This document shows positions 1 to 64,000 of a stretch of 64,000 bases of DNA, one piece after another. The notes beneath the pieces were generated by a model. The model did not search any database, was not told the DNA's origin, and saw only the letters and a program-made list of their open reading frames with translations. The DNA comes from a virus (lineage: Duplodnaviria; Caudoviricetes). The position numbers and the translations under genes are program-made. The stretch's first letter is position 1, and every line of letters begins with the position of its first letter. The stretch lies in IMG/VR virus record IMGVR_UViG_3300032300_000824, positions 32,001 through 96,000 of that record. One strand, 5' to 3'.

Positions 1-1
1 T

Positions 2-1402
2 CTAACAGAGACTTTAAGAAACCATAAAGATAATTCAAATGTTTCTGTAACAAAATTTTGTGAATATTGTTATGATGAGACTACTACAAAAGCTCCCAAT
101 ACGCTTCCCAAAAAGAGTAATACAAATTTAGACTTACCTCCGTATTTAACCTTAAAAAATACTTCAGATAATAATGCTCTAGGTGTTGATACTGATAAGT
201 ATGGACTGAGTCGTGTTAGTAGTGCTACTATTAATGTTTTTAGTTTACAACCAATATTACAGAGTAACGGAGATTTTAAAAATCCTAATGCTCAAGCAAT
301 AGATAAAAAACGACACTCTATTAGTCAGGTTGGTAGAGGAGGAGTTCATCATGGAGAAACCATTGGAGGTATTACTGATATAGTAATTAAAAATAATTTA
401 GAAAACAATGCATATGGAAGAAATCCAGACTTTAATGGTGAAGTAGATTTAAAGCTACAAAACTATTTAGGAAATTGCGGAGATGCAAATTCTACAATTG
501 CTGGTAGTTGTGGATATACAGCTTATCCTTTAAATAATAGATTCATAGGATTACGAGGACCATTAATGGTTCATGGATGGGGATATGATTTAGATGGATA
601 TCCAGTACCTAATGCTGCAGACGAACCAAAAGAAGTTAATGACAAAGGTATGTTTAAGAGGCATAGGAAAAAACAAAGTACTCATGCTGATGGGACTTTA
701 GTAGTTGATGCTGATGGAAATGCGGTTTACGAAGATGATTACGATCATGCTGGGGATTTTCCTGGGGGAAGCTTAGGAGCTAATGAACTAGGTAGTATAA
801 TTAGCAAAAGTCAAAATTGGGCTAATAATAAATGGAGTAAACCTATTAGGAGTGATAAGTTTTATTTAAACTGGGGCGAAAGACCAGATCTTTGGCCTGT
901 TGGACCAATTGACTTAAGATGGGATAAAGAGAGAGGAGTATGGGTTACTCCACAGCCTAAAGTTTATAAAAATGTATATATAACAATAGAAGAAGATTTA
1001 GTAACAGTACAAAATCCCGAAGATAGCATAAAACCTTGTAGAGGATTCCTTACCGATTTAGAATATGATACAACCTCAGAGGATATTAGAAAAATAGTTT
1101 TTGTTATTGATAAATCAGGATATACTGCACCAAGAGGAGCAAAGTTATTATGTATGTACAATCCAGATAGTGGATTTTATGAAGTTTTGAGTAAACCAAC
1201 ATTTACCGCTTTCGGAACCATACAGGCCAATGGCACCAATGCTACTCTTTCATTAAATTTTATGCAAAGTAGAAATAGAAGTGTTGATAGTAATACTGTT
1301 AGTGTTTCTTTCGGAAATCCTTTTGGATTTGGTGTTGTTTCTGAACAAAAAGGACTATTTATGTATATGGACGGATCATGGAACCTTATATCTACTAATT
1401 AA
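2..1402 (+). CDS. 5'-partial large putative virion (baseplate/tail-associated) protein
   Basis: The frame of ORF 566..1402 reads open where I translated it back toward position 2 (LTETLRNHKD...RFIGLRGPLMVHGWGYD), so the gene appears to start outside the window. Gly/Asp/Trp-rich composition and position before other large structural-type genes suggest a virion role. Confidence 0.55.
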   Translation, partial: LTETLRNHKDNSNVSVTKFCEYCYDETTTKAPNTLPKKSNTNLDLPPYLTLKNTSDNNALGVDTDKYGLSRVSSATINVFSLQPILQSNGDFKNPNAQAIDKKRHSISQVGRGGVHHGETIGGITDIVIKNNLENNAYGRNPDFNGEVDLKLQNYLGNCGDANSTIAGSCGYTAYPLNNRFIGLRGPLMVHGWGYDLDGYPVPNAADEPKEVNDKGMFKRHRKKQSTHADGTLVVDADGNAVYEDDYDHAGDFPGGSLGANELGSIISKSQNWANNKWSKPIRSDKFYLNWGERPDLWPVGPIDLRWDKERGVWVTPQPKVYKNVYITIEEDLVTVQNPEDSIKPCRGFLTDLEYDTTSEDIRKIVFVIDKSGYTAPRGAKLLCMYNPDSGFYEVLSKPTFTAFGTIQANGTNATLSLNFMQSRNRSVDSNTVSVSFGNPFGFGVVSEQKGLFMYMDGSWNLISTN

Positions 1403-1407
1403 AAAAT

Positions 1408-4400
1408 ATGTTAAATAAAGATAGAAGCAAATGTAGTTTATTTAAAACTCAAATATATGATAATTTAAAAAATTTTTACCTTTTTTATAATTCTGGAGGA
1501 GGATTATCTTCTAGATTTAGTTTGCCCAGTCAGCTAATATCTAATCAATTAGCAAGTATGACAAACTATATAGACAGTAGTGTTGAAGAAGAGGTTTGGA
1601 CACCAGCAATAATAACAGCTGCCACAATAAGTAAAGCCCCTTATTTAGAAGGTAATTTAAATACTAAACCAGTATTAGGTATTAATGAGTTTTTTGTACT
1701 AGATAATCCAGTATTCAAGGATATATCTATTGAAAATAATGTTAAGATAGGTGTTGACTGGTTTTTGAACGATGTCCTTAATACAGATATTACTCCAAAT
1801 AAGGGTGTCTTATTTTGGTATAAAAAAAGAGCTAGTAGAACATCTACAAGTTTATTGAAAGATATTCCTATTGGAGAATGGATATATTCAACAACACAAT
1901 TCACAATAAAAACCAATACTTTAAAAGAAATAACAATTCCTGCAGGACAAGTATGTGTTAAATTAAATAATGATGAACTACAATTAATACCAATCAATAA
2001 AATAAACAATACAAATTTTGAACTATTTCGTAATATACAGATTTATAATAATCCTCTTGGGTCTGGTGGTAATATTTACGAGCCAAGTAAGATTAAGTTA
2101 AAAACTGCAACAAATACTCCGCAACAATGGACAATATATAATGATTTTCATTATCTTAAGGTTAATGGATCATACTATAGTATTCATATCAGCGAAGGAG
2201 ACTACTTTTCGTATTACGACAAACAAAATGTTTTGGATGATTTTTTAGCTTTTAACTTAATGCCAACGTACAGAACAATATATAATAACTTAATTAACAT
2301 CCTACCTTCTTCTGGTCTAACGTCTCCTCAGTTGCTAAACTTAAAAAGATTAGCATCAATTTTAGCAACAGGGCCACAGAATGACAAAGTAACATTAAAT
2401 ATTAATGGTTCATTCGGATCAACACCAACAAGCTATATTTCAGACATAACAACATTTTTAAATGGTAGTGGAGACGCATCGTCTTCTATAACTGTTTGTC
2501 AGAAGATATATAAAGAAATTCAAAAATTAGAAACTAAAAGAGTTTACAACACTTCAATAATGCCATATAAAGCTATTCCTGATGATGTTAATGATAACTA
2601 CTCCAAGGTTCCAAATGATATTTTTCATAAAATAGCGTCTAAGTATGGTGTTTATCTTAGATTTTCTGGTGATGATGCAAAAATTACTATCAATAAATTA
2701 CTAAGATGGAAAGAGAAAAATAATTCTTCTAATTATGTAGGAGGACCTAATATATCTATTGATTCTAGGTTTATTTATTGGACATCATCTAGAAATATAT
2801 CTGGTGAAGCTAATGTTAGACCATCTCCAGGAAATGTTGGAAATACTTATTATGACCAACATATTCAAGCTGGTCCTTTAAGAATAGAGACAGATATCTC
2901 TAATCAATTAGTATATTTTAAAACGTTAGACGCTGGTAGTGAACAGGCAACTACTAAAGCTGGATTAATTAAAGCTTCTCAAAATCCAAGATTAGATACT
3001 AGTGCATCCAGTTATATTCTGATTCCTGAAATTAAATATTCTATGTTCTATAAACAGGGAGGTTTCAAAATAGTCAGTAGCACATGCTATATTGATGAAC
3101 CTGTAGGACAAGCAAGTTTGTATAATGGTAAATTAGACGGAAAACCAATTTTTCTTAAAACAGGTAATCTTGCTCCGGCAAGATGGGGAGCTTCTGGTAC
3201 TAAAGAGTTTAACTTTGATCCAGCTGATATTGACTCTTATAAAAAACCTTCTTTAAAATTTAAGTTATATAATAGTGGAGATGTAATCAAGTTAGATAGT
3301 TTAGATATTAATTTTTTGAGATACAAAGAAGAAACATTATGTTCTTGTGATTCGTTTTATAGAGAAATTATTAGTAGGAGTGAAAACTATACAAAACAAA
3401 TTAATGTTAATAGATTTTTAGGCGTAGATATTTTTGAAGAAACTCCAAAAAAGGTTGGATATGGTAGGGCTGGCTATTGTGATTCTATATTTCTTGGAAA
3501 AGTAAAAAATACTATAGCTGGAGTAGAGGTTGAAGAAAATTCCACTTCCAATGTTCCGGGAGTTTCTACGAAATATTCTCCTCCAGTAATAGCTTATGGA
3601 GGATATGATGCTTCAGTAATTTCTGAGCTTGGGATCAAACTACCCAGTCACCCTACGCCCGGAAGTAGAATGCCAGTATTAGATAGTAGAAATCCTGTTT
3701 ATACTGATGAAACTAAGTGTTATGAAAGAACTGGTTTCGTTAAAGACTCCTCATACTACAGTCATTCTGCAGACAATACTTCGTCAGATAATATGATTGG
3801 CTCCACAGTATTTGCAAAAGGGTTTTTCCATCCTCATTATGGCTGGATATCTCCAGGACACAGACTTTATTCTACCTATGTTAATAAGACAGCTGTTGTT
3901 AGCTATAAACCAGATAAAAAACCCAGATTCGTTTTCAAGGGTGTCGGATTTTTATTTGAAGATAAAATAAATGGAAACAAAAATTATTCTAGCACAATAT
4001 CTGTTGATCTAGGCGCTAATAAAACTAATCTAGACGAACTAAATATTCAAACAGGTATTAGAGATGCTGGTTCTCAGTTTTCTCCTTATTCTTCTGAATA
4101 TTTGTGTGAAGATTGTATTCCATATAGAGGGGAAAGAGATGCTAGTGGTAATTTTATAAGCAATAGCGAACAATTTAAAGACAACAATTGTGGAAACAAC
4201 TATCAACCTAATATCAAATATCGTATATATCCACTAAAAGACGCTGTTAGCTCCACAGACATTGTTGCATTAGGAGATATCAACAATATTAGAATCAAAG
4301 ACATAGAAGTTAAATTAAATTTTGTGAATTTTGATAATATTCAAGATATGAAAATTACATTAAAATATACCAATCCTGCTGCTGCTACAAATAGTGCTCC

Positions 4401-7400
4401 AGATACTTATTATGGATTAGTTAATGCAAATAACCAGCCGTTTGGCGAACCAGAGATAGATAATTATTTACAAGCTTTAAGTAGCGAGAATCCTTCAGAC
4501 ACTATTGTTTTATTAAACAAAGAGCATATCAAACAGTATAATAATGAATTTATTTTACGTTTTTCAGATTATGCTAGTCCATTTACTTTCCCAAATTCTC
4601 TAAATAGAAAAGAACCAGGAGAAATAAATTTCAGCTCTCTTCTTAATACTAGTTCTGCTGATGGGGAAGCTTTGCATCCTTCATATAAGCCCACAGGATA
4701 TTCCGACCAAGATGCTCAAAAATATAAAGAGATCTTAAATACATACAACGCTTGTATAATTGATAATAAGTTTAGAAAATGGTATGACAGACCTTTAGTT
4801 GGAAGTAATTTTGTATTAGAAATAGAAATAAAAAATAATTATAACAAAAACAATTATAGTAACATATCTGATCTTCATTTAAAAACTAATAGAGATCCAG
4901 ATCTTCTCAAGTCTAATGTAGCAAAAAACTCTATTTGTAGTTGGGAAGTAATAATTGATACGTTTAAAACTACTGATAATTATTACCAAAAAACTCAAAA
5001 ATTTAATGTTAATCATCCAGTCGCTAATCATATTGATTATACTAAAGCCGGTGTTGTTGCAACAACCTCATCTAACCCATATAGTGACGGCTATAATTTT
5101 ATTGGCGATTTTACAGGTAAAAGATTTTTAGTTCCTCCCGTTAATACAAATGCTCCTCATCAATACTTGACAGATTTTAATTCTTGTGTATATCCTGACA
5201 GAAGATATAATAATTTTGGTTTTGCAAGAACAGAGGATGCTGGACTAAAATATGTCTACCAAGCGATAAATCTATTTTCTGGTGCTATTGGTGCTGCTGT
5301 TGGAATGGCTGCCATAGGAGGATTAACAGGAGCTTTTGTCGGAGGCATATTGTTTGGAGCTGGCTCTGACTTGGCTGTTCAGTCTGTAGTATCATACTAC
5401 GGAAGTTTAAGAAGAACAGCTCTGGTTGACGCTTTTGATTCTAGTTTTTACGATCCTTCATATGATGAGTATGGATATGGTATTCCAGATAGAGCTTTAG
5501 TTGAAGTATCTGCAGACGATGGATACACATGGTATACTTTTGATGCTAAAATTTTTCAGTATAGTGAGCATGGATCTCCTGTTTATCAACCACTAAAGCT
5601 TTCATATTCTGGTGCTGGAAACCCTGCAGAAACTATTACTTGTTCTAAATTTAGCGACAGAGAAGTTCCTTCTACTCCTTCAGCTAGTTCTCCAATTATT
5701 GCTGACCCCGACTCTTTTAGCTTAACAAACTCTTTAATTCTTACTGGCAAATATATAAAAGCTAGAGAACTTTATATTAGAAATAATATTGAGCTGTCAA
5801 ATAGTAAACCAAATATTTTATTAAATCCATCAAATGTTTTTGTTGGATACAATGCATATGATCCGATCACAACTGTCTGTCTAGAGATGCCTTTCGTTAA
5901 GCCTTTCTATTATTTAAAGTCTGGATTACTATCTACTTCTACTAATATAGATATTATTTATTATGACAAAGATGGCCATAATTATAGAAAAGTCATTAAT
6001 AAAACTATAACAAATTTACAAATTCTTAATAAAGATAATACATATAACACATACATACTACTGAACGATCAAAGCTTAAAAACAAGTATGGAAAAAAATA
6101 TTAATTCTAAAATTTTAATACAAAAAAACAACGCCCAAAATTTACTAGGAATTAATCTATATTCTGATTCTAGCTATTTGACTTTAGCAGCTATAAAGGC
6201 CATGACTAATAATAAGTTTGTTCCTAGCTACACTATGCCGGTTTATGGTGAAGGTTCGTGGGGTAGAGGTTCTTCATCTATAGTTTTGATGCCGAGCAAA
6301 GAAATAACCTATGCAAAAGATTTGAATTTAGCTGATTTTACTTTAGGCTATAGTTGTAATAAATATCTTGGAAGAATATTTTTTCCAAAGACTAATACAA
6401 CAGTATCTTCTGGTGAATTAAAAATAGGATTGTTTGACAATGTTAACGGCTGGCCTCTATATAAAAATGTAGAGAGATTTAATCTTAACAAAATTTTAAG
6501 CGATAATACTCAATATCCATATAAAAACACGAATGATCTTAATTCAATCTTTTATTTATATACTAATACCGAAGTAACTGGATTAAAAAATAAAGAATTA
6601 TTATCAAGTGGTAATATAATACTATTAGACCATTTAGTTCCTAAAAAATTAGGATCTGAGGATAAAAAAACTTTAGCAGGATGTACGGTGGAAGCAATAT
6701 ATAGTAATCAACAAATAGAAAATGTTACATGCTACGGAAATAATACAGACAATAATGGAAAGTTCAATATCTTTGTTAATGATGTTTTTATTTTTACATG
6801 TAATTTAAATAATAGCGGACAAGGAACTCCTCCTCATCCACCACTTTCTAATGGTTTAGGACGAGATCCTTTAGACAGATATTCGTTCTTTACAATAACA
6901 ACTGAACAAGGACGACAAATATATGAAAATAATTCTTCTTCTATTACTATTACTTATAGTCCAACAACAGATAACACAACCCCTCGTAGTAGTATTACAT
7001 GGATAAGAATTTTAAACCCAGAAGGAACTGAGTTGTCTAGTACATGTTCTACAGATTCATCTGCGAGCACAAAGATACCACTTCATGATGATAATAAATA
7101 TTGGATTAGTATAGACAAAAATCAGTATGGTAGCTATAGTAGACCCACAAGTATTAAAGTATTAAATAAAATTCAATATGCTTGTAGTGAACCAAAAACT
7201 GTTCCACAAGGACTTAATTGTAAGAATATTTGTGGTGTTCCACTTAAGTATATTAGGAGTATGAATGCTTCTATCGAGGAGGGAGTAACATGGGAACCAG
7301 TTATAACAACACCAATAGAATTATTAAAAATTCAATCTAAATCAACCGCTTTTGATCAAGTGCAGGCAAGTTCCGAAGCTGCCCCAACAGCTATTTTTAC

Positions 7401-8247
7401 AAACATACAAGCAGAAGCTCATAAAGCAGAAATATTATCTAAGAATCCAGACATAGAGTGGGAAGAGATAGTATTTAGTAGACCAGAGGTTAGAATTTCA
7501 TGCGGAGATACTAATGGAGATACTCTCATGTATATAAAGGAATTTTATTGGATACCAAAAAATAAGAAAGTTCCCTCTTCATCATCTCCCAGGTTTTCTG
7601 TTAAAGCATCAGACGTATTAGGAGTCGATAACCTTTTGGTACGATTTAAATATAATACAAGAAAATTAAGACATGTAGATAATTATTTTAAGAAGTATAT
7701 CATAGCCCCAAATGGATCTATTAATTATGGAGGTATCAGTAGTACTGATGAGATGCCAATTAAAAATAGTTTTTACTCATGGTTTTGTAACTATATAGAT
7801 AGAGGTACAAACACTTTGAATACTGTGGTTCCACCATATTATATGATGTTGAACGAGATGATATTTAGAGGATTTTTTGGCAGTGCTGACGGAATTGAGT
7901 TCAAGACATCAACTTTAAAAACTCAATATCCTCACGAATGGATTCCTTATGAGTATGATAATTCTATCTTTTGTGATAATAATGTAGATAAAGAAAGTAT
8001 CTTTATAGCCGGATTACATACGTTTGACCAAATAGGATATAAATTAAGGTGTTGGTTATTGTCAAAACTTGTTTCTTCTCCATCAGATAAACAAAAAATA
8101 GTTTCTAGGTGTTTAAGTTATATGAGTGGATTAGGTGGTCCAGGAATAGTTCCGGACAAAAAAGAGTTTGATTATTTATATGAAAGAAAAGATACGAGTA
8201 TTGGTAGACCAAGGATTCAAGAATTAATTGATACGTTCTTAGACTAG
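1408..8247 (+). CDS. 2279-aa putative virion structural protein with P-domain-like jelly roll, glycine-zipper segment and Asp-box
   Basis: Uninterrupted ORF. IKDIEVKLNF...MKITL...FVLEIE...SWEVII resembles a proprotein-convertase P-domain. It also carries the hydrophobic FSGAIGAAVGMAAIGGLTGAFVGGILFGAG and the Asp-box SADDGYTW. Confidence 0.55.
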   Translation: MLNKDRSKCSLFKTQIYDNLKNFYLFYNSGGGLSSRFSLPSQLISNQLASMTNYIDSSVEEEVWTPAIITAATISKAPYLEGNLNTKPVLGINEFFVLDNPVFKDISIENNVKIGVDWFLNDVLNTDITPNKGVLFWYKKRASRTSTSLLKDIPIGEWIYSTTQFTIKTNTLKEITIPAGQVCVKLNNDELQLIPINKINNTNFELFRNIQIYNNPLGSGGNIYEPSKIKLKTATNTPQQWTIYNDFHYLKVNGSYYSIHISEGDYFSYYDKQNVLDDFLAFNLMPTYRTIYNNLINILPSSGLTSPQLLNLKRLASILATGPQNDKVTLNINGSFGSTPTSYISDITTFLNGSGDASSSITVCQKIYKEIQKLETKRVYNTSIMPYKAIPDDVNDNYSKVPNDIFHKIASKYGVYLRFSGDDAKITINKLLRWKEKNNSSNYVGGPNISIDSRFIYWTSSRNISGEANVRPSPGNVGNTYYDQHIQAGPLRIETDISNQLVYFKTLDAGSEQATTKAGLIKASQNPRLDTSASSYILIPEIKYSMFYKQGGFKIVSSTCYIDEPVGQASLYNGKLDGKPIFLKTGNLAPARWGASGTKEFNFDPADIDSYKKPSLKFKLYNSGDVIKLDSLDINFLRYKEETLCSCDSFYREIISRSENYTKQINVNRFLGVDIFEETPKKVGYGRAGYCDSIFLGKVKNTIAGVEVEENSTSNVPGVSTKYSPPVIAYGGYDASVISELGIKLPSHPTPGSRMPVLDSRNPVYTDETKCYERTGFVKDSSYYSHSADNTSSDNMIGSTVFAKGFFHPHYGWISPGHRLYSTYVNKTAVVSYKPDKKPRFVFKGVGFLFEDKINGNKNYSSTISVDLGANKTNLDELNIQTGIRDAGSQFSPYSSEYLCEDCIPYRGERDASGNFISNSEQFKDNNCGNNYQPNIKYRIYPLKDAVSSTDIVALGDINNIRIKDIEVKLNFVNFDNIQDMKITLKYTNPAAATNSAPDTYYGLVNANNQPFGEPEIDNYLQALSSENPSDTIVLLNKEHIKQYNNEFILRFSDYASPFTFPNSLNRKEPGEINFSSLLNTSSADGEALHPSYKPTGYSDQDAQKYKEILNTYNACIIDNKFRKWYDRPLVGSNFVLEIEIKNNYNKNNYSNISDLHLKTNRDPDLLKSNVAKNSICSWEVIIDTFKTTDNYYQKTQKFNVNHPVANHIDYTKAGVVATTSSNPYSDGYNFIGDFTGKRFLVPPVNTNAPHQYLTDFNSCVYPDRRYNNFGFARTEDAGLKYVYQAINLFSGAIGAAVGMAAIGGLTGAFVGGILFGAGSDLAVQSVVSYYGSLRRTALVDAFDSSFYDPSYDEYGYGIPDRALVEVSADDGYTWYTFDAKIFQYSEHGSPVYQPLKLSYSGAGNPAETITCSKFSDREVPSTPSASSPIIADPDSFSLTNSLILTGKYIKARELYIRNNIELSNSKPNILLNPSNVFVGYNAYDPITTVCLEMPFVKPFYYLKSGLLSTSTNIDIIYYDKDGHNYRKVINKTITNLQILNKDNTYNTYILLNDQSLKTSMEKNINSKILIQKNNAQNLLGINLYSDSSYLTLAAIKAMTNNKFVPSYTMPVYGEGSWGRGSSSIVLMPSKEITYAKDLNLADFTLGYSCNKYLGRIFFPKTNTTVSSGELKIGLFDNVNGWPLYKNVERFNLNKILSDNTQYPYKNTNDLNSIFYLYTNTEVTGLKNKELLSSGNIILLDHLVPKKLGSEDKKTLAGCTVEAIYSNQQIENVTCYGNNTDNNGKFNIFVNDVFIFTCNLNNSGQGTPPHPPLSNGLGRDPLDRYSFFTITTEQGRQIYENNSSSITITYSPTTDNTTPRSSITWIRILNPEGTELSSTCSTDSSASTKIPLHDDNKYWISIDKNQYGSYSRPTSIKVLNKIQYACSEPKTVPQGLNCKNICGVPLKYIRSMNASIEEGVTWEPVITTPIELLKIQSKSTAFDQVQASSEAAPTAIFTNIQAEAHKAEILSKNPDIEWEEIVFSRPEVRISCGDTNGDTLMYIKEFYWIPKNKKVPSSSSPRFSVKASDVLGVDNLLVRFKYNTRKLRHVDNYFKKYIIAPNGSINYGGISSTDEMPIKNSFYSWFCNYIDRGTNTLNTVVPPYYMMLNEMIFRGFFGSADGIEFKTSTLKTQYPHEWIPYEYDNSIFCDNNVDKESIFIAGLHTFDQIGYKLRCWLLSKLVSSPSDKQKIVSRCLSYMSGLGGPGIVPDKKEFDYLYERKDTSIGRPRIQELIDTFLD

Positions 8248-8258
8248 GATTTTAATAA

Positions 8259-9446
8259 ATGACCACACCAGTTCCGAGTTTTACTCCTACTATCCAAGTC
8301 ATTGCTGGTACTCCACCCAATACTCCGACTAAAACATCTACACCTACACCTACACCTACAAAAACTCAAACAAAAACCCCGACCAGTACTCCTACACAAA
8401 CACCAACGAGTACAACAACCCCCTCTAATACTGTTACAAGTTCTCCTACGCCATCTAATACATCAACATCTAACAAAGTTTACATTTGTACGACCAGGAC
8501 TAATACCCCTACTGTATCTTTTAGTCAAACACCAACCCAAACTCTTACTCCTACTCAAACCCCAACTAATAGCAGAACCCCAAGTAAAACTCCTACATCA
8601 ACTAAGACCCCAACTAAAACTTCAACATCAACTCCAACAACAACACCAACACCCAGCCAAACCAGTACTGTCACGCCGAGCCAGACCCCAACACAAACCC
8701 CAACTAACACTACAAGCAACACTCCAACACCAACTAATCTACCGATTTTATATTTTACGGGGCCAAAATTAGCTGAGGGTGAAACTAATCTTCAATTTAA
8801 AGGGAGGTTTACTTTTAGGCCAACAGGAAACGAAAACGGTCCTGTCAAATGGGAAGGAGATAAACTAGAAGGAATTGGTAAACTTTTAGCATTAGATGAT
8901 GCTGGCCGACCCACAACACAAGAGCTAGATAAAACATACGGAGTAATAAATGATTCTATTAATATTGATCCAAGCTTAGCAATTGCTCCTGATTACGAGG
9001 TATCTGTTGAATTGAGGTGGCCTATTAAGTGTCAGCCAGTGGGTATTTTAAAGATACCATTTACTGTAGAACGAAATATTCCTCCTGTTACTCCTAGTAG
9101 TACAAGGACACCAACCAGAACATCTACTAAAACACCTAGTCCCACAAGTAGTTTTACTCCATCAAATACTCAAAGTAGTACCCAGACAAAAACACCAACT
9201 CCCTCAAATAGTCCAACTATAACAAAAACACCTACTGTAACTAGTACAGCTACTATTACTGCTAGTCCAACTCCGACAAAAACACAAACCTCCTCTATTA
9301 CTCCAACACCAACAGTAACAGAAACAATCTATTATAATTGTATCATTATTTCAACACCATACCCAGACCCAATAGAATATGACGAAATGACTGAAGGTGT
9401 AGTAGTATTAGGCAGTCCAGATATAAATATAAGACCAAGGAATTAA
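8259..9446 (+). CDS. Thr/Pro/Ser-rich mucin-like protein
   Basis: Two long (T/S)P(T/S) repeat tracts flank a globular core of about 110 aa. No signal peptide. AGGA lies upstream of the ATG. Confidence 0.75.
   Translation: MTTPVPSFTPTIQVIAGTPPNTPTKTSTPTPTPTKTQTKTPTSTPTQTPTSTTTPSNTVTSSPTPSNTSTSNKVYICTTRTNTPTVSFSQTPTQTLTPTQTPTNSRTPSKTPTSTKTPTKTSTSTPTTTPTPSQTSTVTPSQTPTQTPTNTTSNTPTPTNLPILYFTGPKLAEGETNLQFKGRFTFRPTGNENGPVKWEGDKLEGIGKLLALDDAGRPTTQELDKTYGVINDSINIDPSLAIAPDYEVSVELRWPIKCQPVGILKIPFTVERNIPPVTPSSTRTPTRTSTKTPSPTSSFTPSNTQSSTQTKTPTPSNSPTITKTPTVTSTATITASPTPTKTQTSSITPTPTVTETIYYNCIIISTPYPDPIEYDEMTEGVVVLGSPDINIRPRN
8307..8740 (+). repeat. Low-complexity coding repeat (TPTPT/TPTQTPT)
   Basis: Degenerate ACN-CCN codon repeats. 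A second tract lies at about 9085-9320. Boundaries are approximate. Confidence 0.8.
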
Positions 9447-9450
9447 TATT

Positions 9451-9870
9451 ATGAATATAGATATGACCTCTTTAGATATCTTTTGTGATTTAGAACCTAT
9501 TGGAAATAGTAAAACAGAATTTAAATGCCAGCACTGTAAAAATGTCGTTAATTATGATTTGGCGGAAACTGGGTTACCAAAAATTCCATGTATAGTCAAA
9601 CTAAGCAACCCCATTGAATCAGTGAAGTTTACTAAACCTAATATTATAGTTCGTATTAAAAATTTCCTTAAAGCTCTGTGGTCTCATTTGAGAACAGGAG
9701 CTAAGAGAACCTCACTAGAAGAAAGACAAAATAGATTAGCTATTTGTACAGGTTGTGAGTACTACGATGGAGTAGCCTGCACACAATGCGGATGTCCCAT
9801 AACGAGACATCAGCAATTTGTGAGCAAACTAGATTGGAAAAATCAAAAGTGTCCAGTTGGTAAGTGGTAA
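9451..9870 (+). CDS. Cys-rich protein (DUF6171-like C-terminus)
   Basis: RLAICTGC...CTQCGC...KCPVGKW pattern, plus an N-terminal CxxC. Confidence 0.6.
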   Translation: MNIDMTSLDIFCDLEPIGNSKTEFKCQHCKNVVNYDLAETGLPKIPCIVKLSNPIESVKFTKPNIIVRIKNFLKALWSHLRTGAKRTSLEERQNRLAICTGCEYYDGVACTQCGCPITRHQQFVSKLDWKNQKCPVGKW

Positions 9871-10230
9871 TTACTTTTTCTTAGGCTTGTTGTCTGATTG
9901 AGCAGACTGATCCTTTTGCCACTTGTGCCAACCTCTTGAAGGTAGCCAGTTTCCTTCGTCATCCTTACGTCTTGGGAAAAGTGTACCACCCTTCTTGTGT
10001 TGACCAAATGACAATGTTGCTCCACAGTCGTAATTATTACAACGAAGCTCATAGTAATCATTATCATCAACATTTCTAACAACAAATCTGAAATTATTAT
10101 TGTTACAAACTCCGCACTTATCTTCACCGAAGATTTCCTGTACAGAAGCTAGTCCTTTAAAAATTTCTTTTTGTCCTTCGCCCTCAACTTCAAACTCTAG
10201 CCTATCATTAACACTATACTTAACTTTCAT
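9871..10230 (-). CDS. Zinc-ribbon hypothetical protein
   Basis: CGVC...CNNYDC motif. GAGGTG SD upstream. Confidence 0.65.
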   Translation of the reverse strand: MKVKYSVNDRLEFEVEGEGQKEIFKGLASVQEIFGEDKCGVCNNNNFRFVVRNVDDNDYYELRCNNYDCGATLSFGQHKKGGTLFPRRKDDEGNWLPSRGWHKWQKDQSAQSDNKPKKK

Positions 10231-10238
10231 GATTCACC

Positions 10239-10970
10239 TCATGGTTTCCAACTCTCTGAATATCCCAAGAGACTATCGGGGATTTCATTGATGTTTTGTT
10301 GATGTTTAGATAACTCTCTTATAATAGAGACAGCATCGTCATGCATCAAGTTTTTGACATTTTTACTATCAAAACCCAAATTATTAATTAGTGCTAACGT
10401 ATCAATATTTAATCTTTTTGCCATAACATCAATAAAATTGATCTGATTATTACTAATTCGAGAAACAGAATCCCCAGTAGGATCATCTTCAATATTAGTG
10501 GCTAATTCTTCGGCTGCTACTACTTTTCGTAGCTTTAAAGCCCTTCTTAGTGCTCTACCCTCGGCTCTAGTTTCGGCAACTGCAACAGGATGATTTCTAT
10601 AAATCTTATCACAATTTCCCCAATAAACGTCAGCCGCTCCGCTTACTGTGCGATGCTGGTTTAATTCGGTAGTCTCTCCATCCAATTGATTTAAAACATA
10701 GGCCAGGGTGTGTACCACAGTGGCCCTCTTTTCGTTTGACGGGTCGGGACTTTGTACAACATCGCTGGTTGATTGAATCACTGTACAATTCAGAGCAATT
10801 TCAAAAATACGTCTTAGACCATCAGTGGTAGGATTACCATCAATTTTTTCATCTTCAGATAATAGGCCAAGAACATAGTCATTCCATTCTAGATCATTTG
10901 ATCCAATTTTTCTAAATTCTTCGTTCTTGATTTCTACAGTAGGTTCTACAGCCTTTTCCTTTTTAACCAT
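10239..10970 (-). CDS. Rad52/Sak-like single-strand annealing protein (putative)
   Basis: AVAETRAEGRALRRAL helix motif, preceded by beta-strands (RATVVHTL, SGAADV), as in phage Rad52-fold annealing proteins. Confidence 0.5.
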   Translation of the reverse strand: MVKKEKAVEPTVEIKNEEFRKIGSNDLEWNDYVLGLLSEDEKIDGNPTTDGLRRIFEIALNCTVIQSTSDVVQSPDPSNEKRATVVHTLAYVLNQLDGETTELNQHRTVSGAADVYWGNCDKIYRNHPVAVAETRAEGRALRRALKLRKVVAAEELATNIEDDPTGDSVSRISNNQINFIDVMAKRLNIDTLALINNLGFDSKNVKNLMHDDAVSIIRELSKHQQNINEIPDSLLGYSESWKP

Positions 10971-11772
10971 TATCGTCTCCTAGTTCTATAACTCTGTTAG
11001 TTGGAAATTCAGTCTTAATTTTATCTAATTCGGATTGAAGTTTTTCGTAAATTAAAGATGCTCTTGATTTGGAAAAATCTTTGGTTTGTTTTATTCTAAT
11101 TAACAACCAACCTTTTCCTAAGATCAGTCCAGTTTTCTTATTATCATAACGAACATTTCTTTCCAAGGACTTATCACCCCAGACTGGTTCAAAGTGGGAT
11201 GGGCCATCAATCTCAATGGCCGTATTCATTGTAGGAAGAAAGATGTCGATTTGCAACTTTGTTGTTACAAGCATCTGCTCTTTATGGAATTCGGCCCTAT
11301 AACCATCAGCTAGTAGTTTTTCAAAAATGAATTTTTCTAGCTTTGATCCTAATTTACTAGCTTTTCTAACACCCTCATTGGCTTTTTGCAAAATGTTATC
11401 TTTTTCATTTTCGTCTAAAGACTCCCATGCTAATCTGGCTTTTTCTTTTCTAAGATTAACTTCTTCTTCTGATAAACTATCCCAAGCCTTTAAAACCGAC
11501 ATACCTATTTTATTTTTAGTTTCAGCGCCTCTTTCTTTACCTTTAGTCGGATGCTGATGTTTTCCAGTAGACAGGGCATTCTTTTGAGCTTCTGACTTAT
11601 TTCTAATTGCTATCTCAAATTTTTTAGCATCTCTACGAATTTTATTAGCATAAGTATTATACAAAGCTGCTATATCTGAAAAACTTTTGTTCTCTTTTAT
11701 GTATAGTTTTTCTAGAAGAATTTTTTTATTATTGTCGTCAAGGGGCGAGTACGAGTCTTTTGAAGTTTTCAT
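10963..11772 (-). CDS. Free-standing homing-endonuclease-like protein (HTH + NUMOD3 + Vsr/DUF559-like nuclease)
   Basis: KGKERGAETKNKIG is NUMOD3-like. The C-terminal QIDIFLP...IEIDGPSH...D is Vsr-like. Confidence 0.65.
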   Translation of the reverse strand: MKTSKDSYSPLDDNNKKILLEKLYIKENKSFSDIAALYNTYANKIRRDAKKFEIAIRNKSEAQKNALSTGKHQHPTKGKERGAETKNKIGMSVLKAWDSLSEEEVNLRKEKARLAWESLDENEKDNILQKANEGVRKASKLGSKLEKFIFEKLLADGYRAEFHKEQMLVTTKLQIDIFLPTMNTAIEIDGPSHFEPVWGDKSLERNVRYDNKKTGLILGKGWLLIRIKQTKDFSKSRASLIYEKLQSELDKIKTEFPTNRVIELGDDNG

Positions 11773-12211
11773 AATTAAGTTTTTCCATTATTCCTATAGG
11801 TTGTTTATTCCAACAATTATTATATACGTTGTATATATTTGAAGTTTTAGCCACTACATTAATCTTAGTATTTTCTTCGCAAAGATTCCTAAGATCAAAG
11901 TAGTTGATGTTTGGAGTTTGTTCCCAAGGAACATCTGTTAGATAATAGTAAATTTTTTTGAGATTAGGAAAGTTTTTGCAAACATTCAAGGACTGACTGT
12001 CAAAAACCCATAATGTTCCATAAAAAAAACGACATTCTGTAATAGGTATTATGGGTAGTCCAAGTCCGCTATAATTTTTTTGGTTTGTATGAGAAAAGCA
12101 AACATACTGATTTTTGCTGTCTTGGGAGATCAAATCTGAAACGAACGAATAAATATCATTAACGTTTTGACTATCAGGCAAAAGAAAACCCATATCATCA
12201 TGCTGCAACAT
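11738..12211 (-). CDS. Hypothetical protein, possibly a degenerate GT-B N-terminal domain
   Basis: Probable start MLQHDD at 12211 with an AGGA SD. The KKIYYYLTDVPW and INVVAKT segments resemble the N-terminal Rossmann domain of glycosyltransferases. Confidence 0.4.
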   Translation of the reverse strand: MLQHDDMGFLLPDSQNVNDIYSFVSDLISQDSKNQYVCFSHTNQKNYSGLGLPIIPITECRFFYGTLWVFDSQSLNVCKNFPNLKKIYYYLTDVPWEQTPNINYFDLRNLCEENTKINVVAKTSNIYNVYNNCWNKQPIGIMEKLNYENFKRLVLAP

Positions 12212-12833
12212 AGAATTCCTTTTTAATAAAATCATCAATATTTGATAATGCTTCTGAGATGTTTTCAAATGTATCCATTGTGTCTATATCAATATATCTA
12301 GCTCCGCACAAGATTGCTTCATTTTTATACAGAAAGTTTTTACCTATAATTGTTTCATAAGAAGCAAAAATAAATGCTTTTTGATATTCTAATAATGTTC
12401 CTAAGTTATAACTGTTTATTATAGAGGCGTTATTGAACATATGAATATCGCACTGATCCAAACTCAGTCTTTGCAAGATATGTTCTGGAAGTGTTTCTAC
12501 ATTGTCTAATATAATAGCACATTTATTATTTCTGGGCACACTATATGACTTAAACAGGTTTGAATTTACCACATTTAGATAGTTGTAATTATCTACTAGT
12601 AAAAAGTTATTCTCAACCATTTTTTCTTCTATAAAAGCTTTAACTGCTATGTTGTCTAGGTCTTTTTTAGATATACAAATCTTATACGGCTGTATTAGAT
12701 CATAGGCCTTAAAAATTTCTTCCACATTAATAGTATACCAGTCTATACTATCAAAATGATTGTGTGAAGACAGTTTGATATTATCTAATAATCGACTATT
12801 TGTATCAGAAAGAATAATTTTGTTTTTAATCAT
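12198..12833 (-). CDS. Degenerate glycosyltransferase-like protein
   Basis: The C-terminal NEAILCGARYI echoes the GT-B EA..cG.pvi motif. Other motifs are absent. Confidence 0.4.
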   Translation of the reverse strand: MIKNKIILSDTNSRLLDNIKLSSHNHFDSIDWYTINVEEIFKAYDLIQPYKICISKKDLDNIAVKAFIEEKMVENNFLLVDNYNYLNVVNSNLFKSYSVPRNNKCAIILDNVETLPEHILQRLSLDQCDIHMFNNASIINSYNLGTLLEYQKAFIFASYETIIGKNFLYKNEAILCGARYIDIDTMDTFENISEALSNIDDFIKKEFYVAA

Positions 12834-13513
12834 ACGAAAGCTTTAAGTTTTTTAATATCTTTGATATTGTTGACTTTAGTAATTTGAGATTTGGGAATAA
12901 TAATATTTTGAAATAGTATAGATTGATCTAGTAGCTTATTTATTAGCTCAAAGAAAAACAATGTTTTAAGCTCATGAGGTAAAACAATATCTTTTACAAG
13001 ATTTAGGGTTTCTTTATTGAGGTAAATACATTCAGACCAAAGAAACGGAAGATCGTAGAACAAATACTCTGTGCTGTTTATATTATTAGAACCTATATTA
13101 AAATTTGTTTTTTTTCCACGAATATAAAAAATAGAATTATTATTTAGCTCAATACTCTTTTGAAAGTTAAACTTAGTAATTATTCCATTGTTGATAAAAA
13201 TAGCACCACTATTTGAGTTTTTATTGTTGAGATATTCAAAAACTGAAGAAATTTGTCCGTGTGTTTCATAGTTTTTATTCTCTAATATGTGAATATTTTT
13301 CTTACTAATATTTTTAGATAAAGCTATTGTTTTTTTTATTTTTTCTGACTCAAATCCTGTTAATAGATATATGCTATTATTTTTATATATTGATCTAATG
13401 AGCTCTATCTGGTATTCTATTAGTGTTCCATCTCTTAGTGGTACTAAAGACTTAGGTCCAAAAGATTTCATACCTTTGGTAATTTCTGGAATAATAAATA
13501 CTATATCAATCAT
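12830..13513 (-). CDS. Degenerate sugar-nucleotidyltransferase (NTP_transferase/LicC-like)
   Basis: FIIPEITKGMKSFGPKSLV aligns with ILAAGxGxRM..PKxL. LIEYQI, LTGFESEKI and ENKNYE are also retained. The AAG loop and the GD Asp are missing. Confidence 0.6.
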   Translation of the reverse strand: MIDIVFIIPEITKGMKSFGPKSLVPLRDGTLIEYQIELIRSIYKNNSIYLLTGFESEKIKKTIALSKNISKKNIHILENKNYETHGQISSVFEYLNNKNSNSGAIFINNGIITKFNFQKSIELNNNSIFYIRGKKTNFNIGSNNINSTEYLFYDLPFLWSECIYLNKETLNLVKDIVLPHELKTLFFFELINKLLDQSILFQNIIIPKSQITKVNNIKDIKKLKAFV

Positions 13514-14240
13514 TATAAAGCACTAGATTACAATCAGGATTGTTTAGGAAAAACTTATGGCTGTCATAAAAAAGATCCAACTTATCTGATCCTAAAATCT
13601 TATAACTATCGTAGGTCATAAATAAACCATTTAAAGAATTTTTATTATACAGCCTAATTCCGTTGATGTGATTTATTACTACACTTATATGAATTTCATT
13701 AATTAGCTCATTAAGCTGATTGAAAGAATCATTTTCAGAAACATATAAAAAACACCTAGAGTTATGTTTATCTAATATGGTGTCTATGCAAGATATAAGA
13801 GATATTTGTTCATCAAGATGGGGCAATATCTTACTGGCTTTCCATGGTACTGTTACATATTTTTCAAACGCCGCTACCATGTCTCCTTCGATAGTTTTAC
13901 CAAAACAAATAATATTAGCTGGTATAAAATTTAAATTATTAACCGTGTTTATAATTTCTTCAATAGACTTATTGATACTATCAAAATTAACTATCAGAGT
14001 ATAAGATATATGGTTCTTCTTAAGAATAGCTTCTTTTAATTCTTCTTTGGTAAGATTCTCTTTGTTCTTTTGAAAAGTATCTTTTCCAAATGCGTATCCA
14101 CAGTTATAGTTTTCTATAGTATGATTATTCTTATCAAGAACAATATTAGGACTGGATATTATTTCAGGTATGGAGAAATCACACCATGTATCTTCAGAAA
14201 AAAACACACATTTATTACATTCTGTTATTTTTGATATCAT
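13506..14240 (-). CDS. Hypothetical protein with N-terminal Cys cluster, possibly degenerate GT-A
   Basis: CNKC...C...C at the N-terminus. Coupled to both neighbours. Confidence 0.4.
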   Translation of the reverse strand: MISKITECNKCVFFSEDTWCDFSIPEIISSPNIVLDKNNHTIENYNCGYAFGKDTFQKNKENLTKEELKEAILKKNHISYTLIVNFDSINKSIEEIINTVNNLNFIPANIICFGKTIEGDMVAAFEKYVTVPWKASKILPHLDEQISLISCIDTILDKHNSRCFLYVSENDSFNQLNELINEIHISVVINHINGIRLYNKNSLNGLFMTYDSYKILGSDKLDLFYDSHKFFLNNPDCNLVLYND

Positions 14241-14623
14241 TAATAGTTTATTTTTTTAAGAGTAAGAATAGTTTCAAAATTATCCTCTATTAGCTTATAC
14301 AAGACTATATTTGGTTCTAGCGAAATTAGAAAATTTACCAACTCCATAGGGTCTGTGTAGTGTTCAACTTTCTTTAAAAGAGAGAGTCCTAGTTCAGTAT
14401 CTATATTGTTTTTACACAACTGGTCTAGAATTTTGTTGCAGTTGGTGGTCGAAATAACCAGTTCTCCATTAATTCTAATTTTTTTTAACACAGATAGTAT
14501 AGAACGAGTTTTATTTTCTGGTCTAATCTTATCAATACTACTGAGAGTAATAGCTAATTGAGAAAAATCTGCTACATTATTTAGCTCTTTTAGATCGTTC
14601 GAGTCTATATGCAAAACCTTCAT
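14240..14623 (-). CDS. Truncated/degenerate class I methyltransferase-like protein
   Basis: ILSVLKKIRINGELVIST resembles the L..LKPGG.lvi motif. There is no GxGxG SAM loop. Confidence 0.4.
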   Translation of the reverse strand: MKVLHIDSNDLKELNNVADFSQLAITLSSIDKIRPENKTRSILSVLKKIRINGELVISTTNCNKILDQLCKNNIDTELGLSLLKKVEHYTDPMELVNFLISLEPNIVLYKLIEDNFETILTLKKINY

Positions 14624-15360
14624 ATTTCTATAGCCTTCATAATTTGTTTTGAAAAGGAAGCAAAATCATAATTAGGAGTAAGTTTTTGAGTACTGTCCCA
14701 AATAATTTGTTTATTTTTGATCAAATCTCTTGTTGATAAGACTTGACATCCTACAGAAGAAGCAACAATACCGTCGATATAATTAGAAAATATTACCAAT
14801 CTATATGATGATAAATAATCTAATAAATTATCATAGTTTTCATATAACATAAAGTCAACCAAAGAGTCTGTTTTATATGACCGATTTAGACTATCTGTAA
14901 GCTCGCTAAAGATTGAGTTATTGGTGGTATTAATAAAACAAATTTTATCTTGTTGATCAACTTCTTTTTTCTTAATTTTAGGAATACTGATACTCAGAGT
15001 CTTATCAAAAATTTTACTATTATTTTGCTCTAAGTTAATCACATTGATATTTTTAAGTCTTTCTTTAATTAATAGAATATCTTCTTTTTTCATAGTAGAG
15101 ATATCCTTATGCAGAAAAAGAGTAGGCTTGCTTATTCCGTTTTGCAAGCATGAGTTTAAAAGATTATTGTCATGGATTAGTAGCTCATGGTCGTTTAAAA
15201 TAATGTTTTTTACAGTAAAGAAGTTGGATTGATAGCTATTGAATTGTATTATCTGATCTCCCATAATTTTTTCTATAAGTAGATCAAATGAAGAATTACT
15301 GCTAATATAGTGGATAAGAGAATTACGATTATTATATATTCTGTTATAGATATGATTCAT
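14620..15360 (-). CDS. Degenerate GT-B glycosyltransferase-like protein
   Basis: YLSSYRLVIF...VASSVGCQVL resembles the GT4 C-terminal motif, without the conserved Glu. Confidence 0.4.
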   Translation of the reverse strand: MNHIYNRIYNNRNSLIHYISSNSSFDLLIEKIMGDQIIQFNSYQSNFFTVKNIILNDHELLIHDNNLLNSCLQNGISKPTLFLHKDISTMKKEDILLIKERLKNINVINLEQNNSKIFDKTLSISIPKIKKKEVDQQDKICFINTTNNSIFSELTDSLNRSYKTDSLVDFMLYENYDNLLDYLSSYRLVIFSNYIDGIVASSVGCQVLSTRDLIKNKQIIWDSTQKLTPNYDFASFSKQIMKAIEI

Positions 15361-16235
15361 ATTAACTTTTCAATACCCGTATTTTTATTGGGAATAATAC
15401 CGTAAATATTCTCAGTTGTTTTAGTTTGTTGAAATTTATTGTATAATTCGTGGTGATCAAACTGAGGAGAAAAATTTTTAAATTTACTATTCTGGGTCAT
15501 ACGATAAGAAGAAGATATTAATTCTATATTGTATGAGTCATCTAGATTATGTTGTCCAATTATTCTTCTATTTTTTAGTAGACAATAATAGTATTCTAAA
15601 TCAGAAATATAAATAGAATTAATTTGCAACAAGCAATCAACAGTATTAATAACTGACATTCTATAATTATTATCTATTTTTTCAGTAATAGTAAAAAGAA
15701 TCTTACTACGGGATGGTAATATTCCAATATTTTTTTGTAGCTTATCTATCATATTTATTATCTCATCTTTTTTTTCTGATTCTATAGATAAGAATAAAAT
15801 AGTATTCTCTATGTGTTTTGTAGCTTCATAAAATATACAGATAGTGTCTTGGATAACAGAAAGATCTTCGTCTGCATTTAAAATAGCTCCAAACTTATAG
15901 TAGCTATTAAGAAGATGGTTAATTTTTATAGCATTATTATGTGGAGTAAGTGTGAGGTTGATTTTTTGAACAGGGACATTGTACTGAGTCAATATTTTTT
16001 TATGAAAATCATTAGTTACACAAATATGAGAGACTAGGTTATATCCCATAGGAATATCTAGTTTAGCAAAATGGGGCACTCTGGGGATGGATATGTTTTT
16101 ATCAAAATACCTAGAGGTATAGACATTATCAAATTCATTAAACTGAATAAGTGTTGGCTTACTTGGGATTAGTTCTTCGACTTTTTCATGCAGGGGAGAG
16201 TAGTATTGTTGTATCAGTACTAAATTATTATTCAT
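15357..16235 (-). CDS. Degenerate GT4-like protein
   Basis: Architecture parallels the GT4 at 48589 (ICVTNDFHKKIL, YKFGAI, DCLLQI, RRIIG) but lacks the RK and EG..lE motifs. Confidence 0.5.
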   Translation of the reverse strand: MNNNLVLIQQYYSPLHEKVEELIPSKPTLIQFNEFDNVYTSRYFDKNISIPRVPHFAKLDIPMGYNLVSHICVTNDFHKKILTQYNVPVQKINLTLTPHNNAIKINHLLNSYYKFGAILNADEDLSVIQDTICIFYEATKHIENTILFLSIESEKKDEIINMIDKLQKNIGILPSRSKILFTITEKIDNNYRMSVINTVDCLLQINSIYISDLEYYYCLLKNRRIIGQHNLDDSYNIELISSSYRMTQNSKFKNFSPQFDHHELYNKFQQTKTTENIYGIIPNKNTGIEKLI

Positions 16236-17916
16236 GTTTAGGATCTTTTAGTTTTGAATATTCTATGAAGTCTTCGGTTATGGTTTCGTTTCTGTTCAAA
16301 AAACTTATTACCGTATTATTATTTCCTATAATGGTATTGAAGTAATCTACGGCATTTTTCCAATCATATGGTGTTATTTTTTGATTTTCCATTTGAAAAC
16401 CATTTTTGAGTTTTTGTAAAATATTTAGTATAAAATATGAGTCAATACTATATGTATCATTTAGATATTCTGAACATATTTGTGATAGCTTTGTAAGATC
16501 AGAACCGGGAGAACTTATAATGTCTTGTAAATTCAAGAGTGGCTTCAAAGGTTTTTTCTTAAACATATCATATTTATCTAATGGACTTTTATTTTTTTCT
16601 TCTAAGATATACTCTAGTCTATGTTCCCATTTTTTAATAATGTTGTCCCAATTAAAATGTTCAATACATAAATTTCTTGTTTTTATTCTTTTTTGAAACC
16701 TCATAGGATATGGAATCCTAATGAACTTACTTAATATTTCGACTAGACTATTATTATCTGGATAAGCTCTATATGCTTGCGTTTCTAATTCCTTAAATAA
16801 AGTAGCTATATTTACTGGATATGCTTCTATTTTATTAACTATGTCCTCCATTGCACTATATGGAATAGTTACTATTGGTACTCCACAAGCAGCAGCTTCA
16901 ACTTGAGGCATCCCAAATCCTTCACAGATAGAGTACTGAACATAGATATCAAAAGCATTAAAGATGGATATCATTTGGTCTTGAGTAACTCCATCAGTAA
17001 CTGTTGGAAATGCTGCTTCTCCTTTACAATGAACACAACTTCTATGAGAACCAGAATATACATCAGAAAATATTTTACCACAATTTTTACACAAGTAGGT
17101 AAAAAGTGTTCTGTTCAACATCCTGTTTTCTTTTAGTATCGACGGAATATCCCATCCTAAATAATCTGGATATCCAGTATGAAGATATAGAAAAACTTTT
17201 TCTGCTAATCCAGACGACTCAGACTCTAACTTATCTATTAGCAGTCTTGTTGATTTGATTAGTTCTGGAATCAATTTTCTTTTTTGGTTTCTCATTACAG
17301 AACCGATAATGATATTATCTGAACCTATTTTTAGACTAGATCTAACTTGATTAGATTCTAATATCCTATATTTTGTTGTATCTATACCTGGGGAAGCAGT
17401 ATCAATGTAGTTGATCTGTCTAGAAGTTTGAGACTGTAAAACATCTCTAGCCCAATCAGAATATGTAAAAACAGAATCTGCACCAGAGTATGTGTCCAAC
17501 CATTGTTCTTGTTGAGGATATGAATCAACAGTTGGCATTATCATCCAGTGATAACACTGTCTCATAGGAGAATATGCTTGATACGAATTCATCCAATAAT
17601 CTCTAATGTCAATAACAACGTCTGGTCGAAAATCTAAAAGAGTTTTTTCAAAACGCCATTTCCCAAATTGATTATCTAGATTTAAGGAATATTCACTGAA
17701 TCTGGGATCGTTGTTTCTTACTGCGTTAGCATAGTATCTCCAGGAAGTTTCTGTGTCTCTGGTGTCATTTACAAAACCATAACAAGCTAATTCAGCAACA
17801 TGGAACCGTGGGTTTTTACTGAGTCTACCTAGAAGTTCTTTACCGTATACTGCGTAACCGGTACTTAAAAAGCTTGCTTCATTACAGACTAAAATTTTAA
17901 GTTTCTTATCTTGCAT
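16228..17916 (-). CDS. GT4 glycosyltransferase with CxxC...CxxC insertion
   Basis: STGY, RNQKRK and EGFGMPQVEAAACGVP motifs, plus a CKNC...CVHC insertion. Start likely at MQDKK (17916), because the upstream ATG lies in a terminator hairpin. Confidence 0.85.
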   Translation of the reverse strand: MQDKKLKILVCNEASFLSTGYAVYGKELLGRLSKNPRFHVAELACYGFVNDTRDTETSWRYYANAVRNNDPRFSEYSLNLDNQFGKWRFEKTLLDFRPDVVIDIRDYWMNSYQAYSPMRQCYHWMIMPTVDSYPQQEQWLDTYSGADSVFTYSDWARDVLQSQTSRQINYIDTASPGIDTTKYRILESNQVRSSLKIGSDNIIIGSVMRNQKRKLIPELIKSTRLLIDKLESESSGLAEKVFLYLHTGYPDYLGWDIPSILKENRMLNRTLFTYLCKNCGKIFSDVYSGSHRSCVHCKGEAAFPTVTDGVTQDQMISIFNAFDIYVQYSICEGFGMPQVEAAACGVPIVTIPYSAMEDIVNKIEAYPVNIATLFKELETQAYRAYPDNNSLVEILSKFIRIPYPMRFQKRIKTRNLCIEHFNWDNIIKKWEHRLEYILEEKNKSPLDKYDMFKKKPLKPLLNLQDIISSPGSDLTKLSQICSEYLNDTYSIDSYFILNILQKLKNGFQMENQKITPYDWKNAVDYFNTIIGNNNTVISFLNRNETITEDFIEYSKLKDPKHE

Positions 17917-17928
17917 ATTTTTGATATG

Positions 17929-17954
17929 AAAAAGGGCTATGATAAACATAGCCC
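17929..17954 (-). terminator. Intrinsic terminator downstream of ssb
   Basis: GGGCTATG-TTTAT-CATAGCCC 8-bp stem followed by TTTTT on the - strand. Confidence 0.75.
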
Positions 17955-17988
17955 CTCTTCAACCCCACTTCCATTTATATAGTTTTGT

Positions 17989-18360
17989 TTAGAATGCTAC
18001 GGGTTCTTCAGTAGCTTCAGTCTTCTTAGATGAAAGCTTAGTGATCTTTGAAAAATTATTAACGCGAATTTTCAAAGACGAATGCTTAACACCATCCTTC
18101 TCCCAAGAGTCGTTCCTAATAGACCCTTCTACCAAAACTAGATCGCCCTTGTTAAAAGACTTTCCAATTATTTCAGCACCAGTATCCCATGCCTCACAAG
18201 GAATAAAAGATGTGATCTTATCCTTTGTTCCATTTGCCTTAGTGTACTCTCTTGAGGTAGCAACTGTAAAATTTACAACAGAAGTATCCTTGCCTCCGGT
18301 ACTAATTGACCTTAGCTCTGGATCTCTAACTAGATTGCCTCTAACAATAACAATATTCAT
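17989..18360 (-). CDS. ssb: Single-stranded DNA-binding protein
   Basis: GNLVRDPELR, FIPCEAW and KGDLVLVEGSI motifs, with the acidic tail EEPVAF. Confidence 0.95.
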   Translation of the reverse strand: MNIVIVRGNLVRDPELRSISTGGKDTSVVNFTVATSREYTKANGTKDKITSFIPCEAWDTGAEIIGKSFNKGDLVLVEGSIRNDSWEKDGVKHSSLKIRVNNFSKITKLSSKKTEATEEPVAF

Positions 18361-18408
18361 TTCAAAATCTCCTTAAAATTTAAAAAACCAAAACCAACGA
18401 ACTACAGT

Positions 18409-18437
18409 ATTATACGACGAGGGCGAGAATGCGTCAA
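18409..18437 (-). promoter_or_regulatory. sigma70-type promoter upstream of ssb
   Basis: TTGACG (18437-18432), a 17-nt spacer, then TATAAT (18414-18409). Confidence 0.8.
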
Positions 18438-20050
18438 GTCATGGGTATATAACATTTCTCTACGACGAGATCACTCTTTTTAAACGACTTAGTACCTTGG
18501 AAAATCAGAATATTTCCTTCAAATAATTGATTTCTATATAGGGCAAGTTGCTCTGTAAAAAATATTACTGAGTCTATGTGACCGGTTCCATCAGCTATGC
18601 TAACAAACGCCATCTCGCTACCCTTGTTTTTACCATTCTTAATTTTGATTACATTAACATTATCTATCTCTCCTGCAATAATAATAGTTTTTCTCTGAGA
18701 ATCCTTAAATTCTTTACACGTAGTATTGGTCATACTAACATCATAAGAATCAACTTTAGAGTAAGTTAAATTAATACCTAATAAATTGCTTTCGTTATCG
18801 CATATCCACTCAATTTTATCTTCTAACGAATAGGGTGGCTTTATAAGAGACATAGATAATGATTGTATAACATTTCTGCGATTTTGTGTTATTCTAGGTT
18901 TCTTAAGCAAAATATTAGCTAGTTGCAATACATTAAAATCTTTTATTCCTATAGAGATTAAATATTCTAATTCTTTGGATGTTAATTGACTAACTATTTC
19001 ATATTCAAATAACATCTCTGTCCTGCCTTTTGATAGATAATTCAACGCTCCAGAACAAATCAATGCTTTGGCTGCTGTTGAGTTTATGTTTACCAAAAGA
19101 TATAATAATATCTCTGTCCAGTTTAAATTTTGCACATCTAGGTGCTGTGATATCTCTACTATTTTTTTATAGACAGATTCTCCAACACCCTTAATGTCTG
19201 TAAGACCAAAATAGATCTTATTATTTTTGATAACAAAAAACTGATTTAATAATCTGTAGTCAGGAACACAGATATCAATATCCATCTCTGTTGCATTTTT
19301 AACCAATTCTTTAATTTCTTGCTGTGGATCTATCTTATCTTTTGCATACTTAAGATATGCTGCAAAAAATATCTTTGGAAAATGTGACTTACTGTATGCT
19401 GAAAGATATCCATTAATAGCATAACTTACGGCATGTGATTTGTTGAATGAGTATCTCTGAGATTTTTCAATCCAACTGAAAATTTGTTCAGCTTCATTTT
19501 CTGAGACAAGAGCAACTTTTTTACAACCTTCTATGAAGATCTTTTTAAGTTTAGCCATCTCTTCTGGTTTCTTCTTTCCAATAGCTTTTCTTAATTTATC
19601 AGCTTCCTGTAAATCGAAACCGGCAATTTTTTGAGCTATTTCCATAGCCTGTTCTTGATAAACCATCTCTCCAAAGGTAGTTTTAAGTATGGGTTCAAGG
19701 GCAGAATTAAAATAGTCTATAGACTCCTGGCCATTTTTCTTATCTATAAAGTGATTGCTAACAGTTTTACCGTCTCTAATAGCTTCCAAACATCCTGGCC
19801 TCATGATACTAATAAGAGCAGAAAGTTCTTCTATATTAGAAGGCTTCAGCTTTTTAGCCATGCTTTGTCCAAGACGAGACTCAAGCTGAAAACATCCTTT
19901 GGTATTTCCAGACGAAAGCATTTCCCAAGTTCTAGAACAGTCCAAATTGATATTGCTCATATCAATAGAAAAATCTATTTTGGGTATGTCCCCAGTAGAC
20001 TGTCCGATTACTGGGAATCTACAGCCGCAATCAAATGTATAATATTCCAT
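18434..20050 (-). CDS. dnaE: DNA polymerase III alpha, C-terminal half (fingers, HhH, OB)
   Basis: GCFQLES, RPG, VYQEQ, ADKLRKAIGKK, YSFNKSHA, FGLTDIKGVG and the OB-fold MAFVSIAD motifs. Confidence 0.92.
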   Translation of the reverse strand: MEYYTFDCGCRFPVIGQSTGDIPKIDFSIDMSNINLDCSRTWEMLSSGNTKGCFQLESRLGQSMAKKLKPSNIEELSALISIMRPGCLEAIRDGKTVSNHFIDKKNGQESIDYFNSALEPILKTTFGEMVYQEQAMEIAQKIAGFDLQEADKLRKAIGKKKPEEMAKLKKIFIEGCKKVALVSENEAEQIFSWIEKSQRYSFNKSHAVSYAINGYLSAYSKSHFPKIFFAAYLKYAKDKIDPQQEIKELVKNATEMDIDICVPDYRLLNQFFVIKNNKIYFGLTDIKGVGESVYKKIVEISQHLDVQNLNWTEILLYLLVNINSTAAKALICSGALNYLSKGRTEMLFEYEIVSQLTSKELEYLISIGIKDFNVLQLANILLKKPRITQNRRNVIQSLSMSLIKPPYSLEDKIEWICDNESNLLGINLTYSKVDSYDVSMTNTTCKEFKDSQRKTIIIAGEIDNVNVIKIKNGKNKGSEMAFVSIADGTGHIDSVIFFTEQLALYRNQLFEGNILIFQGTKSFKKSDLVVEKCYIPMT

Positions 20051-20051
20051 T

Positions 20052-20753
20052 TTAAGATGATATGGTATTGAATGAATCCTTAAACTTTACTTTTGCCCCA
20101 AGTTTCCTGTGCAGCTTTAGAAATCTAATCATGATTTCTGCTGAGTCTTTAACATCTTTTAGTGCATCATGAGCACCCTCTTTAGAAATACCTAAATAGT
20201 CTCTAAGATTATCGAGAGAATAACTCTTTAGGTCTTTTGATGCTTCAAACCAATAAAAAATTAGATTCATAACGTCAATAACATCTCTCGGATAAAATAA
20301 TGAAGAATTACCTTCTTTATTTACGTTTTTATACTTCACACTTAGTTTTTGCATAATGGGAAGATCGAATCTATTGATGTTATATCCTGCTGCAATTGGT
20401 GCTGTGAAGCAAGATTTTCTATCTGATCTAATATGGTACATCTCTAGATATGACGTAAACATCTTCCATCCTGCTTCTTGCTTTGGATAAGATTTCCAAG
20501 ATTCGAGGATGTCGTCTTTTGCACACCCTCGGACCTTGGCATGGAAATCTAATACATCAGAATCTTCGTATGCATAACTTGCATCTTGATCTAAAGCAGC
20601 TGGCTTGAGATTAATATTGAATTCTGAATCAGAAATAATCTCTAGCTTAACTGGATCAACCATAATAGCGGCTATCTGAACTGGACTGCAAACATTAGGA
20701 TCTTTACCATCTGTCTCTAAATCGAAAACACAAATTTTTTGATTATTAGCCAT
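20052..20753 (-). CDS. DEDDh 3'-5' exonuclease (DnaQ/epsilon-like)
   Basis: ExoI FDLET, ExoII YNINRFD and ExoIII HDALKD are all intact. Confidence 0.9.
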   Translation of the reverse strand: MANNQKICVFDLETDGKDPNVCSPVQIAAIMVDPVKLEIISDSEFNINLKPAALDQDASYAYEDSDVLDFHAKVRGCAKDDILESWKSYPKQEAGWKMFTSYLEMYHIRSDRKSCFTAPIAAGYNINRFDLPIMQKLSVKYKNVNKEGNSSLFYPRDVIDVMNLIFYWFEASKDLKSYSLDNLRDYLGISKEGAHDALKDVKDSAEIMIRFLKLHRKLGAKVKFKDSFNTISS

Positions 20754-20931
20754 TTGTAATTACCGAGGTGCCAGGAGCAAAAAAAGTTCTACCAACCGCG
20801 TTGGCAACATCTTCTGCATTATGAGATTTACAACAACTAACCTTAACATTATCTATTTTTCTATAAGTTATGTCTGAGCCAGGAACTTTAAATTCTTGAC
20901 CAACATTCAATTCAGAAAATAGCTTATTCAT
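20746..20931 (-). CDS. Small hypothetical protein (about 61 aa) inside the split-dnaE operon
   Basis: GGAGGT SD before the ATG at 20931. Overlaps the dnaE-N stop and the exonuclease start. Contains SCCKSHN. Confidence 0.7.
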   Translation of the reverse strand: MNKLFSELNVGQEFKVPGSDITYRKIDNVKVSCCKSHNAEDVANAVGRTFFAPGTSVITNG

Positions 20932-22801
20932 AACTACCTCCATTTTTCAAAAGTGTACTAACGGCCATTACTTTATCTAACATAGCTACGCCTAAAATAT
21001 CAAACTTGATGATACCCATAGTTTCCAAGTCTTGCATTTCCATGCCAGCTATTTGTTGTTTATTCTTTGTGTCATAAACCATGGGACACAAGTTCCCAAG
21101 TTTTTGATCAGTAATAACAATTCCGGCCGCATGTTTAGACTGGTTAACCTTGGTGCCTTCAAGTCTGATCGCCTGCTCAAACCGTTTTGCTAGAGGACCA
21201 GACAGAAGACCATCGTCATTAATATAACACCAATTCTTGAGTTTGTCAACATTATTTTCTAAGGCCCACTGTATTATGGAAGCTTCTCCGAATTCTTCTT
21301 TCATTTCTTGAAGTTCGTCGGCAATCTTAGCTTCATCTGGTATGCTTTTGGTTATTTCATTCATTTCGTCGAAAGTAATATCTCCATAAACTCTTAGAAC
21401 GTCTTTAAGAGCCCCTCGACCTTTAAGAGTGTTGAAAGTTACCATTTGAGAAACATTTTCTACCCCGTACCTATTCTTAATATAGTTGATGACTTCTTCT
21501 CTTTTATTAATTGGTACGTCAACGTCAATATCTGGCATGGAAATTCTACCATCTGTGTTTCTACCAGCATTATAGAATCTTTCAAAGATTAGACTATATT
21601 TAATAGGATCAATACTAGTAATACCAATCAAATAAGAGACCAAACATCCAGCCGCCGAGCCTCTTCCTGGCCCCGGTAGCCACCCCTTATCTCTTACAAA
21701 ATTGACGATATCGGACACTATTAAAAAATAGCTAGACAGACCAGCCCCTTGTAAAACAGACAGTTCAAATTTGATTCTTTCGGCATAATCGTCTTGTTGT
21801 AACTTATCGATATTATTACTAATCTTTTCTCTCCAACCATCTCTACATAATTGTCTAAGAAATTCGGCCGGATCATTTCCTTTACATTCAAACGGGGGAA
21901 GCATTGGCCTATGAGAAATATCATAATTCTCACACATACTATCTATAAGATTAGTATTCTCTATTTCTTCTTCTGTGTGTATTTTGGACATTTCTTCTGG
22001 AGAAAGAATATAGTAATTGTCAGATATAAAAAAGGTAGACATTGGTACAGACTCATGATTAACTATTTTTCTGTTAATGTCTGAGAATGTCATCTTTAGG
22101 TTATTACACAACAATATTCTCTGATCTATAGCGTCGTCTTTTTCTGCATAGTGCGCATCCGGTGTGCAGATAATTTTCGTGTCTGTTAGTTTAGCAAGCT
22201 GTCTTATGCAGTCTGTTAGAGGAGCTTGTGCCTTATTATAAGACTGGTCCATTAGCTGTGCTTCTAAAAAGAAGTTGTCCTTTCCAAAAGCATTTTTAAG
22301 CATACCTATTTTTTCAACACCGATTGTTTGCCAGTTTTTTGAAACAGAATCTGAGTCAGTAATGTGATTAGCTATATACGAACCAAGATGTCCGCAGAAT
22401 CCTATTAGATTACCATCAAGAAACTCAGAAAGTTTTTCTATACTTAGTCTAGGCTTTCTGTAGAAATAATCTTCTTTATTTGATTCTGAGATAATTTTAA
22501 CTAATTGTTGCCATCCTTTTAGATTTTTGGCTAACACAAGAAAATGATGAAGCTCATCCTCTTTATTTTTAACAGAGGGGTCATTGTCACAAATATAAAG
22601 TTCACAACCTAAGATGGGTTTAATCCCATCCTTTTTAAGAGTGTTGTGAAATTGTACTGTTCCAGCAATATTTCCATGATCTGTCAAGGCGCAAGATCCA
22701 ACTCCTATTTTTTGACATCTTTTTGAAATTTGAGCCGGTTTACTTAATCCATCTAATAAACTGTAGTGAGAGTGGACGTGTAGGGGAATATAATTTTTCA
22801 T
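20924..22801 (-). CDS. dnaE: DNA polymerase III alpha, N-terminal half (PHP, palm, thumb)
   Basis: PHP motifs LHVHSHYSLLDG, TDHG and DAHY. Polymerase motifs GRGSAAG, PDIDVD, HAAGIV and KFDILG. Confidence 0.93.
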   Translation of the reverse strand: MKNYIPLHVHSHYSLLDGLSKPAQISKRCQKIGVGSCALTDHGNIAGTVQFHNTLKKDGIKPILGCELYICDNDPSVKNKEDELHHFLVLAKNLKGWQQLVKIISESNKEDYFYRKPRLSIEKLSEFLDGNLIGFCGHLGSYIANHITDSDSVSKNWQTIGVEKIGMLKNAFGKDNFFLEAQLMDQSYNKAQAPLTDCIRQLAKLTDTKIICTPDAHYAEKDDAIDQRILLCNNLKMTFSDINRKIVNHESVPMSTFFISDNYYILSPEEMSKIHTEEEIENTNLIDSMCENYDISHRPMLPPFECKGNDPAEFLRQLCRDGWREKISNNIDKLQQDDYAERIKFELSVLQGAGLSSYFLIVSDIVNFVRDKGWLPGPGRGSAAGCLVSYLIGITSIDPIKYSLIFERFYNAGRNTDGRISMPDIDVDVPINKREEVINYIKNRYGVENVSQMVTFNTLKGRGALKDVLRVYGDITFDEMNEITKSIPDEAKIADELQEMKEEFGEASIIQWALENNVDKLKNWCYINDDGLLSGPLAKRFEQAIRLEGTKVNQSKHAAGIVITDQKLGNLCPMVYDTKNKQQIAGMEMQDLETMGIIKFDILGVAMLDKVMAVSTLLKNGGSYE

Positions 22802-23841
22802 TCAACGCTTCCTGGTGCCTTGTATTTAGCCACAGTATACCCTGGAACAGTGTATTCGTCAACCACGTTGTTTATACCTTTTAGCTCGATATCGTGCTTA
22901 ATTTGTTCACATTTGGTCATATGGGTATTTTTTTGACATAGCTGGTTGTCTCTATACTCCAGTATCGGCAAGACACTAGAGTTTTCAAAAGTACTTTTTC
23001 CAAAATGGCAAAGTTTACTACACATCCAACTCTTATGCAGTCTTGGTTTTTGTGTTTTCTTGATAATTTCAAATTTATCTCTAAGCATAGATTCAGTCTT
23101 AGGAAGATCTGACTTATCAAAGATTACGCTAAAAGCGCCGCCATCATTAATAAAGAAGATTGTAACCATAATATGGTCTATGTGAGGATATAGTTTTTGA
23201 ATAGCGTAATGATATATTCTTAATTGAGGATCTTCTTCTAATTTCTCTTGGGTCTTTTCTTGACCAGTTGCCCAATTTAATCTTCTTCCAGTTTTCCAGT
23301 CAATAATTTCTATAGTGTTATCTCCAACCTGGGTTATTAGGTCGATAGTTCCTTTTATAGCCAAATTACCCTCAAGAGTACCTTCCGCTAATTTATACTT
23401 ATATTTAGACCAATCCTTCTCTATTACTATATCAAAGTGTTGTTCTGGACATAAAATATTTCTATTTCTAGGATCAAACATTCCATTGTTATACGTTATG
23501 GCTTTTTCAACCCAAAGTCTACAATCTGTAAAATCTTTTATAGACCACTTATGATGGGAAAATCTACTACTATAGTATTGATATACTTGTTCAGTTAAGG
23601 TATCTATATTGTATGCTTCAACATTAACCATACCCACTATATCATCTTCAAAAGTTGTAACATTATTCTGTTGACTTTGTTTGATAATAGCTAGTATTTC
23701 TAGAACCTTGTGTACTATAGTTCCCTTGTCTGCCTTTTGATTGCTTGGCCCCCTATATCCTAATACGTATTCAAAAAAATACTGTTGCTCGCACATAGAA
23801 TGCGTATTATAAGACGAGCTTCTAAAGTATGTTATTATAAT
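22798..23841 (-). CDS. Cas4/RecB-like PD-(D/E)XK exonuclease with probable Fe-S Cys ligands
   Basis: GTIVH, GTIDL, IIDWKTG and QLRIY motifs, with Cys at MCEQ and WMCSKLC...C. Extended upstream to an ATT at 23841 to include RSSSY. Confidence 0.85.
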   Translation of the reverse strand: MIITYFRSSSYNTHSMCEQQYFFEYVLGYRGPSNQKADKGTIVHKVLEILAIIKQSQQNNVTTFEDDIVGMVNVEAYNIDTLTEQVYQYYSSRFSHHKWSIKDFTDCRLWVEKAITYNNGMFDPRNRNILCPEQHFDIVIEKDWSKYKYKLAEGTLEGNLAIKGTIDLITQVGDNTIEIIDWKTGRRLNWATGQEKTQEKLEEDPQLRIYHYAIQKLYPHIDHIMVTIFFINDGGAFSVIFDKSDLPKTESMLRDKFEIIKKTQKPRLHKSWMCSKLCHFGKSTFENSSVLPILEYRDNQLCQKNTHMTKCEQIKHDIELKGINNVVDEYTVPGYTVAKYKAPGSVE

Positions 23842-24455
23842 GAGAATATTCCTTTGTCTGATAGAAATTGTAATATGATATTGTTCTTTTCATCAAGATT
23901 CATTCCGATATTTTGAATAACCAGATCAAACTTGTTCCAATCGTATACATCTTTATCCAAAGCTCTCTCACTATTAGACTCAGAAGCAAAAGGGTCCAAA
24001 GCAAGCCTAATTACATAACCCCCAGCGTTTTGAATTGATTCAACTTCATTAGGAAATCTGCAATCGGCTATAATTGCCAAGTCTACGTCTTCTTTTTTGA
24101 TTTTATTTATGGTTGCATCAACCCACACGTTGGTTTTCATTTTACGAAATATATTAGTTCCAACATGTTCCATAATTTGTCTAGCAGACATGTGTCCTGA
24201 TGTTTCAAAAGATTCATTGTAGTCTGGCATATCTTTCCAAGTAATGTCAGTTAATGTATTCTTATGTTCATCACTACCATAGCATTGTTCATATGTTAGT
24301 CCTAAAATATTAATACAAATATCTTGTTTTAAAGGATCAGCAAAACTATATATCTTATTACTAAGTCCCAAATTACGAGAATTAACAACTGATTGAACAT
24401 ATTCTGCAGAGGTGCTTTTTCCTGATTGTTTTCTTCCTGCAAAAGCTAAAATCAT
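23835..24455 (-). CDS. Deoxynucleoside monophosphate kinase (T4 gp1-like)
   Basis: GRKQSGKST, FADPLK, RQIMEHVGT and DCRFPNE motifs. Confidence 0.88.
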   Translation of the reverse strand: MILAFAGRKQSGKSTSAEYVQSVVNSRNLGLSNKIYSFADPLKQDICINILGLTYEQCYGSDEHKNTLTDITWKDMPDYNESFETSGHMSARQIMEHVGTNIFRKMKTNVWVDATINKIKKEDVDLAIIADCRFPNEVESIQNAGGYVIRLALDPFASESNSERALDKDVYDWNKFDLVIQNIGMNLDEKNNIILQFLSDKGIFSL

Positions 24456-25609
24456 TTTATCTCCGATATTTTAGGAACAAGTGTATTTCTAATGTCTTCT
24501 ATACTCAACTCTCCAACATCTGGTCCTTCAAATGAGGGAGAATATATTCTATAGATTTTTTTACATTTTTCAGTAATTTGCTTGATAGCCTTTTGGCCAG
24601 CGTCATCATTATCCATCAGAAGTATAATATTCATAGCTCCTGAAGAATCAATTAGTAGTTTTTGTTTATCACTCAAAGAAGATCCAAAGATAGCTACGCT
24701 ATTATGAATTCCTGCTTCCTCTAGTCTCCATACATTCCCAGGACTTTCTACTAATATAATGGTTCTGCTTTTTTGAACATGATCTTTAGCAAACCAGAAG
24801 TTGTAAAGATGCTCTTGGGACTTGAATCCATAATTATGCTTCCATTTACAATATTTCCAAACATCCTCTTTGTCTGGACATTCTGAGGTTGACGTATGAT
24901 AATGTCCGCATTTTAAGCAAGCACTAAAGACACTTCTTCCAGTGCAACCAACTATAACTTTACCGTCTATCGAATAGATTGGTACAACAATCCTGTTGTG
25001 CATCTCTTTGTTTGGATTGTCGCATAATCCTACGTCATACTTATTAAGTATTTCTTTAGTATATCCTCTTTCCAAGTAATACTCAGACGGTATCTGTAGA
25101 GATTCTCTTACCTGGGCTTTTGTAATTTTAGATAAAGGACTAGTATTTTGGGTTTGCTTTACGTTTTCTACAATCCTAGCAAATGTATTCTTTTCTGCAT
25201 CGGCTCTTGATATCTTGATATCCTTGATATTTTTATTTAGCAGGGATAGGCAGAAATCTACTGCCTCTTGAAAAGAAGCTGTTTCGTCACCCTCTCTGTT
25301 CCATCTGTATTTAGTTTTTGATAATACTCCTCTGACAAATCCTATGATAGAGCTTTTAAAAGTGCTGTCACAATTATGTGTACGACATCTCCAATTACCT
25401 CTATAATAGTCTCCAGTATGATAAATATTAACGGCGGATGGATTATCTCCTCCATGAATAGGACATGACATGGTTATCATTTTGTTTGACATCTTAAACT
25501 CTTCAATGTCTAATGCATCAAGGAGGTCTTCGATATTGTCACAAACTTGATCACAAACAACCTTAAGTTTATTTTGATCATACGAACGGGATTTCATTGG
25601 TGTTTTCAT
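24452..25609 (-). CDS. dnaG: DnaG-like primase
   Basis: CPIH...CRTHNC zinc finger, YYLERG, RIVVPI, and TOPRIM motifs LVES and DNDDAG. Confidence 0.88.
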   Translation of the reverse strand: MKTPMKSRSYDQNKLKVVCDQVCDNIEDLLDALDIEEFKMSNKMITMSCPIHGGDNPSAVNIYHTGDYYRGNWRCRTHNCDSTFKSSIIGFVRGVLSKTKYRWNREGDETASFQEAVDFCLSLLNKNIKDIKISRADAEKNTFARIVENVKQTQNTSPLSKITKAQVRESLQIPSEYYLERGYTKEILNKYDVGLCDNPNKEMHNRIVVPIYSIDGKVIVGCTGRSVFSACLKCGHYHTSTSECPDKEDVWKYCKWKHNYGFKSQEHLYNFWFAKDHVQKSRTIILVESPGNVWRLEEAGIHNSVAIFGSSLSDKQKLLIDSSGAMNIILLMDNDDAGQKAIKQITEKCKKIYRIYSPSFEGPDVGELSIEDIRNTLVPKISEIK

Positions 25610-27035
25610 TTTCTGTATCTACAATAAAGCCATCTTTAGTTTTGCTTGTTGAGTTGTTAATTTCCAATTTTGTTTTACCTTCTGTGATCTTAGCACACCA
25701 TCCCTTCATGTGACAATTTATATAGTCATTGTCATCTAATCCTCCTCCGTGTCTACTGATTAATGGAACTAGTTTTCTGTTTCCACTATTTGGGCCATCC
25801 TCTGCAATTTCTTCATCAGATTTTCTTTTGAAGATAGTGAAGTTACTACACAACCAAATGATTCTGTCTGAACCAGAAGCTGTGTCTGTTGATTCTTTCG
25901 TGATACCGTCCCTGTTCAACTGGATAAATGCCACGATAGGTACTTTATACCTGACGGCAAAATTATGTAAACTGGTCATCATAAAGCCAAGTACTTGGTA
26001 TTCCTTCATATCCTGAGACATTCCAGCAGAGTCCATTAGCTTCAGATAGTCATAAAATATTACGCATTCCTTTGCTGTTCCGTCATTATTTAACCCAACT
26101 TCTTTAACCAACCACCGTCTCATAATAGCTAACTGATCTTCAAATGCTTTTCCAGCTATGCTTTTATGATATAGATTTGATTTCTTTAGGGTCTCAACAG
26201 CCTTACCTATCTTCGACTTCATCTCTGGAGATTCTGCAAACTTTCCTGTTTCGATAGCGTTGATTTCTATTTCAGTCATCATAGCAAGTAATCTATGAAT
26301 ATGATCTTCTTTATTCATTTCAGTATCCATATTCAATACAGGAATACCCTTTTCTGCTATATTACGACCCATATTATCAGACAATAGAGTTTTACCAGTC
26401 TTGGGTCTTGCTGCTATAACATTAACAGTTCCTTTTCTGAGACCTCCACCAATCGCCTGATCATATATTGGAAATCCTGTTGGAATACCAACTTGATCTA
26501 TCTTATGTAGTTCCAGATCGGCCACATATTCTTCTAGTGTAGATCCTATCTTTTCTGGTCCTCCATCACTATCCGTTAATAATGACGTGAAATTAAAGAT
26601 ACTATCTTCTGCAATTCCTATTATAGAAGAGATTGGTTCATTACCGGTAACATCTAGAATTTTCTCTTGAGTGGTCTCAAGCTGTTTTCTTAATAGTCTG
26701 GCTATTTCTAGTTTACGGATTTTAGCCGCAAATTTTCTAACATTATCCAAACTTACAGGAAAATCTATAACAGCTTTAAGGTGCTGTGTTTCTTCTTTCT
26801 TGCTCAAGATAGTAGAAAGGCCAAGCTCTTGAGCAACAGAGTAGATAGAGGCTATATCTATAGTTGAATTGGCGTTTTCGCATATTGTTTTTAAACACTT
26901 AAAGATGATACTATTACTATCAATAGTAAAAGATGTCTCCTGAACAATATCTGCAACGTCAAGATAAGCATCCTGACCATATGTACAAATACCTGCGAGT
27001 ACCGCTCTTTCTGCGGCTGGATCAGCTAAAATCAC
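25578..27035 (-). CDS. dnaB: DnaB-like replicative helicase
   Basis: AERAVL, GIPTGF, Walker A ARPKTGKT, DTEM, YDYL and QLNR motifs. GTG start. Confidence 0.92.
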   Translation of the reverse strand: MILADPAAERAVLAGICTYGQDAYLDVADIVQETSFTIDSNSIIFKCLKTICENANSTIDIASIYSVAQELGLSTILSKKEETQHLKAVIDFPVSLDNVRKFAAKIRKLEIARLLRKQLETTQEKILDVTGNEPISSIIGIAEDSIFNFTSLLTDSDGGPEKIGSTLEEYVADLELHKIDQVGIPTGFPIYDQAIGGGLRKGTVNVIAARPKTGKTLLSDNMGRNIAEKGIPVLNMDTEMNKEDHIHRLLAMMTEIEINAIETGKFAESPEMKSKIGKAVETLKKSNLYHKSIAGKAFEDQLAIMRRWLVKEVGLNNDGTAKECVIFYDYLKLMDSAGMSQDMKEYQVLGFMMTSLHNFAVRYKVPIVAFIQLNRDGITKESTDTASGSDRIIWLCSNFTIFKRKSDEEIAEDGPNSGNRKLVPLISRHGGGLDDNDYINCHMKGWCAKITEGKTKLEINNSTSKTKDGFIVDTENENTNEIPFV

Positions 27036-27039
27036 TATT

Positions 27040-27525
27040 TCACCCCTTTGAGGACATTACTTTTATTTTTTGAATTGAGAGTAGGATATCTGATAGATTT
27101 TTTATATTACCAGCCAGATATTGTAGTCTATCACTTCTTTGTTTGGCATACTTTTTGATTTTATTCAGAGAGGCTGCCTTATCATTGTTCTTGATTGCTT
27201 GAAGAGATTTCTCAATATAACCATATCCTTTATAGTTATTAACCTCATCAGCAATAACATCTTTTATCGTCTCCTCTGACCAATTTACTCTGGCTATTTC
27301 TCTATTCAGAGTTCTTTGAACATGAAAAGAGAACTGTCCTAGTCTGTATGCAATTTGTGCACAATCTTCTGGGGTTAATCTTTCAAGATCATCCCTGTTC
27401 ATTACAAGATATTGTTGAAGTTCAGCTTCGGGAAAAAGATCTGACTTATATTTTTCGAATCCAATAGTTTGTTCATATTCATCTAAAATAGAGTCCCACG
27501 ACTCAACCTGTTCTTTCGTATTCAT
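27040..27525 (-). CDS. Helical protein, possibly a UvsY-like recombination mediator
   Basis: Helical/coiled-coil character. Lies between recA and dnaB. Function inferred from context only. Confidence 0.35.
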   Translation of the reverse strand: MNTKEQVESWDSILDEYEQTIGFEKYKSDLFPEAELQQYLVMNRDDLERLTPEDCAQIAYRLGQFSFHVQRTLNREIARVNWSEETIKDVIADEVNNYKGYGYIEKSLQAIKNNDKAASLNKIKKYAKQRSDRLQYLAGNIKNLSDILLSIQKIKVMSSKG

Positions 27526-27925
27526 TAGTTATCCTTTGAGACCATTGTTCAGCAGTTTCGTTGAATGGTAGTTCTATGTAAATAATGTCGTTAAGATGAC
27601 ACCACTCGATTTTTTCTCTATCTCTCTTTTTTTGTTTAATAAAACCAAACTTATTAGAATGGTAATGTCCAACAAATTTATAATGCTGTTCTCCATGAAC
27701 CTCTATACAAAATTTGAGTAAGGGAAGGTAAAAATCTAAGAACAGCGTTTCTGACTTTCGTAGTATGATAGGAACTTCTTCCAGTGCTACCAAGGTGGGA
27801 AACAAGTTTTTGATAACCGTTCTGGCCTGTATGTGTAATGATGACTTATTCATCATCTTACTATGGGCCATGTTTCCACCAAGTAGCCAATTATGAGAAT
27901 TGCCGTCTAGGTCTTTGATCAGCAT
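27503..27925 (-). CDS. Vsr/DUF559-like endonuclease
   Basis: EEV...LDFYLP...IEVHGEQH...DREK motif. Confidence 0.7.
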   Translation of the reverse strand: MLIKDLDGNSHNWLLGGNMAHSKMMNKSSLHIQARTVIKNLFPTLVALEEVPIILRKSETLFLDFYLPLLKFCIEVHGEQHYKFVGHYHSNKFGFIKQKKRDREKIEWCHLNDIIYIELPFNETAEQWSQRITNEYERTG

Positions 27926-28932
27926 TTGATTCCCATCATATTTTTAACCTCTGCATATAGTTTCTCATAAGAGTCTGTATGCTCTAACAGATAGTTTCTG
28001 ACCTTTTCCATACCTTGAAACTTTGGCTTCTCTTCAATAAAGTCTAATGTATACCAAGCACCACCCTTATTAATTAAGCCCATATCCGATGCTAGTACAA
28101 CCAGTTCTGTACACTTATCGATCCCTTGACCATATCGAAGGTATGAGGTTATGGTTCCTCCCGGAGGCCCAAGAGCGGAACACATCACTTGCCACTCAAT
28201 TTCTTGTCCTATTTGCGTACTGTCTGCGCTGAGAACCCACGGTTTAAAAGTTTTGGCTCTTAGCTTGATGTCTGTTTGATAGGCTATAGCCTGACCAGAT
28301 TTTTCTTTAAATTCTGCTCCATAACCAGTAGGATTACCCATAAGATGAGTAATACCTATTACTATGTTTTTATTAACTGGAATAACATTAGCAACTTTAC
28401 GACAAAACTTAGCCAATAACTTAGCTCCGTCTGCTCGTTGCATTTTATCCATTTCACTAGTAATTTCTGCTTCGGTACACAATGCCGAATATGAGTCTAT
28501 AATTAAAACACACCCTGGTTCTTCATTAATAATTCTTTCAGCAATTTGTAAGTATTCTTCTGCATGTAGGATCTTACCTTGTTGAGAACCAATAACATCA
28601 AATCTAGCAAGGTCTAAACCAGGTATTCCTTCTAGATCTCTTTTTTTCAATCTACCTTCAATGTTTAGGTAATACACATGTCTTGGTTTTTTAAGATCTC
28701 CCTTATATTCTTCCTTTTGGGCCGTAGCACAGAAAGATAGTGATGTTGTGGTTTTTCCACACTTTGGTTGTCCTGTTAAAACAACAAAACTTCCTTCTGG
28801 TATACCCCCATTTAAAATCATGTCTAGAGCAGGACTAACTGGGATAATAACTGAATCTCTATCTACTACAGAGTTTCCAGAAAGAATAATATCCGATCCG
28901 AAATCTTTAATAACGCCCTCTTTAAGTCCCAT
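27919..28932 (-). CDS. recA: RecA/UvsX-like recombinase
   Basis: LDMILNGGIPEG, Walker A GQPKCGKTT, LIIDS, YGQGID, and GGAWY...FQG motifs. Confidence 0.9.
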   Translation of the reverse strand: MGLKEGVIKDFGSDIILSGNSVVDRDSVIIPVSPALDMILNGGIPEGSFVVLTGQPKCGKTTTSLSFCATAQKEEYKGDLKKPRHVYYLNIEGRLKKRDLEGIPGLDLARFDVIGSQQGKILHAEEYLQIAERIINEEPGCVLIIDSYSALCTEAEITSEMDKMQRADGAKLLAKFCRKVANVIPVNKNIVIGITHLMGNPTGYGAEFKEKSGQAIAYQTDIKLRAKTFKPWVLSADSTQIGQEIEWQVMCSALGPPGGTITSYLRYGQGIDKCTELVVLASDMGLINKGGAWYTLDFIEEKPKFQGMEKVRNYLLEHTDSYEKLYAEVKNMMGIKC

Positions 28933-29341
28933 TATCTATATCCTCCAATTTTGATAAAATATTTTTAGGATTGTTTCCAGATTGTCTGTGTGAAACATTT
29001 TCTTTACGCTCTAGGCTTTTAGTGAGAGCATTGTTTTCTTTTGATACGATCTCTGCCTCTTGCTCAATAATAGGCAATAGATGAGGCGCTCGCAAGGAAT
29101 AGATTCTTTCCGTCTTAGGATTCTTTAATGCTCTGATAACAGCCTTATCACCATACTTGCTAATTAGCTTATTTGCTGTTGCGATTTGGTTTCTAAAAAA
29201 TGATGACCACTTTTTATTTGTCCAGAATCTATGATGAAGATCTTCCTTGTCGATTTTAGCTTTCTTTTCGCATATCATTTCGGTAATATACTGAGAAGCT
29301 GAAACAAACTTTTCATTCGAATATCTTGATGGATATTTCAT
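28922..29341 (-). CDS. Hypothetical protein
   Basis: Coupled ORF within the replication operon. Confidence 0.65.
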   Translation of the reverse strand: MKYPSRYSNEKFVSASQYITEMICEKKAKIDKEDLHHRFWTNKKWSSFFRNQIATANKLISKYGDKAVIRALKNPKTERIYSLRAPHLLPIIEQEAEIVSKENNALTKSLERKENVSHRQSGNNPKNILSKLEDIDNGT

Positions 29342-29691
29342 TCTTTTTTATCTAGAATTTCTTTTCCGGCTTTGGCTATGGACGTTTGTAGGTGAGTATC
29401 GAACAACTCTATGAACTTATCATAGTTCTCTTTGGCAGGCAGAGGTATGTAGTAATTTTTTTCAACAACCTTCGATGTCTTTACGCTTTGACCCTTTTCG
29501 TTCACAGACAAAACTTGAAAAGCAACCTTTACTAATATTTCATGTTGGTAATCGGTATGCTTCTCTTCTGACTCAAAGAGTTCTCCATAGACACCTCTAA
29601 AATATGTTTCTTTATCTAGTGTTTTATTTTCTATGAATTTAGCTATTATTTCTTCAATTTCTTTTTGCTCATCTATATTTTCTTCTGACAT
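29338..29691 (-). CDS. Hypothetical protein
   Basis: Likely start MSEEN at 29691 after AGGA. Confidence 0.6.
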   Translation of the reverse strand: MSEENIDEQKEIEEIIAKFIENKTLDKETYFRGVYGELFESEEKHTDYQHEILVKVAFQVLSVNEKGQSVKTSKVVEKNYYIPLPAKENYDKFIELFDTHLQTSIAKAGKEILDKKE

Positions 29692-29695
29692 AACT

Positions 29696-30085
29696 TTATC
29701 CTGCTGAGGTTGAACAATTATTACACTTATATCTTTCCGTAGAATCAACTACATTTTCACTTATTTCTTCTGTTTTACCGCACACCCTACATTTTACTTT
29801 TACAAAATTTACAGGTCTATTCCTGAGTGACGGAGGATATTTTTGTAGTTTTTTATCTATTAAGCAATCCTCTTTATGCATATTAGCTTCTGGCATATCT
29901 AAGAATTTATTTTCTCTAGCAGATCTAGTGTTAAGTTTTCTACTATTGTTTTTTATGGGATCAGATTTTTTCTTTTTACTATCTACTAGTTCCTCTTCTG
30001 TTTCGTCCTCTGGAAGTAAAGACGAAAGAAGAGAAATTAGCTGCTTTAACTTTTCTGGATCTTCTTGCAGTTTAGCCAAGTCCAT
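29696..30085 (-). CDS. Hypothetical protein with C-terminal zinc ribbon
   Basis: CRVC...CNNC motif. Confidence 0.65.
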   Translation of the reverse strand: MDLAKLQEDPEKLKQLISLLSSLLPEDETEEELVDSKKKKSDPIKNNSRKLNTRSARENKFLDMPEANMHKEDCLIDKKLQKYPPSLRNRPVNFVKVKCRVCGKTEEISENVVDSTERYKCNNCSTSAG

Positions 30086-30087
30086 AA

Positions 30088-30468
30088 TTATTTACCCTTG
30101 TTCTTGTTTTTACTTTCGCTAGGAATAAAAATACCATCTTTCATCCAACGGTTTTGTTCTACTTTAGGTGAAGATGCTGTATTCTTTCTTGCGTCATTAT
30201 ATTCTGAAGCTTCTCTGGTCATAATTGAAACAGTTTTACTCTGTTTGCCCATAGTAGTGTTGATCATCATATTTTTAGACTTACTTACTGCTGGCTCTTG
30301 AGTTGTCTTAATAGAAGACCCATCTTTGTTTACACTATTGTTTTTTTCTAAAATCTTCTTAACCTGATCACTACTAAGCTTAAGTTCTTCAGATATTTCA
30401 TCTGGAGTTTTACCTTCTTGTGATAACCATTTAACAGCGTAGGTTTGAACCTTACTGATTCTTGCCAT
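30088..30468 (-). CDS. N-terminal HTH protein
   Basis: EGKTPDEISEELKLSSDQVKKIL helix-turn-helix. The start at 30468 overlaps the upstream stop (TAATG). Confidence 0.6.
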   Translation of the reverse strand: MARISKVQTYAVKWLSQEGKTPDEISEELKLSSDQVKKILEKNNSVNKDGSSIKTTQEPAVSKSKNMMINTTMGKQSKTVSIMTREASEYNDARKNTASSPKVEQNRWMKDGIFIPSESKNKNKGK

Positions 30469-30884
30469 TATATCATCTCTCTTTCTGCATTGTTTAACCA
30501 TGCTAAATTTTTAGTTCTAAGATAACTAAGATACAAATTGAATACTTTACCGTTAACGTCTTTAAATTTACTGCCGTCTTTACAAACTTTGTTTACAAAT
30601 TTATTTTGTTGATTATCTTCGTATACAGATAGCGGATTATAAATTTTTCCTCTTTGATCTAGTCTGATAAAGTATCTTGTGGTCTTACTACTGTTGATAG
30701 TAATTTTTTTTGCACACACTGCTGGCCCATCTTTTTTTAGACACGGATTTAGTTCAGAATCCTTAAAGTCCTCATTACCACTAAGAGTAAAATAACTTTC
30801 AGTCCTTATTTCTTCTGAAACATTCTTGTCTAAGGGTTTTTGGAAAATACAACTACTGTCTAAAACTTCTAATCTTTTGTCCAT
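30468..30884 (-). CDS. Hypothetical protein, paralog of 31222..31629
   Basis: Shares YxTLSGxEDF and YLRTKNLAWL...ERE motifs with the paralog. Confidence 0.7.
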   Translation of the reverse strand: MDKRLEVLDSSCIFQKPLDKNVSEEIRTESYFTLSGNEDFKDSELNPCLKKDGPAVCAKKITINSSKTTRYFIRLDQRGKIYNPLSVYEDNQQNKFVNKVCKDGSKFKDVNGKVFNLYLSYLRTKNLAWLNNAEREMI

Positions 30885-31222
30885 TTAGTTTTTCCTTTAG
30901 TTTTTTTCATTCTTGTCATACCGGAAGGTAGTTCTTTTTGAGATGTTTGTTCTTTGTATTCATTATGTTTCTTATACAAAGCTATCTTTTGGTCGTCGCT
31001 AAATTTTTCATTATTCCTATTTGCTAGATGTCCGATAGTTTTTAGTTCACTATCTGCTAATCTGACAGAAGTATTTAGTGTCAAAAGATCTTCAACATAA
31101 CATCTTTCGGTATTCTTACTTTTACAGAATTCACAAGAAGTTTTTTCTTTATAGTTGGCTATAGAACAAACTACCTCAAATTTTTTAGAGCAGCTATTAC
31201 AAAGGTATGTGTAGCAAGGCAT
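30869..31222 (-). CDS. FmdB-family zinc-ribbon protein
   Basis: MPCYTYLCNSC..KFE...CEFCKS motif. Confidence 0.8.
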   Translation of the reverse strand: MPCYTYLCNSCSKKFEVVCSIANYKEKTSCEFCKSKNTERCYVEDLLTLNTSVRLADSELKTIGHLANRNNEKFSDDQKIALYKKHNEYKEQTSQKELPSGMTRMKKTKGKTKWTKD

Positions 31223-31629
31223 TACTTGATTTCCCTTTGAGCATCAGTTAACCATTTGATGTTTTGAGTTCTTAAAAAATTAATGTATTTATCAAAAATT
31301 GTTTTATTGACCTGTATGAATAGTTCTTTGTTTTTGCACACAGAGTCTATGAAGTTTGTTTTCTTGATTGGTTGAGCAAAAGTTTTGATCGGATTTACTA
31401 GGATTCTATTAGGAGACGCTTTGACATAATAAGAATATTGTACAGCCTCAACGTCTAGAGTATTCGTCTTAAAAGCTTTTGGGAGTTTATTTTTTACTGC
31501 TTTTGCATATACAATATTGTCTAAATTAGATCTTACTGGATTTCCATCAGGATCTAAAAAATCTTCATGTCCAGACAAAGTGTAGTAAACAGATTGAACA
31601 GCATCATCTTTAATTTTATGAATATTCAT
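31222..31629 (-). CDS. Hypothetical protein, paralog of 30468..30884
   Basis: YYTLSGHEDF...FLRTQNIKWLTDAQRE. The start at 31629 forms an ATGA overlap with the HNH stop. Confidence 0.7.
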   Translation of the reverse strand: MNIHKIKDDAVQSVYYTLSGHEDFLDPDGNPVRSNLDNIVYAKAVKNKLPKAFKTNTLDVEAVQYSYYVKASPNRILVNPIKTFAQPIKKTNFIDSVCKNKELFIQVNKTIFDKYINFLRTQNIKWLTDAQREIK

Positions 31630-32213
31630 GATATATAAGACGGGGGTAAGTAATCCATCCACTGAGGAGGTATCTCATCCTTTATCTTAGAGAGGTAGGT
31701 CTTTAGAGGCAAGTACTTTACGCTTTTAGCGGGTTTATAAGGAAAATTAATCAATGGCATGTTGGCTTGTTTAGGAGTCTTATTTCCCTTTTTTCTATTA
31801 CAATCAAGACAAGCCGTGACTATATTTGTCCAGTTTGTAGGACTTCCATTTTTAGAATAATCCCATTGAGACTTTGGAATAACATGATCATAAGTTAATT
31901 GAGACAAGTCCTTATTGATTGCACAATATTGACAAATATGATTATCTCTGATAAATAGATTTTTTCTAGAAAAATTAACAGATGCGTTATTTTGTTTTCT
32001 ATACTTAGACGTTTTTGCTATAGCTGGAACTGGAAATTTTTTTCCATTAGTACCATTTATAAAATCGTCTTGATAAAAATCAATAATTTCCACACCGATA
32101 TTATTATCGTATGAATTTTTAATTGACCAGACTAACGCCCTCTTCCATGATATTATGTATAGAGGGCTATAGTCGGCATTTAAAACTAAACATTTACGAT
32201 GGTTTGCTTTCAT
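31626..32213 (-). CDS. HNH endonuclease (McrA-like)
   Basis: LVLNADY.PL, RDNHICQYC, TYDHVIP and NIVTACLDCNRKKG motifs. Confidence 0.92.
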   Translation of the reverse strand: MKANHRKCLVLNADYSPLYIISWKRALVWSIKNSYDNNIGVEIIDFYQDDFINGTNGKKFPVPAIAKTSKYRKQNNASVNFSRKNLFIRDNHICQYCAINKDLSQLTYDHVIPKSQWDYSKNGSPTNWTNIVTACLDCNRKKGNKTPKQANMPLINFPYKPAKSVKYLPLKTYLSKIKDEIPPQWMDYLPPSYIS

Positions 32214-32916
32214 GGTTTTCTAGTCTTGCTAATATGCTAGCAATAATGGGATTTCTTACAATGTCAGAAGATTCTAGTTTTGACGAACCAATACCTTCCA
32301 ATCCTTCTAATGCATATATCATATCTATAAATCCTCCTTGCAAATGTCTTGTCAAGTCAGATTGTCCAACGTCTCCGGTTAATACTAACTTACTATTTTG
32401 TCCAACTCTGGTCAATAACATTTTTAGCTGTTCATAAGAAGCATTTTGGCATTCATCTGCAACTATAAAACAGTTATGAAAATTACGACCTCTCATGAGA
32501 CCGAGTGGAACAACTTCTATTTTATTGTTCGTCTTCAATGAAGTATATTGAGACGACGGTATAAAGTAGTTGATTTCATCTAGTATTGGTAATAAGTACG
32601 GATGAAGTTTTTCTTCTGCTGTTCCGGGCAAATAACCTATTTTTTCTCCTGCTTCAATAACTGGTCTTGTTATTACTATACGTTTTACTTTTTCATCTAG
32701 TAGATATTCTAGAGCCATGCCAATAGCAATATGTGTTTTACCACTACCCGCTAGTCCTTGACAAAAAGTAATAGTATTTTCTGCGACAGTTCTGATATAC
32801 TCCTGTTGGTTTTTAGATCTAGGTTTTAATCTATTTCTATAGACATCTGGGACATGAAATTCATTAGTAGCATCGATAACCTTGGGTCTTTTCTTGCTGT
32901 TATTTTTTTTTCTCAA
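32194..32916 (-). CDS. phoH: PhoH-like ATPase
   Basis: GLAGSGKT, GYLPG, MRGRNF, DECQN and TGDVGQSD motifs. TTG start. Confidence 0.95.
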   Translation of the reverse strand: MRKKNNSKKRPKVIDATNEFHVPDVYRNRLKPRSKNQQEYIRTVAENTITFCQGLAGSGKTHIAIGMALEYLLDEKVKRIVITRPVIEAGEKIGYLPGTAEEKLHPYLLPILDEINYFIPSSQYTSLKTNNKIEVVPLGLMRGRNFHNCFIVADECQNASYEQLKMLLTRVGQNSKLVLTGDVGQSDLTRHLQGGFIDMIYALEGLEGIGSSKLESSDIVRNPIIASILARLENHESKPS

Positions 32917-32970
32917 AGTTTACCCTTTGCTATAGAGTGTTGAGGAATATCAAAACCAATTATGCTTTAA

Positions 32971-32978
32971 TATACACC
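32971..32978 (-). promoter_or_regulatory. GGTGTATA motif (candidate phage promoter)
   Basis: Intergenic, 54 nt upstream of phoH. Confidence 0.55.
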
Positions 32979-33113
32979 GCTACTTATAGCTATTAATATA
33001 ATCCCAGAATCAAACCAATTAAATACTGGTTTTAAATTCTATTGAATCCATAGTAGTACTAATGCCTATCAGTTAATTTTGAAGGCTGTCCGAACAAGCT
33101 TGGTACTTCTCTT

Positions 33114-35306
33114 TTAAAGTAAACAGGCTCCTCCTGCGCAGCTAATTTCTTCTATGCCAACTGTATTGTCTTCTGTTTCTGATAATTGAGTATAGTCTAC
33201 TTTCTTAAAGCTCTCGAATAGATCGCAGTAGATTTTCCAATTATATACATCTTTCATACAATAAGTTAGTCTTCTTGTATCTCCGTCAAAATATTTACCA
33301 GCAAACGTTTTCATTTTAGTAATAAACTTTTGTTTGTTTTCGTCATCGCCTTCTTTGGCTTGATTTAAACTAACATAGTCACAAGCTGCCCACAGATTAT
33401 TATTAAAAGCGTTTAAGCCTAGTTCAATCAAACCAGAACACCATAAAGCAGCATCACCATATTCTTTTACAATTTCTCTACTTGTGTAAACTGTAGTAAA
33501 TGGTGCTTGAGTATAATCCTTGTCTCCACTTTGAGGAATTAAAGATATACCAGCAAAGTATTTTCTATTCTCATAGATAAACTTTGTTACGCTTTCCCAT
33601 TCGTCTGGTTTCACGGTTACAGTATTACTAACATTATGACTCAAATAGTCCTGAGTGCAAAGAGATCTATTTTTACCGGAATAGACCCAATTCTTTTGAG
33701 TATCCTTAACTACCTTAAGCATTTCTACAGCTGGCAATTGATTCTTTAACTTTGCACCATCTGGTACTTCAATAGGAAACTTAATAACCTCATCAGTATT
33801 ATTAGCAGACCACGATGACTTCTCACAGGCTTGTGGGTTTAGTTTTTTGAAGTGTTGGTATGGTGCTTCTAAAATATTGGCTTGTACATGCCTTATATAT
33901 CTTTTAGCGTGGTGTGGATGGATGCCAGAGCTAGTTCCAAGCATACTACTACTAGTTCCTTCTGGCTTTAAGCAAGTGACTCTAGCAGCTTGATTAATAC
34001 CTATTGCTTTAGCTATAGCCTTATTAGTTTCAACAGCTACTTTGGCCCCATTTTTGAGAACCTTCTCTGTTAATACTAAGTCGTGTTTCTCCATGGTTCC
34101 TGTTAAAGAAACTCCTAATAGAGCTTCTCTCTCAAATATTTTACAACTAATTTCTCCAAGATAATCTAGTTTGGTGAATCCAGCCTGTAATGTTCCAATA
34201 ATAGCAGCAGCCTTACATCTTTCATAAAAATCCTCTTCGTCCTCTATAGACGAACAATTAATAGTTGAAAGATTACATCCCTGCCAACCACTCTTACCAG
34301 ATTCTTCGTCAACAGGCCACATACCAACTTCCACACATGGATTAAATGTCATTTCTGTAGAATCGCTCCAGATAAATCCTGGTTCTCCAAATTCTTTAAC
34401 CGATTGCATTAACAGTTCAAATTCTTCATAGGTCGTAGTTTCCTTAAGTAAAAGTGCTGAGTTATTACTTCGTGCTCTTTGAGGATTTTCTGAATACCAA
34501 TTACCAGTTTTAGCCTTAGCCATTTCAGTATCGTCATGACTAAAAAGTGCTAATGAAGCACTTCTGCGAACACCACCAGACAATACAGCATCACTACTGT
34601 GCATAATAATATCGTATGCGTCTATTGGTCTTAATTTCTTTTGTCCATTTGCCACACATCGGTCTAATAGAGTGCGAATCTTTTCTAACCCATTGGCTAG
34701 TGGCTCATATCCCGGAGCTTTTCCAACACCGGATGCCAGAGACGATCCCTTGGGTCTAATATTAGAATAGTCAAAAACTATATGAGTATTTTTGTATTGT
34801 TTAAATTCTTCTATTGGTTTACTAAAATAAGAACTTAGTAATACCCCAAGAGAATTTGCCCAACCTTCAATACTGTCGTCTATAACATATTTTGTTGCCT
34901 GTCCTTCTTCTATTTCGTGTTCTAGAGATGGCAACTTAGAAACATGGTGCTTCTGTACGCTGAACCCTGTTCCGCTACCACAAAGCAATAGCCAGAAACA
35001 TTCTTGAAAAAATCTTAAACGATCACAGTAGGAGCTTGTGCAGTTATAAATCTTTGCGTGTCTTTTTAGGATAGGTTCTCCACCAAACTGCAACGCTCTC
35101 TGACTACCTAATACTTTCTTTTTGTACATTATATCATATGCCCAGTCTATATCTGGCCCTATGTTTTTATCGGCATACTGTGTGTGCATCATTTCTCTGA
35201 CTCTATCCACAGCTTCTTTCCAAGTTTCTCTGCGATTCTTGTCTTCGAGCCAACGAGCATATTTGCTAACGAAAGTATAATTTTGTAGTTCTTGAAGTGC
35301 CGACAT
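33114..35306 (-). CDS. nrdJ: Class II (adenosylcobalamin-dependent) ribonucleotide reductase, monomeric RTPR type
   Basis: RETW.E, YNC, GGVRRSA, NPCVE, CNL, KPEGT and C-terminal CAGGAC motifs. No intein. Confidence 0.93.
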   Translation of the reverse strand: MSALQELQNYTFVSKYARWLEDKNRRETWKEAVDRVREMMHTQYADKNIGPDIDWAYDIMYKKKVLGSQRALQFGGEPILKRHAKIYNCTSSYCDRLRFFQECFWLLLCGSGTGFSVQKHHVSKLPSLEHEIEEGQATKYVIDDSIEGWANSLGVLLSSYFSKPIEEFKQYKNTHIVFDYSNIRPKGSSLASGVGKAPGYEPLANGLEKIRTLLDRCVANGQKKLRPIDAYDIIMHSSDAVLSGGVRRSASLALFSHDDTEMAKAKTGNWYSENPQRARSNNSALLLKETTTYEEFELLMQSVKEFGEPGFIWSDSTEMTFNPCVEVGMWPVDEESGKSGWQGCNLSTINCSSIEDEEDFYERCKAAAIIGTLQAGFTKLDYLGEISCKIFEREALLGVSLTGTMEKHDLVLTEKVLKNGAKVAVETNKAIAKAIGINQAARVTCLKPEGTSSSMLGTSSGIHPHHAKRYIRHVQANILEAPYQHFKKLNPQACEKSSWSANNTDEVIKFPIEVPDGAKLKNQLPAVEMLKVVKDTQKNWVYSGKNRSLCTQDYLSHNVSNTVTVKPDEWESVTKFIYENRKYFAGISLIPQSGDKDYTQAPFTTVYTSREIVKEYGDAALWCSGLIELGLNAFNNNLWAACDYVSLNQAKEGDDENKQKFITKMKTFAGKYFDGDTRRLTYCMKDVYNWKIYCDLFESFKKVDYTQLSETEDNTVGIEEISCAGGACLL

Positions 35307-35314
35307 ATTTTCTC

Positions 35315-35458
35315 CTATTGTTTCTTTATTAGGGCTAAGAATCCTATTAACACAGAGATCTGAAAAGAATCGTTAGTCATTTCTGTGTTACCATTAATCC
35401 ATTTTGTGTAGAAATATATACAAATACTAATATAAAATGCAATAACATTTATACTCAT
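35315..35458 (-). CDS. Small membrane protein, 47 aa (not in ORF track)
   Basis: MSINVIAFYISICIYFYTKWINGNTEMTNDSFQISVLIGFLALIKKQ. ATGA overlap with the deaminase stop. Fills the gap before the nrdJ SD. Confidence 0.6.
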   Translation of the reverse strand: MSINVIAFYISICIYFYTKWINGNTEMTNDSFQISVLIGFLALIKKQ

Positions 35459-35922
35459 AATACACCAGCCAAATCTTTCAACCATGAAAAATCAGCATTC
35501 GTCCTATGAATTTTCATTTTACTCATTTCGGCAAAAGTATCAAATATTTTTTTAGCATTATCGTCAAATAAATGTGTTCCATGATCATCGTTCATGTAAA
35601 CCGTAGATACTCCTTCTTGCCATAGAGCCATTATACAGTCATTGCAACATTGTCCTGTGACATAGGCTATTCCGTTGTCTGGTCTAACAACACAATTAGA
35701 CAAAGCATTTCTTTCGGCGTGAATCATCCAAGGATATTTGTCTGGACGATTTTTGGGAAGATTAGCATCGTCTAAACCTCTTGGATAGCCATTATATCCA
35801 ACTCCTAGTATTCTATTATTTTGATCTGTTATAACACATCCGTGTTGAGTGTGTATATCGTGACTTCTTTGAGAAATGACTTTTGATAAGCCTAAAAAGT
35901 AATCGGTCCATGATGGTCTCAT
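35455..35922 (-). CDS. dCMP deaminase
   Basis: W..YF, GYNG, HAERNA and CCNDC zinc motifs. Confidence 0.9.
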   Translation of the reverse strand: MRPSWTDYFLGLSKVISQRSHDIHTQHGCVITDQNNRILGVGYNGYPRGLDDANLPKNRPDKYPWMIHAERNALSNCVVRPDNGIAYVTGQCCNDCIMALWQEGVSTVYMNDDHGTHLFDDNAKKIFDTFAEMSKMKIHRTNADFSWLKDLAGVL

Positions 35923-35979
35923 TATTATGATTCTTGTTGTTTTTATTTTCTAGCTCAACGTACCTCTGACGAGTATTTT

Positions 35980-36008
35980 ATTATACTCCAGTGGCTGAAG
36001 AACTGCAA
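35980..36008 (-). promoter_or_regulatory. sigma70-type promoter for dCMP deaminase-nrdJ
   Basis: TTGCAG (36008-36003), a 17-nt spacer, then TATAAT (35985-35980). Confidence 0.7.
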
Positions 36009-36023
36009 CCGTAGCGTTTAATT

Positions 36024-36287
36024 TTATTCTTTGGTTGTAGACGTAATCTTGTTGTAAACTACAAGAGCTAATATTCCGCCAGCAACGCCCATAAAAATAC
36101 CCGCTGGACTTAAGCTATCATATTGACCAATCATATATAATATGGCTCCGCCAGTATAAGATCCTGCAACTCCTAAAGCCACAGTTTTAACAAAACCAAA
36201 ATTTTCTTCACCAGGAACTAAGCTTTTAGCAATAGATCCTACGAATAAGCCATACACACACCATACTAATATATTAAACATTTGCAT
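36024..36287 (-). CDS. GlsB/YeaQ/YmgE (transglycosylase-associated) membrane protein
   Basis: W..yGL.vG.IA..L.PG...T..LGvAGs..GG pattern, with three hydrophobic segments. Confidence 0.85.
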   Translation of the reverse strand: MQMFNILVWCVYGLFVGSIAKSLVPGEENFGFVKTVALGVAGSYTGGAILYMIGQYDSLSPAGIFMGVAGGILALVVYNKITSTTKE

Positions 36288-36672
36288 TCTCCACTAGTGT
36301 TTGAATTTCATCCTCCTTGAGGGTTTCTCCTGTCTCTAACAAAGCATTCAAAATGCTTAATGAATATTTCTCGTAATCTTCTTTTTTCATTTCTCTACGA
36401 AGAATTTTTTTAATTCTCATTTTTGTAAACCAACCTCTGCGTTCGCTGAAAGTATGAAGTTGTTCACCATACATAGCACATTTATCTTGTGACGTGGCTT
36501 GGGAAGTTAATTTATTTTTATTGCACTCTTGTAATATTCTTACACAGGTTAGGATTATACTGATAATCATTAGAATGGTAACAATACCAAATCCATACAC
36601 TTCGTCTTTTGGCACTGTAGACTTTTCTAAAATTTTAATAGCTATAGCTTTGAGTTTTTCATTATCAGCCAT
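36274..36672 (-). CDS. Single-TM hypothetical protein
   Basis: Hydrophobic segment FGIVTILMIISIILTCV. Confidence 0.65.
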   Translation of the reverse strand: MADNEKLKAIAIKILEKSTVPKDEVYGFGIVTILMIISIILTCVRILQECNKNKLTSQATSQDKCAMYGEQLHTFSERRGWFTKMRIKKILRREMKKEDYEKYSLSILNALLETGETLKEDEIQTLVENANV

Positions 36673-36677
36673 AGTAT

Positions 36678-37031
36678 TTATCTCCTTGGTGTTTTGGGAA
36701 TTGGACAGTTACCGTCTGGGCAATTTACTGGTGCTGAATAAATTTTGGGAGCTACAGGAGAGATTGATTTGATTGTTCCCACAGAAAGAGAACCTTTATC
36801 AGCTTCACAATATGTACAATCAATTTTTAGAATACCATCACCACTCATATACCAACCCTTACCCTTACAAATTGGACAATCTTTTCTTTTATACTTTTGG
36901 GTGACTTCCTGTACATGCTTGGCTTTAATAATACCTCCAGCAAGAGTCACAGGGGCTGTTGTAGAGCCATAATAACTAGACTCAGCAAACAATAAACCAA
37001 CACAGAATAAACCAACAAATAATTTATTCAT
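36678..37031 (-). CDS. Signal-peptide protein with CxxCxGxG zinc-finger-like and CPDGNCP motifs
   Basis: N-terminal hydrophobic leader, CPICKGKG...CTYC, and CPDGNCP. Confidence 0.65.
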   Translation of the reverse strand: MNKLFVGLFCVGLLFAESSYYGSTTAPVTLAGGIIKAKHVQEVTQKYKRKDCPICKGKGWYMSGDGILKIDCTYCEADKGSLSVGTIKSISPVAPKIYSAPVNCPDGNCPIPKTPRR

Positions 37032-37034
37032 TTT

Positions 37035-37229
37035 TTATTTTCTCCATGGAAGAATATTGTCTACCAAATCTCTTAAAGGTTTTTTTGGTTTTGGTTTTGG
37101 CTTTGGCTTAACAGGACCGTCTGGTTTATTCTCAGGAGAATTTTTATCAAACATCTTGATAATAGCCAAAATAAAATTTAGAAGCATTTGTACTGCTCTA
37201 TTTAGAGCTATTCTATCTATTAATCTCAT
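37035..37229 (-). CDS. Small amphipathic protein with KP repeat
   Basis: AGGA SD. Hydrophobic helix followed by KPKPKPKPKKP. Confidence 0.6.
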   Translation of the reverse strand: MRLIDRIALNRAVQMLLNFILAIIKMFDKNSPENKPDGPVKPKPKPKPKKPLRDLVDNILPWRK

Positions 37230-37265
37230 AAAATTATTCCTAGTAGGAATTTAGGTATATAAATA

Positions 37266-37273
37266 TATACACC
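37266..37273 (-). promoter_or_regulatory. GGTGTATA motif (candidate phage promoter)
   Basis: Intergenic, 36 nt upstream of the ATG at 37229. Confidence 0.55.
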
Positions 37274-37311
37274 TAATAGATATGATCATTTAAAATAGTT
37301 ATTTACGAATT

Positions 37312-38235
37312 TTAGAGATAGTCTTCAAATCCGTAGCTTGGTAGTTTCTGTAGAGGAAAGCCATCAAAACCACTAAAAGCATAAGAGCCATTAGCAGATA
37401 GCATTCCAGCAGCAACATCAGCGTGGATTAAAAACGACCCTTCTGGAATAGGACCCCATTCTGGATGTCCGCCATCGTTCCATTTACCCCAGCTATTTTG
37501 AACTAGAAAAGCTGGCTCGTTACCAGTATCATCACAGGCTATCCAAGCCATCGAATGAGCCCAATTACCAGATGTTCTAGCAAAACCTTTTTTATCTCTT
37601 GTATTACTAAAACCATAATTAGAGCATACATTTACACCATAACCATTAGCAAGAGCATCACGAGCTTCTTCTACTGTTCGTATTAATGAAGCAGTCTTAA
37701 TCTGGTGGTCATTAGAAAGGTCTAACACCTTATCGGGGAGACCTCTGCCTCCCCAGCCCGCTCCTAAATTACCGTTGTATTTACTAAAGTCTACAAAGCC
37801 GTAATTCTTTCTAACAACAAGACCACCAACTTTGCTAACAAATTCAGCTGCTCTGGCACAACTCATGCCCTGCCCACTAAATCCTCTATATCCATAGATA
37901 GCCTCTGTTGCGCCTTTTGCTATCCAAGCTTCTCTCTCATTATGTATATCTATTTCTACAGCTCTGGTTACATCACAAGCATTTCGTGTTCCGTGACTAA
38001 CACAATCCCCAGTGGTTTGTCTTTCATTGTAAGGATGTTTATCAAACTTTAACACACTCTTGTATGGTGTTGATAACTTACCCTTGCCACTACCGCTAAT
38101 TTTTTTACTAGCATCACCGAATAGTGGATATTTGGAAGTTTCCATTAAGTAATCATATACGTGCTGTTCCCATAAGCATCCGCTAAATCCTTTGCGATAA
38201 TTATCGTATAATTCTTTAGGAGAAAATCTAGCCAT
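37312..38235 (-). CDS. Papain-like (C1-type) cysteine peptidase
   Basis: QTTGDCVS (oxyanion Gln and catalytic Cys), WAHSM (His) and VQNSWG (Asn). Confidence 0.85.
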   Translation of the reverse strand: MARFSPKELYDNYRKGFSGCLWEQHVYDYLMETSKYPLFGDASKKISGSGKGKLSTPYKSVLKFDKHPYNERQTTGDCVSHGTRNACDVTRAVEIDIHNEREAWIAKGATEAIYGYRGFSGQGMSCARAAEFVSKVGGLVVRKNYGFVDFSKYNGNLGAGWGGRGLPDKVLDLSNDHQIKTASLIRTVEEARDALANGYGVNVCSNYGFSNTRDKKGFARTSGNWAHSMAWIACDDTGNEPAFLVQNSWGKWNDGGHPEWGPIPEGSFLIHADVAAGMLSANGSYAFSGFDGFPLQKLPSYGFEDYL

Positions 38236-38726
38236 TATTTTGACCCCATGTTAAAAGCCCAAGCTAAAGCATTAAGACCTTCTACGGCCTTAGCTCTTAG
38301 CTCTTTTGATAAAGGAATTTGATCATCTCCAATAGCAGCTACTACTACTTCTTTAGCTTCTTTAGCTAGATTAGGATACTTGCCTTTAATATCTAGTCTG
38401 AGCATAACACCAGCTAAACTATTTGCTTGACGAATTTCTTCGGTACTCTTAACTACTTCGTCTTCACCATCAAGCTCAACTAGTTTTGCTAAATCAAGAT
38501 ATAAGTCTCGTAATCTTTTAGCATCACCTTTTGCTCCAGACTCTCTTACTAATGCAACAACATCGTCGGCTTCTTTTTTGACAGCTTCATCTGTTGGTGT
38601 TGGTAATTCGAGAACATCTACTACAGATGGTCTGGGATTAATTACGTTAGAAAATTCTGGTTTCAATAGTCCTAGAAGAATTAATAAACCACCTAGTGCT
38701 AGTAATACTTTTTTGTCAATACTCAT
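38235..38726 (-). CDS. N-terminally anchored membrane protein
   Basis: KKVLLALGGLLILLGLL anchor followed by a helical domain. Confidence 0.65.
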   Translation of the reverse strand: MSIDKKVLLALGGLLILLGLLKPEFSNVINPRPSVVDVLELPTPTDEAVKKEADDVVALVRESGAKGDAKRLRDLYLDLAKLVELDGEDEVVKSTEEIRQANSLAGVMLRLDIKGKYPNLAKEAKEVVVAAIGDDQIPLSKELRAKAVEGLNALAWAFNMGSK

Positions 38727-39115
38727 GATACTTTATCCTCTTTTTTGCAAACATTAGGACTTAGAAATGGAAACATTTGGTCAGCAACCTTAACAGCTTC
38801 TCCGCAGCCGCTTTGAACAGCTAAGTCTCTGGTTTGTTTCCACGACACCACTAACTTGAAAAAGGTATCATCTGGTTGATTTCCTACTACCTTTGGAACA
38901 ACAACAGAATCTACTGATGGAACAACGACAGGAACAACAGAAGATGAAGGAGCAGAACCCTTAAACTTAGACAATAAATTACCTAAGAATACTTGTACTG
39001 GACTTAGTTTATCCTTAAATAAAACCCATAGTACCAAGCCAACACCACCATAAAGAGCCAAATCCATTGGACTCAAACGACTACTAAATTCTTGAAAGCT
39101 TTCTGTAAAATTCAT
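38723..39115 (-). CDS. Single-TM hypothetical protein
   Basis: Hydrophobic segment LALYGGVGLVLWVLF. Confidence 0.65.
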   Translation of the reverse strand: MNFTESFQEFSSRLSPMDLALYGGVGLVLWVLFKDKLSPVQVFLGNLLSKFKGSAPSSSVVPVVVPSVDSVVVPKVVGNQPDDTFFKLVVSWKQTRDLAVQSGCGEAVKVADQMFPFLSPNVCKKEDKVS

Positions 39116-39126
39116 TTTATTTTTCC

Positions 39127-39552
39127 TTATTTGTCTGAAACTTTTGGAATATTATCTATGACAGGATCAACTTTATAGCCAGGATCAACGAAAACACCAC
39201 TATTTCTAAATGTTGTAACTAGAGCATCAATTGTTGCGCTAATTAAAAGCATGAGAATTTGTTTCACATACTTCTGTATAATAGGCTGTAAAACTTGTGG
39301 CACAAATGGAAAATTTATTATTGTAAATACTTGATCATAAAACTTAGAAATCATACCCATAGCAAGAGTTTTTTTATCAACCCCTTTAAGCGATGGGTTA
39401 TTCTCTTCTATCTTTTGAACAACTTCTGCTGTAGCTAATTGTAATATATTCCACGCTTGTGGCATCGCTACTGCTTTTGCGCTTTTAAGTATCTCTTTAG
39501 CTTTAGCTACTAAATTTCCAAGATCATTTACTGATAGGTTTTGGTTTTCCAT
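39127..39552 (-). CDS. Amphipathic helical protein, holin-like (tentative)
   Basis: G.DKK..A motif and a C-terminal I..tIDALV helix. Sits in a membrane-gene context. Confidence 0.4.
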   Translation of the reverse strand: MENQNLSVNDLGNLVAKAKEILKSAKAVAMPQAWNILQLATAEVVQKIEENNPSLKGVDKKTLAMGMISKFYDQVFTIINFPFVPQVLQPIIQKYVKQILMLLISATIDALVTTFRNSGVFVDPGYKVDPVIDNIPKVSDK

Positions 39553-39856
39553 TTGTTTTTCTCTTTTTTCTTACTGTTGCTGGTTTATCGTTTTTTTTAT
39601 TTGCTTCTTTTCTTTCTTGTGGAGTTGCTGTATTCCACCAAGTCTTTTTAAGATCTGTTCTTCCGTTAATATATTTAAATAATACTGTTAGTTGTCCGAT
39701 AACAAGTATTGTTGCTTCTAATCCCCTAGTAGTTTCTTGAATCAGATCTTCTTTTTGAGAATTTTCTCCAATAATTCCCGCTAGATATAAACCACTGAAT
39801 ACAAAGCTAACTACCGTGAACCAAAACTCACTTGTTCTATAGCCGGGTTTGACCAT
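39524..39856 (-). CDS. Two-TM holin-like protein
   Basis: KPGYRTSEFW followed by two hydrophobic segments, YINGR and a basic tail. GGAG SD before the ATG at 39856. Confidence 0.55.
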   Translation of the reverse strand: MVKPGYRTSEFWFTVVSFVFSGLYLAGIIGENSQKEDLIQETTRGLEATILVIGQLTVLFKYINGRTDLKKTWWNTATPQERKEANKKNDKPATVRKKRKTNGKPKPISK

Positions 39857-39896
39857 TTTAAACTCCAATTAAAGATAGTAGTGATTACTACAATAA

Positions 39897-39904
39897 TATA
39901 CACC
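39897..39904 (-). promoter_or_regulatory. GGTGTATA motif (candidate phage promoter)
   Basis: Intergenic, 40 nt upstream of the ATG at 39856. Confidence 0.55.
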
Positions 39905-39913
39905 AATTTATAA

Positions 39914-40894
39914 TTAGACATTTTGATCAACAAATCCGAAACAAACCGTACAATAATTTTCACTAACCGTATAGTTGAAAGTGACACTACTCATTGTGCC
40001 ATCAATTCGAATAATGTTGTAACCTTCTTCTCCGATGAATTGTGTGTACTGGAAATCTGGTCCGACACCTACTAGATTTTGATATGTCGTTTCCCCACCC
40101 AATGCCCAAATTGGCGTAAACGGTTTTGGCGCAGAATTTTCATCGAGCACCATTACTGTAACCGGAGTGCCTTGTTGGCCTACGCTAGCAAAAGCAACTA
40201 AGGCATCTGTGACAGGCGAACTAAATACAGCAGTAAATATTCCGGCCTGCGTATTTCCGATTTGATTTCCACTAGTCGGAACACCGTATTCTATTGGGAA
40301 GTTGGTGGCCCCAACGGCTCCGTTAGCGTGTGAAAACATACCACCACCGGTTTGGGTAATACTTACTGTTATATTATTTTGACCAATTCCTGATGCTGTA
40401 GATTCTGTAATAGAATTCATTGTCATCCACTGAAATCCTGAGCTGCCAAAGGAGGGAGGTGTGGGGCTAGGAGTAGGGGTCGGAGTAGGAGTGGAACTTG
40501 GAGATTCGCAAGCCGTACCATCTTGACGAACTTTCTCAGCAGCATATGGAGACGGCCAATCTGCCAACCAAGGCCGGTCAGCATAGCTATATACCCTAGC
40601 AAGTTCTCCGTATGTCGTATTTATATACAACCATACACCCGTTTCATAACGGACAACTTCATCTCCGTAGGTATAGGTCTCACGACCATAAGGAGCATAC
40701 CCGATAGGAGCGAGAATTCTATCACCAACAACCCATCCTGTCATTTTAACGCTAGACGTTGAGTCAGGACAGTTTTCAACAGTTTCAAATACTATGTTGT
40801 TTCCTAAAAATACTTTAGAAACACTTGTGTTTCCTAGTTTAATAGAAGTTATATTAGAGTTACTTAAAAATATATCACTATTTACTGTTGGCAT
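39914..40894 (-). CDS. Putative fibre/receptor-binding or decoration protein
   Basis: N-terminal IKLGNTSVSKVFLGNNIV module of the type seen in phage fibre proteins, a PT linker, and a beta-rich C-terminal domain. Confidence 0.55.
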   Translation of the reverse strand: MPTVNSDIFLSNSNITSIKLGNTSVSKVFLGNNIVFETVENCPDSTSSVKMTGWVVGDRILAPIGYAPYGRETYTYGDEVVRYETGVWLYINTTYGELARVYSYADRPWLADWPSPYAAEKVRQDGTACESPSSTPTPTPTPSPTPPSFGSSGFQWMTMNSITESTASGIGQNNITVSITQTGGGMFSHANGAVGATNFPIEYGVPTSGNQIGNTQAGIFTAVFSSPVTDALVAFASVGQQGTPVTVMVLDENSAPKPFTPIWALGGETTYQNLVGVGPDFQYTQFIGEEGYNIIRIDGTMSSVTFNYTVSENYCTVCFGFVDQNV

Positions 40895-40905
40895 ACAAAT
40901 TATCC

Positions 40906-41166
40906 TTAGCCATTAACTATATATAGGGTATTAGGATCTTTTGTAGCAAGAGCGTCGTAATTACTTTGAGAAATACTAATCATGTTTGTTATACGAACAG
41001 AATTATTAACTAAGTCAGTATTGCTTTGAACCAAACCAGACTGAAGTACAGATACTGGAACCTTTTTTGTTAGAGCAGATCCTGATGGGTCGTCCATGAT
41101 TAGAAATATATCGTCACTAGTTAATCCACTAGCTGCTGGAAATTCATTTATTCTTTTAATACTCAT
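40906..41166 (-). CDS. Small fibre-associated protein
   Basis: KRINEFPAASGLTSDDIFLI and ISQSNYDALATKDPNTLYIV modules are typical of phage fibre proteins. Confidence 0.6.
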   Translation of the reverse strand: MSIKRINEFPAASGLTSDDIFLIMDDPSGSALTKKVPVSVLQSGLVQSNTDLVNNSVRITNMISISQSNYDALATKDPNTLYIVNG

Positions 41167-41390
41167 TATCCACCTACTACTGTTTGATTGCCAACTAATT
41201 CCACAAAAATACCATTATAGAATCGGTATCCATATTTGTCGTCTATAGTTGCAATTGTTGGAACATTTAGTACAGCACTGTCATTAGTTTTATATCTTCC
41301 TGTAACGGTTGTTGATACAACAAGAGTACCGTTTTTTACAGGATTAGCATCTTTAATTTTGGTTATATCTGTGAATGGTCTAGTAGCCAT
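41166..41390 (-). CDS. Small hypothetical (possibly virion) protein
   Basis: GGAG SD. TAATG coupling to the next gene. Confidence 0.6.
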   Translation of the reverse strand: MATRPFTDITKIKDANPVKNGTLVVSTTVTGRYKTNDSAVLNVPTIATIDDKYGYRFYNGIFVELVGNQTVVGG

Positions 41391-41430
41391 AATAAGTCTC
41401 CAATTATAAAAATTGATTATACTATTAGTA

Positions 41431-41438
41431 TTTACACC
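41431..41438 (-). promoter_or_regulatory. GGTGTAAA motif variant
   Basis: Intergenic, 40 nt upstream of the ATG at 41390. Confidence 0.5.
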
Positions 41439-41444
41439 TAGTCG

Positions 41445-41762
41445 TTACTTTTCGATTCTATCTTCCAAAGTTTCCAGGGTTTTAGCCAACATGGCAATTT
41501 GTACCTTTAATTCGTTCATAACGTCAGAATTACGCTGTAAAGCGGCAGCAAAAGCAGCCTGAGTTTCTTTATTAGTATTAAGTCTTTCCATAATATACTG
41601 TTTATCATGGATATAAGGACTTTGGGTTTCTATCATATTTAGTACTTCTGCTTTAGTAGCCATATTACGACCTATGGTTACCCAAAAACCCACCATGGTT
41701 ATAATAATACCAACACATGTTGTTGCTAAGTTTTCCCAGAAATGAATTATTGTTTCGCTCAT
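41445..41762 (-). CDS. TM + coiled-coil protein
   Basis: N-terminal hydrophobic segment and C-terminal heptad repeats. Confidence 0.65.
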   Translation of the reverse strand: MSETIIHFWENLATTCVGIIITMVGFWVTIGRNMATKAEVLNMIETQSPYIHDKQYIMERLNTNKETQAAFAAALQRNSDVMNELKVQIAMLAKTLETLEDRIEK

Positions 41763-41780
41763 AATTATTACCTTTAAATT

Positions 41781-42311
41781 TTAATCCATTCTACAATTAG
41801 CTCCACCGCCAGCTGTTACTCTTATTTTTGGATCTAGTAAGCTATAGGTTATTCCTTCAACGACAGCGGATCTAAAAGTTCCCATCACTGCTGGTATTGC
41901 GGGAGTGCAGCCATCTGGACCTTCTGGTACCGCTGGTACGCATACTACTTCTCGTGCAGGACGATCTTGTGGGGGACTGAATGTGATGGTTGTTCTTGAA
42001 TTTTGTTCACATATATTTCTTACATTTGTAATAGCAGCATCATATCCTGTATTGTATGCAGCTACGTCTGCTTGATCAGCAGTAAAATTTCCATCATTTC
42101 CTCTTACCATTCTAATAGAAAATGTACCTCCACCAGCAGGAATCCTTGTTGTAGTTTGTCTTAATGGTCCGTTGGTGGTTCTACCACATCTATCAACGAA
42201 TGTTTGAGTTTGTGTTACTTTTTGTACTTTAAAAGATACACTGATTGATACAGCAAAAGATTGAATTGTACTACCATTTGGTACTCTACAATTACCGGTT
42301 GGACCACCCAT
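41781..42311 (-). CDS. Hypothetical Gly/Thr/Cys-containing protein
   Basis: ORF with an AAGGA SD. Confidence 0.6.
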   Translation of the reverse strand: MGGPTGNCRVPNGSTIQSFAVSISVSFKVQKVTQTQTFVDRCGRTTNGPLRQTTTRIPAGGGTFSIRMVRGNDGNFTADQADVAAYNTGYDAAITNVRNICEQNSRTTITFSPPQDRPAREVVCVPAVPEGPDGCTPAIPAVMGTFRSAVVEGITYSLLDPKIRVTAGGGANCRMD

Positions 42312-42335
42312 AGTATTATTCCTTTGTATTGTATG

Positions 42336-42770
42336 TTATGGTACAGGGGGGCATGGTGGATTATTGTCGTCATATGGATCTGCTGGTGCAGAACCGCCGC
42401 TGGACATGGATACTGCTCCATTAGTCGAACTTGATAAACTAGTTAAAGTAGCTCCTGTTGCTCTTGATGATACTGGTCCAGTATCATCGGGTATCAGAAA
42501 CTGCATAATAGAAACTATATCAGACTGTATTTGTTGATTGTCTAGATTAAAAGAGTATTCAGTAATATCATATATTACATCACTATCTACTAATCCGTGA
42601 TTACTATAATAAATATTATTTTCTAAAACTGGAATAGTTCTTTGGTTTCTAAAATTATTATTAGAAAATATTTTACCGTTATAAACAAATGTTGGCTTAG
42701 TTAATTTAACTATAGACCCAAATTTTTTTTTGCTAAAATCTGAACCGGATGATATGTTGATATTAGACAT
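42336..42770 (-). CDS. Hypothetical protein
   Basis: GAGGA SD. Low-complexity C-terminus. Confidence 0.6.
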   Translation of the reverse strand: MSNINISSGSDFSKKKFGSIVKLTKPTFVYNGKIFSNNNFRNQRTIPVLENNIYYSNHGLVDSDVIYDITEYSFNLDNQQIQSDIVSIMQFLIPDDTGPVSSRATGATLTSLSSSTNGAVSMSSGGSAPADPYDDNNPPCPPVP

Positions 42771-42981
42771 ATTTAATCCTCACTGCCAGTGGTGGGATTT
42801 TGGACCCTATACAAAAATTAATCTTGGTATTTCTAGCATCTATATCTTCTTCATTGAACTGATGATAAATAAAAGATTTACTAACTACAAAGTCCGACAC
42901 CGTAGCATCGGACTTGTAGATAGCATCTTTGTCTTTGTAAATACCACTTGGAATTTTTACCAAATAGTTATTACGATACAT
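42763..42981 (-). CDS. Hypothetical protein
   Basis: Fills the gap and is coupled to the downstream gene. Confidence 0.5.
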   Translation of the reverse strand: MYRNNYLVKIPSGIYKDKDAIYKSDATVSDFVVSKSFIYHQFNEEDIDARNTKINFCIGSKIPPLAVRIKYV

Positions 42982-42986
42982 TTTGA

Positions 42987-43556
42987 TTAACCGTTCTTTG
43001 CTTTGTAGTTTACGGTAACGGCATTTCTAGAAGAACCCTTGAATGTAAGTCTGCCAGGAACTGCTCTTGTTGGAGTAGCTGCTTTATCTTTATAGACATT
43101 ACTAGAATCAACAAGAACACCAGCTGTACCAGTTGTTCCTCTGTCATTTGTAACTACAGGATAACCAGCATCCCACTGACCAGTATAGAAATTGAACTTG
43201 CCAGCTCTAATAGCTGTTAATTCTCTTCTTGTAAGAACTGATTCTAGTTTATGGATGCCACGAATCTGAGAAGGAACAAGTGCTCCAGATCGTAAGGCTG
43301 TATTTGAACGTCCACCAATAGTTGATGAAACCTTCATGCCCACAGGCTGTCTGGTGTTATAAGCGATCAAAGCGGCCGAAACTGCTTTGGCTACGTCTGT
43401 TCCGACTAATACTCTAGATCCAGAAAAGCCTAGAGTTGAACCTCCAATACTGACACCATCTACAAGAGTAGTATTTTTAGCTCTAAGTACAGCGCCGCCT
43501 CTATTTTTTGTACTTGTTGCTGTTACTGAAGAACCGCCCTGTTGAATTGTGGCCAT
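42987..43556 (-). CDS. Basic Gly/Thr/Ala-rich putative virion protein
   Basis: GGGAG SD before MATIQ at 43556. Composition resembles small structural proteins. Confidence 0.55.
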   Translation of the reverse strand: MATIQQGGSSVTATSTKNRGGAVLRAKNTTLVDGVSIGGSTLGFSGSRVLVGTDVAKAVSAALIAYNTRQPVGMKVSSTIGGRSNTALRSGALVPSQIRGIHKLESVLTRRELTAIRAGKFNFYTGQWDAGYPVVTNDRGTTGTAGVLVDSSNVYKDKAATPTRAVPGRLTFKGSSRNAVTVNYKAKNG

Positions 43557-43605
43557 TTTATAATCTCCCATGGTAAGAAAATTGAAAGTGAATATTCACT
43601 AATTC

Positions 43606-43613
43606 TATACCCC
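43606..43613 (-). promoter_or_regulatory. GGGGTATA motif variant
   Basis: Intergenic, 49 nt upstream of the ATG at 43556. Confidence 0.45.
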
Positions 43614-43621
43614 GGACATTA

Positions 43622-44278
43622 TTATTTTGCTATATTTTTAGTAAATAGCTCTAAACCATTGAGAGAATTTAATCTTAGACTATCTAAATTAGCTTTTTTA
43701 ATAGAAGAAATTTGATTATTATTCCAAATATTACCATTACAAATAATATTAAGGTTTTGAACCTTCTTCTTGATCATCACAGAAGCTAAGATGTTGTCAT
43801 TAATGTCGTCTAAAAAATATCCTGTAGAAGGAAATACGTTTTTAATTCCGTGTCCTATTAATATTTGACTGATTTTATACAATAAATCATAGCTAAATAT
43901 TCTATATTCTAGAAAATATCTTATTTCAACATCGGGATAGGAAGAGATAAACTCTGATATTGTCTTAATATCTTCTCTGAATTTATCATATTTTCTGTTA
44001 GCTAGTGGACTTGGAGGAGCCACAATATCTATAATTTTAGCTCCATTCTTAATACAATATTCTACTGAGCTTATTCTAGTTTTTAGGTCAGATGTTCCAA
44101 GAGGATAATCTACTGCGGCAGAAATTTTAATATTATCGGGTATACAGGACTTGGCAGTTTTTAGATAGATAGGAAGTACTGATAAAATGTCTATAGGATA
44201 TCTAATCGCTTGATTAATATTTTCTTTAAGTTCATTTTCATTTAGAGAAGTATCATATATTGAATATTCTAATTTCAT
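43622..44278 (-). CDS. DeoC (deoxyribose-phosphate aldolase)-like protein lacking catalytic lysines
   Basis: DYPLG, GAKIIDIV and STGYF are retained. GIKNVFPSTG replaces GADFVKTSTG, and IICNGN replaces VKASGG. Confidence 0.8.
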   Translation of the reverse strand: MKLEYSIYDTSLNENELKENINQAIRYPIDILSVLPIYLKTAKSCIPDNIKISAAVDYPLGTSDLKTRISSVEYCIKNGAKIIDIVAPPSPLANRKYDKFREDIKTISEFISSYPDVEIRYFLEYRIFSYDLLYKISQILIGHGIKNVFPSTGYFLDDINDNILASVMIKKKVQNLNIICNGNIWNNNQISSIKKANLDSLRLNSLNGLELFTKNIAK

Positions 44279-44940
44279 TTTCTTTTATTTATTTTTAGGC
44301 TATCTATGGTTGGATATTGTTTTGAACCCAAGATTCCATCAGCAAATCCGTAATATACAGTTTCTTCTGCTGTTAAAATCCAATCACATTTATTAGCCAA
44401 CTGGGAAACAATGTGTTTTTTTGCCATCATTTTTTTCCAGTTTTTTTCTTTTGCAATGACACTAGTTTCCATACACCGGTCGGTGAATATGTCTACCATC
44501 TTGTCTGTCTCTCTATCGTTCCATGCTATGCTACTTGATGCTGCTTTTGTATGCTCCTCATTGATACTAATAGACCCATAATGAATGAGCATATTTGTGT
44601 TCGGCATTAATACTCTTACCGGGGCTGCTTGCAATAGTACACTACTGCATGATTCTACTTTTGCATATGCTAAGATTATTATTTTTGATTTAGAATAGCT
44701 AATAGCATCATACATACCCAAACCATCTTGCCAGTCTCCTCCTGGAAGATGCATATGTACTAAAATAGGATCGTTAGATATCTGATTAAGAAATCTTAGA
44801 TTTTTTTCAAATACAACCGAACACTTATAATCTATCTGTTCTTCTGCACTATCTGACAAATAAGAATGTAGAAAAATTTCTCTGTTTTTTATATCAATAT
44901 TAAATGTGTGTATTTGATCTATGTTTATATTATCAATCAT
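44275..44940 (-). CDS. clpP: ClpP-like (S14) protease
   Basis: REIFL, LPGG...G.gMYD, catalytic Ser (ESCS), His (LIHYG), Asp (CDWIL), and YGFADGI. Confidence 0.85.
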   Translation of the reverse strand: MIDNINIDQIHTFNIDIKNREIFLHSYLSDSAEEQIDYKCSVVFEKNLRFLNQISNDPILVHMHLPGGDWQDGLGMYDAISYSKSKIIILAYAKVESCSSVLLQAAPVRVLMPNTNMLIHYGSISINEEHTKAASSSIAWNDRETDKMVDIFTDRCMETSVIAKEKNWKKMMAKKHIVSQLANKCDWILTAEETVYYGFADGILGSKQYPTIDSLKINKRK

Positions 44941-45331
44941 AGTATTTGTCTATATATTCATATACGTTGTCGTTTATTTTTTTCATAACATCTCTGTCTG
45001 TAAAGATTTTACCTATTCCAACTCTGAATCTATATCTTGTAATAATGTCTAAAACTTCTACTCCGTCTGATTGCTCAATAATAGAAGCTATATCCTTAGT
45101 TATGCTAAAGTTACTATGCCCTATCCAAAAATTAAAAATTTCACTTGTTGATAAAGAATCCATTGGCATCAAGCCAATTGGAGTAATTATCGCTTTCATT
45201 GGCATCATATGGTTTGGGGGTAATATTTGATCGTCATCCATTTCAATAGCTTCTAGCTCTTCTTCTGTAGAGCTTTCTTCACAAAATGGATCGACCCATT
45301 TTTCCCAGACTATAAGATTATTTTTTGACAT
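44933..45331 (-). CDS. Hypothetical protein
   Basis: GAGGGA SD before MSKNN. Contains the motifs FWIGHSNF and TRYRFRVGIG. Confidence 0.7.
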   Translation of the reverse strand: MSKNNLIVWEKWVDPFCEESSTEEELEAIEMDDDQILPPNHMMPMKAIITPIGLMPMDSLSTSEIFNFWIGHSNFSITKDIASIIEQSDGVEVLDIITRYRFRVGIGKIFTDRDVMKKINDNVYEYIDKYYD

Positions 45332-45377
45332 AAGATCCCTCATGAGATATAATAGAGATCAGAATATACTACTTAAA

Positions 45378-45385
45378 GGTACACC
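45378..45385 (-). promoter_or_regulatory. GGTGTACC motif variant
   Basis: Intergenic, 46 nt upstream of the ATG at 45331. Confidence 0.4.
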
Positions 45386-45394
45386 GTGCTATTA

Positions 45395-45820
45395 CTACCT
45401 CTTAAACACTTTACTAGGTCGAACTAGAGGATGATTATAGCTTTTAACTGCATTTTTGTAGTTTTCAACGTGAAAAACAGACCAAAAAGAGATAATATTG
45501 TTAATCAATAAGACTGTTTTATCATCATTTTTATCTGAGTCTTTCATCAAAATATCTGCAATTTTTTGACCATAAAAACCGTCCATGATATTACTTAGTA
45601 GCTTGGCGTAGTTTTCGGCACAACTCATTAACTCATCATTTGTAAAATCTTTAATGTCGGGTAAAAAACATTTTATACGAATATCTTTATCATCAATAAT
45701 ATCAAAAGTAATTGATCCAGTAATGTTTTCTTTTTCCTCTTTTTTATCTGTAGATTTTATTAAGCAATTTTTGATACGTGTAAATATGTTTAATTTCATT
45801 AATGTCGAGAAAAATTCCAT
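45395..45820 (-). CDS. Hypothetical protein
   Basis: ORF in operon. Exact start uncertain. Confidence 0.55.
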   Translation of the reverse strand: MEFFSTLMKLNIFTRIKNCLIKSTDKKEEKENITGSITFDIIDDKDIRIKCFLPDIKDFTNDELMSCAENYAKLLSNIMDGFYGQKIADILMKDSDKNDDKTVLLINNIISFWSVFHVENYKNAVKSYNHPLVRPSKVFKR

Positions 45821-46100
45821 TTTTTGTTTCTAGTCCAGGTGGAAGAAAAGTATAATAATAGATATTGAGAATTTCGTCACCCAAAAAAACATCGTACAAA
45901 ATATTGGAAAATGTAAAAGTTGTTTCGCCCAAGTAATACTCTATTATAGATTTCAAAACATTGTCCATAGATCCAAAATTTTTTTGCAGTTCTAATGAGG
46001 GTATTGTTGGAGTATCACTAAATGTAGATAAAAACGAATACGACGGAACATTATCTTCTAGCGTTGGAATTAGCATTAGCAGAAATACATTAGCTTGCAT
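45744..46100 (-). CDS. Hypothetical protein
   Basis: Coupled to the sigma factor gene. Confidence 0.5.
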   Translation of the reverse strand: MQANVFLLMLIPTLEDNVPSYSFLSTFSDTPTIPSLELQKNFGSMDNVLKSIIEYYLGETTFTFSNILYDVFLGDEILNIYYYTFLPPGLETKNGIFLDINEIKHIYTYQKLLNKIYR

Positions 46101-46677
46101 TTAATAAATCTCCAATAGACTTTAAACCCTTTTTAATATTCTGTCTCACGGCCTCTCTGGTAGTTCCATACTTAGACCCTATCTCAGATAGCGTTTGGTT
46201 ATGAAAGTAATAGAGACGAATCTGTTCCTTTTGCTTATCTGTTAGAATATTACTAGTAAATAGTTCATTCACTAATTTTTGTCTATTGGATTCATATTCC
46301 ATAGTCATTACTATATCAGATGGATCAGTCATATGTTTATCTTCAATCTGATCATCAAATCCTATATCGTCATTAGACTTAGTTCTGTTGATTGAAACAG
46401 ATTTATTAGTCTTGTATTTATTTGTGATATAAGTTTTAAGAGCCCAAATAACACACTGATTTCTATAAGAATAGAGCGTTTTCTTTTTCCCAGTGTCTTT
46501 TCCAACTCTGTTTTCGTCCCATTTCCAATCAGCAGTAATTATAGAATTAACAATTTCCCCAAAAGCTTCTTCATTATTAATAATTTCCATAGCTAAAGCT
46601 GGGTAAAACTTGGGAGCTAACTTCCTAACAGCTTTCTGTGCAATAGTTCTGTACGTGGTCAGGCTTTCATATTCCAT
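46090..46677 (-). CDS. Phage sigma70-family RNA polymerase sigma factor
   Basis: Region 2-like ADWKWD...TLYSY...WALKTY and region 4 HTH LTDKQK...TLSEIG...TREAVRQ. Confidence 0.85.
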   Translation of the reverse strand: MEYESLTTYRTIAQKAVRKLAPKFYPALAMEIINNEEAFGEIVNSIITADWKWDENRVGKDTGKKKTLYSYRNQCVIWALKTYITNKYKTNKSVSINRTKSNDDIGFDDQIEDKHMTDPSDIVMTMEYESNRQKLVNELFTSNILTDKQKEQIRLYYFHNQTLSEIGSKYGTTREAVRQNIKKGLKSIGDLLNAS

Positions 46678-46739
46678 ATTGGTTCCTAGTAGTTTCCTTA
46701 AGAGTAAAATTTTATCCTAATCGTCAATCATCTAACCAT

Positions 46740-47492
46740 TTACTTGGTTAGTTTTTTCCATTGATCTGAATCTGGTCTATCTTTATCTCCCGGCTTAGCA
46801 GGTCTATATTTCTTTCCTTCTCTTTCTTTTTTCTTTCTAATATTATCCCATAGTCCAGGTCTTTTGGCTGTTTGTGCCTCAACAGGGTCAGATTCATCAT
46901 TTGTCATCGACATAACCATCGAAGGGTCATTAGAATTTTCTACAGGCTCGTTCTCACTTTCTGAGAACATGACAAAATCGTGAATGTCACCCATCTGATC
47001 TTGCATAACTGCAATTTTAGCAAGAACCCACGCTTCTGTCAAGTTTTCTACTACTTTAGGATCATCAACAGAGTTGTAAAGATGTTTAGCATGTATGGCC
47101 ATCGATTTGAGAGCTGTTAAAGCCATACCTAAGAATTCATTAATATTTTTTCCGACTGGCTTCATATCTTCTGCCATAAGAGGTAAATTATTATATTCAG
47201 TATTCCTAGAGTCGTCATTAGAAAAGTCTGTAGATACAGAAAGATACTTAGCGTTCTTTTTAATTGACTGTCCTACAGACCAGTTTTCTCCACCATTGGT
47301 AGCTTTGTATGAGACAACTCTTCCCATAGGTTCTGGAAAAGTATCTATTCCTTCTACTTTTCCTATACTACCATAATAGGCACACGAAGCATCCATATTT
47401 TTAACCATATTGCCAAGACTTATCTCTGAAATTTCTTGACTACGAGATAATTCTTGTTCAACGCCTTGTAGCAAGTTTTTAAATCTGTCCAT
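46740..47492 (-). CDS. Multi-module hypothetical (possibly head-associated) protein
   Basis: Acidic body and a basic C-terminal PGLWDNIRKKK module recalled from phage proteins. Confidence 0.6.
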   Translation of the reverse strand: MDRFKNLLQGVEQELSRSQEISEISLGNMVKNMDASCAYYGSIGKVEGIDTFPEPMGRVVSYKATNGGENWSVGQSIKKNAKYLSVSTDFSNDDSRNTEYNNLPLMAEDMKPVGKNINEFLGMALTALKSMAIHAKHLYNSVDDPKVVENLTEAWVLAKIAVMQDQMGDIHDFVMFSESENEPVENSNDPSMVMSMTNDESDPVEAQTAKRPGLWDNIRKKKEREGKKYRPAKPGDKDRPDSDQWKKLTK

Positions 47493-47509
47493 TTTATTCA
47501 CCTTTTAAT

Positions 47510-48109
47510 TTAAGCTTGTAGTGTTAGGAAGTTATCAATACCCATCTGTTCAATAAGTTTAAGATATCCCTCGTATAGTTTGATACCGTTTTCACTACCT
47601 TGTAGTAGTGGAATCATTATATTTGCTGTCATCTCATCTCCTATTGTTCTTGCGGCAACAATTGTAGCTCTTTCTGCAACAGCTGCTTCTTTTACTGATG
47701 CTAAATTATATTTAATCATTGCTAACATATCATGCCTAGCCCAAGCTGGGGGAGCAACTACTAATGGTTGATAGTCTGCATCAAAAAATTCTAATCTTTC
47801 TATATTAATTACAGAGTGATTATGTTCTTCTTCTGCATCAACTTTGATAACTGCTGCAAGTTTTTTATATCCCCATCTTTCAAGATGTACTGCTTGTGCA
47901 GATAGGGAGGTCGTTTGTTGCCAGTGTATATTTAAAGACTTCTTTAAAAGTTCTATTACAGTATCAGATGTGTAGCTATCCTGGGTCTGGGCTTCCGAAA
48001 CTGGACTTTCTTCTATCTTCACTTCTGTCTCAACCTGTTCTGTGTTTTCTATTTCCATATCTGCTATGTTGTGCTGTTCAGATAATAATTCATCAATAGG
48101 TTTTTCCAT
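47510..48109 (-). CDS. Bacterioferritin-like protein with degenerate ferroxidase centre
   Basis: Colinear with Bfr (WGYKKL, IERL.F, LIEQMGIDNFL..Q). Likely start MEKP at 48109, giving an acidic N-terminal extension. Confidence 0.85.
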   Translation of the reverse strand: MEKPIDELLSEQHNIADMEIENTEQVETEVKIEESPVSEAQTQDSYTSDTVIELLKKSLNIHWQQTTSLSAQAVHLERWGYKKLAAVIKVDAEEEHNHSVINIERLEFFDADYQPLVVAPPAWARHDMLAMIKYNLASVKEAAVAERATIVAARTIGDEMTANIMIPLLQGSENGIKLYEGYLKLIEQMGIDNFLTLQA

Positions 48110-48134
48110 AAAATCTTTCTTTATAAGTATTAGA

Positions 48135-48566
48135 CTACCAGCTCTTACATGCCCAATAACGAGCTTTCCATTTTGGTCCTGGATTATCACATCTCATTCT
48201 TGCTCTAAAACTTTTTCTTCTTGCAGGAATATCTTTCTTGATTTCCATATTTGGGTCGCCAAAATTTACTTTAACAACATTACCTTTTTCGTTCTTGACA
48301 TAAACACTAAATTTTTTCGGACCATCTGGAGTTCTAAAATATTTATTAAGAGTTACTTTTTTCCCTTGGTATTCTGATGCTACTATATGTGAAATATCGT
48401 AATCTTCAGTTGCTTCTCCAGCATCTACATAATCTTCTTCTTTGGGAATAACTAAGTTTGATACTGTTAATTCCTCGGAATTTCCACATTCTTGACAGTC
48501 AAGATCTAGAGCAGCTATTACTTGATCAATTAAACTAGGTTTTGATTTTTTGTCTGAATTTTGCAT
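48135..48566 (-). CDS. Phage protein with VNFGDP...RRKSFRAR..C...ARYW.C..W domain
   Basis: Motif recalled from many phage proteins (DUF6321/DUF5754-like). GGAG SD. Confidence 0.7.
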   Translation of the reverse strand: MQNSDKKSKPSLIDQVIAALDLDCQECGNSEELTVSNLVIPKEEDYVDAGEATEDYDISHIVASEYQGKKVTLNKYFRTPDGPKKFSVYVKNEKGNVVKVNFGDPNMEIKKDIPARRKSFRARMRCDNPGPKWKARYWACKSW

Positions 48567-48588
48567 ATAGTATCTCCTTGTAACTTAA

Positions 48589-49659
48589 TTATACACAATT
48601 TATGACTTTGCTTGCAGAGCTTGACCAAGTTAGAGATTTAGCTGTTATTAATCCGTTCGGATTAGTTTGAACCCTATTTTTATATGCATATCGTAAATAG
48701 TCTATAATTTGATCAATTTGTTTTTGCCCAATTTTAGCCCAATTCCCTTGACCCCTAAAATATTTACCGTCATTGGCCGGTTCAACACTATCTATATCAA
48801 CAAGAAAACAATTATCATTATTGCAAAACTCTGTGTGGGCTGAGTAATTACTAGCTATTACTGGCTTATTCATAGCCATTGTCTCCAAAAGCTCTAAATT
48901 CCATCCTTCTGCTCTAGATATATAAATTCCACAGTCAATGTATGCCAGTAGTTTAGCTATATCATTATGTGACTGTAGGTGAGGGAAGAGCTTTACCTTG
49001 TCTTTGAGTTTACTATTTAGATACATTGCTTCCCACTGACTTCTTTCTTCTGGAGTAATATATCCATTGTCAGAAGAAGCATTTACCCACAATTCAAAAT
49101 TTTCATTATTGGGAAAAGCTTTTTCAAAAATATCTAATAGTATATCATGACATTTTCTAATCTCCCATTTGCCTATTACGGAAAAGATATATGGTTCTGG
49201 CTTATTAGTTAAAGTATCTGTAATTTTGTAGTCAAAGATTTCTGTATCTACTCCAAGAGGAACCACATGAATAGGAGTTTTGATGTCATATTTAAGTAAA
49301 ACATTTTTTGCCCATTCACTAGCGACAAAAATTTTATCACAACATTTAAAATTATGCTGTTCTACTTCATTAATAGTATCAAGTTCAAAAAAGGGAAATA
49401 CATAATAGTTACCAGATCCAATTCTGCTAGACAAATCCCAAGCGTGCCACATCTTTAACGATGGAGCTTTATGATTATAGGATAGTCTATTATTAAAAGA
49501 TTTTTCTAATATATCAAACTTTGAACTATTAATAGAGAGTGGTGTCCCTATAGGAAACAGCGACACATCTACACCCTGTTCTATGAGAGATATTAAAAGA
49601 TTATATCCAGCAACTCCATATCCTGTATAGGTCACTGGTGCTTGAAAGTTTAGTTGCAT
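48589..49659 (-). CDS. GT4 glycosyltransferase
   Basis: TGYG, VPLGVD, GKWEIRK and SRAEGWNLELLETMAMNKPVI motifs. Confidence 0.9.
   Translation of the reverse strand: MQLNFQAPVTYTGYGVAGYNLLISLIEQGVDVSLFPIGTPLSINSSKFDILEKSFNNRLSYNHKAPSLKMWHAWDLSSRIGSGNYYVFPFFELDTINEVEQHNFKCCDKIFVASEWAKNVLLKYDIKTPIHVVPLGVDTEIFDYKITDTLTNKPEPYIFSVIGKWEIRKCHDILLDIFEKAFPNNENFELWVNASSDNGYITPEERSQWEAMYLNSKLKDKVKLFPHLQSHNDIAKLLAYIDCGIYISRAEGWNLELLETMAMNKPVIASNYSAHTEFCNNDNCFLVDIDSVEPANDGKYFRGQGNWAKIGQKQIDQIIDYLRYAYKNRVQTNPNGLITAKSLTWSSSASKVINCV
48590..48597 (-). promoter_or_regulatory. TGTGTATA(AT) motif variant
   Basis: Overlaps the GT4 stop codon, 23 nt upstream of the ATG at 48566. Confidence 0.4.
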
Positions 49660-49662
49660 TTT

Positions 49663-50778
49663 TTATTCGTAAATCTTGTTATGAGTATTGTTGACCTGTA
49701 TGAACGTTGTTTTTTTGCTAAAGTCTTTTATCCTTGATGCTCCGACATATGTGCAAGAACTTCTTATACCTCCAAGAATATCTTTCAAAACGTCTTCAGA
49801 TGTTCCTTTATATTTGATGGTAACAGATTTCCCTTCGCTTGTTCTATAATCGGCAACACCATTATGGTATTTGTCCATAGCATCTTTTGAACTCATACCA
49901 TAAAATTTAAGGCTAACTTTGCGCTTTTCTGTTTCATATCCTGGAGGAAATGGTTGCCAAAATTCTCCAGCAATACCAGCTTTCGGACACTTATACTCAT
50001 ATTGCCATTCTCCTTCACAGCAGTCTGTACCAGCAAACATACTACCAAGCATAACAAAATCAGCATTAGCTCCAAAAGCTTTGCAAACATCTCCAACCAC
50101 TTTGCATCCTCCATCAGAGCATATGTGTCCACCTAAGCCGTGTGCTGCGTCAGCACACTCCATAATTGCAGATAGTTGAGGATATCCTATTCCTGTCTTT
50201 AGTCTTGTTGTGCATACTGATCCTGACCCTATTCCTACCTTGACTATATCAACCTTACCATGAAATATAAGCTCTTCAGTCATCTCTGGCGTGACAACAT
50301 TTCCTGCCATGATGATAATATCGCTGTATAGTTTTCTAATATGATTAACTGTTTTAACAAATTTCTCACTATATCCATTAGCTACGTCAACACAGATATT
50401 AGGTAATTTCCTATTGGTTTTAAGAAGTTCTCCAAATACATATGTCATTTTTTCTATATCTGAGGAACCTATACCAGTAGAATAAAACGCTAATGTTTCT
50501 GGATTATTGGTGAAAAAGCCAACCAATACTTCTGGAGAATAATGTTTATGTAAACATGTTATAGCTTCATGTTTTTCTAGAATACTAGTCATACCTATTG
50601 TCCCAGTAGTATCCATATTGGCTACAACAACCGGAATACAATTTAGCTTTCTAGGAGAGTTGGCAAACTTAAATTCTCTATGAAGAGAAACTTCAGATCT
50701 GCTACTCAGTGTTGATCTTTTGGGTTTGATCAAAACGTCATCAAAATCCAACTTGAGTTCATTTATTATTTTTTGCAT
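49663..50778 (-). CDS. guaC: GMP reductase (type 1)
   Basis: KLDFDDVLIKPKRSTL.SR, ANMDT, DVANGYSE, KVGIGSGSVCTTR, YPQLSA and FYGMSS motifs. Confidence 0.95.
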   Translation of the reverse strand: MQKIINELKLDFDDVLIKPKRSTLSSRSEVSLHREFKFANSPRKLNCIPVVVANMDTTGTIGMTSILEKHEAITCLHKHYSPEVLVGFFTNNPETLAFYSTGIGSSDIEKMTYVFGELLKTNRKLPNICVDVANGYSEKFVKTVNHIRKLYSDIIIMAGNVVTPEMTEELIFHGKVDIVKVGIGSGSVCTTRLKTGIGYPQLSAIMECADAAHGLGGHICSDGGCKVVGDVCKAFGANADFVMLGSMFAGTDCCEGEWQYEYKCPKAGIAGEFWQPFPPGYETEKRKVSLKFYGMSSKDAMDKYHNGVADYRTSEGKSVTIKYKGTSEDVLKDILGGIRSSCTYVGASRIKDFSKKTTFIQVNNTHNKIYE

Positions 50779-50781
50779 AAT

Positions 50782-51312
50782 TCATTTGGAAAAGAAATAC
50801 CATCTCCTATGTGTATCAATGTTCTCTGAACTATTAATATGTACTAAATACTCTTTGATCTCATCCCATGTAGAAAAAATCATCTGGTGTGGTATTGTTC
50901 CAAAAAGCCAATCGGGCGTTTCTTTTTTACCTTGTACCATATGAACAATTATAGGTTTCTTTTGTCTATTTGCCCAAAAAATTTCTTCTAGTGTTCCACA
51001 CGGATGTACAGTGATATCTAAATTAACAACCAGAAAATCACTTATGTCTACTAGTCTTAGATCGACAGCCCTGATTGTTTTCATCATATGGGTAAGCTCA
51101 TCATATCTTTCTTGACGTTTGAGCTTAGTTTTAATTAAGTGGGAGTCTTGGTCTTCCATGCCTATATTTGTTGGCTTACTAATAGGATTAAAAACTTCAA
51201 CACCCATTTCCTCAAAGAAGGGGGTTATCGCCGCTCGCCATGTCATACCCCTGTCAGGAACTCTGTCCATAGCACCAGCCAGATAAACTCTAGATTTATT
51301 AAGTCTATTCAT
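50782..51312 (-). CDS. Nucleoside 2-deoxyribosyltransferase / nucleotide N-hydrolase family protein
   Basis: VYLAG, FNP, DLRLVDISD, GTLEE (catalytic Glu) and KKPI motifs. Confidence 0.8.
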   Translation of the reverse strand: MNRLNKSRVYLAGAMDRVPDRGMTWRAAITPFFEEMGVEVFNPISKPTNIGMEDQDSHLIKTKLKRQERYDELTHMMKTIRAVDLRLVDISDFLVVNLDITVHPCGTLEEIFWANRQKKPIIVHMVQGKKETPDWLFGTIPHQMIFSTWDEIKEYLVHINSSENIDTHRRWYFFSK

Positions 51313-51362
51313 AGAAACACATTAAAAGGAATAATACAAGTAAAAAAAGCAACATGATAATC

Positions 51363-52031
51363 TCAATTCAAATTTGCCCAATCTCCATCAAGCCTATTCC
51401 ATTTAAAATCCATTAAGTTTTGAGATACTGAAAAATAATATGGATTAATCAAACCCCTGAGCTTATCAGATTTAATGGTGCTTGAAGCATCACTGTGATG
51501 CCTACACATTATACCAGGAGTTTTTTCTATTGTCCAGCCACGACTTCTTACTCTTCTCATAAAGTCTATGTCTAAGAAATAAAAAGGACAACAGAGCCAA
51601 TCCCATTCCCCTACATCAGAGAGCATCGAAGTTCTGTATGCACAAAACAAATCTTCATTTTCCTTAGCATCCTGATGTACCCAGCCTGTTTTATTTTGGT
51701 CGGTAAAACTTTTTTTTGCATTTTCTAATAATAGCAAATCACCTTCAGAAGTTAATACCTCACAATCATTGTGCATGAATGTTATGAAGTCTGTCTGTTG
51801 TTCAATGCCTATTTTTCTGATCCAGTTGTATGTTTGTGCAGTGGTCAAAGGTACAGGAGGTCTGAGAACATGAAAATTAAAATCTGTTTCTTGAGCCAAG
51901 AGACTTTTCAACGATCCTTCTGCGCTATTATCTATAAAGATAGTATTATTCCAAAAATTTGGAACACTCTTAATTGCCAAAAGAGTTAAGTCAATCCTGT
52001 TTACGTAAGGAATAAAGTGTAAATACTTCAT
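51363..52031 (-). CDS. GT2-like glycosyltransferase
   Basis: IPYVNR, IDNS, MHND and VGEWD...DIDF motifs. Confidence 0.75.
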   Translation of the reverse strand: MKYLHFIPYVNRIDLTLLAIKSVPNFWNNTIFIDNSAEGSLKSLLAQETDFNFHVLRPPVPLTTAQTYNWIRKIGIEQQTDFITFMHNDCEVLTSEGDLLLLENAKKSFTDQNKTGWVHQDAKENEDLFCAYRTSMLSDVGEWDWLCCPFYFLDIDFMRRVRSRGWTIEKTPGIMCRHHSDASSTIKSDKLRGLINPYYFSVSQNLMDFKWNRLDGDWANLN

Positions 52032-52597
52032 CAGGAATGTTGTTTATTATAGTTATAGATAAAAACGTCGTATCTTCCCCATAGATCTTCTATTAGGTCT
52101 GAAATAAAATTCCAATTACCACCAGCTATTCCAGAACCAAACTTAGGAGCATGGATTTCTATCTTAGGACTATCTGGTTGACTGTTATAATTTTTGATAA
52201 ATGTTGATACTAGACCCATAGATCTTACTAGTGCCGCATAATTTAAGCACCTTCTGTGATTCTTATCCGGTAATCCATTTTGAGCCATCATATTAGCAAA
52301 AAATAATTTATGACCATATTTATTTTTTACAGATACTTCTATGAATTGAGTGTGTCCAAAGTTATTTCGAAGAAAAGTTTTTCCTAATAAATGGTAATTT
52401 TCTTTTACTATTGGATAATGATTTGATACGGCAGCAGCAAATCCTCCACTAAAAACATCTATATTATTACAGACATGGGGGATAATGACTGAACTGCCTA
52501 GTTTTTCTGAGGATACTCTTTTTAAAATTCTTTCAAACAGATCATCGTTACTCAAATGATAAGTTTTGTGGACATTTGCTAGGTTTCTTGTTTGCAT
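52031..52597 (-). CDS. Macrodomain protein (ADP-ribosyl hydrolase-like)
   Basis: IPHVCN...GGFAAAV...YP, ANMMAQ and PKFGSGIAGGNW motifs. Confidence 0.85.
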   Translation of the reverse strand: MQTRNLANVHKTYHLSNDDLFERILKRVSSEKLGSSVIIPHVCNNIDVFSGGFAAAVSNHYPIVKENYHLLGKTFLRNNFGHTQFIEVSVKNKYGHKLFFANMMAQNGLPDKNHRRCLNYAALVRSMGLVSTFIKNYNSQPDSPKIEIHAPKFGSGIAGGNWNFISDLIEDLWGRYDVFIYNYNKQHS

Positions 52598-52678
52598 AAA
52601 AGCTCCTTGTTTCTCTTATAGTAAGATGAAACTTTTGAGAAGCAATTTGCTGTTCGTACATACTATTATTGTATAATA

Positions 52679-53026
52679 CTATAGTCTTTCGTCCCAATAT
52701 CCATCTGGATAGTTGTTATTGTATATCTCAAATTTTACGTATGCAATATAATCATCAATTATCTCATAATTATTGACCGGCATGGCTCTTACATAAGAAA
52801 CAAGAGGATTCCACCATTCTACATATTCTTTTAAGTTGACTTGATACGATCTTTCTTCCTCTTGTTCCACAAAAAACCAAGTCCCAGTATCCGTTTCTGG
52901 AGGTATTTTAATGTTAGACTTTCTAGTTAACCAATGATGAAAACTTTCTTTGTCTATAAGCCAACAATCATATAGTTCTGATGTTGTTAGATCTATTATT
53001 TCAGCATTATTTATTTGGATTTTCAT
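52679..53026 (-). CDS. Hypothetical protein
   Basis: GAGG SD. Confidence 0.55.
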   Translation of the reverse strand: MKIQINNAEIIDLTTSELYDCWLIDKESFHHWLTRKSNIKIPPETDTGTWFFVEQEEERSYQVNLKEYVEWWNPLVSYVRAMPVNNYEIIDDYIAYVKFEIYNNNYPDGYWDERL

Positions 53027-53032
53027 TTTTCC

Positions 53033-53947
53033 TCATGCAAAAATTGATGCAAACCTTGAATTGTTTAAAAATTTAGGAGCCAAAGGATGAATTTGCTTAT
53101 TATTATTTTTATCTATATAATTTGAGACAATATCGTGTGTTATTTTCTCTAGGTCAAAATCATTTGTTTCTGTTTTAAAGTTAGCAGAGAATTCTTGGTG
53201 AGCAAAACATTGCCATTTAGCCCTATTGTCGATGTTATTTGTCATAGAAGAAAGATGCCATCCTCCCAAGCCTTCCAATATGTTTATATCTTGAATTGGT
53301 GCTGTATAGTTATTGTACACGGTCTTTTCTTCTTCGTCATCAAATCTAAATGAAGAATCTGCTACGTGATTTAATTTATATGGCTGTTTAGAAAAATTAA
53401 TTCTTCTATAATCAGCAGCAATTATTTTTTTCATATTATCATAAGATGTAATAAAAGCTTTAATCCATAAATTTTTATCCGGGCTGGTTTCTAATCCAAC
53501 GCTACACTTAAAATACTTATATTTTAAGTAATTAATAGATTGAAAATTTTGAATACCATCCAGTATGGATATATTTTGAATTTCATCTAAATCTTGAAAG
53601 CATATCACATCGCCGCTTTGAGCCAAACCCAATACAGAATCTTGCAAAATCTTTTTATGGTAAAACTCTGCTACCCATCGGTTTTCAGTAGATTTAAAAT
53701 TATTATGCCCAATAAAGTTTCCGGAATAAGGCTTTGGTAAGTTATCAATCTTTACATATAGTATTCTATTTTTATACTTTGTAAATATGTCTTGATATTT
53801 TTCAAAAAAGAATGGTTTAGAAATTCCGCTATACGTAGTGTCAGCCTCCGCCAGCACCACATAATCAAACCATTGAAGATCATATTCTATTCTGGCTTCT
53901 AGAAGCCAGATTTCATTATTCATGGTAAGACAGTTATATTTTTTCAT
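53033..53947 (-). CDS. GT17 (MGAT3-like) glycosyltransferase
   Basis: NE..LLEAR, EADTTYSG..KP, W..E, DLDEI, GGWHLS and FAHQE motifs. Confidence 0.8.
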   Translation of the reverse strand: MKKYNCLTMNNEIWLLEARIEYDLQWFDYVVLAEADTTYSGISKPFFFEKYQDIFTKYKNRILYVKIDNLPKPYSGNFIGHNNFKSTENRWVAEFYHKKILQDSVLGLAQSGDVICFQDLDEIQNISILDGIQNFQSINYLKYKYFKCSVGLETSPDKNLWIKAFITSYDNMKKIIAADYRRINFSKQPYKLNHVADSSFRFDDEEEKTVYNNYTAPIQDINILEGLGGWHLSSMTNNIDNRAKWQCFAHQEFSANFKTETNDFDLEKITHDIVSNYIDKNNNKQIHPLAPKFLNNSRFASIFA

Positions 53948-53948
53948 T

Positions 53949-56237
53949 TTAAAAGCAGGTTTTTAACCTAAAAATATTATAAGCATTAATGCAATTTTGT
54001 TTCATGGTTTCTATTTTATCAACAGAGATTGATTTTAATATTTCAAAAACATTGTTTAAATCATTTCTAGATATAGTAACTGAGAAGTCGTCCCAATTAT
54101 AGCCTTCAATATTTGGTCTGATCCACTCGTTTTCAAACAGCACTGGGATAGACCCAGTAGCCATACTTTCCCAAAGCCTAATAGTATTCAGGCCGGTTCC
54201 TTCTGGACACAAACTAAACACAGAATCAGATAATACGGTGTTGTATTCAAAGGTCTCAACCTCTTCTAGACTAACCTCATACTCTGATAGCGTTTGTTTT
54301 TTTATTTGTTTTTTGTACACATTATTATTAAAAAACCATACATCTTTTACCTTAATGTAAACCTCATCATTATCTTTTAATGTTTGATATAGCTGTTCTC
54401 TTATGTCAGATGAATACCATTTGTTATGTGCTCCTATAAAAGAGCATAAATATTTTTTTTCTTGATTTTTTTTGATTTTGATTCCTTTGTTTCTATTAGG
54501 ATTCTCTATATTAACTGCACATATATGCCATGGAAATAGATTTATTCCTTCTAGAGAGAGACTGTATGATTTTTGTTTTAAATGTGACAGATGAATATTT
54601 CTAATTCCAATTTTTTTCCAAAATCCTAACAGTTTATGCCAATTTATATGCTGACAGACTGTGTGCGTATTTTTATTGGATGGAATTTCAATCTTATCAA
54701 ATATCTCTTCCAAATAATTTTTACAGCTAGGCTCATCTAAAAAATCATCGCATTTAGAAAATTGTCTTTGTAAAGTATCTATTATAGATGCCCATGAGCA
54801 AGCAACATAAAAATTATCTACAAAATTATAATTATCTATATTGCTATGGTTATAAAAAGATTGCTTTTCTGTTATTGCCGGGAATTGCCAAGGAACAGAT
54901 TTAACTTCTAAAATTTTACTATCCTCAGAAACACTAATTCCAATATTGTTTATTTCTTTTTTAAATTCACTACTTTCTTGTCGAGTTTTAGCTATTACTA
55001 ATTGCTTGGATGCTATTTTAGAAGACAAATAACTAAAACTACTAAAATTTGATCCTATTATCTTGGATGTTTTGGATAATAAAAATAAATCTACTACAGC
55101 ATCATCTTGATGATATTTAGGCTCATGTACAAAAACACTATTAAAGAACACTTTTTCTTGATTATAAATTATTTTGTTTCCATATCTATTTATAAATTTT
55201 CTGTTTGTCTCTTCACTATCTGTTGATAAGAAAAATTTCACATCAGGATTTTTATCGATCTCTTTATCCAATAAATAAAAAAAACTTTGATCATCAGATA
55301 TTTTAAATTTATCTTTAATCCTACTATTCCATGCGTCTCCCCTTCTTACGTGCACGCCAACCGTATTATTATCAAAAGTATTGGAGACCGCATCTATTTT
55401 ATCTTGTATCCACTGAACAGGGTGTAGGAGAGAATAAAAATGGTTTTGTTCTTTAAAAAACTTTGGCATCATATATTCTAAACAGGAATCTCCTTCGTAA
55501 CAAAAGTCTTCTGTCATAATTTTGTAGTATATGTTTTTCTCAGAATCAAAAAAAGTATAAGACAGACCATTTTCTTCTTTGTTGATACTAGATTGTAAAT
55601 TAAAAATTTTTTGACCTTTTGCGGAGAATTCATCACTGTCTATAAAATTAACAGACTGGTTGGTGTTGAATAGGTCTGTAAATTTATCGTCCGACCAACC
55701 TTGTCCTTTTTCCCAACAAACAAATAAGTTTTTTCCACAAGATTCACTTAAGCTATAAAAAGAATTGACAGTTCTGATTCGGTTGGCTAATCCATTCTGA
55801 ACTTTTATATATATGTTTTTTCTATATTTTTGTGGTATTGAGTAATGAGTTATGGCTAATTTTTTTTTAGTCAAAATAGCAGATTGCTGCTCTTGGATTG
55901 CTTTAGTTGTAATCTCACAACTACCCCAGCCAGTTTTTGAACAAATATCCTCTGCTTTAGCAATATAATCAGAGGCCAAAACAAATTGATCTTGATTTAG
56001 AAATACCTTAGATAATCCTAAGCACGCCCAAGGAGTCTGACCAATTCGTAATGCCTTTTCGTAAAGTGTTATCTTTTCATGATCTCTATCATCTAGACAG
56101 TTGGCATATCTTATTAAGAGCTTAAAATCTTGTGTCTCTTCTGTAACTATTTGTTCATATATACTTCTAGCTTCGACGTGACGACCACTCAATTGTAGTT
56201 CGTATGCTTTTTCTTTTTGTTCTGTTATATTGTTCAC
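53949..56237 (-). CDS. TPR + fucosyltransferase-like (GT11/GT23 fold) + exostosin (GT47) fusion
   Basis: TPR-like N-terminus. Fucosyltransferase-like GLANRI, GVHVRRGD, FLSTD and SSFS. Exostosin-like WQFPAITE and FSLCPEGTG...RLWE...GSIPV. Confidence 0.8.
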   Translation of the reverse strand: MNNITEQKEKAYELQLSGRHVEARSIYEQIVTEETQDFKLLIRYANCLDDRDHEKITLYEKALRIGQTPWACLGLSKVFLNQDQFVLASDYIAKAEDICSKTGWGSCEITTKAIQEQQSAILTKKKLAITHYSIPQKYRKNIYIKVQNGLANRIRTVNSFYSLSESCGKNLFVCWEKGQGWSDDKFTDLFNTNQSVNFIDSDEFSAKGQKIFNLQSSINKEENGLSYTFFDSEKNIYYKIMTEDFCYEGDSCLEYMMPKFFKEQNHFYSLLHPVQWIQDKIDAVSNTFDNNTVGVHVRRGDAWNSRIKDKFKISDDQSFFYLLDKEIDKNPDVKFFLSTDSEETNRKFINRYGNKIIYNQEKVFFNSVFVHEPKYHQDDAVVDLFLLSKTSKIIGSNFSSFSYLSSKIASKQLVIAKTRQESSEFKKEINNIGISVSEDSKILEVKSVPWQFPAITEKQSFYNHSNIDNYNFVDNFYVACSWASIIDTLQRQFSKCDDFLDEPSCKNYLEEIFDKIEIPSNKNTHTVCQHINWHKLLGFWKKIGIRNIHLSHLKQKSYSLSLEGINLFPWHICAVNIENPNRNKGIKIKKNQEKKYLCSFIGAHNKWYSSDIREQLYQTLKDNDEVYIKVKDVWFFNNNVYKKQIKKQTLSEYEVSLEEVETFEYNTVLSDSVFSLCPEGTGLNTIRLWESMATGSIPVLFENEWIRPNIEGYNWDDFSVTISRNDLNNVFEILKSISVDKIETMKQNCINAYNIFRLKTCF

Positions 56238-56296
56238 GAAATAATAAAATCCTAATTTAGACTAAAGTATTCAGTAATTAATGTTTTTCATTATTT

Positions 56297-57073
56297 TTAG
56301 GAGGGACATTCCTGATTTAAAACTTTTTCTAGCCAGTCGTTCATAGAACATCCTATAATATTTTTTGTATTTAAAGACATTATTTGAATGTCTATTTTAG
56401 AAGCTTCTGTCTCTTTACAAGGATATACAAAAGCCAATCCTCCAATATTATTAATTTCAATAGGGTCATATGTTCTAACATTAGATAAATGTTTGTGGTA
56501 GCACTTGATAGTGTTGCACGGGTTGTACAAATTCCATCCGTATATACTCATAAGATAAGCAAATTTATTATCACAACGAAATTGTCCAGTAGGTATATCT
56601 AATTTAGGTAAAAAGTTTATATTTTGAATATGATCCCCGTTTATTGCCCAAACATCCTGAGACCAATGTGGATTTGGATGAAGTTTTGTAGAGTTTAATA
56701 GATCTTCATATCTAGATAAACAAATAATATTATTTGGTTCTGTTAAATAATCTGGTATTTTATTAATTGATTCATCAAAATAAATATCAGCATTAGAAAA
56801 TAAAGAGATGGTGTTTGAAGAAGAGTGTTCGATCCAATTTTTATACGTAGGCATTTTATCTAAACAAATAAAATTTAATTTATTACAATATGGATGAAGT
56901 TCTTCGTTTTCAAAAAAATGATAAAAATTAGAACTTTTTGTTTTTTGGTCTAAAAAGATATTGATTTGATTAATATAGGGATTTTTTAAATTATTAATCA
57001 GACAGGAATCTAATTCGAATTGTCTTTCTATAGAATTAGAAATAAAGTAGGTTGTATATAGGTTAATTTTCAT
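56297..57073 (-). CDS. Putative GT-A glycosyltransferase
   Basis: R..E...C, NADIYFD, LSRYE, SQDVW and CDN motifs. Confidence 0.6.
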   Translation of the reverse strand: MKINLYTTYFISNSIERQFELDSCLINNLKNPYINQINIFLDQKTKSSNFYHFFENEELHPYCNKLNFICLDKMPTYKNWIEHSSSNTISLFSNADIYFDESINKIPDYLTEPNNIICLSRYEDLLNSTKLHPNPHWSQDVWAINGDHIQNINFLPKLDIPTGQFRCDNKFAYLMSIYGWNLYNPCNTIKCYHKHLSNVRTYDPIEINNIGGLAFVYPCKETEASKIDIQIMSLNTKNIIGCSMNDWLEKVLNQECPS

Positions 57074-58077
57074 AATTCGTTTAAATCTATTGTGATATTA
57101 TATTTTTCATCTGCTTCTATAATAAGATGATTATAGTTTTGAGCCATCTTAAAACAATTTCTAAAATTATAACATATTCTATTATTTGGACAAAATTCTA
57201 TAATTTTTGTTTCTGAGTTACAAAATATAGTATTAACAAATAATGATCCATGTGCCCCTAGTATAGTTTTAGCATTACCAAAATATTTTACGATATCTTT
57301 TAATGGTTCTTTACCGGTCAATATAATAAAGTCTTTTTTTGTTAATGATTCAATAACTTCTTTTTCATTAAGAACGCCTCTAGATCCTACTTGAATATGA
57401 TTTCTACTTAAGTATAAATTATACTTAGGTTCAATATCTTGTATGTCAAAATATTTAAAGTATTGATTTAATATCCATAAATATGCTTCTTTGTCCATTT
57501 CTGTAGGTACTGTTGGAGATATTGAATAAATTAGTTTTGAAATATGTAAATTATTATTTAGGATCAAATCTTTTTCTGTAATAGTTCTATTAGTCAAAAT
57601 AGATAGATGTTTTATAAAGTCTATTATATTATGATATTCAGAGACTATAAATTTAATATTTTTATCATGTAGCAATTCTCTTATAGGATACAGTCTTTGA
57701 AAGGTATCAAATAAATGACCAAAAGCATAATATCCAAAAGGATGAGTTAAATCAATACAGGTGTCTCTGACCTCTGTAAAATCTGTATTGAAAGATTCTT
57801 TATTATATTTTTTTAAAATAGCCCCTGTTCTTTTACTCACCTCTTGATTAAATAAGGTGTCGTCCTTATAGTATCCACATATACATTCTGGTTGCCAGAA
57901 AATTTGTTCATGAAGAGTAGACTCTATTACCTTTTGATTTTTATCAAATATAATACCATCTAACATAAATATATCATTAAATGAGTATGCTAGTTTTTTA
58001 TGTCCAAAATAATTATGTCGATTACAATTTAAAAAACTGTATGATTTTTTCTTAGGTAAATTGAATTGGATTGTCAT
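57070..58077 (-). CDS. GT61 (DUF563) glycosyltransferase
   Basis: FGH..D, LYLSR, R.vlNE and GAHGS..vN.iFC...IIE motifs. Confidence 0.8.
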   Translation of the reverse strand: MTIQFNLPKKKSYSFLNCNRHNYFGHKKLAYSFNDIFMLDGIIFDKNQKVIESTLHEQIFWQPECICGYYKDDTLFNQEVSKRTGAILKKYNKESFNTDFTEVRDTCIDLTHPFGYYAFGHLFDTFQRLYPIRELLHDKNIKFIVSEYHNIIDFIKHLSILTNRTITEKDLILNNNLHISKLIYSISPTVPTEMDKEAYLWILNQYFKYFDIQDIEPKYNLYLSRNHIQVGSRGVLNEKEVIESLTKKDFIILTGKEPLKDIVKYFGNAKTILGAHGSLFVNTIFCNSETKIIEFCPNNRICYNFRNCFKMAQNYNHLIIEADEKYNITIDLNEL

Positions 58078-58874
58078 GATAGTAAATCTTTAACGTCTGT
58101 GTCGTATACAAACCAGTCTTTTGGGCTTTTGTAATAAGTACTATTACCAAGTATGTATGCAAGATGGCTAAACCCGCTAGGAGACCCAACAACAATATCT
58201 GCATTAACCATATGATAAAAAACTTCAGTATTTGATTTGTATACTAATGAATGAGGAGAAAATTCGTCTAGCATACTAAAGTCTTCTATATTTGGCTGAG
58301 AAGCTATGTAAATATTATATTGTGTAGTCTGAGAAGATATAATCTGTTTGATAGCATTATAGAAATAGCTAATGGGCAAAATTCTTCCTGGTATTCCAAT
58401 AGCATCTCCTCTTCTGATATGTACAATCAAATTATTGTTTGTGTTATATGGGTTTTTATTATGGTAAATTGGACGTAAAGCATTTTTATGTTTTTTATAG
58501 AGTTTTAGCAGTAGAGATCTATTGTTTCCATTTTTAAGCAATTCGTTAAAAATATTAGAATCTTCTACTAGATTTAGATCTAGATTGTATATGGTCTGTG
58601 TTTCAGTAAGAGAAGATATGTCTTCGGGTTTATTTATTTTTTTATTTATTGCTTCTGGTTTTTGTTGAAAACAATATTTTTGTTGAGCATAATCTAATTC
58701 ATGCAGAGAAGAGAAGGATAGCACGTCCTCAAACTGTGCGGAAGCTCCTATAAAAGGAGTATATACTAGTTGAAGATCGTAAAGTTCGCATATAACTAAA
58801 GCAGAAAAATAGTTACACACTTGGTGTCCTATTCCAGCTCCTCTATTCTGTGTAATGTAAAAATAATTTTTCAT
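58074..58874 (-). CDS. GT11/GT23-like fucosyltransferase
   Basis: GIGHQ, VHIRRGD and MVNADIVVGSPSGFS motifs. Confidence 0.75.
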   Translation of the reverse strand: MKNYFYITQNRGAGIGHQVCNYFSALVICELYDLQLVYTPFIGASAQFEDVLSFSSLHELDYAQQKYCFQQKPEAINKKINKPEDISSLTETQTIYNLDLNLVEDSNIFNELLKNGNNRSLLLKLYKKHKNALRPIYHNKNPYNTNNNLIVHIRRGDAIGIPGRILPISYFYNAIKQIISSQTTQYNIYIASQPNIEDFSMLDEFSPHSLVYKSNTEVFYHMVNADIVVGSPSGFSHLAYILGNSTYYKSPKDWFVYDTDVKDLLS

Positions 58875-59830
58875 TGTGATAGGTTAATAATATCTATTAT
58901 TTCTTCAATATTTACTATTAAATCTGCTGTTCTCTCGATTGACAGATATCCTTGCGTACCAACTAAGGGATTTTGCCATTTTTTCCAATCGCAATTAACC
59001 ACAAAAACTTCTTGATTTAAATCATGAGTATAAATATGCTCAACACTCCAGTCTCTGTCTTCGTAAGAGGGATTTTTTGATTTTAAATACCAATCTTCTG
59101 TCTCAAGACTTTTTGCTTTCAAAATTATTAATTTGCAAGATTCTTTTGTTAATTTACACTCTGCAAAACTTGCTCCCCAAGGTGAAATATAAAAATCGGC
59201 CGAGTAGTATGTCTCTACTATTTTTTGTGAGCTGTTTGATTTAAACCATTCGTGTCCATTGATAAACTCTACTTCAAAATTAATTTTAAGTTTTTCGATA
59301 AGCTCACGCAAATTAAGTATTTCTCTTCCATGAGATGTATCATTATGAATAAGTATTTTTTTTGTTTTTTTTTCTTTATTTTTTAATTGATAGTTGTCAA
59401 ATAAATTTTTTCTAATTTCTGGCCATAAGGTTTTTCTATTTTCTCTATATTTTAATTCTCTACAATTTGTTGGAAGTATTATTTTTTTGCACTCATAGAT
59501 TTGATTTTTTTCTGCTATTTGTATTTTATTTTTTACTTCTATAGATAGAGAATTTATAGTAAAAGAAAAAAAATGATCATTATTTTCTTTACAAAGAATT
59601 ATATTATCTATATTTTTTATTCCTATTTTTTCTGATCTAGTTGCACACACATAAAAATTATATAGCCATTCATTTTGAAAATGACTCACATTTCCATCCA
59701 TGTTCAATAAAACTAAACTCGTATTCGGTATTTTTATTTCATTTATGTTTTTGGGCAATTCTAATTTATCTGTATATATTTTTGAATTAAAAATAATTAC
59801 ATTTTCTAAAATACTATATAGTTGATTCAT
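58871..59830 (-). CDS. GT61-like glycosyltransferase
   Basis: NVSHF, REILN and ADFYISPWGASF motifs. GGAG SD before the ATG at 59830. Confidence 0.65.
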   Translation of the reverse strand: MNQLYSILENVIIFNSKIYTDKLELPKNINEIKIPNTSLVLLNMDGNVSHFQNEWLYNFYVCATRSEKIGIKNIDNIILCKENNDHFFSFTINSLSIEVKNKIQIAEKNQIYECKKIILPTNCRELKYRENRKTLWPEIRKNLFDNYQLKNKEKKTKKILIHNDTSHGREILNLRELIEKLKINFEVEFINGHEWFKSNSSQKIVETYYSADFYISPWGASFAECKLTKESCKLIILKAKSLETEDWYLKSKNPSYEDRDWSVEHIYTHDLNQEVFVVNCDWKKWQNPLVGTQGYLSIERTADLIVNIEEIIDIINLSQ

Positions 59831-59873
59831 TATATATATCTCCAGCAAAGATGCTTCTCATAAAAATGTTTCA

Positions 59874-60089
59874 TTATATACTTTTATTTATTATCATTTC
59901 TTCTGAGAACGTAGAGATAACGATAGTATGAATATCTTTTGTAAGATTTAAATCAGATAATGTATACCAAATATAATCTACAGAATTTTCATATGGAATC
60001 TCGAAAGGTATTAGTGCTACTTCTATATCCCAAGAATTGTCTTTTTTGATACGGTAATATTCTACTTTTCTAAGCTCTGATGTTGACAT
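59874..60089 (-). CDS. Small hypothetical protein
   Basis: Fills the gap between genes. Confidence 0.5.
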   Translation of the reverse strand: MSTSELRKVEYYRIKKDNSWDIEVALIPFEIPYENSVDYIWYTLSDLNLTKDIHTIVISTFSEEMIINKSI

Positions 60090-60101
60090 ATTAAGATAGT
60101 C

Positions 60102-61103
60102 CTATTGGTATTGTATTTTTGATATGGTTCCTATAAAATATAGAAAACCACAGGGTTTTATGACTTTAGTGACCGTCCAGTCAACTTGTTCTTTAGCAGA
60201 TGATCTGTCGAAATTTTCTTGAGATACTTTTATGAGAAGTTTACCTTTGAACTCCTTTGTTATTTTTAAAACTACTCTTTCATAATAACACCAACAGTCC
60301 CACAAGTCTTGAGTTGATTTTTCGGTATCATTAATAATTAATTCGATCTTTCCAGAATATGGTCCAATATTTTGATAAAGTCCCATAACTTCTGCACTAC
60401 CGACAATAGATATTTCTTCGTAAATAGTTTTAGGCTCTATAAGCATTTTTTGAATATTGCTATATTTAGTTTTGGAAATATCTGAAAAGTTGAGGTTGTT
60501 GAATGGAAGTATTTTTTCTAAAAAAGTTTGATATATAAACTCACCATAAATTTTACTACCAAATTCTAAAGTATGGACAGTATCTCTATATAAATCTTTT
60601 ATTGATAAGTCTTTAACATGTTCTCTAAGATCAATATATGGAATACTGTATTTTTTAGCATAGGCTATTGCTTGATTATACATATCTATTCTTTTATCTG
60701 TCATATGCTGCTCGGATCCTGACAAAAACAAAAAAATAATTTGACAATTGTTATTGATAAACTTATCTCTAAATGTATCTAAATATACTATAAGCTCTGA
60801 TTCTGAAGGGACATATCCAGTACTAAACCAATCAATGAAACAATAATTAGGATTTCCAGATAAAACATCATCTATAAAACACATACCGGCATCTCTTATA
60901 TGAAGAGAACCATATGCGTATTTAGTAATCTCAAATTTTTGAATAACGTCTAATGTCTGAAAAATATCAACATATCCTCCTTTCTGTCCAGTTACTGATG
61001 CTCCAAAAAACGCTAATCTAATAGGTGTTTCTATTATTTGATCAAAAATATCCGCAGGCCCATCAAGTGAAGACCCCAAATATTTTTCTTCCATTTTATC
61101 CAT
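60102..61103 (-). CDS. SGNH/GDSL-family hydrolase or acyltransferase
   Basis: Block I FFGASVT and block V DTVH. Confidence 0.75.
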   Translation of the reverse strand: MDKMEEKYLGSSLDGPADIFDQIIETPIRLAFFGASVTGQKGGYVDIFQTLDVIQKFEITKYAYGSLHIRDAGMCFIDDVLSGNPNYCFIDWFSTGYVPSESELIVYLDTFRDKFINNNCQIIFLFLSGSEQHMTDKRIDMYNQAIAYAKKYSIPYIDLREHVKDLSIKDLYRDTVHTLEFGSKIYGEFIYQTFLEKILPFNNLNFSDISKTKYSNIQKMLIEPKTIYEEISIVGSAEVMGLYQNIGPYSGKIELIINDTEKSTQDLWDCWCYYERVVLKITKEFKGKLLIKVSQENFDRSSAKEQVDWTVTKVIKPCGFLYFIGTISKIQYQ

Positions 61104-61116
61104 AAAGACTCCTTAA

Positions 61117-62562
61117 TTATCTTATGTGCGATAAGTATTCTAGAATTTGTTGGTATTTTTTTTCTTTTATCCAGTTACGATGTTCTACTATCGGTTGTTT
61201 TAGCCATTCAAAAACCATGAGAGAAGCATCTTCTAAAGACTTTTGATAAACTTCGGGAGCCCAACTATATTTAGCTTGTGTAGTACGATTACAAATAAAA
61301 TAATTTTTATCCTTACTTATAATTTCAAAATTTTGCAATTCAAATGAGCTGTTCCAAAGTTCGCTATTCAAGCAGCATTGTTTGTGTAATTCTGTTAATA
61401 AATACGGATGAAATTTAGTAGTAGAATGGTTTACTCTTGTGTTATTGTCGTGAGGGACATGATATATGGTATTAAGATTAAATAATTTTTTGTGTAGTCC
61501 TAGCAATAGTAGTCTTGAGGTAAAATCAGAGTCATCCCAGCCATAGTCTATAATAATTTCATTATATCCATTAATACTAAAATAATCATTTATATCTAAG
61601 TATATAATTCCATGAGTAAATTTTTCATTATCATCTCTTGCACATAAGTAGTCGCTAACGTAAAACTCTCCTGATTTTATAACATGTTTATCTAAAAATT
61701 TTTGATCTGTTATGTTGATATCCGTATCAAGTTTTAAAATCTTGTTGTATCTGCAAAATTTAGCTCCTAGATTTTGAGCGTATGATCTTATATAATTAGT
61801 CTCGTTCTCTACTCTAACATATCTAATTTTATCATTATTGAATTTCTCTAGTATGGAAAGAAGAGATTCGTCCGAACACCAATCTACTATTATAAGTTCA
61901 TCAATACCAGAAGACAGCCAACTTCCAATATTTTTAATTAGATGTGATGTTCTATTTTTTATACATACTAGTGCTGTTGTTCCTTCTAGTATTTTTTCAT
62001 TACAGATATTATTTTGTCTTTTAGAGTTATTTATTTTATATTTTTGTTTAGTTAAGTTTAAAGAATTTATATGTTGATAATCAATATAAGGATTATAGAT
62101 TAATTTTTTATCATATCCGTTATGAGTGTTAAGTATATTATATCTAGGATATTCCTGTTTGTATAATATAATTTTAAAAGGTTCTATTATTTTATTTTCG
62201 GTATTTAGTAAACAAATTTTTATTTTACGACAAGTTATATTGCACTTAAAAATAGCTATATCTTTGCTATGTTTGAAATTAGTATTCAAAAAAGTATTTT
62301 TTTCATGAACCCATGTATCTTTATCTGGTAATAGATAAGAGATATTAAGTTTTATGTGTCTTGAATTTTTTGTAATAATTTTAATTTGTTGTATGCTATA
62401 TGAATTTTCGAAATGAAAAGTAATTGGACTCATTTCTTCGATATTATCAGGAGCCCAAAACCCTTCATATGTAGAGTCTAGAGAATCTATTCTATTATGA
62501 TTTGCAGAACATGTAATCTGACTTGGGTTAAGGAGGATTTTTTGTAACATAACTAAGCTCAC
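61117..62562 (-). CDS. Discoidin-like N-domain + GT2/GT7-like galactosyltransferase
   Basis: KNR, IVDW, KLDTD and INGYNE...YGWDDSD motifs. Confidence 0.75.
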   Translation of the reverse strand: MSLVMLQKILLNPSQITCSANHNRIDSLDSTYEGFWAPDNIEEMSPITFHFENSYSIQQIKIITKNSRHIKLNISYLLPDKDTWVHEKNTFLNTNFKHSKDIAIFKCNITCRKIKICLLNTENKIIEPFKIILYKQEYPRYNILNTHNGYDKKLIYNPYIDYQHINSLNLTKQKYKINNSKRQNNICNEKILEGTTALVCIKNRTSHLIKNIGSWLSSGIDELIIVDWCSDESLLSILEKFNNDKIRYVRVENETNYIRSYAQNLGAKFCRYNKILKLDTDINITDQKFLDKHVIKSGEFYVSDYLCARDDNEKFTHGIIYLDINDYFSINGYNEIIIDYGWDDSDFTSRLLLLGLHKKLFNLNTIYHVPHDNNTRVNHSTTKFHPYLLTELHKQCCLNSELWNSSFELQNFEIISKDKNYFICNRTTQAKYSWAPEVYQKSLEDASLMVFEWLKQPIVEHRNWIKEKKYQQILEYLSHIR

Positions 62563-63512
62563 TTAAAAAGTATATTAAAGTTTGGGGTTTCGCAATTTCT
62601 CATTTTGTGGAAAAAATTATCAGCAAAATACTTTTCAGCATCAATATTGATTTCATATCTTGTAAAAATAGCTTCTAAAGTATCTACGAATTTTTTTCTA
62701 TATTTTTTTGCTAAGTCTATATGGTCTTGTCTAATTTTGTTTGGGTCTTTTGGGTTATTTACAAAGTACTCAACTGCTGAAGATATTTGTTTTGGATTAT
62801 CTTCACATATAATTGAGTTGTGTTCATTATACCAAACATTTCTTCCTCCATAAGAATGCGTAGAAACTACTGGTATCCCACATAATAGATATTCACTAGA
62901 ACTAAAACATGCTCCTTCTTTGTAAGATAAAATTAAGCCAGACCTTGCCTGATTAATTAATTTTGGTATATCTTGATGAGGAATTGGTTCTGTTGGACAA
63001 AAAATACTATCAGGCATTTTATAGTCTATGTCATGATAGTAGTTCGATCCAGCGGTTATCAGTGCTAAATTTTTAACATTACTAGCGAGATAATGTCTTT
63101 TAAATTTAGATTTTCTAGACATTAATATAGCATCATATTGTTTATCTACAGGATATATAGAAAAAAGGTTTTCGTCTAGCCAGCAATTATGGTTAATAAT
63201 TTCTCCAGTAAAACCATACTTATATAGGATAGATTGTTCTAGAGAAGAATTAAAAAGAAAAAAGAAATTTTTTTTATTCAGTTTTAAATTTTCAAAGATA
63301 GTATTATATACTTCAGCAAACCAGTCGTCATGAAACCATCCACAATACACAAAGAAAAAATCGGTATCTTTAATTTTATCTTTATATTCATTTAACCAAT
63401 TATAGTTATGCATTATGTTTTCAATAATATAAAGATTTAATTTTTCACTTTTATAATAATGTCGGAATGGTATGGTTGGACTAGGCCAAACATATGGTGA
63501 TTTATATATCAT
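62559..63512 (-). CDS. GT-B (GT4-like) glycosyltransferase
   Basis: FKRH and LS..EGACFSSSEYLLCGIPVVST motifs. Confidence 0.75.
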   Translation of the reverse strand: MIYKSPYVWPSPTIPFRHYYKSEKLNLYIIENIMHNYNWLNEYKDKIKDTDFFFVYCGWFHDDWFAEVYNTIFENLKLNKKNFFFLFNSSLEQSILYKYGFTGEIINHNCWLDENLFSIYPVDKQYDAILMSRKSKFKRHYLASNVKNLALITAGSNYYHDIDYKMPDSIFCPTEPIPHQDIPKLINQARSGLILSYKEGACFSSSEYLLCGIPVVSTHSYGGRNVWYNEHNSIICEDNPKQISSAVEYFVNNPKDPNKIRQDHIDLAKKYRKKFVDTLEAIFTRYEINIDAEKYFADNFFHKMRNCETPNFNILFK

Positions 63513-63526
63513 GTATTAGTTCTTTT

Positions 63527-64000
63527 TTAATAAAAACAGATAAGTTCATTAAAAGCTTTGTATGCGTTCAATGCATTCATTTGCATATTCTTTATTTGTT
63601 CTGGAGTAATAGAAAGTAAAATATCTAGTGTTTTTGAGTATTCGTTCATGGGTATTCGTATAGAAAAACTTTCCCATTCATATTTATTTAACTTTGGTGG
63701 TTCCCAGGTGTCTGAGTATATTACGGGTATTACTCCTACTGACAGACTCTCCCACACCCTGAGAGTGTTGGGACCAGCACCTTCTGGACAGAGAGAAAAG
63801 ATAGAATTACTAAGTATTTCATTATATCTCTTTTGTTGAGACTCTAAGATCTGATTATCTTGATAAGTCCAGGGCATATTTTTTGTTTGGTAATCAAAAA
63901 CATATTTTTGATAAAACCACTTGTCTGTTAGTTCGTATATAAATGGATACTTTTCAGATTTTAGATTTTCACAATAATCTTTAAGTTGGTATCTAATTTG
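63527..64000 (-). CDS. 5'-partial exostosin (GT47) family protein
   Basis: The frame is open to the window edge (QIRYQLKDY...KWFYQKYV...). FSLCPEGAGPNTLRVWES..VIPV. Paralog of the C-terminal domain of 53949..56237. Confidence 0.8.
   Translation of the reverse strand, partial: QIRYQLKDYCENLKSEKYPFIYELTDKWFYQKYVFDYQTKNMPWTYQDNQILESQQKRYNEILSNSIFSLCPEGAGPNTLRVWESLSVGVIPVIYSDTWEPPKLNKYEWESFSIRIPMNEYSKTLDILLSITPEQIKNMQMNALNAYKAFNELICFY

Follow-up and report, generated by a model that had tools for sequence, protein, structure and literature searches.

How a replicative DNA polymerase may work when its coding sequence is divided between two genes is the question raised by this locus, found in an uncultured freshwater phage; thousands of aquatic relatives share its split DnaE. 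In the window (the whole stretch of DNA analysed, 64,000 nucleotides), the ORF list shows four tightly packed minus-strand genes, in the order DnaE N-half, 61-aa protein, DEDDh exonuclease, DnaE C-half. The genes and the features discussed below are:

20924–22801, minus strand: DnaE N-half, 625 aa, with PHP, palm and thumb and a tail of about 24 aa past KFDILG (Pfam, PDB alignments)
20927–20998, minus strand: N-half tail, residues 602–625, LGVAMLDKVMAVSTLLKNGGSYE, matching the start of the finger model and stranded on the N-half by the split
20937–20941, minus strand: GGAGG Shine-Dalgarno of the micro-protein, inside the last N-half codons (N-G-G), by direct sequence reading
20746–20931, minus strand: micro-protein, 61 aa, an SH3/KOW-like beta-barrel (34 homologues, AF2)
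20827–20838, minus strand: S-C-C-K of the micro-protein, residues 32–35, at the tip of the beta3-beta4 hairpin (conservation and model strands)
20052–20753, minus strand: DEDDh (DnaQ-like) 3'-5' exonuclease, 233 aa (RNase_T, phrog_192, invariant DEDDh residues)
20070–20093, minus strand: C-terminal peptide of the exonuclease, K-V-K-F-K-D-S-F, residues 221–228, a candidate docking motif (62 tails)
18434–20050, minus strand: DnaE C-half, 538 aa, with fingers, HhH beta-binding-type domain and OB fold (Pfam, AF2, Foldseek)
19937–20050, minus strand: head of the C-half, residues 1–38, a beta-hairpin with C8-x-C10 plus C38, a candidate metal knuckle

The coupling of these genes by overlapping or adjacent starts and stops, noticed in the sequence-only reading, was found at every junction. 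The longest ORF of the micro-protein spans 20746–20943 (65 aa); the 61-aa form starts from the ATG at 20931, 5 nt downstream of the GGAGG. Overlaps of 8 nt are present both between N-half and micro-protein (ATGAATAA) and between micro-protein and exonuclease (ATGGCTAA), and a single-nucleotide spacer is left between exonuclease and C-half (TAAAATG). The ORFs of the two halves lie 873 nt apart, the gap being occupied by the other two genes. From this packing, the exonuclease and the two halves probably share one message, with coupled starts. A look-up of sequencing runs containing the stretch listed none of RNA.

ORFs, Pfam and PDB alignments confirm that DnaE is divided near the palm/fingers junction and that the interval contains a complete exonuclease gene as well as a short, conserved ORF. 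The N-half matches PHP (E 3e-35) and DNA_pol3_alpha (E 3e-74), the latter over profile positions 2–260 of 260 and ending at residue 604; the C-half matches DNA_pol3_finger (E 9.5e-49), from profile position 19 at residue 28, as well as HHH_6 and an OB fold. On PHROG 405, 1190 positions long, the N-half covers 41–613 and the C-half 616–1076. In PDB alignments the N-half corresponds to residues 7–626 of Taq alpha and 3–589 of M. tuberculosis DnaE1, placing the break between N-half residue 609 (Taq 626) and C-half residue 28 (Taq 642, E. coli 584), about 24 aa past the third catalytic Asp (D601). The location proposed earlier, at the palm/fingers boundary, holds for the junction region but not for the exact domain border: the N-half still contains, in its final ~21 residues, the first ~18 positions of the Pfam finger model, which in the unsplit relative P0184 begins 2 residues past the K-x-D-x-L-x motif.

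Both halves retain their key residues. The three catalytic Asp residues (D426, D428, D601) show no variation among 33 diverse N-halves, the finger motifs RKAIGKKK and YSFNKSH are intact in the C-half, and triad and finger motifs are unchanged across relatives down to 38% identity. The C-half model (AF2 pLDDT 91.8) retrieves Taq, M. tuberculosis and E. coli alpha in Foldseek searches, with E from 1e-22 to 1e-20. DnaE-type membership, based on PHP and palm, is indicated by the TIGR00594 score (477 bits, cut-off 434); equivalog NCBIfam models score far under their cut-offs for either half. As expected for a C-family DnaE, PHP and a palm with three Asp are present, and fingers, HhH and OB fold are found on a second polypeptide; the single continuous chain of ~1,000–1,200 aa is replaced by two ORFs.

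The exonuclease matches RNase_T (E 2.8e-10) and phrog_192, "DNA polymerase exonuclease subunit" (E 4e-21). The D-x-E of Exo I, the D of Exo II and the H-x4-D of Exo III are present, and D11, E13, D130, H195 and D200 are invariant in 62 out of 62 exonucleases. It is only distantly DnaQ-like: the best PDB match is a PolC-type exo domain (E 1.7e-5), and NCBIfam epsilon models reach E 4e-4 to 2e-3, far under cut-offs. Among the 62 distinct exonucleases, most of the clade ends in a tail of the form [KR]-F-x-x-[SA]-[FM], a candidate docking motif. Most likely, the enzyme serves this polymerase as a proofreading subunit within one complex. By eye, however, the N-half seems to have intact PHP metal ligands (HVHSH, DHG, HH, GH, DAHY), so the PHP domain could be the proofreader instead of the DEDDh enzyme.

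For the micro-protein, no Pfam or NCBIfam family was found; homologues number 34, with lengths of 57–65 aa. It is modelled as a five-strand SH3/KOW-like beta-barrel (AF2 pLDDT 91.5), and its nearest PDB neighbours are SH3/KOW-like domains (Z about 5). The same fold is common in small uncharacterised proteins of diverse phages, such as Escherichia phage EP335 (TM 0.85). In the 35 sequences, S32, C33 and C34 are invariant and K35 is present in at least 90%; in the model, SCCK occupies the exposed tip of a hairpin formed by strands 22–30 and 36–41. The slot between N-half and exonuclease varies in content, and in some lineages it is empty: six loci, corresponding to four distinct sequences, have no space for any gene there. 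The micro-protein is best read as an accessory of particular lineages and no obligatory clasp; the slot that it fills is a variable one.

The architecture is widespread. Homologues of the N-half exceed 7,000; the best 120 (68–97% identity) are all 620–633 aa long and contain PHP and pol3_alpha only, and among the representatives of 50%-identity clusters, 116 of the nearest 150 end 12–48 aa past the K-F-D-x-L-G motif. The synteny test suggested for related phages covered 84 related viral loci (48–100% identity), and the order N-half, slot, exonuclease, C-half is kept in 74 of them; eight of the other ten are cut by contig ends. Adjacency is not obligatory, as neither exonuclease nor C-half is found within 6 kb at L045 and L047. 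In a rooted FastTree tree, where many deep nodes are weak, the environmental clade (132 split rows) has 100% local support, and the forms continuous across the junction fall in two nested clades; the topology favours one old split followed by two re-fusions. In two relatives, P0174 and P0189, the C-terminus, which lies downstream of the fingers, gives a partial N-terminal intein-splicing match.

No published description of this N/exonuclease/C architecture was found in a literature search. Single-chain DnaE proteins of known structure (Taq, 2HPI/3E0D/4IQJ; E. coli, 2HNH/5FKU; M. tuberculosis, 5LEW/7PU7) match this polymerase in domain content and order and share its catalytic and finger motifs, and single-chain phage DnaEs (Andromeda gp41, GBK1, Faust gp61, gut phage contig MT838831) are 30–34% identical to this one. 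Here, in contrast, the chain is cut about 24 aa past the third Asp, the exonuclease gene (plus the 61-aa one) lies between the pieces, and an extra CxC hairpin is present. In the cultured Rossellomorea phage phiT1 (PV767480; gp20/gp19/gp18), too, DnaE is split: two genes bear the annotation "DNA polymerase III subunit alpha". Its cut falls in the homologous loop, the N-half ending in ...KFDLLGLKTLKVIQNSVDQINQGVAV and the C-half beginning with MFDILDIPLDD, with a small ORF between them. It is, however, ~33% identical, has no exonuclease between the halves and no CxC head, and its 49-aa ORF bears no relation to the SCCK protein; its possible link to the aquatic clade has a support of 27 in the FastTree tree.

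Cyanobacterial DnaE, as Wu and colleagues are said to have reported in 1998, is encoded in two pieces that carry a split intein. Fractured genes of marine metagenomes (Dassa et al. 2009, PMC2677866) similarly consist of adjacent pieces that flank a further gene. In both, as here, DnaE is in two pieces; theirs, however, are cut at other sites and ligate via a Hint N-fragment closing the first piece and a Hint C-fragment, ending HN before a Cys, Ser or Thr, opening the second, and the fractured genes have a homing endonuclease in the gap, while this locus has none of these, and a DEDDh exonuclease in the gap. For T4-like jumbo phages, Iyer et al. (2021, PMC7824862) predicted that two stand-alone proteins together make up the catalytic module of a minimal Pol III alpha: these comprise the core nucleotidyltransferase and template-binding parts only, lack PHP, HhH and OB, and are encoded by distant genes beside a family B replicase, whereas the present polymerase is full-length and the only one found. 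The Pol III core of E. coli (alpha, epsilon, theta) likewise has a C-family polymerase, a DEDDh enzyme on its own chain, there as proofreader, and a small third product, but alpha is one chain and the exonuclease tail KFKxSF differs from the alpha-binding segment of epsilon. Theta is helical, in contrast to the beta-barrel predicted for the micro-protein.

Readings in which the two halves do not form a two-chain polymerase must be weighed against these data. An assembly artefact, or the recent disruption of a single gene, has a practically nil probability: contigs from an independent freshwater study cover 18400–21265 in one piece at 97.4% identity without indels, crossing all three junctions with substitutions only; an identical locus is present in another IMG/VR contig (L001); and the architecture recurs in 74 loci and thousands of proteins. 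Misassembly or a recent gene break was ruled out on these grounds. Joining of the halves by some unrecognised route (non-Hint ligation, trans-splicing or ribosomal bypass) is extremely unlikely, and nothing positive speaks for it. No Hint or intein Pfam matches were found in the genes of the locus, whereas the same library detects inteins in relatives P0172, P0178, P0185, L052 and L053; the intein-free status claimed earlier is upheld, as is the uninterrupted state of YSFNKSH, the classical split-intein site, in the C-half. The unaligned residues flanking the break, a tail of ~16 aa and a head of 27 aa, are too short to leave room for Hint fragments, and both are kept as protein sequence. Rfam gave no matches (E <= 1) on either strand of 17900–23900, and no group I or II intron structure. 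No homing endonuclease lies between the pieces: the ~870-nt gap encodes the exonuclease and the 61-aa beta-barrel, each conserved in its own right, and among relatives it ranges from ~0.7 to ~3.4 kb, with different genes. It is, finally, highly unlikely that the halves are no polymerase at all, the phage relying on the host replicase while the N-half acts, for example, as a PHP nuclease or pyrophosphatase and the C-half binds DNA. The lack of an encoded clamp or clamp loader would suit such a view; against it stand the invariance of Asp triad and finger motifs to 38% identity, the retention of the halves together with the exonuclease, beside DnaB, primase and SSB genes, and the strain differences, almost all at synonymous positions (37 of the 40 listed against the independent contigs are third codon positions).

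A separate question is what the cysteines contribute. The earlier proposal, that the SCCK of the micro-protein and the CxC of the C-half jointly hold a metal binding the complex together, is very unlikely. Both motifs are strongly conserved where they occur, SCCK is on an exposed hairpin tip, and the micro-protein, having only two Cys, would need a partner for any metal site. The co-occurrence test on 74 loci is nevertheless failed: CxC is found in 35 of 42 loci with the micro-protein (seven lack it) and in 27 of 32 without (five lack it), near-equal shares indicating no association. Moreover, six loci have no space for a slot gene, apparent distant homologues lack CC (L050, L053) or carry C-G-C (L042) by eye, the "SH" of SCCKSH is not conserved, and the fold is a common one among phage proteins. 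What survives of the proposal is the C-half motif, which heads most split C-halves: C8/C10 are present in 54 of 63 distinct sequences and C38 in 58. CxC...C is absent from the unsplit P0184, P0201, P0220 and P0172, where position 38 is Asp, as in the equivalent position of E. coli and Taq alpha. The motif remains a possible metal site within the C-half. That it forms a self-contained zinc knuckle, which arose with the split and stabilises the new N-terminus or latches the N-half, is plausible, if somewhat short of an even chance, and compatible with a two-chain polymerase. In the AF2 model, CxC lies in the turn of a beta-hairpin predicted with confidence (pLDDT 84–90), and C38 just ahead of the first finger helix; C87, present in 55 of the 63 sequences, is a possible fourth ligand. 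Yet twelve split loci lack CxC, five of them also C38; the split DnaE of phiT1 has no such motif; C87 is found in unsplit relatives too; and no Cys/His column of the N-half covaries with the motif.

The best-supported explanation, drawn from conservation, is a non-covalent multi-subunit C-family replicase. Most likely, the replicative polymerase of this phage is a Pol III alpha in two chains associating non-covalently: no splicing element is present, and in the 130-kb, 94%-complete record no PolA, PolB, second DnaE, beta clamp or clamp loader was detected. The N-half would supply PHP, the thumb, the first short finger helix and the palm, with its full catalytic Asp triad; the C-half would supply the remaining fingers, which contact the template and the incoming dNTP, together with HhH and OB fold. 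With its parts so divided, the active site would be built across the interface, and neither half would polymerise alone. The DnaQ-like exonuclease, made from the same message, may join the complex as proofreader, and the gene order N-half, exonuclease, C-half may reflect the order of assembly. The CxC...C hairpin, a putative innovation of the split form, probably steadies the N-terminus created by the cut, or helps it to dock on the N-half, and may do so with a bound metal. The anatomy, the intact motifs and their conservation, the lack of inteins and introns, the independent assemblies and the lack of a second detected polymerase are direct observations; physical association, activity, proofreading role, metal binding and assembly order are what we infer from these comparisons.

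A broader picture can be advanced only tentatively: an abundant clade of aquatic phages may depend for replication on a C-family polymerase that needs both of its chains, with the active site lying across the interface, the cut having been fixed once, long ago, and twice reverted, with a CxC...C metal-knuckle latch added later and the proofreader kept inside the cut for synthesis in assembly order. If true, this would provide a natural system for studying palm-fingers communication in Pol III alpha, and possibly a ready-made scaffold for a split polymerase.

The record that holds the window (129,884 bp, estimated 94% complete, GC about 0.33) carries DNA polymerase III alpha in two neighbouring genes, separated by two further ORFs. 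The four ORFs are co-directional and lie inside a replication block, with DnaB, a primase, a dNMP-kinase-like gene and a Cas4-like nuclease upstream, and SSB downstream:

20924-22801, minus strand: DnaE N-half, 625 aa; Pfam PHP and DNA_pol3_alpha
20746-20943 (ATG at 20931), minus strand: micro-protein, 61 aa if begun at the ATG, 65 aa as the longest ORF; no Pfam match
20052-20753, minus strand: exonuclease, 233 aa; Pfam RNase_T
18434-20050, minus strand: DnaE C-half, 538 aa; Pfam DNA_pol3_finger, HHH_6 and OB fold

On PHROG 405, a phage DnaE profile of 1190 positions, the N-half covers 41-613 and the C-half 616-1076, which makes the two adjoining parts of a single polymerase. The 61-aa ORF and the DEDDh exonuclease, placed in the gap by the sequence-only reading, are both present there, and the overlapping or adjacent start and stop codons described for the four genes are found as two overlaps plus a one-base spacer. 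The ATG of the micro-protein overlaps the stop of the N-half (ATGAATAA) and is preceded, at 5 nt, by a GGAGG located within the last codons of the N-half; the exonuclease ATG overlaps the stop of the micro-protein (ATGGCTAA), while a single base separates the exonuclease stop from the C-half ATG (TAAAATG), which has no obvious Shine-Dalgarno. Such gene packing would fit coupled translation. The 129,884-bp record yielded no PolA, PolB, second DnaE, beta clamp or clamp loader.

The position of the cut was defined by alignment to solved structures, where N-half residue 609 corresponds to Taq alpha 626, and C-half residue 28 to Taq alpha 642 and E. coli 584. KFDILG includes the third catalytic Asp, D601, and the N-half ends at residue 625; the C-half carries about 27 extra residues relative to E. 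coli and Taq alpha. In unsplit relatives the Pfam finger model begins 2 residues past the KFDILG-equivalent motif, while the C-half is matched only from profile position 19, so the short opening segment of the finger model (VAMLDKVMAVSTLLKNGGSYE) has remained with the N-half. A cut at the palm/fingers boundary, as originally proposed, is correct to within about 20 residues, but the start of the finger model stays on the N-half side.

Rejoining by protein splicing was evaluated by scanning the halves with Pfam: no Hint or intein family is matched, in agreement with the earlier view that both lack intein blocks. As a positive control, the same library does find inteins in relatives (P0172, P0178, P0185) and in the C-halves of two related loci, L052 and L053 (755 and 796 aa). 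The unaligned tail of the N-half (about 16 aa) and the head of the C-half (27 aa) are both too short for split-intein fragments, and the cyanobacterial intein site is indeed intact in the C-half, as YSFNKSH. No Rfam family is found at E<=1 within 17900-23900, and no RNA run is present among the sequencing runs listed for the stretch. Misassembly is ruled out: the locus is identical on a second IMG/VR contig (L001), and Logan contigs of runs X3 and X4, which belong to an independent freshwater study, span 18400-21265 unbroken, crossing all three junctions, with 97.4% identity and zero indels. Of the 40 listed differences between these contigs and the window, 37 lie at the third base of a codon in the respective frame. 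At 21682-21935, one low-depth X4 contig has 255 other bases replacing 252 N-half bases, and probably comes from a divergent co-occurring strain.

A word-indexed search at E<=1e-20 returned 7,391 homologues of the N-half. The best 120 of them (68-97% identity) are all 620-633 aa long and contain PHP and pol3_alpha only, on contigs of up to 232 kb. An exhaustive HMMER search was run over 1.84 billion 50%-cluster representatives, and the 150 nearest, at 38-65% identity, were analyzed. Of these, 116 stop 12-48 aa (median 20) past the K-F-D-x-L-G motif; 27 are missed by the motif pattern, most of them being of the same length and aligning to their ends; 7 are longer than the split N-halves. Among the longer ones, P0184, P0201 and P0220 are continuous DnaEs, as is P0172, which includes an intein. 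P0174 and P0189 are continuous across this junction and feature partial N-terminal intein-splicing matches at their end, downstream of the fingers. In P0316, the N-half is fused C-terminally, where others stop, to a circularly permuted YpsA (cpYpsA) SLOG domain (PF12694, 1.6e-35). Inteins interrupt the N-half near the GRGSAAG motif in P0178 and P0185, and the C-half fingers in L052:8751-11018 and L053:8621-11011; some inteins of relatives carry LAGLIDADG, and large inserts are present in P0186 (near residue 64) and P0200. Intein invasion is repeated across the clade, yet none is found at the main break.

In IMG/VR a relative is encoded in at least 549 stretches, among the 591 candidates listed. 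Synteny in related phages, the check suggested with the sequence-only reading, is borne out: N-half, exonuclease and C-half follow in that order, on one strand, in 74 of the 84 viral loci fetched (48-100% identity), and 8 of the remaining 10 are truncated by contig ends. L045 and L047 (52-53% identity) contain an N-half, yet within 6 kb neither strand encodes an exonuclease or a C-half; the partners may be elsewhere in those genomes. One contig end (L046:7400-7525) repeats N-half residues 360-401 in inverted orientation, probably through an assembly fold-back artefact in that IMG/VR contig.

In a tree computed with FastTree from 142 N-half regions, with the root placed on three unsplit DnaEs (Bacillus phage Andromeda, Geobacillus phage GBK1, Streptomyces phage Faust), the aquatic clade is recovered at 100% local support and includes 132 split rows. 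The six junction-continuous rows fall in two nested, well-supported groups, and the split/unsplit label changes three times on the tree. Under that root, one split followed by two re-fusions would be the simplest reading, to be taken as a lead and not as a result, because the deep nodes are weak.

The content of the slot between N-half and exonuclease varies among the loci. The SCCK micro-protein occupies this slot in 42 of 74, most of which, with few exceptions, have N-half identity of at least 55%. A uracil-DNA glycosylase is found there in L031 (7914-8462; PF03167, 1.4e-33), L033, L042 and L060, a 37-aa zinc ribbon in L062 and L065, and a 73-76-aa "ICRINDYY...YQVH" family in L071, L072, L074, L079 and L084. 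Elsewhere the slot contains small ORFs of other families, or larger inserts, or is empty (L054, L063, L075, L076, L078, L081). The gap between exonuclease and C-half also takes inserts, in L057, L059, L075, L079 and L080. The conserved unit is accordingly N-half, exonuclease, C-half.

The micro-protein has no Pfam, NCBIfam or protein-atlas match, and only a marginal one among PHROGs (phrog_34455, unknown function, E 0.006). In its 34 homologues, 57-65 aa long, S-C-C and N38 are invariant, and A39 and the K of SCCK are each present in at least 90%; of the SCCKSH motif originally noted, SCCK holds up, while "SH" is unconserved. Divergent homologues in the same slot, compared by eye, have C-G-C in L042 and are Cys-free in L050 and L053. 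AlphaFold2, provided with the homologue alignment, predicts a five-strand barrel (pLDDT 91.5) with SCCK at the tip of the beta3-beta4 hairpin. Neighbours in the PDB are generic SH3/KOW-like domains (L2, EF-P domain I, eIF5A, FeoA; Z at most 5.4); the closest BFVD models are small uncharacterised proteins from many unrelated phages, such as Escherichia phage EP335 (TM 0.85).

A metal clasp, shared by the SCCK of the micro-protein and the DCGC at the start of the C-half, had been proposed to hold the complex together. Of 63 distinct C-halves, 54 have C8 and C10, 58 have C38 and 55 have C87; unsplit relatives have a short loop without CxC, and Asp at position 38, and Asp is also the residue at the corresponding position of E. 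coli and Taq alpha. In the 74 loci, micro-protein and CxC are both present in 35 and both absent in 5, with 7 having the micro-protein only and 27 CxC only. CxC is equally frequent in loci with and without the micro-protein (83% vs 84%), and a shared site is therefore unsupported. A metal knuckle within the C-half itself is a plausible candidate: the AlphaFold2 model of the C-half (pLDDT 91.8 overall, 84-90 for residues 1-30) has an N-terminal beta-hairpin with CxC at its turn. In the N-half, where a fourth ligand was sought, none of the Cys or His columns covaries with CxC. CxC is missing from twelve split loci, five of which are also without C38. Up to five of the twelve replace several PHP histidines (N-half positions 42, 86, 138, 217), H138Y and H217Y being found in five CxC-less loci. 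These may be the C38-less subclade (L071, L072, L074, L079, L084), where, if so, the PHP metal site may be degenerate.

D11, E13, D130, H195 and D200 of the exonuclease are invariant across 62 distinct relatives. Among PHROGs the protein hits phrog_192, annotated as "DNA polymerase exonuclease subunit" (4e-21), and it is distant from solved DnaQ-type domains, the best being a PolC-type exonuclease domain (E 1.7e-5). PHP ligand positions of the N-half look intact by eye; either PHP or the DEDDh exonuclease may thus be the proofreader. The extreme C-terminus of the exonuclease reads K-V-K-F-K-D-S-F (20070-20093, minus strand), with clade pattern K-[VI]-K-F-[KR]-x-[SA]-F. Kept in most of the clade, down to about 30% exonuclease identity, this peptide looks like a short linear docking motif.

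Among GenBank phages, the sole match at the DNA level spans 164 bp, in Chryseobacterium phage MA9V-3, and DnaEs reach at most 34% identity. DnaE is a single gene in Andromeda, GBK1, Faust and gut contig MT838831, in contrast with the two genes found here. Split inteins are used by cyanobacterial DnaE and "fractured genes" (PMC2677866), unlike the phage halves. In T4-like jumbo phages, a minimal Pol III alpha core is encoded in distant genes and PolB is also present (Iyer et al., PMC7824862), whereas here the halves are neighbours and no PolB was found. A comparable split is present in Rossellomorea phage phiT1, a cultured soil phage (PV767480.1, 2489-5771), where the homologous loop is the point of division between two Pol III alpha genes, gp20 and gp18; a 49-aa ORF (gp19) lies between them, and the record annotates this without comment. 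Its gap, however, has no exonuclease and its C-half no CxC. Bacillus phage vB_BceM_WH1 (LC597490.1, 2911-7109) differs in that its DnaE is divided elsewhere, into three pieces; the pieces, gp235-237, are separated by 400-700-nt unannotated gaps, which may be introns or homing elements. The open-access literature returned only split-intein DnaE, fractured genes, the jumbo-phage minimal split and general surveys, and no description of a DnaE split into N-half, exonuclease and C-half.

On comparative grounds, a non-covalent two-chain polymerase is a well-supported prediction. In characterised cellular Pol III alpha the catalytic subunit is finally one chain, either as made or by intein ligation. 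The name "DNA polymerase III subunit alpha" is at present given to either half on its own, and the locus could be misread as a broken gene by automated pipelines. The split form, which occurs naturally in thousands of environmental phage genomes and at least one cultured phage and is stable over evolution, has catalytic carboxylates and nucleotide-binding fingers on separate polypeptides, without a splicing element, and shows the palm/fingers loop to be a permissive fission point. It offers a testable case of operon order as the order of complex assembly, and candidates for new polymerase-accessory contacts in the KFKxSF tail of the exonuclease, the CxC hairpin and the SH3-like micro-protein.
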